Below, piece by piece: positions 1 through 22,909 of a DNA stretch of 22,909 nt. The notes beneath the pieces were generated by a model. The model ran no database searches and had not been told where the DNA came from. It saw only the letters and a program-made list of their open reading frames with translations. This DNA comes from Candidatus Geohabitans tengchongensis (GTDB taxonomy: Bacteria > Sysuimicrobiota > Sysuimicrobiia > Sysuimicrobiales > Humicultoraceae). The DNA lies in the NCBI GenBank assembly GCA_031459625.1, contig JAVKIH010000013.1, forward strand, positions 1 to 22,909, written 5' to 3'. Position 1 is the first letter of the stretch. Every line of letters starts with the position of its first letter. A program made the position numbers and the translations under genes.

Positions 1-123
1 CTCAAGCGGTCCTCAAGGCTGTCGGGCTGCCCCGCCTCACGCCCCCTGAGCCCTGTAGTGAAATTGCCTGAACAGGAATGGCTCAACCATGCGGGTTTCA
101 GCCCCGTCAATGTCAAACATGGG
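1..123 (+). mobile_element. Probable right end of an IS1634-family-like insertion sequence (transposase C-terminus 3..71 plus terminal repeat ending at 123)
   Basis: The frame from base 3 reads QAVLKAVGLPRLTPPEPCSEIA* (TGA 69-71). It contains TGTAGTG (54-60), is followed by an AT-richer spacer and ends in TGTCAAACATGGG (111-123). This layout resembles IS1634 right ends as I recall them. The rest of the element lies outside the window. Confidence 0.45.
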
Positions 124-172
124 CTAGCCGGAGGGGCGCTGCCCGGGCCCGGGACAAGGTCAACGGGAAAGG

Positions 173-613
173 TCAACGGGCGGGCTGGGGAGGCCGCAGC
201 GCCCGCAGGGCGGCCAGCAGCACCTCCAGGGCTTGGGCCACTTCCGGACTGCGAAGCGCCTGCCAGACCTCCCGGACACGCATGGGCCGGGTGCGCGGCT
301 GGGCCAGCTTCTCGTTGGCGGCCTGCGCCGCGTACAGGGCCAGGCGGAACAGGGGCTCGTAGCGAACCTGGCCCAGGACGCCCAGGAGCATCATGGCGTT
401 GGCCACCAGGGTCATAAGCTCCGGACGGGTGGCAGCGCTGAACTGTTCGTCGAACTCCTCCATCACGCCGTCGACGGCGGCCAGGAGCCCGCTGCGCTGC
501 AGTCGGCCCACCACGTCCAGGAGCTGCTCCACCGCGTCCGCGTGCTCGGCCAGCTTGGCCAGCACGCGGTCCAGCGCCTGCCGGTCCACGTCCCGCACGC
601 TCACCTCGCCCAT
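173..613 (-). CDS. DUF1641-like helical protein (146 aa), typical partner of SQR-like oxidoreductases
   Basis: ATG at 613 preceded by GAGGTG. Sequence MGEVSVRDVDRQALDRVLAKLAEH...LQRSGLLAAVDG...MRVREVWQALRSPEVAQALEVLL; the C-terminal ALRSPEV..AL motif is DUF1641-like. Starts 11 nt after the sqr-like stop. Confidence 0.75.
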   Translation of the reverse strand: MGEVSVRDVDRQALDRVLAKLAEHADAVEQLLDVVGRLQRSGLLAAVDGVMEEFDEQFSAATRPELMTLVANAMMLLGVLGQVRYEPLFRLALYAAQAANEKLAQPRTRPMRVREVWQALRSPEVAQALEVLLAALRALRPPQPAR

Positions 614-624
614 GGCATCCCACC

Positions 625-1779
625 TCACCGCCCGAACAGGCTCGCGAACCACAGACGCTCGAACCCCACCTTCACCGACCGAAACAGCCGCATGCCCCCC
701 AACAGCCGGCAGTCCGGGTAGGACGACCGCCCGTACAGTTTGTCGGTGAAGTCGCACCACACCGCGGCGCCGATGTAGCCCGTGTCCATCACGCACACGC
801 CCACCATGTTGTAGAGCTCCCCCAGGTACGCCCCGCGCACCCGGTCCAGGATCTGGGTCACCACGTGGTCGGCCTGGAAGTGGGCGAACACCCCCGCCAT
901 GCCCAGGCCGATGGTGGGCGCCACGACGTCGCCGATCCCGAACACCTCCGGGTACCGCAGCGAGGCCATGCTGGGGAGCGCCACGTCCATGTACCCCTCC
1001 CCCGTCGCCAGGGGTGACTGGCGTACGGGCTCCGGCGGCGCGTGGGGTGGGATGAGGATGGCCAGGTCGTACTCCAGGGATCGCCCGTCTGCGGAACGCA
1101 GTGCCCGGGCGTCACGGTCATGGGCGACCAGCTGGAAACCTCCCTGGAAGTCCACCCGGAACTGCTGGAGGAACGTCCGAAAGCCTTCCACCATCAAGGG
1201 CCCGAAGGTCTCCATGGGCTGTTGCCACGGGTGGAACACCGTGATGCGGGTGCGGTCGGAGATGTGCCGCTGGTCCGCCAGGTAGCGCAGCATGAAGGCC
1301 ACCTCGAAGGGCGCGGGCGGGCAGCGGTACGGCCACTCCACCGGGCCCACCACCACGTGTCCACCGTGGAACCCCCGCAGGGCCTCCCGCAGCCGCACCG
1401 CGTACTCCAGCTCCCACGGCCCCTCGAAGCCGTCCGTGCGGGGGTCGGGCCGCAGGACGGCACCCAGGGCCACTACCAGGACGTCGTAGTCCAGCGAACC
1501 CGCGTCCGTGTCCACTCGGCGCGCCTCCGGTTCGATGCGCGTCACCGTGGCGTGCACCACCTTCGTGCCGTACCGCGCCTCCAGAAGCTTCAACGGACGG
1601 CGTACCTGATCGGGGTCGCGCTTGCCCATCATCACCCACAGGTAGCTGGGCCGGTACTCGTGCCACGGGCTGCGGTCCACCAGGACCACCTCCACCTCGC
1701 CGGGCCGGGACCACTCCGCCAGGCGCTTGGCAGCGATGGCCCCGCCGCTTCCCCCGCCCAGGATCACCACGCGGTGCAT
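625..1779 (-). CDS. FAD-dependent oxidoreductase, sulfide:quinone oxidoreductase (SQR)-like
   Basis: N-terminal VVILGGGSGG Rossmann motif, YRCPPAPFE (first redox Cys), VFGIGDV FAD motif and GVCVMDTG (second Cys). Strong AAAGGAGG RBS upstream. Confidence 0.85.
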   Translation of the reverse strand: MHRVVILGGGSGGAIAAKRLAEWSRPGEVEVVLVDRSPWHEYRPSYLWVMMGKRDPDQVRRPLKLLEARYGTKVVHATVTRIEPEARRVDTDAGSLDYDVLVVALGAVLRPDPRTDGFEGPWELEYAVRLREALRGFHGGHVVVGPVEWPYRCPPAPFEVAFMLRYLADQRHISDRTRITVFHPWQQPMETFGPLMVEGFRTFLQQFRVDFQGGFQLVAHDRDARALRSADGRSLEYDLAILIPPHAPPEPVRQSPLATGEGYMDVALPSMASLRYPEVFGIGDVVAPTIGLGMAGVFAHFQADHVVTQILDRVRGAYLGELYNMVGVCVMDTGYIGAAVWCDFTDKLYGRSSYPDCRLLGGMRLFRSVKVGFERLWFASLFGR

Positions 1780-1807
1780 CGCGCTCCGCCTCCTTTCCAG
1801 CCGCAGG

Positions 1808-1906
1808 GTATCGTGACTGTAGGCCGAGGGCCATCCGGCGGTCGCCCGAACCGACCGTACCGTGACCGTGGGTCGAGGGCCATCGGGCGGTCGCCCGAAC
1901 CGACCG
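1808..1906. repeat. Two-copy 49-bp tandem repeat, each unit carrying a CGGTCG-N7-CGACCG hairpin, in the sqr upstream region
   Basis: gtatcgtgactgtaggccgagggccatccggcggtcgcccgaaccgacc (1808-1856) versus gtaccgtgaccgtgggtcgagggccatcgggcggtcgcccgaaccgacc (1857-1905). Confidence 0.9.
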
Positions 1907-1991
1907 CTAATCCTGCGACGGCGCCGTCAGGTCTTGACGGCTCCCCTCGCGGCCGAGGGAGCACCGCCCCAGACGCGGGCGAGGCCGCGGA

Positions 1992-3116
1992 TCACTCGAA
2001 GACGACCAGAGCCCAGACGACCTCGGTCCGCGGGTCGAAGAAGACGCCAATCCCCTCGCGCGGCCAGTAGGCGGCCGGGCTTCCGTCGCGGGCCGAGGCA
2101 AAGGTCCGGGAGCCCTGGACGCGCGGGCCGATCCGCGGTTCGCCCAGGACCCTGACGAACTCGGCCAGCCGCATCCCCCGGCGCAGCCCCTCCTCGGTCC
2201 GGTGACGCGAGAGGGTCGAGGCGATGAGCGCGACGGTCTCCTGCCCGGGAGGCCCGACCAGGATCATCCAGGCCGCGAAGGCGTCGCCCGCGCCGCGCCA
2301 GGCGCGGATGCGACACGAGGTGCCCCGGGTCCGCTCCTCCGGGCTGGTGCAGTCCTCGGCGATGCTGGCCGTGCCCCCGAAGGTCGTGATGGCCGCCGCC
2401 GAGGCTTCGTTGAGCGTCATGCCGAGCGCGATGCCCGAGATGCGCTCCCCCGGCACGACCAGATCGTCAAAGGCCGGAGCGCTGCGCACCACGGTCGGGT
2501 TCTGCACCTGCGCCCGGACCCAGTTGCTGGGGGCGGCGAAGGAGAACCCGGAACCACCGTGGAGCCGCCCGACGTGGACGCCGACCACCTCCGCCCGCAG
2601 GTTCACGACAGGGCTGCCGCTCCCGCCCCCGAAGGTGGCCGCATCGTACTGGATGAAGCCCTCGCGGCCCCGGGTGGCACTGATGATGCCGCGCGTCACG
2701 CTCGGCTCGCGCACCTGGGCGCCCAGGAGCGCCGGGTAGCCGATGACCAGGATCTCCTCCCCCTGCTGCAGCCGGTCCGAGTCCGCCAAATCGAGGGCGA
2801 CGCAGGGCGGCCGTCCCTGCACCAGGGCGACATCCCTGGTGCGGTCGAAGCCGACCACCGTCCCCGGGTAGGAGGGACCCTGCCCATGGACGGTCACCTG
2901 CCGGGCGCGTCCCACCACGTGGGCGGCCGTCGCCAGGTGACAGCCACCCGAGACGTAGAAGCCACTGCCGAGGCTGCTGGGCGCCTCGACAATGACCACG
3001 GCGGGCTTCACCCGCTCGATGACCGCCACGTACGGCGACTGGGCTTCCGCAGGTCCGGAAGCCAGGCTCGCGACCAGCAGGGCCAGGAGGCACGAGGCGA
3101 GGGCCAGCGGTCTCAT
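1992..3116 (-). CDS. Secreted trypsin-like (S1C/HtrA-like) serine protease with a non-PDZ C-terminal domain (374 aa)
   Basis: Signal peptide MRPLALASCLLALLVASLASGPAEA, then GSGF, TAAHVV (His), DVALV (Asp) and GGSGSP (Ser) motifs. ATG at 3116; the upstream part of the 878-aa track ORF is a shadow of the opposite-strand gene. Confidence 0.85.
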   Translation of the reverse strand: MRPLALASCLLALLVASLASGPAEAQSPYVAVIERVKPAVVIVEAPSSLGSGFYVSGGCHLATAAHVVGRARQVTVHGQGPSYPGTVVGFDRTRDVALVQGRPPCVALDLADSDRLQQGEEILVIGYPALLGAQVREPSVTRGIISATRGREGFIQYDAATFGGGSGSPVVNLRAEVVGVHVGRLHGGSGFSFAAPSNWVRAQVQNPTVVRSAPAFDDLVVPGERISGIALGMTLNEASAAAITTFGGTASIAEDCTSPEERTRGTSCRIRAWRGAGDAFAAWMILVGPPGQETVALIASTLSRHRTEEGLRRGMRLAEFVRVLGEPRIGPRVQGSRTFASARDGSPAAYWPREGIGVFFDPRTEVVWALVVFE

Positions 3117-3362
3117 CGCGCCACCCCCTGGGTAGGAGGTTTGTCTCAAGACTGGGGATTCCTCCATGCGCGGGGGCGGCCCGTGCCCGGGCGAAGTTGC
3201 CACGATCCTCCCGCGACATTGCCTGGCGCCTGCCGTGCGCCCCCGAGCCGGCGCGGGGGTGGGTGGGGGGCCGGAGCCGGTGCGGGTACCGGGTCTCTCC
3301 CTGCCGTGGTCGCCCCGCCCGCGAGGCGGTACACTGGCCCTGAGGGCATTCCGGCGATCACC

Positions 3363-4664
3363 ATGGCGACCGAGGTCTTTGCCGAGGAGATCGAGGCCTT
3401 CCTCGAGCAGGTCGAGGGCGTGGCCGCCGCCCGCGTCGTCGCCACCGACGAGGGGCGCATCGACCGCATCTACCTGACCACGGAGACCCAGCGCGACGAC
3501 GCCGCGCTGCGGCGGGCGGTGACGGCGGCGCTGGCCAGCCGCTACCGCCTCCACCTGGAAGGGTGGCGGGTCCAGATCGCCCACCTGGAGCCCGATCCCA
3601 CCCGACGGCCGCACTTCCACCTCCACCGGCTCGAGGAGACGCTCACCGGGGAGGCCACGCGCGTCATCGTCGAGCTGCGCTACACCCGCAACGGCGGGGC
3701 CCGCACGACGACGGGGAGCGCGGAGGCGCCGACAGGGGGAGGCGCCGTCCGCGTCCGCACCGCCGCGCAGGCCGCCCTGGCCGCCGTGCGTCCCGTCCTG
3801 GAGGCGCTGGGGTGGCGGCCGGCGCTGGAGGCCGCGACGGTGATGCCCTTCGGCGGCACGCAGGTGGCGCTGGCCGCCGTGACCCTCGCCGGCGGCGGGG
3901 CCCTCAACGCACGGGGGCAGGTGCACATCGGCGCGGTTGCCGTCAGTGGCAGCGAGACCGAGGCGGTCGTGCGCGCGGTGCTGCGTGCGGTCGGGACGAC
4001 CGACGACCTGCCCGAGCCGCCGCGGGACCGCCGCGAGCGCATGGAGGCGCTGCGGGCCCACTACCACCGCCTGATCCGCCTGCCCGAGGCCGGGGAGGTG
4101 GCGGCGGCTGCGGAGGAGGAGAGCTTGCCGGAGCCGCCGCCGGCCGTGAGCGCCTCGGAGGCCGGCCCGGAGCCCGCGCCCGACGCCCCGCCCCAGGCTG
4201 CCACGCCTGCCGACGTCCCGCCCCAGGCTGCCACGGAAGCGCCGGCGGTGCCGGGACGCCCGTCGGTCTCGTGGGTCTCCGGAGGTGCGGATCCGGCCGG
4301 AGCGCCCAGTGCGGGAGCGTCCACCGGTGCCGCGGGGCTCCAGGAGATCCGTCCCGAAGTCGAGGGAGGTGCGGTGATGGCGACACGCGAGGAGCCGCAG
4401 CAGCGGGTGGAGGCGGTGTCCCGTCCCCCGGCGCGGCACGGGGCGCTGGAGGACGACTTCTACCGCCGCCTGGTCCACAGTGGCGTGCCCGTGCACATCC
4501 GCTGCCGGGACGGCTATGAGATCCCCGACGGCATCGTCAAGGACTTCGGCACCTACTGCCTGCTGGTGGAGAGCCAGGGGGTGGAGGAGCTCCTCTTCAA
4601 GCACGCCATCCTGACCATCCGCCCGCACCGTCCCGTGCCCCGCGACCTCCCCCTGCAGGCCTAG
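3363..4664 (+). CDS. Multidomain protein (433 aa): uncharacterised N-terminal domain, Pro/Ala-rich linker, C-terminal Hfq-like (Sm) domain
   Basis: ATG at 3363. The C-terminus [60 protein letters not shown] (4446-4625) aligns by eye to Hfq (LQDPF...VPVSI...G...G.I.SFDQF...YKHAISTVVP). There is an internal in-frame ATG at 4377 with GGGAGGT 6 nt upstream. Confidence 0.8.
4181..4235 (+). repeat. 30-bp in-frame tandem repeat in the linker ([10 protein letters not shown] / DVPPQAAT)
   Basis: cgacgccccgccccaggctgccacg at 4181 and cgacgtcccgccccaggctgccacg at 4211. Confidence 0.85.
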
Positions 4665-4672
4665 CCCGCCGC

Positions 4673-6223
4673 GTGCCCCCCGAGGACCTCCTGGAGGAGC
4701 TGCGCCGCCGCCGCGCCCGGGTGGAGGCGATGGGCGGTCCGGAGCGGGTGGCCCGCCAGCACGCCGCCGGCAAGCTCACCGCGCGGGAACGGCTGGCGGT
4801 CTTGCTCGACCCCGGCTCCTTCGTCGAGCTCGACCGCTTCGTCACCCACCGCGGCCGCGACTTCGGCCTCGACCGCCTGGAGGCGCCCGCCGACGGGGTG
4901 GTCACCGGCCACGGCACCATCGACGGCCGGCCGGTGGCGGTCTTCTCCCAGGACTTCACCGTGCTCGGAGGATCCCTCGGCGAGGCGCACGCCGAGAAGA
5001 TCGTCAAGGTGATGGACCTGGCCCTGCGCGTCGGCATGCCGGTCATCGGCCTGAACGACTCGGGCGGGGCGCGCATCCAGGAGGGGGTGGCGGCGCTCGG
5101 CGGCTACGCGGAGATCTTCTTGCGCAACACGCTGGCCTCCGGCGTGATCCCGCAGCTCTCCCTCATCCTGGGCCCCTGCGCCGGCGGGGCGGTCTACTCG
5201 CCGGCCATCACCGACTTCACCATCATGGTGCGCGGGACGTCTTACATGTACGTCACCGGCCCGCAGGTGGTGCGGGCGGTGACGCGGGAGGAGGTCACCC
5301 ACGAGCAGCTCGGCGGGGCGGACGTGCACGCCGAGCGCAGCGGCGTGGCGCACCTCGTGGCCGAGGACGACGAGGAGGCCCTCACGCTGGCACGGCGGCT
5401 GCTGGCCTACCTCCCCCAGAACAACCTGGAGGAGCCGCCGCGCCTGCCCCCCACCGACGATCCGGGCCGCATGGAGGACGCGCTCAACACGCTGGTCCCG
5501 GAGGACCCCCAGCGTCCCTACGACATGCACGAGGTCATCCGCCTGATCGTGGACCACGGCGAGTTCCTGGAGGTCCAGCCGGCGTTCGCCCGCAACCTGC
5601 TGGTGGGCTTCGCCCGCCTGCACGGCCGACCGGTGGGCATCGTGGCGCAACAGCCCAGCGTGCTGGCCGGGGTGCTCGACATCGACGCCTCGGTGAAGGG
5701 GGCGCGCTTCATCCGCTTCTGCGACGCCTTCAACATCCCGCTGGTGACCTTCGTGGACGTGCCGGGGTTCATGCCGGGCACAGCGCAGGAGTACGGCGGC
5801 ATCATCCGCCACGGGGCCAAGCTCCTCTACGCCTACTGCGAGGCCACCGTCCCCAAGCTCGCCGTCATCACCCGCAAGGCCTACGGCGGCGCCTACGACG
5901 TGATGTCGAGCAAGCACATCCGCGGCGACCTCAACCTGGCCTGGCCCACGGCGGAGATCGCCGTCATGGGGCCAGAGGCGGCCATCGACATCATCTTCCG
6001 GCGGGAGCTGGCCGAGGCGCCCGACCCGGAGGCCCGCCGCCGCGAGCTCGTGGCCGAGTACCGGGCGCGCTTCGCCAACCCGTACGTGGCCGCCGCGCGG
6101 GGCTACCTGGACGACGTCATCGAACCCCGCGAGACCCGCCCCCGTCTCATCGCCGCCCTCGAGGTCCTGGCCCACAAGCGCCAGAGCCCGCCGCGCCGCA
6201 AGCACGGCAACATCCCTCTGTAG
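4673..6223 (+). CDS. pccB: Acyl-CoA carboxylase carboxyltransferase subunit (propionyl-CoA carboxylase beta-like)
   Basis: [35 protein letters not shown] and C-terminal KHGNIPL motifs. Clustered with mutase and epimerase genes. Confidence 0.92.
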
Positions 6224-6314
6224 GGGAGAGCGTCCGGCACCTGCAGGGCGTCCGGCCCGCACCCCCCGGGAGTCTACCGGCCGGGCGACTGGCGCTCCCC
6301 GCTGATCGGCTGGT

Positions 6315-6360
6315 TATAATAAGAGCCGGGAAGGCTGCCGGACCCTGTGCGTAGGGAGGT
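6315..6360 (+). promoter_or_regulatory. Candidate -10 box and strong RBS for the SPW-repeat gene
   Basis: Perfect TATAAT at 6315-6320 in otherwise very GC-rich DNA; AGGGAGGT at 6353-6360. No clear -35. Confidence 0.55.
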
Positions 6361-6368
6361 GATGCGCC

Positions 6369-6716
6369 ATGGTCTGGGCGAACTGGGTCAACGCCCTGGT
6401 CGGCCTCTGGTTCATCATCGCGCCCTTCGCGCTGGGCTTCCGGGACCAGAGCGGGGCCACCTGGCTGAGCATCATCGGCGGCGCCATCCTGCTCGTCCTG
6501 GCGGCCTGGGCCGCCATGAGCGAGGAGGCGCGGCGACAGCGGTGGATCCAGTACGTGAACGGCCTGATCGGGCTGTGGTTCATCGTCTTCCCCTTCGTGC
6601 TGGGCCTCACCGCCCGGTCGGCCGTCACCTGGACCTCCGTGATCGGTGGCCTGATCGCGCTGGTGCTCAGCGCCTGGCTGGCGTTCAGCGTCCTGCCGCG
6701 CGAAGCCCGCGCCTGA
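6369..6716 (+). CDS. SPW-repeat membrane protein (115 aa, about 4 TM helices)
   Basis: Two internal repeats WVNALVGLWFIIAPFALGF and YVNGLIGLWFIVFPFVLGL; RBS 8 nt upstream. Confidence 0.85.
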   Translation: MVWANWVNALVGLWFIIAPFALGFRDQSGATWLSIIGGAILLVLAAWAAMSEEARRQRWIQYVNGLIGLWFIVFPFVLGLTARSAVTWTSVIGGLIALVLSAWLAFSVLPREARA

Positions 6717-6868
6717 TCTGCGCCGCCTCCTGAGGGCGGCACGCTGTCTTGGCCTGTCTCGTCCGGCCGGCGGCCTTCCCACCCCGCCGCCACGCAGACC
6801 CACCGGTCGGTGCGCCGGGAGATCGTGGTCGGGCCGCATCCGGCCCTGACCGGCGCGAGGAGGCTTCC

Positions 6869-7036
6869 ATGCTGCTGGTCGCCATCGCCGCCGCTATCGG
6901 CGTCGTGCTCCCGCTCGTCCGCTTCAGCCTGCACACCTTCCAGGTCCCGCCCGAGCAGCAGGGCGTGGCGGCCATGGCCCTCCTGGTCACCTACCTCCTC
7001 TTCCTCTCCCCCGTGCTCGCCCTGCTGGCCCCGTAG
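6869..7036 (+). CDS. Small membrane protein (55 aa, 2 hydrophobic segments)
   Basis: GAGGAGG RBS before ATG 6869; MLLVAIAAAIGVVLPLVRFSLHTFQVPPEQQGVAAMALLVTYLLFLSPVLALLAP; GC-rich third positions like neighbouring genes. Confidence 0.65.
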   Translation: MLLVAIAAAIGVVLPLVRFSLHTFQVPPEQQGVAAMALLVTYLLFLSPVLALLAP

Positions 7037-7084
7037 GAGTCCGCTCCCGGGGAGGCCCCCGTAGGAGTCCGCCCCGCGGGGAGG
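7029..7084. repeat. 28-bp tandem duplication spanning the stop codon of the small membrane gene
   Basis: ccccgtaggagtccgctcccggggagg (7029-7055) and ccccgtaggagtccgccccgcggggagg (7057-7084). Confidence 0.85.
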
Positions 7085-7124
7085 AATACTCCAGGTGTCC
7101 AGCAGCCCCGTGGGGTGGAGCGCG

Positions 7125-7603
7125 ATGAAGCTGGAGTACGTGGAACCGGGCGATCCCAAGTTCCGCGACTGGATCCGTCGCTACCGCGAGGAGATCAACG
7201 GCGAAGCCCCGCCCGACGACTGGCTCGACGGCTACCTGGAGACCCTCTTCAAGGAGCAGGGGAAGAGCCGTCACATCTTCTGGGGGGTGGACCAGGGGCG
7301 GCGGGTCGGGTGCGTGGTGACCTCCCTCCACCGCGGGATGAACGGGCGCCACCATGGGATGATCGCCGAGTTCTACGTCCACCCCGAGTACCGGCGGGAG
7401 GGGTACGGGCGGCGCATGGCCGAGGCCGTCATCGAGTTCCTGAAGGGACAGGGGGCCGGAGAGGTCTACGCCGCGGTGGTCGCTGGCAACGTCCGCGGCC
7501 TGCGCTTCTGGGAGTCCTGCGGCTTCGTCATCGCCCGCTACTCCCTCGTCTACCGGCCGGAGGCGCGCCGCGACGAGGACGAGGAGGAGGACGAGAGGAC
7601 GTT

Positions 7604-7607
<4 letters not shown>
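7125..7607 (+). CDS. GNAT-family N-acyltransferase with an acidic tail (160 aa)
   Basis: EFYVHPEYRREGYGRRM (acyl-CoA binding motif A), GNVRGLRFWESCGF and tail DEDEEEDERTF. GGAG RBS before ATG 7125. Confidence 0.88.
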
Positions 7608-9129
<1,522 letters not shown>

Positions 9130-9133
<4 letters not shown>

Positions 9134-9768
9134 CCGGCGGCACCGGCGCTGCCGACCGTTACGTGGTGGAGACGCCCTCGGGGCGGCGCGAGGTCGAGGT
9201 GGCGGAGCGCTCGCCGGGCCGGTACCGCGTGCGGGTGGAGGGGGCGGAGTATGATGTCGGGTGGCGCCGTGCGCTGGGGCAGGCCCACTGGTGGCTCGAG
9301 GTAACCGGGCGGCGCCACCTCGTCGCCGCCGAGCCCGAAGGGGACCGGCTCGGGGTCACGGTGGGGTGGAGCCACCTGGACGTGGGCGTCGGCCTGGCCC
9401 TGCCGGGGGGCCGGCGGCGGTCCGCTGACCGACGCGGTGGGCCGGTGGAGGTGCGCGCGCCGATGCCGGGGCTGCTGGTGGCGCTGGAAGGTGCGCCCGG
9501 CGCGCGGGTGACCGCCGGCCAGACCCTGGCTGTCATCGAGGCCATGAAGATGCAGATGGAGTTGCGCGCCCAGCACAGCGGCACGGTGCGCGAAGTGCGG
9601 GCGCAGGCGGGAGCCGAGGTGACGGGGGGTCAGGTCCTCCTGGTCATCGTCCCGGAGGCGGACCCCGGCGCGCGGGAGGGGGACGCCGGCGCGCCGGAGG
9701 GGGACGCCGGCACCCACGGCGGCGCCTCCGCCGGGCACCCCCGAGAGGAGGCGGGATGGGATGGCTGA
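9130..9768 (+). CDS. Biotin carboxyl carrier protein
   Basis: GTG 9130 overlaps the accC stop (GTGA). VRAPMPG and EAMKM biotinylation motif; low-complexity tail. Confidence 0.88.
9661..9711 (+). repeat. 21-bp in-frame repeat (about 2.4 copies) in the biotin carrier tail ([17 protein letters not shown])
   Basis: gaccccggcgcgcgggagggg / gacgccggcgcgccggagggg / gacgccggc. Confidence 0.8.
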
Positions 9769-11422
9769 CGAGCGGGAACGGATCCGGGCGGCCCGCGCGG
9801 CCTGGGAGGCGCGTGTGGACCGCGCGGCCCTGCGGCGCCCCGCGGTGGAGACCGCCGACGGGCTGCCCGTCGACCTGCTCTACACGCCCGCCGATGTCGC
9901 GACCGACTACCTGCGCGACCTGGGCTTCCCCGGCGAGCCGCCCTACACCCGCGGCATCTACCCGACCATGTACCGGGGCCGGCTGTGGACGATGCGCCAG
10001 TACGCCGGCTACGGCACCGCCGAGGAGTCGAACCGCCGCTTCCGCTACCTGCTCAGCCAGGGCCAGACGGGGCTCTCGGTGGCCTTCGACCTGCCCACCC
10101 AGATGGGCTACGACTCCGACCACCCGCTGGCCGAGGCCGAGGTGGGGAAGGTGGGCGTGGCCATCGACTCCCTGGCCGACATGGAGGTGCTGCTGGAGGG
10201 GATTCCCCTCGACCAGGTCTCCATCTCCATGACCATCAACGCCACAGCCGCCATCCTCCTGGCCATGGTCGTGGCTGTGGCCGAGCGCCGGGGCGTGGCC
10301 CCGGCGCGACTGGACGGCACCGTGCAGAACGACATCCTCAAGGAGTACATCGCCCGGGGCACCTACATCTTCCCGCCGGAGCCGTCGCTGCGCCTGGTCA
10401 CCGACACCCTGGCCTACTGCGCCGAGCACCTCCCCCGCTGGAACCCCATCAGCGTGAGCGGGTACCACATCCGCGAGGCCGGCGCCACCGCCGTGCAGGA
10501 GGTGGCCTTCACGCTGGCGGACGCCCTCACCTACCTGCAGGCCGCCGTGGACCGGGGGCTCGGGGTGGATGCGATCGCCCCGCGCCTGAGCTTCTTCTTC
10601 GCCGCCCAGATGAACCTCCTGGAGGAGGTGGCCAAGTTCCGGGCGGCACGGCGCCTGTGGGCGCGCCTGGTGGAGGAGCGCTTCGCCCCTCACGATCCGC
10701 GCTCCCGCCTGCTGCGCTTCCACACCCAGACCGCGGGGGCGGCGCTCACCGCCCAGCAGCCCGACAACAACGTGGTGCGGGTGACCATCCAGGCGCTGGC
10801 GGCGGTGCTGGGCGGCACGCAGTCGCTGCACACCAACGCCCGCGACGAGGCCCTGGCCCTGCCCAGCGAGGAGTCGGCGCTAGTGGCGCTGCGCACCCAG
10901 CAGATCCTGGCCTTCGAGAGCGGGGTGGCCGACACGGTGGACCCGCTGGGCGGCGCCTACTACGTGGAGGCGCTCACCGACGCCATCGAAGCGGCGTCCC
11001 GCCGGCTGATCGAGGAGGTGGAGCGCGCCGGGGGGATGCTGCGGGCCATCGAGACGGGGCTCGTCCAGCGGATGATCGCCGAGAGCGCCTACCGTGAGGC
11101 CCAGCGCATCGAGCGGGGCGAGCAGGTGGTCGTGGGGGTGAACCGCTTCACCGAGGGTCCGTCCTCCCCCCCCGCCGGCCGGCTGCTGCGCGTCGACCCG
11201 GCGGTGGTGGAGCGGCAGCGCCGGCGCCTGCAGGAGGTGCGGGCCCGCCGCGACGGCGGGGCCGTGGCGCGGGCGCTGGAAGCGGTGCGGCAGGCCGCGG
11301 AAGGGCGCGACAACCTCCTCCCGCCTATCCTCGAGGCGGTCCGGGCCTACGCCACCATCGGGGAGATCTGCGACACCCTGCGGGCGGTCTTCGGCGTGCA
11401 CCGGCCGGTGGCGCTCGTCTGA
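9761..11422 (+). CDS. Methylmalonyl-CoA mutase, substrate-binding (large) subunit, no B12-binding domain
   Basis: [61 protein letters not shown] and GGTQSLHTN motifs. The Tyr (10001) and Arg (10355) specificity positions match methylmalonyl-CoA mutase rather than the Phe/Gln of isobutyryl-CoA mutase. Confidence 0.93.
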
Positions 11423-11426
11423 GCCG

Positions 11427-12383
11427 ATGCGCGCCTCCCCGGCCGACCTGGCGGAGCAGGTGCGGGCCGGCTCGCACCAGGCGGCGGCACGCCTGATCAG
11501 CCTGCTGGAGGACGGTGACCCGGAGGGGCTGGCCGCCTTGCGCGCGCTGCCCCCGGAGCGGGAGGCCTACGCCGTCGGGATCACCGGGCCGCCGGGGGCG
11601 GGGAAGAGCACGCTGGTGGACGCGCTCACCCGGCTGGTCCGGGCGGAGGGCCGGCCCGTCGGCATCATCGCCGTCGACCCCACCAGCCCCTTCACCGGCG
11701 GGGCGCTCCTGGGCGACCGCATCCGGATGCAGGAGCACAGCACCGACCCCGGCGTCTTCGTGCGCTCGATGGCCACGCGCGGGCACCTGGGGGGATTGGC
11801 CCCGGCCACCACCGACGCGGTGCGCGTGCTGGCGGCGCTGGGGGTGGACCTCGTCCTGGTGGAGACGGTGGGGGCGGGGCAGGCGGAGGTGGACGTCGTC
11901 ACCGTCGCCGACACGGTGGTCGTGGTGGCCGTCCCCGGGATGGGGGACGCCCTGCAGACGCTGAAGGCCGGGATCATGGAGATCGGGGACGTCTTCGCGG
12001 TGAACAAGGCCGACCGCCCCGACGCCGACCGCACCGTGATCGAGATCCGCATGATGCTGCAGCTGGTCCCCCCGGAAGGGTGGCGGCCGCCGGTGGTGCG
12101 GACGGTGGCCACGACGGGGGAGGGGGTGGCCGACCTCCTCGCCGCGGTGCGGTCGCACCGGGCCTACCTGGAGGCCAGCGGGACCCTGGAGGAGCGCCGC
12201 CGGCGGCGCCGCCGCCACGCCGTGCTGCGGGCGCTGGAGGCCCGCGTGCAGGAGGCGGTGCTGGCGCGGGCGCAGCATGACCCCGTCGTGGCCGCCGTGC
12301 TGGAGGAGGCGGAGCGGGGGGGGCTGGACGCGCGCGCCGCCGCGGAGCGCCTCCTCCAGCGCCTGGAGGGGGCGGGCCGATGA
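11427..12383 (+). CDS. meaB: Methylmalonyl-CoA mutase-associated GTPase
   Basis: GITGPPGAGKST, AVDPTSPFTGGALLGDRIRM, ETVGAGQAE, KAGIMEIGD and VNKAD motifs. Confidence 0.93.
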   Translation: MRASPADLAEQVRAGSHQAAARLISLLEDGDPEGLAALRALPPEREAYAVGITGPPGAGKSTLVDALTRLVRAEGRPVGIIAVDPTSPFTGGALLGDRIRMQEHSTDPGVFVRSMATRGHLGGLAPATTDAVRVLAALGVDLVLVETVGAGQAEVDVVTVADTVVVVAVPGMGDALQTLKAGIMEIGDVFAVNKADRPDADRTVIEIRMMLQLVPPEGWRPPVVRTVATTGEGVADLLAAVRSHRAYLEASGTLEERRRRRRRHAVLRALEARVQEAVLARAQHDPVVAAVLEEAERGGLDARAAAERLLQRLEGAGR

Positions 12384-12775
12384 TCCGGCTCGCCCACCTG
12401 GCCATCGCGGTGCGCGACCTGGCCGGGGCGGTGCGGGTCTACACGGAGGCGCTGGGGCTGTCGCTCGCCGGGGAGGAGACGCTGCCCGAGGAGGGGGTGC
12501 GCATCGCCTTCCTGGAGGCAGGTGGCGTGCGCGTCGAGCTGCTGGAGAGCCTCGGCCCCGACACCCCGGTGGGGCGCTTCCTGGAGCGGCGGGGGGAGGG
12601 GATCCACCACGTCGCCTTCTACGTCGAGGACCTGGACGCCGCGCTGGCCCGGGCGCGGGAGCGCGGGTTGCAGCCGGCGGGCGGCCCGCGCCGGGGTGCG
12701 GAGGGGCGGCGCATCGCCTTCCTCCATCCATCCGGCAGCCACGGGGTGCTGGTCGAGCTGATCCAGGCCTCCTGA
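12380..12775 (+). CDS. mce: Methylmalonyl-CoA epimerase (VOC fold)
   Basis: HLAIAV, VELLE, RGEGIHHVAF and AFLHP..SHGVLVEL metal-binding motifs. ATGA overlap with meaB. Confidence 0.92.
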   Translation: MIRLAHLAIAVRDLAGAVRVYTEALGLSLAGEETLPEEGVRIAFLEAGGVRVELLESLGPDTPVGRFLERRGEGIHHVAFYVEDLDAALARARERGLQPAGGPRRGAEGRRIAFLHPSGSHGVLVELIQAS

Positions 12776-12789
12776 CCGTCCCGATGCGG

Positions 12790-12887
12790 CGGGAGTGGCT
12801 GGCCCCTCTCCCCGGGGAGTGGCTGGCCCTTCTCCCCTGAGGGTGGCTTGCCCCTCTTCCCGGGGTAGTGACTTGCCCCCCTCCCCC
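12790..12887. repeat. Four-copy degenerate tandem repeat of about 24 bp
   Basis: cgggagtggctggcccctctcccc / ggggagtggctggcccttctcccc / tgagggtggcttgcccctcttccc / ggggtagtgacttgcccccctccccc. Confidence 0.88.
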
Positions 12888-12902
12888 GGGGTGTGGTACG
12901 TT
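12873..12902 (+). promoter_or_regulatory. Candidate sigma70-type promoter for the yabE-like/rsmA operon
   Basis: TTGCCC (12873-12878), 18-nt spacer, TACGTT (12897-12902) with TG extension at 12894-12895. Confidence 0.45.
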
Positions 12903-12918
12903 ACCTGCCAGCACGACG

Positions 12919-12951
12919 CCCTAGGGTGACCCCCTAGGGTTTTTCGTTTTT
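12919..12951 (+). terminator. Terminator-like hairpin with T-tract
   Basis: CCCTAGGG-tgacc-CCCTAGGG (8-bp stem; each arm is also self-palindromic) followed by TTTTTcgTTTTT. Confidence 0.6.
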
Positions 12952-13043
12952 CAGGACACTCCCCGAACCCATTCGCGCCAGCGCGCATCGCACGCGTCTT
13001 CGGCAAGACCCCTGGCGGCGCCGCCGCCGGTCCGGAGGTGTGC

Positions 13044-14081
13044 ATGAAGCCTGCGCTCGTCCTGACGGTGGCGGCCACGTTCGTGGGGTCGGCGATGGGC
13101 GTCACCGCCTCGGCCTGGCGGTCGTCCCTCCCTGCCTCGTCGTCCAGCGGGGCGGCGATCCGCCGCCCGGCCACCCCTGCCAGGGCCCCCGAAGAGTCCG
13201 GTCGACCGGCCCGACCGACCGGGCTGGAGTCGGAGCGGGATGCGGGTGCTCCTGCCGTGCCGATCACACCCCGTCGGGCCCTGCCTCCCGTTCACGCAAC
13301 CCTCGACCTCGACTCCTGGCTCAGCGAAGGCGACGCTGTGGAGGTGCGGCGGCCGGCCTACGTGAGCGTGGTGGCCGACGGCCGGGCCCGGCCGCTGCTC
13401 ACCACCGCCGCCACCGTGGCCCAGGCGCTACGGGAGGCCGGCGTGCGGGTGGGGAAGGGCGACCGGGTCTTCCCTCACCCCTCGAGCCTCCTCCAGCCGC
13501 AGAGCCGCATCCGCGTCATCCGCATCCGCCGCGAGGTCCTGACGCGGCAGGTGGCCATTCCCCCGGCGACCGTCCGGCGACGCGACCCGACGGTGAACTG
13601 GGGGCGGGTGGTGACCGAGCCCGGCCGGGCCGGCGTGAGGCAGGTGACGGTGGTGAAGACGTACGCCGACGGGCGGCTGGTCTCGGTGGTACAGACGGCC
13701 GCGCGCCTCCTGCGGCCGGCGGTGCCGACCGTGGTGCGGGTGGGGCAGCGCCGCCTGGTGGCCTCGCGCGGGGCCTTTGCCGGGTACGAGTACCTGGACG
13801 TCGTGGCCACCGCCTACGCCCCCTGGCACGGGAAGGGCGTGGACGGCACGACGGCGATCGGCCTGCGGGCGGGGTACGGGGTGGTGGCGGTGGACCCGCG
13901 GGTCATCCCCCTGCGCAGCCGCCTGTATATTGAAGGGTACGGGTACGCCATCGCCGGCGACACGGGAGGACGGATCAAAGGGTTGCGAGTGGACCTGGGG
14001 TTCGACAGTGTGCGCGAAGCCCGGCGGTTCGGCCGTCGGCCGGTGCGCGTCTACATCCTGCAGAGGTATGAACGGCGCTGA
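13044..14081 (+). CDS. YabE-like cell-wall protein (DUF348-like + G5 + 3D domain)
   Basis: N-terminal hydrophobic segment; TTAATVAQALREAGVRVGKGDRVFP (DUF348-like); EPGRAGVRQV...VVRVG (G5); ATAY...VAVDPRVIPL...AGDTGGRIKGLRVDL (3D). GGAGGT RBS before ATG 13044; GTG 13038 is an alternative start. Confidence 0.88.
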   Translation: MKPALVLTVAATFVGSAMGVTASAWRSSLPASSSSGAAIRRPATPARAPEESGRPARPTGLESERDAGAPAVPITPRRALPPVHATLDLDSWLSEGDAVEVRRPAYVSVVADGRARPLLTTAATVAQALREAGVRVGKGDRVFPHPSSLLQPQSRIRVIRIRREVLTRQVAIPPATVRRRDPTVNWGRVVTEPGRAGVRQVTVVKTYADGRLVSVVQTAARLLRPAVPTVVRVGQRRLVASRGAFAGYEYLDVVATAYAPWHGKGVDGTTAIGLRAGYGVVAVDPRVIPLRSRLYIEGYGYAIAGDTGGRIKGLRVDLGFDSVREARRFGRRPVRVYILQRYERR

Positions 14082-14998
14082 GCGGTGAGGGGTCCCGGCC
14101 GTCCGGAGACCTCCCTGCCCCCGAAGACCTGGCGACGCCCGGCGGGACCCTGCGGGTCCTCAGGGCGTTCGGCATCCGCCCCCGCAAGCGCTTCGGTCAG
14201 CACTTCCTCACGAGCCGCCATGTCCTGGAGCGGATCGTCCGCGAGGCGGCGGTGGGGCCGGGCGACCGCGTCCTGGAGGTGGGGGCAGGCATCGGCACCC
14301 TCACCGTGGCCCTGGCGGCGACCGGCGCGGAGGTCGTGGCGGTGGAGGTGGACCGCACGCTGCTGCCCGCCCTGCGTGCCGTGACCGCCGCCTTCCCCAC
14401 GGTGCGCCTGGTGGAGGGGGACATCATGGCCCTCGACCTGGCCGCCCTGGCCGGGCCCGGTCCCGTGACCGTGGCCGCCAACCTCCCCTACGGGATCGCT
14501 TCTCCCCTCCTGGTACGCCTCCTGGAGACGCTCCGGCACCTGCGCCGGGCGGTGGTGACCGTGCAGGCGGAGGTGGCCGGCCGGCTGACGGCGGCACCGG
14601 GGACGCCGGAGTACGGACTGCTCTCGGTCATGGTGCAGTACCGGGCCCGTCCGACCGTGGTGGTGCGCGTGCCGCCCGGCGCCTTCCTCCCTCCGCCGGA
14701 GGTGGAGTCGGCGGTCGTGCGCCTCGATCCCCACCCGGTCCCTCCCGTCACGGTGCCGGACGAGGCAGCCTTCTTCGCGGTGGTGCGGGCCGCCTTCGCC
14801 CAGCGGCGCAAGACGCTGCGCCGGGCCCTGGCGGCGCTCCCGGACCTCGCCCCCGAACGCGCCGAGGGGGCGCTGCGCCGGGCGGGCATCGACCCGCGGC
14901 GCCGGGGGGAGACGCTCGGCCTGGAGGAGTTCGCCCGCCTGAGCCGCGCGCTGGCCGGAGGGAACGGGCCGCGGGGAGGGAAAGAGGGAGGAGGATGA
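14078..14998 (+). CDS. rsmA: 16S rRNA dimethyladenosine transferase RsmA/KsgA; inferred CTG start
   Basis: PRKRFGQHFL lies in frame upstream of the track start at 14252; also EVGAGIG, ANLPY and FAQRRKTL. The frame opens after TGA 14069-14071 and has no ATG/GTG/TTG before 14252. Confidence 0.9.
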   Translation: MSGEGSRPSGDLPAPEDLATPGGTLRVLRAFGIRPRKRFGQHFLTSRHVLERIVREAAVGPGDRVLEVGAGIGTLTVALAATGAEVVAVEVDRTLLPALRAVTAAFPTVRLVEGDIMALDLAALAGPGPVTVAANLPYGIASPLLVRLLETLRHLRRAVVTVQAEVAGRLTAAPGTPEYGLLSVMVQYRARPTVVVRVPPGAFLPPPEVESAVVRLDPHPVPPVTVPDEAAFFAVVRAAFAQRRKTLRRALAALPDLAPERAEGALRRAGIDPRRRGETLGLEEFARLSRALAGGNGPRGGKEGGG

Positions 14999-16239
14999 GC
15001 GTGGACTACGAGGCTTTCCTCTCCCGGAGCGCGCGCGGCATGCGCCGCTCGCTCATCCGGGAGCTGCTGAAGCTGACCAGCCGCGGCGGCATCATTTCCT
15101 TCGCCGGCGGCTTCCCCGACCCCGCCACCTTCCCCGTGGCCGAGCTGCAGGAGGTGACGCGGGACGTCCTGGCCCGGGAGGCGCACCGGGCCCTCCAGTA
15201 CAGCATCACCGAGGGGGACCCGGCGCTGCGGGAGCAGCTCGCCCGGTGGATGGCCAAGGACGGCATCCGGGTGGGGCCGGACCAGATCCTGGTGACGGTC
15301 GGCTCCCAGCAGGGGCTGGACATCCTGGGCAAGGTCTTCCTCGACCCCGGCGACGTCGTCGTCCTGGAGCTCCCCTCCTACATGGCCGCGCTCCAGGTCT
15401 TCCGCACCTACGACGTGGAGCTGGTGGGGGTCCCCGCCGACGACGAGGGGATGGAGACCGACCGGCTGGCCGAGACCCTGACCCGCCTGCGGGCGCAGGG
15501 GCGGCGGCCCAAGTTCATCTACGTCGTGCCCGACTTCCAGAACCCCTCCGGGGTGACCTGGACCGAGGCCCGCCGCCGGGCGCTGCTGGGGCTGGCCCGC
15601 GAGTACGACACGCTGGTGGTCGAGGACAACCCCTACCGGGAGATCCGCTTCGAGGGGACGGCCCCGCCCCCGATCTTCGCCCTCGACCCCGAGCGCACGA
15701 TCTACCTCTCCACCTTCAGCAAGACCCTCTGCCCGGGGCTGCGCATCGGGTGGATGGCCGCCGCCCCCGAGCTGGTGGCCCAGTTCGTCACGGCCAAGCA
15801 GGGGATGGACCTGTGCTGCCCCGCCTTCACCCAGGCGGTGGCGGCGGAGATGGCCGGCCGCGGCATCCTCCACCGCCGCCTCCCCCAGATCACCGCCACC
15901 TACCGGGTGAAGCGCGACGCCATGCTGCGCGCCCTCGAGCGGGAGATGCCCGACGGCGTCACCTGGACCCGGCCGGAGGGAGGCCTCTTCCTGTGGGTGC
16001 GCCTACTCGAGGGGATGGACACCGAGGCGATGCTGCACCCGGCGGTGGAGGAGGAGGGGGTGGCTTACGTCATCGGCTCGGGCTTCTTCGCCGACGGAAG
16101 CGGGCGGAACACCATGCGCCTCAACTTCTCCTACCCCTCGGTCGAGGAGATCGACGAAGGGATCCGTCGCCTGGCCAGGGTGGTCCGCCGCTGGCCGCGT
16201 CCGACCCCTGCGGTCATGCGAACGACAGTTTCGGATTGA
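14995..16239 (+). CDS. PLP-dependent class I/II aminotransferase (LysN/2-aminoadipate transaminase-like)
   Basis: ISFAGGFPDP, PDFQNPSG, EDNPY, STFSKTLCPGLRIGW (PLP lysine) and MRLNFS. ATGA overlap with rsmA. Confidence 0.9.
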   Translation: MSVDYEAFLSRSARGMRRSLIRELLKLTSRGGIISFAGGFPDPATFPVAELQEVTRDVLAREAHRALQYSITEGDPALREQLARWMAKDGIRVGPDQILVTVGSQQGLDILGKVFLDPGDVVVLELPSYMAALQVFRTYDVELVGVPADDEGMETDRLAETLTRLRAQGRRPKFIYVVPDFQNPSGVTWTEARRRALLGLAREYDTLVVEDNPYREIRFEGTAPPPIFALDPERTIYLSTFSKTLCPGLRIGWMAAAPELVAQFVTAKQGMDLCCPAFTQAVAAEMAGRGILHRRLPQITATYRVKRDAMLRALEREMPDGVTWTRPEGGLFLWVRLLEGMDTEAMLHPAVEEEGVAYVIGSGFFADGSGRNTMRLNFSYPSVEEIDEGIRRLARVVRRWPRPTPAVMRTTVSD

Positions 16240-16264
16240 CGGTGCGGGGAGGCGGGTGTACGGT
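16236..16264 (+). promoter_or_regulatory. Candidate sigma70-type promoter with no downstream sense CDS
   Basis: TTGACG (16236-16241), 17-nt spacer, TACGGT (16259-16264). The expected start site near 16270 coincides with the 5' end of a long hairpin. Confidence 0.55.
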
Positions 16265-16269
16265 CAACT

Positions 16270-16356
16270 CGTCAGCGGTGCGCAATCGGTAGATGGGAGG
16301 AGGTACTCCTTCGGGAGCAACCCGGCCTAACTACCGAGAGCGGCCGCTGACGCTTT
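16270..16356 (+). ncRNA. Candidate rod-shaped small RNA (about 85 nt), family not recognised
   Basis: Nested stems CGTCAGCGG(16270-78)/CCGCTGACG(16344-52), TCGGTAG(16286-92)/CTACCGA(16331-37) and CTCC-TTCG-GGAG(16306-17), followed by cTTTT. Upstream promoter-like boxes. Confidence 0.55.
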
Positions 16357-16427
16357 TGGCGGCGGCGGCACGGACGACGCCCGTCCGCCGGCGCCCACCC
16401 CGGCTGGGACCAGGTGCGAGGGTCTCG

Positions 16428-17684
16428 TTAGCGGTGGGCGCTGTAGTCGCGGGCCAGCAGGACGGTGATGTCCACCCCGTCCGCGCTGGCCCCGGTCGTC
16501 ACGAGGGCCTTCCCCAGCAGATCCGCCAGGAGCCGGGCCACCTCGCGGCGCCCCGAGCGGTCGAAGACCACGGTCTCCTCGGCCCGCCGGGGGGCCGTGC
16601 CGACGCGCACCACGTGAAAGCCCAATTGCTCCAGCCGCGCGGCGGTGCGGCGGGCCGCCCCGGGGATGCCGCTGCCGTTGAGGACTTCCACCCGGGTGGC
16701 GGCCAGCACCTCGGGGTCCACCCCGTAGACCATCGAGGTGACCACCTGGCGGACGCGGGGCCAGTCGGGCTCCCAGTACTGGGGGGCGAAGGTCCCCGGG
16801 AGCGTGGCGGTGTGGATGTCGGTGGGCTCGAGCCGGGAGGCGAAGAGAGCCAGGGTGAGGAGCTCGCCGACGGTCAGGTTGGTCTGGGTGTTCTCGGTGA
16901 AGGCGCGCAGGAGCTGGGGGACCCGCAGGACCATGGCCGGCTGCTTCATCTTGCGGAAGAGCGCCAGCAGCAGTTTCTGCTGCCGCTCCACCCGCCCGAT
17001 GTCCCCCGTGGCGTCCTTGCGGAAGCGGATGTACCCCTCGGCCTGGCGGCCGTTCAGCACCTGGCGGCCTTTCTTCAGGTCGATGTACAGGTCCGCCCAG
17101 GTGTCGGTGTACTTCATGTCCTTCTCGACGTCGACCTCCACCCCGCCGATGGCGTCCACGAGCTTGACGAACGACTGCGGCCCGAGCTTCACGTAGTAGT
17201 CGACCCGCACGCCCAGCAGCTCCTCGACGGTGCGGATGGTCAGCCCGGGACCGCCGAAGGCGTAGGCGGCGTTGATCTTCATCGTCCCCACGCCCGGGAT
17301 GCGCGCCCGGGTGTCCCGGGGAATGGAGAGGACCGAGATGCGGTCGCGCGCCGGGTCGAAGACGGCCAGCAGGAGGGTGTCGGCGCGCGCCACGGGGACG
17401 ATGCGCCGGCGGTTGTCCAGGGTGATGTCCGTGCCGATGAGCAGGACGGTGACCCGGTCGGTCAGGCGCAGGTTCCAGGAGAAGGAGGGGGAGCCGTCTT
17501 GGGCCGGCCGGTCCACCTCGCGGGTGCCGGTGAAGGTCTCGCCCGAGACCACCAGGTAGAGGTAGGCGCCCAGGCCGAAGCCGAAGAGCGCCACCACCAG
17601 CGCCGGCAGGAGCCAGGCCAGCAGCCATGGCCAGGGCCGCCGCCGGGGCGCGGGAGAGGCCGGATCGTGGGGGGTCCGTGCCAT
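16428..17684 (-). CDS. LCP (LytR-CpsA-Psr) family protein with LytR C-terminal domain
   Basis: Single N-terminal TM; VLLIGTD, RADTLL, SIPRDT, KINAAYAFGG, YIRFR..GDIGRVERQQ; C-terminal VEVLNGSGIPGAA...DITVLLARDY. AGGAGG RBS. Confidence 0.93.
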   Translation of the reverse strand: MARTPHDPASPAPRRRPWPWLLAWLLPALVVALFGFGLGAYLYLVVSGETFTGTREVDRPAQDGSPSFSWNLRLTDRVTVLLIGTDITLDNRRRIVPVARADTLLLAVFDPARDRISVLSIPRDTRARIPGVGTMKINAAYAFGGPGLTIRTVEELLGVRVDYYVKLGPQSFVKLVDAIGGVEVDVEKDMKYTDTWADLYIDLKKGRQVLNGRQAEGYIRFRKDATGDIGRVERQQKLLLALFRKMKQPAMVLRVPQLLRAFTENTQTNLTVGELLTLALFASRLEPTDIHTATLPGTFAPQYWEPDWPRVRQVVTSMVYGVDPEVLAATRVEVLNGSGIPGAARRTAARLEQLGFHVVRVGTAPRRAEETVVFDRSGRREVARLLADLLGKALVTTGASADGVDITVLLARDYSAHR

Positions 17685-17729
17685 AGGCCTCCTGAGCCGG
17701 GTCGTCGGGGTGGTACCGAAGGCAGCACT

Positions 17730-17757
17730 ATCGTACGAGCCGCACGGGGGATGTCAA
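17730..17757 (-). promoter_or_regulatory. Sigma70-type promoter of the LCP gene
   Basis: Minus strand TTGACA (17757-17752), 16-nt spacer, TACGAT (17735-17730). Confidence 0.7.
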
Positions 17758-17758
17758 C

Positions 17759-18673
17759 GTGGCGGCGGAGAGGGGGATCGCGCCCGTGGCCGCAAAGGAA
17801 CTGCGCCTGAACGCATACGCCAAGATCAACCTCGCCCTCGACGTCCGGGGACGCCGACCGGACGGCTCGCTGGACGTCGAGACGGTCCTGCACACCCTGG
17901 CCCTTCACGATTCTATTACCCTGCGGGAGGACGGGGTAGGCGAAGGACCGGGAGCGATCCAGGTCCAGGTCGATCCCCCGGCCGTCCCGGAACACGCCCG
18001 CACCCTGCCGCTGCGGGCCGCCCAGATGGTGCGGGACCTCTCCGGGCTGGGGCGAGGAGTGCAGATCGAGATCCGCAAGGCCATCCCCGTCGGCGTCGGG
18101 CTGGGGGGCGCCAGCGCCGACGCCGCGGTCACGCTGCTCGGGCTGGTGCAAATGTGGAAGGTGCGGCTCGACGGCCGGGGCCTGCTGGCGCTGGCCTCCC
18201 GGCTCGGCGCGGACGTGCCCTTCTTGATGGAAGGCGGGGCCGCGTTGGTCCAGAACGACGGGCAGCGGCTGCAGTGGCTGCCCACGCTCCCCCCCACCTG
18301 GCTGGTCCTGGCGCGGCCGCGGACGCAGGTCTCCACGGAGTGGGCCCACAGCGCCTACGACCCGGCGCAGGGGGGGACGCGCCCGGACATCCCGGCGCTG
18401 GTCGAGGCGATGCGGGCGGGCGACGTCCCGGCGGTGGGCCGGTTCGTGGGCAACGTCTTCGAGGAGCTGGTCGTGCGCACCCACCCGGTGGTGGGGGAGA
18501 TCAAGGCCCGCATCCTGGCCGGAGAGGCCTACGGGGCCAGCCTCTCCGGCACCGGCCCCGTGGTCTTCGGGCTGATGGCCAACGAGGCGGCGGCCCGCAA
18601 GACCGCTCTGGACCTGGAGGCCCTGCCCGACGTGGAGGTGCTGGTCACGCGCACCTTCGCGGAGGAGCGGTAG
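17759..18673 (+). CDS. ispE: 4-diphosphocytidyl-2-C-methyl-D-erythritol kinase-like GHMP kinase (divergent)
   Basis: AYAKINLAL, KAIPVGVGLGGASADAA, LGADVPF and LSGTGP motifs; sits in the rsmA-ispE-purR synteny. GTG 17786 is an alternative start. Confidence 0.82.
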   Translation: MAAERGIAPVAAKELRLNAYAKINLALDVRGRRPDGSLDVETVLHTLALHDSITLREDGVGEGPGAIQVQVDPPAVPEHARTLPLRAAQMVRDLSGLGRGVQIEIRKAIPVGVGLGGASADAAVTLLGLVQMWKVRLDGRGLLALASRLGADVPFLMEGGAALVQNDGQRLQWLPTLPPTWLVLARPRTQVSTEWAHSAYDPAQGGTRPDIPALVEAMRAGDVPAVGRFVGNVFEELVVRTHPVVGEIKARILAGEAYGASLSGTGPVVFGLMANEAAARKTALDLEALPDVEVLVTRTFAEER

Positions 18674-18717
18674 CGGTGCCCCGGTCGTCCACCGGCACCG
18701 TCAGGAGGGCGCTCTAG

Positions 18718-19467
18718 GTGCCGGACGCCATCATCCTGGCCGGGGGGACCGCGGCCGACGGCAGCAACAAGGCCTTCCTGGACGGCGCCGGGCGCCCCTT
18801 CGTCTGGCACGTGGCCCAGGCCCTGGCGCGCACCCCGACGGTCGAGCGGGTGGTGGCCGTCGGCCCCGTCGAGCGCCTCACCGGCGCCTGCGCGGGCCTG
18901 CTGGCCGGGGCGGTCCCGGAGCGGGGCACGATCATGGACAACGTCGTCGCAGCCCTCAGCGCCCTACCCGGCGCCCGGCGCGTGCTGGCCGTGGCTTCCG
19001 ACATCCCGCTCGTGCACCCGGCGGCGCTAGAGGAGTTCCTCCGCGGCTGCGAGAAGGAGGAGGCCGATTTCTACTACGGGATCGTGCCCCAGGCGGTCCT
19101 GGAGGAGCGGTATCCGGGGGCCCGGAAGACCTTCGTCCGGGTCGTTGACGGCTCGTTCACCGGCGCCAGCGTCATGCTCTTCAACCCCGCCATCGTCGAC
19201 CGGGTGCGCGCCTTCGTCGAACGGGTCCTCCAGGCCCGCAAGAAGCCGTGGCTGCTGGCCAGCCTCTTCGGCTGGACCACGGTGATGCGGATGGCGTCCG
19301 GCAAGCTCTCCATCCGCGAGATGGAGGCGCGGGCGCAGGAGGTCACGGGCATCGTCCCGCGGGCGGTCGTCGTGCGGCACCCCGAGCTGGCGCTCGACGC
19401 CGACGTCGACCGGCCCGAGAACCTGGCGATCATCCACCGCGAGCTGGCCGCCCGCGCCCGGGCCTGA
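18718..19467 (+). CDS. MobA-like nucleotidyltransferase family protein
   Basis: AIILAGG...NKAFL, VASDIPLV and LALDADVD motifs; AGGAGGG RBS before GTG. Confidence 0.85.
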   Translation: MPDAIILAGGTAADGSNKAFLDGAGRPFVWHVAQALARTPTVERVVAVGPVERLTGACAGLLAGAVPERGTIMDNVVAALSALPGARRVLAVASDIPLVHPAALEEFLRGCEKEEADFYYGIVPQAVLEERYPGARKTFVRVVDGSFTGASVMLFNPAIVDRVRAFVERVLQARKKPWLLASLFGWTTVMRMASGKLSIREMEARAQEVTGIVPRAVVVRHPELALDADVDRPENLAIIHRELAARARA

Positions 19468-19510
19468 CCCTGCGGCCGGTCGGCAGCGACCGGCGGAGCG
19501 CAGAGGCGAG

Positions 19511-20368
19511 GTGGCGGCCCTGAGCGTGGGCGAGACGCGGGCGGCCCGCAGGCGGGCCGGCAGGCTCCGGCGGGGAGAGCGGATGGTCGTCATCGCCCAC
19601 CGCCTGCTCGCCCATCCCTACCGGCTCTTCCCCCTCGGCACCTTCATGGAGCTCCTCGGCGCCGCCAAGTCCACCATCAGCGAGGACCTGGCCCTGCTGC
19701 GGGGGGCCTTCGACCGTTTCCACCTGGGGCGGGTGGAGACGCTGGCCGGGGCGGCGGGCGGGGTCCGCTACATCCCCGAGATGCGCCGGGAGGCCATCGC
19801 GGCGCTGGTGGACGAGCTGTGCGGCCGACTGCGCGAACCCGCCCGGGTGCTCCCCGGCGGCTTCCTCCACACCACCGACCTGATCTCCCTGCCCCGCTAC
19901 GCCGCCCAGGTCGGGGAGGCTTTCGCCACGCTCCTCGGCCAGACCCGCCCCGACGTGGTCCTGACCATGGAGGTGAAGGGGATCCCGCTGGCGATCATGA
20001 CCGCCCGCGCCTTCAATGTGCCCATGGTGACCATCCGGCGCGGCGGCCGCGTCACCGAGGGGCCGTCGGTGAGCGTGAACTACGTCTCGGGCTCCTCACG
20101 GATGGTGCAGTCGATGACGCTGCCGCTGCGGGCCGTCCCCGCCGGGGGGAAGGCGCTCTTCATCGACGACTTCGTGCGGGGCGGGGGGACGGTGCGGGGG
20201 GTCTTCGACCTGATGCGGGAGTTCCGGGCCGAGGTCGTGGGGGTGGGGGTGCTGGTGGAGGCGGCGGTACCCCGGGAGCTCCCGCCCACCCGCTTCGTCT
20301 CGTTGATCGTCTACGAGGGCGTCACCGAGCACGGCGAGGTGGTGGTCTACCCGAGCCGCTACATCTAG
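19511..20368 (+). CDS. purR: Pur operon repressor, Bacillus-type (winged helix + PRTase fold)
   Basis: RRGERMV, AAKSTISEDL, ETLAGAAGGVRYIP, TEGPSVSVNYVSGS and FIDDFVRGGGT (PRPP loop). Exact start uncertain. Confidence 0.9.
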   Translation: MAALSVGETRAARRRAGRLRRGERMVVIAHRLLAHPYRLFPLGTFMELLGAAKSTISEDLALLRGAFDRFHLGRVETLAGAAGGVRYIPEMRREAIAALVDELCGRLREPARVLPGGFLHTTDLISLPRYAAQVGEAFATLLGQTRPDVVLTMEVKGIPLAIMTARAFNVPMVTIRRGGRVTEGPSVSVNYVSGSSRMVQSMTLPLRAVPAGGKALFIDDFVRGGGTVRGVFDLMREFRAEVVGVGVLVEAAVPRELPPTRFVSLIVYEGVTEHGEVVVYPSRYI

Positions 20369-20490
20369 GAACGGCTGAAACCCGCGCCCACCGGACGTTT
20401 CAGACAGCGGAACTCCTCGGAGCCTCCCTCGGTCGAGGAGCCTGCCCCACGGAGGAGTTGGGCACAAGGTGGGGCGAGGGCCGTGTGGAG

Positions 20491-21093
20491 ATGACCGTCG
20501 AACAGGTGCGGCAAGAACTCGAGTACTTCGAGCCCGGCGTGGTCCGCCTCAACCCGCCCGCGCGCCCCCGGGAGGTCACGCGGGCGGAGGTGGTGCTGGG
20601 CGTCGCCTTTCCTCCGGCGTTCCGCCGGGCCCTCTCCGAGTTCAACGGCGGCTACGTCGTCGACCGGCCGGTCTTCGGTATCCCCCCGGTGCACTCGGCG
20701 TTGGACCTGGTCAGGGGCACCCGGCAGGCCCGCCACCTCTGGGGAGCGCTGGGGTGGTCGGAGGCGTTCGTCCAGGTGGGCAGCGACGGGTGCGGGAACC
20801 TCTTCGTGCTGCTGCTGGACCGCCGGGACGAGCGCGGGGAGTCGCCCGTGGGCTTCTTCGACACGGGGTGTATGGAGGTCACCGAGGTGGTGGCCAGCAC
20901 CTACCTCCACTTCCTCTGGTTCCTGGCCCAGGACGCCAAGTGGGAGTACGCTGCCGACGGCCGGCCCATCCCCCGGGAGGCCGTGGTGTGGACGGCCGAG
21001 GCGGTGGTGGTGCGGCCGACGGCGCTCTCGCCCTGGCGGTTCAACGAAACCTGGATGTTCGCCCACGACCCGATCCTGGCCCGCTGGCGGTAG
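20491..21093 (+). CDS. SMI1/KNR4 (SUKH) family protein (200 aa)
   Basis: LNPPARPREVTRAEVVLGVAFPPAFRRALSEFNGG, VGSDGCGNLFVL and VVASTYLHFL match the SUKH pattern. ATG 20491. Confidence 0.8.
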   Translation: MTVEQVRQELEYFEPGVVRLNPPARPREVTRAEVVLGVAFPPAFRRALSEFNGGYVVDRPVFGIPPVHSALDLVRGTRQARHLWGALGWSEAFVQVGSDGCGNLFVLLLDRRDERGESPVGFFDTGCMEVTEVVASTYLHFLWFLAQDAKWEYAADGRPIPREAVVWTAEAVVVRPTALSPWRFNETWMFAHDPILARWR

Positions 21094-21097
21094 GGCA

Positions 21098-21125
21098 TTG
21101 CCGCCTGGGGGGCGGCTGGTATAAT
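21098..21125 (+). promoter_or_regulatory. tRNA promoter
   Basis: TTGCCG (21098-21103), 16-nt spacer, TGgTATAAT extended -10 (21117-21125), 11 nt before the tRNA. Confidence 0.8.
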
Positions 21126-21136
21126 AATCTTGTCGA

Positions 21137-21213
<77 letters not shown>

Positions 21214-21217
21214 GCTC

Positions 21218-21249
21218 ACCGGCCCTCGGGAAACCTCCCGAGGGCCGGT
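21218..21249 (+). terminator. Perfect 14-bp hairpin after the tRNA
   Basis: ACCGGCCCTCGGGA-aacc-TCCCGAGGGCCGGT; no strong U-tract. Confidence 0.7.
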
Positions 21250-21582
21250 ACTGCACTTGACCAGGACGCCTCCTTCTTCCCCGGAAACAGCAGCAGACGC
21301 ACGCTCAGAGGCGCTGCGAGTATCGGGCCCGCGGGGCGTCCGTTCGGTCCAGCGCGCCCGCCCGGGCGCTGGACCCCTCCCCGGAGCCGCCGGGGGGGTC
21401 CGGGGGCCGCGCGGGTCCCGCCAGAGGGAGGGCAGGAGGAAGTCGACAGACACCGGATAATCATCAGGGCCAAGACCTGCGGCTACAGTCTCACACGGCA
21501 TGCGGCTGGGAGACAGCCCCGGGAACGGGGACTCCACGTCCAGCGCGAAGGGGCCGCCGCGGAACCGCACCCGCGTCCCCAG

Positions 21583-21939
21583 GTGCAATTGCTGCTGGGC
21601 TGGATCGACCGCAGAGGTGCACCCGATGCCCGCGTGGTGTGCGGAGATTTCAACGTCAGCGCCGGAGAGCCGGGCCTGGAGCGCATGCGTGAACGGTTGG
21701 CCTCCGCGCTTGATCAGGGAACGCTCCCGACCCCGCTGCGCTACCGCGTGGATGGGCTCTTGGGCCTGCGGGATCCGGCCGAGCCGCTGTCCCTGCCCCT
21801 GGACTACATCTGGTATGAGCCCCCGCTGCGGCTGATCGAGAGCGGCCGCTGCTTCGACCGGCCGTCTCCGACCGATCCCGACCTGTGGCCGTCGGACCAC
21901 GTCGGCGTGTGGGCCGACGTTGACCTGGCTGCGCTGTGA
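21583..21939 (+). pseudogene. C-terminal fragment of an endonuclease/exonuclease/phosphatase (EEP) family gene
   Basis: VVCGDFN, LDYIW and PSDHVGVWAD motifs. The N-terminal half of the fold is not recognisable upstream. Confidence 0.75.
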
Positions 21940-21953
21940 GGAACCGCTCGGCG

Positions 21954-22517
21954 ATGTTCCGCACGCTCACAGACTCGCTGCGGGTACTCGGGGGACTCGC
22001 CGCGTTCGCCCTGGTGACGGCCGGTCCGCTCGCGCTGACAAGCAACGCCCTGCCGGGCATCGTGCTGGGAGCCATTTGCCTCGCCGCGCTGCCGGCGCTT
22101 GCGGTCTCCCGGCCGCCGGTCATCTCTAGCGCCATCGTCCTCTCCGTGGCCGTGCTGGTCGTCGGGTTGATCGGCACAGTGCTGACCGAGCAGCCCGGCC
22201 CCTCGATCGCCGGCGCATGGCGAGAAACCAGGACGTGGCTGAGAGCCGCAGCCTTGCTTCTGGCGATTCTGATCCCGCCGATGGTGGCCATCAGGACCGT
22301 GGGGGCTACCAGGCCATCGCGGCGCAGCGTCTTTGGCACCAGCCTCATCAGTGTTGGTGTCGGGGCGTTCTTCGGCTTCATCGTCCTCACTCAATCCGAA
22401 GGCCTCGACATGCTCGTGATCGTCGGGCCTCTCTTCACCGGGTTGCTCGCCATGACCGCCGGCCTATTTCTGATGGCGGCATGGCGCGCACGGCGACGTC
22501 TCGGCCGGGATGGGTGA
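21954..22517 (+). CDS. Hypothetical multi-pass membrane protein (187 aa)
   Basis: About six hydrophobic stretches; GAGGA before ATG 21954 (alternative GTG 21936 overlaps the EEP stop). More A/T-ending codons than the core genes. Confidence 0.65.
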   Translation: MFRTLTDSLRVLGGLAAFALVTAGPLALTSNALPGIVLGAICLAALPALAVSRPPVISSAIVLSVAVLVVGLIGTVLTEQPGPSIAGAWRETRTWLRAAALLLAILIPPMVAIRTVGATRPSRRSVFGTSLISVGVGAFFGFIVLTQSEGLDMLVIVGPLFTGLLAMTAGLFLMAAWRARRRLGRDG

Positions 22518-22523
22518 GAGCCA

Positions 22524-22816
22524 GGGAGTGTCAAGAGTCTTGTGTAAAAGCCTTTGAGCGGGAACGTATCCTCCACCGGTTGTGAGCCCGCTCGTCCCGG
22601 CATAGGTGAGGCGGGCACAGCTGGCCAGGTTGGTGAAGCAACTCGTCGGATCTTCCAGGCGGCGACCCACCGCCACAACCGGGTCTCAGCGGCTTCCCGT
22701 GTCGGGGCCTGGTAGATCTGTCGCGCCAAGGCGAGGCAGGGCTCTCGATCGCGGACCCGGAGGCGCTTGACGCCGTCGGGGGTCTGTACTGCCTCAGATA
22801 GATCCGCGACACCCTG
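22524..22816 (-). mobile_element. Internally deleted IS256-family relic (about 293 bp)
   Basis: The minus strand ends in TTTACACAAGACTCTTGACACTCCC (IS256-type end). Frameshifted transposase-like pieces: LARQIYQAPTREAAETRLWRWVAAW, SCFTNLASCARLTYA, FTQDS*. Imperfect opposite repeat CAGGGTGTCGCGGATCT at 22816-22800. Confidence 0.72.
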
Positions 22817-22852
22817 ACTGAGGGGTGTTCAAGCTCAAGACACCCCGCAGGC

Positions 22853-22909
22853 CGGCTGGTATAATGAGCCTGTCAACGCGGGGTGGAGCAGTCCGGTCTC
22901 ATAACCCGA
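22853..22909 (+). pseudogene. Second, defective copy of the tRNA-Met 5' part with duplicated extended -10 (runs off the window)
   Basis: CGGCTGGTATAAT (22853-65) and CGCGGGGTGGAGCAGTCCGGT (22877-97) match the first copy at an offset of 1740 bp. The sequence then jumps to CTCATAACCCGA, lacking AGCTCGTCGGG (11 nt). Confidence 0.85.

Follow-up and report, generated by a model that had tools for sequence, protein, structure and literature searches.

Hfq is, in textbook form, a small homohexamer. At one locus of the window, by which we mean the whole 22,909-nucleotide stretch of DNA analyzed here, an Hfq domain forms the end of a 433-residue reading frame, behind a large N-terminal module and a linker, and a second in-frame start lies just ahead of it. 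The question raised by this locus is which proteins are produced from the gene and what the N-terminal module would add to an Hfq ring.

Organization of the fusion gene

The features of the gene and of its downstream neighbor are as follows.

3330–3335, plus strand: −10-like hexamer TACACT, a possible promoter of the fusion gene judging by sequence, 27 nt upstream of the main ATG
3363–4664, plus strand: fusion gene, long form of 433 aa, from ATG at 3363 to TAG at 4664, with a weak ribosome-binding site
3363–3590, plus strand: N-module subdomain 1, aa 1–76, small α/β fold in the structure model
3606–3995, plus strand: N-module subdomain 2, aa 82–211, fold of the LeuA/CimA allosteric dimerization domain
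4026–4076, plus strand: conserved basic helix at the start of the linker, aa 222–238, with R223, E228, and R231 invariant in 24/24 aligned sequences
4077–4376, plus strand: Pro/Ala/Glu-rich linker of variable length, predicted to be disordered (alignment and model)
4347–4358, plus strand: IRPE peptide motif directly 5′ of the internal Shine–Dalgarno (SD) sequence (alignment)
4364–4370, plus strand: internal SD GGGAGGT, encoding Glu-Gly-Gly in the long form (sequence and orthologs)
4377–4664, plus strand: predicted short form, a 95-aa Hfq from the internal ATG (Pfam Hfq 40.2 bits)
4434–4637, plus strand: Hfq (Sm) core, aa 358–425 (Pfam and fold match)
4673–6223, plus strand: acyl-CoA carboxylase carboxyltransferase gene (pccB-like), a conserved downstream neighbor outside the fusion

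The frame of the fusion gene is already open from position 2202. A start this far upstream was rejected, as the extension would overlap a trypsin-like gene on the opposite strand and orthologs start at the position of 3363. The TACACT hexamer is not kept at its position in most orthologs. The preliminary description, made from the sequence alone, had proposed a globular N-terminal region of ~230 aa joined to Hfq by a linker of ~110 aa; both the globular part and the linker stand, with limits refined by the model to a folded module of aa 1–211, the helix of aa 222–238 (modelled at a pLDDT of ~67–69), and a low-confidence linker of about aa 251–357.

Directly 3′ of the fusion gene, window positions 4673–12775 hold a propionyl-CoA carboxylase/methylmalonyl-CoA mutase cluster (carboxyltransferase, GNAT, biotin carboxylase, biotin carrier, mutase, MeaB, and epimerase-like genes). 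Farther along, positions 20485–21210 hold a SMI1/KNR4 (SUKH) gene, then a tRNA-Met (CAT) at 21137–21213.

The C-terminal domain is a divergent Hfq

In the long form, the Pfam Hfq profile (PF17209) matches aa 364–425 (nt 4452–4637) at 36.3 bits, against a cut-off of 27, and the core motif reads [10 protein letters not shown], followed by 12 further residues. An AlphaFold model of the core superimposes on solved bacterial Hfq structures with Z scores of 11–12 and rmsd values of 1.4–1.7 Å; against Aquifex Hfq (5szd), Z is 12.2 and rmsd 1.7 Å over 72 aligned residues. The C-terminal Hfq domain read from the sequence in the preliminary description is thus borne out by a Pfam match above cut-off, a match to the Sm fold, and the [YF]KH motif of Sm2. 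Across the 41 genomes searched, PF17209 exceeded its gathering score in 20. The NCBIfam equivalog cut-offs for Hfq are not reached (TIGR02383, 33.3 versus 61.7 bits; NF001602, 34.1 versus 95 bits). The domain is a true but divergent Hfq, a member by fold and by Pfam that lies outside the canonical equivalog.

Residues were numbered as in E. coli Hfq via alignment and counted over 69 fusion genes, with the pore, rim, and distal-face residues taken as they are generally assigned in Hfq. Within the pore, K56 and H57 are present in 69/69 genes and an aromatic, Tyr, is present at position 42 in 60/69. Position 8 carries Glu instead of Gln in 69/69, and uridine binding may differ as a result. When the rim arginines R16, R17, and R19 were tested, R16 was found in 0/69 and R19 in 19/69, with a nearby arginine at position 13 in 52/69. 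The distal face is altered uniformly (Y25R in 65/69, K31E in 66/69, Q52E in 69/69; Y25 and K31 each in 0/69). The fusion proteins consequently lack the enterobacterial-type set of residues for sRNA matchmaking (rim R16/R17/R19, distal Y25/K31).

From these residues we infer a ring that binds U-rich ends and is no general matchmaker; judged by the model, the core is expected to form a hexamer. It could also be that both forms of the protein are made and that the Sm core is no RNA chaperone, the hexamer serving as a protein scaffold that multimerizes the module, with the short form as a spacer. The sub-equivalog scores and the loss of R16, Y25, K31, and Q52 would fit such a scaffold, as would the statement, in the accessible text of PMC6561178, that annealing may be poor in an Hfq devoid of rim arginines. 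Against it, the pore residues K56 and H57 and the aromatic at position 42 are kept, and the same text names the proximal pore as the most conserved RNA site of Hfq and polyuridine recognition as its most conserved activity. We regard the scaffold as very unlikely.

The fusion is old and is usually the sole Hfq

The comparison drew on 70 genomes, one locus apiece, that had the complete gene on a single contig; genes cut by a contig end and genomes without a match were excluded. Module and Hfq share a single frame at 69 of the 70 loci, which belong to five families of the phylum CSP1-3 (Sysuimicrobiota), and the orthologous fusions are 34–57% identical to the protein of the window. At the single exception, the frame changes inside the module and the linker is intact, so that the linker stop codon in relatives for which a check had been proposed was not what broke the frame at any locus. 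Because one frame is kept at 69/70 loci across five families, the fusion is old. The same count upholds the earlier claim that Hfq is fused to a large N-terminal region in one gene and rules out the recent read-through fusion that had been offered with it.

A more general version of that idea is that two ordinary neighboring genes became one only lately, through a lost stop codon or a misassembly, with the internal SD as a relic of the hfq start. The module does occur free-standing, in the source genome and in thousands of clusters elsewhere, and the internal SD probably began as hfq's own start. The distribution over five families at 34–57% identity, with the only break in the module and not in the linker, argues against recent joining, and a contig of a public run carries the same fusion gene with no difference, which also speaks against this explanation. 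The probability of this explanation is close to nil.

The source genome, which is 94% complete, contains no second Hfq above cut-off in an Hfq profile search, answering the earlier suggestion to look for a separate canonical hfq; a weak second match (18 bits) was rejected, as it falls in an HtrA-like gene region. A profile of the Hfq core matched 74 of the 94 phylum genomes, once in 65/74 and with a second match in 9/74. The profile search gave no match in 12 genomes of one family (f5) or in the one f3 genome. In most CSP1-3 families, then, the sole Hfq is the long fusion protein, whose gene usually retains a second start within it, in a phylum described as abundant in soils and hot springs in the accessible text of PMC11604079.

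In family f5 (G028, G033, G036, G039, G086–G093), neither Hfq nor module was found, and 9/12 of its genomes are 94–100% complete; Hfq and module may have been lost together there, or never gained together. Short second Hfq-like genes were seen at L099:1989-2207 and L100:1722-2273, in genera g25 and g23, and the copy in G038 has lost the KH motif.

The surroundings of the gene are also conserved. A pccB-like gene lies ≤200 nt downstream at 63/69 fusion loci and a GerMN gene upstream at 63/69, the upstream side being rearranged in the source genome. Hfq is attached to the module in 13 of the best 150 representatives of its family and absent from the others.

An internal ribosome-binding site selected at the RNA level

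The internal SD GGGAGGT is separated by a 6-nt spacer from the in-frame ATG at 4377, which opens the 95-aa product; an in-frame GTG is also present at 4374. When SD pairing was computed against the 16S tail that this genome encodes on contig C43, the internal start paired at −15.9 kcal/mol versus −4.4 kcal/mol at the main start at 3363, in line with the earlier view that the internal ribosome-binding site is better than that of the full gene. Because the internal SD is the stronger of the two in 63/69 genes, the short form may be the commoner product. For the source gene alone, synonymous reshuffling attained the observed SD strength in 4/100 trials.

Comparison of orthologs was more telling, with the proviso that the genomes are kin, so that the counts below are not independent and overstate the independent support. 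The linker Gly-Gly of family f1 is coded GGA GGT in 26/26 genes, with an in-frame ATG, GTG, or TTG 7–13 nt past the GGAGG, against 2/71 for other Gly-Gly pairs. Third-position GC in f1, 0.88 across the module, is down to 0.52 over the seven codons that precede the pair and to 0.02 in the pair itself; where the internal site has been lost, the values are 0.75 upstream and 0.67 at the pair. The region of the internal site is less folded than its synonymous variants in 23/26 f1 genes, compared with 13/26 and 10/26 in control regions. In family f4 the encoded residues vary (GG, GE, EE, GV, EV), yet SD and start stay in register. A pairing energy of −11 kcal/mol is reached in 23/26 f1 genes versus 12/176 control windows, and in 20/21 f4 genes versus 4/152. 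At the 5% level, synonymous reshuffling was beaten in 21/26 f1, 8/21 f4, and 3/20 f2 genes. Within a 38-codon search window, the short products measure 86–96 aa in 44 of the 51 genes at −11 kcal/mol or better. An SD with an in-frame start at the domain boundary, together with synonymous conservation, is found in f1, f4, f6, and f7 and in 6/20 f2 genes. The internal SD and its start have been selected at the RNA level.

The conservation of SD and start, for which a check had been proposed, therefore holds for f1 (26/26) and f4 (20/21 reaching −11 kcal/mol) and fails for much of f2, where the SD is absent from 14/20 genes, several of them also without a start codon. Part of the conservation is at the protein level, since IRPE and Gly-Gly persist in f2: the IRPE motif is kept in 26/26 f1, 20/20 f2, and 7/21 f4 genes and persists as protein even without an SD. 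Because 10 of the 14 SD-less f2 genomes have no second Hfq-like gene, the short form appears dispensable and the long form sufficient in f2. Compensation of the lost start by a free-standing hfq was considered and rejected: a second Hfq-like match occurs in just 4/14 of these genomes, and such a match is also present in five genomes whose internal start is intact. A tree of SD gain and loss, built by a quick method with its base unresolved and at a threshold of −9.5 kcal/mol, looser than that used for the counts, required five changes; an ancestral internal site lost in parts of f2 is compatible with it.

These f2 genes bear on the proposal that the long protein alone is made, the SD-like sequence reflecting either a required IRPExxGG motif in the peptide or a site of ribosome pausing, which would give the module time to fold before the Hfq core emerges. 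Retention of IRPE in all 20 f2 genes, most of them without an SD, the 10 f2 genomes that lack both the internal site and any second Hfq, and the predicted pairing of the SD in the source genome would all agree with it. A peptide motif, however, leaves synonymous codons free, yet GGA GGT is used in 26/26 cases against 2/71; a pause site needs no in-frame start at initiation distance, and in f4 the start is kept despite residue change; and the start codon often decays along with the SD. We consider production of the long protein alone quite unlikely. That ribosomes use the internal start, giving an Hfq of 86–96 aa, is in our view likely from the conservation of the site.

Two further properties of the message were considered. 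A short hairpin is predicted to sequester most of the SD in the source genome (unpaired probability 0.24–0.36), and it may lower the output of the short form or serve to regulate it. An internal promoter in the linker was rejected, as no conserved motif was found there (2 motif matches in 69 genes), and the absence of such a motif favors two starts on one message. A public RNA run, X1, available as contigs only and possibly of DNA and possibly from the source sample, showed flat depth across genes and spacers.

Upstream of the long form in two families

A motif pair resembling a sigma-H promoter was seen upstream of the fusion gene in 16/21 f4 and 8–9/20 f2 genes (e.g. L096:2960-3003 and L071:2940-3003), and a true SigH ortholog was present in 5/5 genomes tested. 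Because a −10-like box lies 6–10 nt before the ATG in 20/21 f4 genes, the sequence points to a leaderless message for the f4 long form.

Fold and family of the N-terminal module

The model of aa 1–215 has a pLDDT of 90.7 and shows a confident two-subdomain fold. Subdomain 1 gave fold matches (VIA) at Z 7.0–9.1 and rmsd 2.3–3.4 Å over ~71 residues; its fold is common to C-subdomains of acyl-adenylate enzymes, cytoplasmic domains of CDF proteins, EscJ/PrgK ring motifs, and BolA. In the model, subdomain 1 thus has a fold common to several unrelated families, which by itself points to no function. Subdomain 2 matches 3fig (Z 9.1, rmsd 2.6 Å, 107 aligned residues) and 3f6g (Z 8.3), and Foldseek places it in the LeuA/CimA regulatory fold at an E value of 6e-5. 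It shares this fold with the C-terminal regulatory domain of LeuA/CimA (PF08502; Z 9.1 and 8.3, 107 aligned) and differs in having 11–21% identity, no Pfam match at cut-off, and no synthase attached. The PF08502 profile gave no match to the fusion protein and scored one paralog at 18.2 bits against a cut-off of 24.9. Double-stranded-RNA-binding domains (Loqs-PB, TRBP) were rejected as matches for the module, the Foldseek alignments having rmsd values of 14–21 Å.

The module is unnamed in Pfam, NCBIfam, PDB sequences, and the ESM Atlas. Its family comprises 3,287 clusters at 50% identity, with named members including Thermoanaerobacterales, Tissierellales, and Limnochordia, and the fusion offers a first functional handle on this nameless family of >3,000 sequence clusters. 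A weak search for other long module fusions returned one longer match, an internal duplication without a new domain. The source genome has a free-standing module paralog at L102:6132-6809 (G000 contig C28), between hpf and secA, in a cspA-hpf-paralog-secA cluster that is conserved in CSP1-3 (hpf at 34/38 and secA at 32/38 loci). The LeuA-like subdomain also occurs in this genome at the C terminus of a CBS-CBS-GGDEF protein (L240:3251-4555, minus strand) and alone as a protein of ~125 aa (L241:1592-1987).

The LeuA-like fold raises the possibility that, with two starts as before, the N-terminal module is a small-molecule sensor whose LeuA-like dimer interface binds an amino acid or similar compound and switches the ring. 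In fold, subdomain 2 comes closest to regulatory domains that bind leucine or isoleucine, the gene precedes a branched-chain acyl-CoA carboxylase/mutase cluster, and the LeuA-like subdomain is found on a CBS-GGDEF protein. Identity to LeuA is 17–21% at a Z of ~9, however, and a weak Pfam LeuA_dimer score was obtained for one paralog; a common fold implies no ligand, and the neighboring genes may reflect ordinary synteny. A sensor is accordingly an unlikely alternative. Whether the module is a targeting adaptor, as against a ligand sensor, we would put at even chances for the adaptor.

Proposed mechanism and comparison with known systems

In the reading that we prefer, one message with two starts would give the 433-aa long form and a short Hfq from the internal SD. 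Mixing of the two is suggested by the ring-forming core that both contain; each ring would show a few bulky modules, and the ratio of the starts would set their number. Provided that both forms are made, we think that they probably do mix in rings. Through its proximal pore the ring would hold RNAs by their U-rich 3′ ends, and general sRNA matchmaking would be poor because the rim arginines are gone and the distal face is remodelled. Specificity would come from the module, with subdomain 1 binding particular RNAs and the LeuA-like subdomain pairing with partner proteins. Taken jointly, a pore that grips U-rich ends, weak general matchmaking, and a module that adds RNA or partner specificity could equally well be right or wrong; for the overall account of a two-start gene, mixed rings, and an accessory module, the balance tips slightly in favor. 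Were both forms made, this would be a natural hetero-hexameric Hfq with a composition set by translation initiation. The fusion also lets one ask what Hfq does in lineages without sRNA-matchmaking residues.

Compared with bacterial Hfq (PF17209; E. coli, Caulobacter, Thermotoga, Aquifex), the fusion shares the Sm fold of a helix and five strands, the [YF]KHAI motif, and a single copy per genome. It differs in its N-terminal extension of ~340 aa, where a few residues, commonly four, are usual according to the accessible text of PMC6561178, and in the second in-frame start, Q8E, Y25R, K31E, the lack of R16, and the sub-equivalog NCBIfam scores.

An extra folded domain on an Sm/Hfq subunit is also described, in the part of PMC3710371 available to us, for SmAP3 and for C2H2 zinc finger-Hfq proteins of Thermococcus/Methanococcus plasmids, the plasmid proteins having it N-terminally, as in the fusion. 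Those proteins are archaeal, plasmid-borne or with a C-terminal domain, and the added zinc finger is small, whereas the fusion has a 211-aa module of two subdomains; that part of the paper mentions no second start, and the CSP1-3 fusion is the chromosomal sole Hfq in most of the phylum.

CheA L/S, CcmM58/35, ClpB, SpaO/SsaQ, and ArcB/ArcB-C are likewise each encoded by one gene with an SD-led internal start at a domain boundary, and heteromers from in-frame internal starts have precedent, as far as the available text of PMC13515050 and 10.1101/520783 goes. As predicted for the fusion, these pairs have conserved synonymous sites and a short form that consists of the C-terminal domain and can join the oligomer. 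They differ in including, in the same text, no RNA chaperones and in having been shown by experiment, whereas the Hfq pair is predicted. The word "hfq" occurs once in the accessible text of the internal-start review, in a reference title, and is absent from that of the Ribo-RET preprint; it is also absent from the main text of PMC11604079. No paper on this Hfq fusion, a two-start Hfq, or the AGCGG leader described below was found in the open literature searched. An additional N-terminal domain on Hfq and an internal in-frame start each have precedents, and the same searches turned up no paper that combines them.

Free-standing relatives and an AGCGG leader

Free-standing module genes were examined at the best 80 of 584 metagenomic loci. 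Of 68 downstream ORFs found at these loci, 39 were scanned, and 33 of those encode an HD-GYP protein as the next gene product; hpf lies upstream in 12 of 44 scanned (67 found). The gap before the HD-GYP gene contains tandem AGCG(G/A) repeats in 57/71 loci, against 0/71 inside the gene, and, with a loose filter, an SD and a hydrophobic peptide of ~24–29 aa in 55/71. The leader is enclosed by a long inverted repeat in 52/66 cases versus 3/66, and the third of the AGCGG-type repeats falls in a hairpin loop in 19/30 versus 82/600 shuffles, many of the loci counted being near-copies. For 22 leaders aligned with MAFFT, no consensus structure was obtained from RNAalifold, and the structure of the leader therefore rests on the per-sequence tests. 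Rfam gave no match at gathering score in 11 leader loci, and the Rfam scan of the window gave no leader.

The leaders lie 0–400 nt past the free-standing module gene at loci L160–L239 (e.g. L161:4130-4420 and L230:640-870) and precede membrane (MASE9-like) HD-GYP genes; the pairing segment covers the SD and AGCG sits in the hairpin loop. The leader peptide of 24–29 aa is hydrophobic, and ends in a small-residue GA motif and an aromatic/basic tail; the leader has no Rfam or Pfam match. The module thus pointed the way to a hitherto undescribed repeat leader that encodes a mini-peptide and lies ahead of membrane c-di-GMP phosphodiesterases, a candidate for peptide-plus-RNA control of c-di-GMP breakdown. 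Because a structured leader with repeated single-stranded words adjoins a conserved gene, RNA binding by the module family is suggested, and the free-standing protein may bind the leader repeats.

This lead bears on the module family and loosely on the fusion, since the leader is not enriched in CSP1-3, the source genome holds one worn copy, and the fused module has other residues in place of those that mark the free-standing family (H..R.PKQ..RD, DHKKIS). The leader pattern was found in 25/94 CSP1-3 genomes, fewer than with a reversed-pattern control, and in 3/12 genomes of the family without the module; the leader was accordingly rejected as a phylum-wide target. No AGCGG leader follows the hpf-linked paralog at L102:6132-6809.

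The widest reading of these data is that the module belongs to an undescribed family of sequence-specific RNA-binding regulators, whose free-standing members would recognize the AGCGG repeats in the leader of an operon for a peptide and an HD-GYP protein, and that CSP1-3 grafted a re-targeted copy onto Hfq. Separately controlled starts (in one family, a leaderless, sigma-H-type long form and an SD-led short form) would then tune the number of targeting arms per hexamer, with a protein guide replacing small RNAs. As a whole, this reading is speculative and rather unlikely.

Two places in the source genome resemble the leader. At L243 (G000 contig C12, near 279070, minus strand), three AGCGG repeats precede the SD of a secreted S-layer-homology-like gene; they may be due to chance, the genome being GC-rich and the tandem repeat no commoner in it than control words. 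The single worn leader copy, which has an inverted repeat and a 16-codon mini-ORF, lies in a low-GC island ahead of a membrane HD-GYP gene (L242:4273-4471, minus strand; G000 contig C6).
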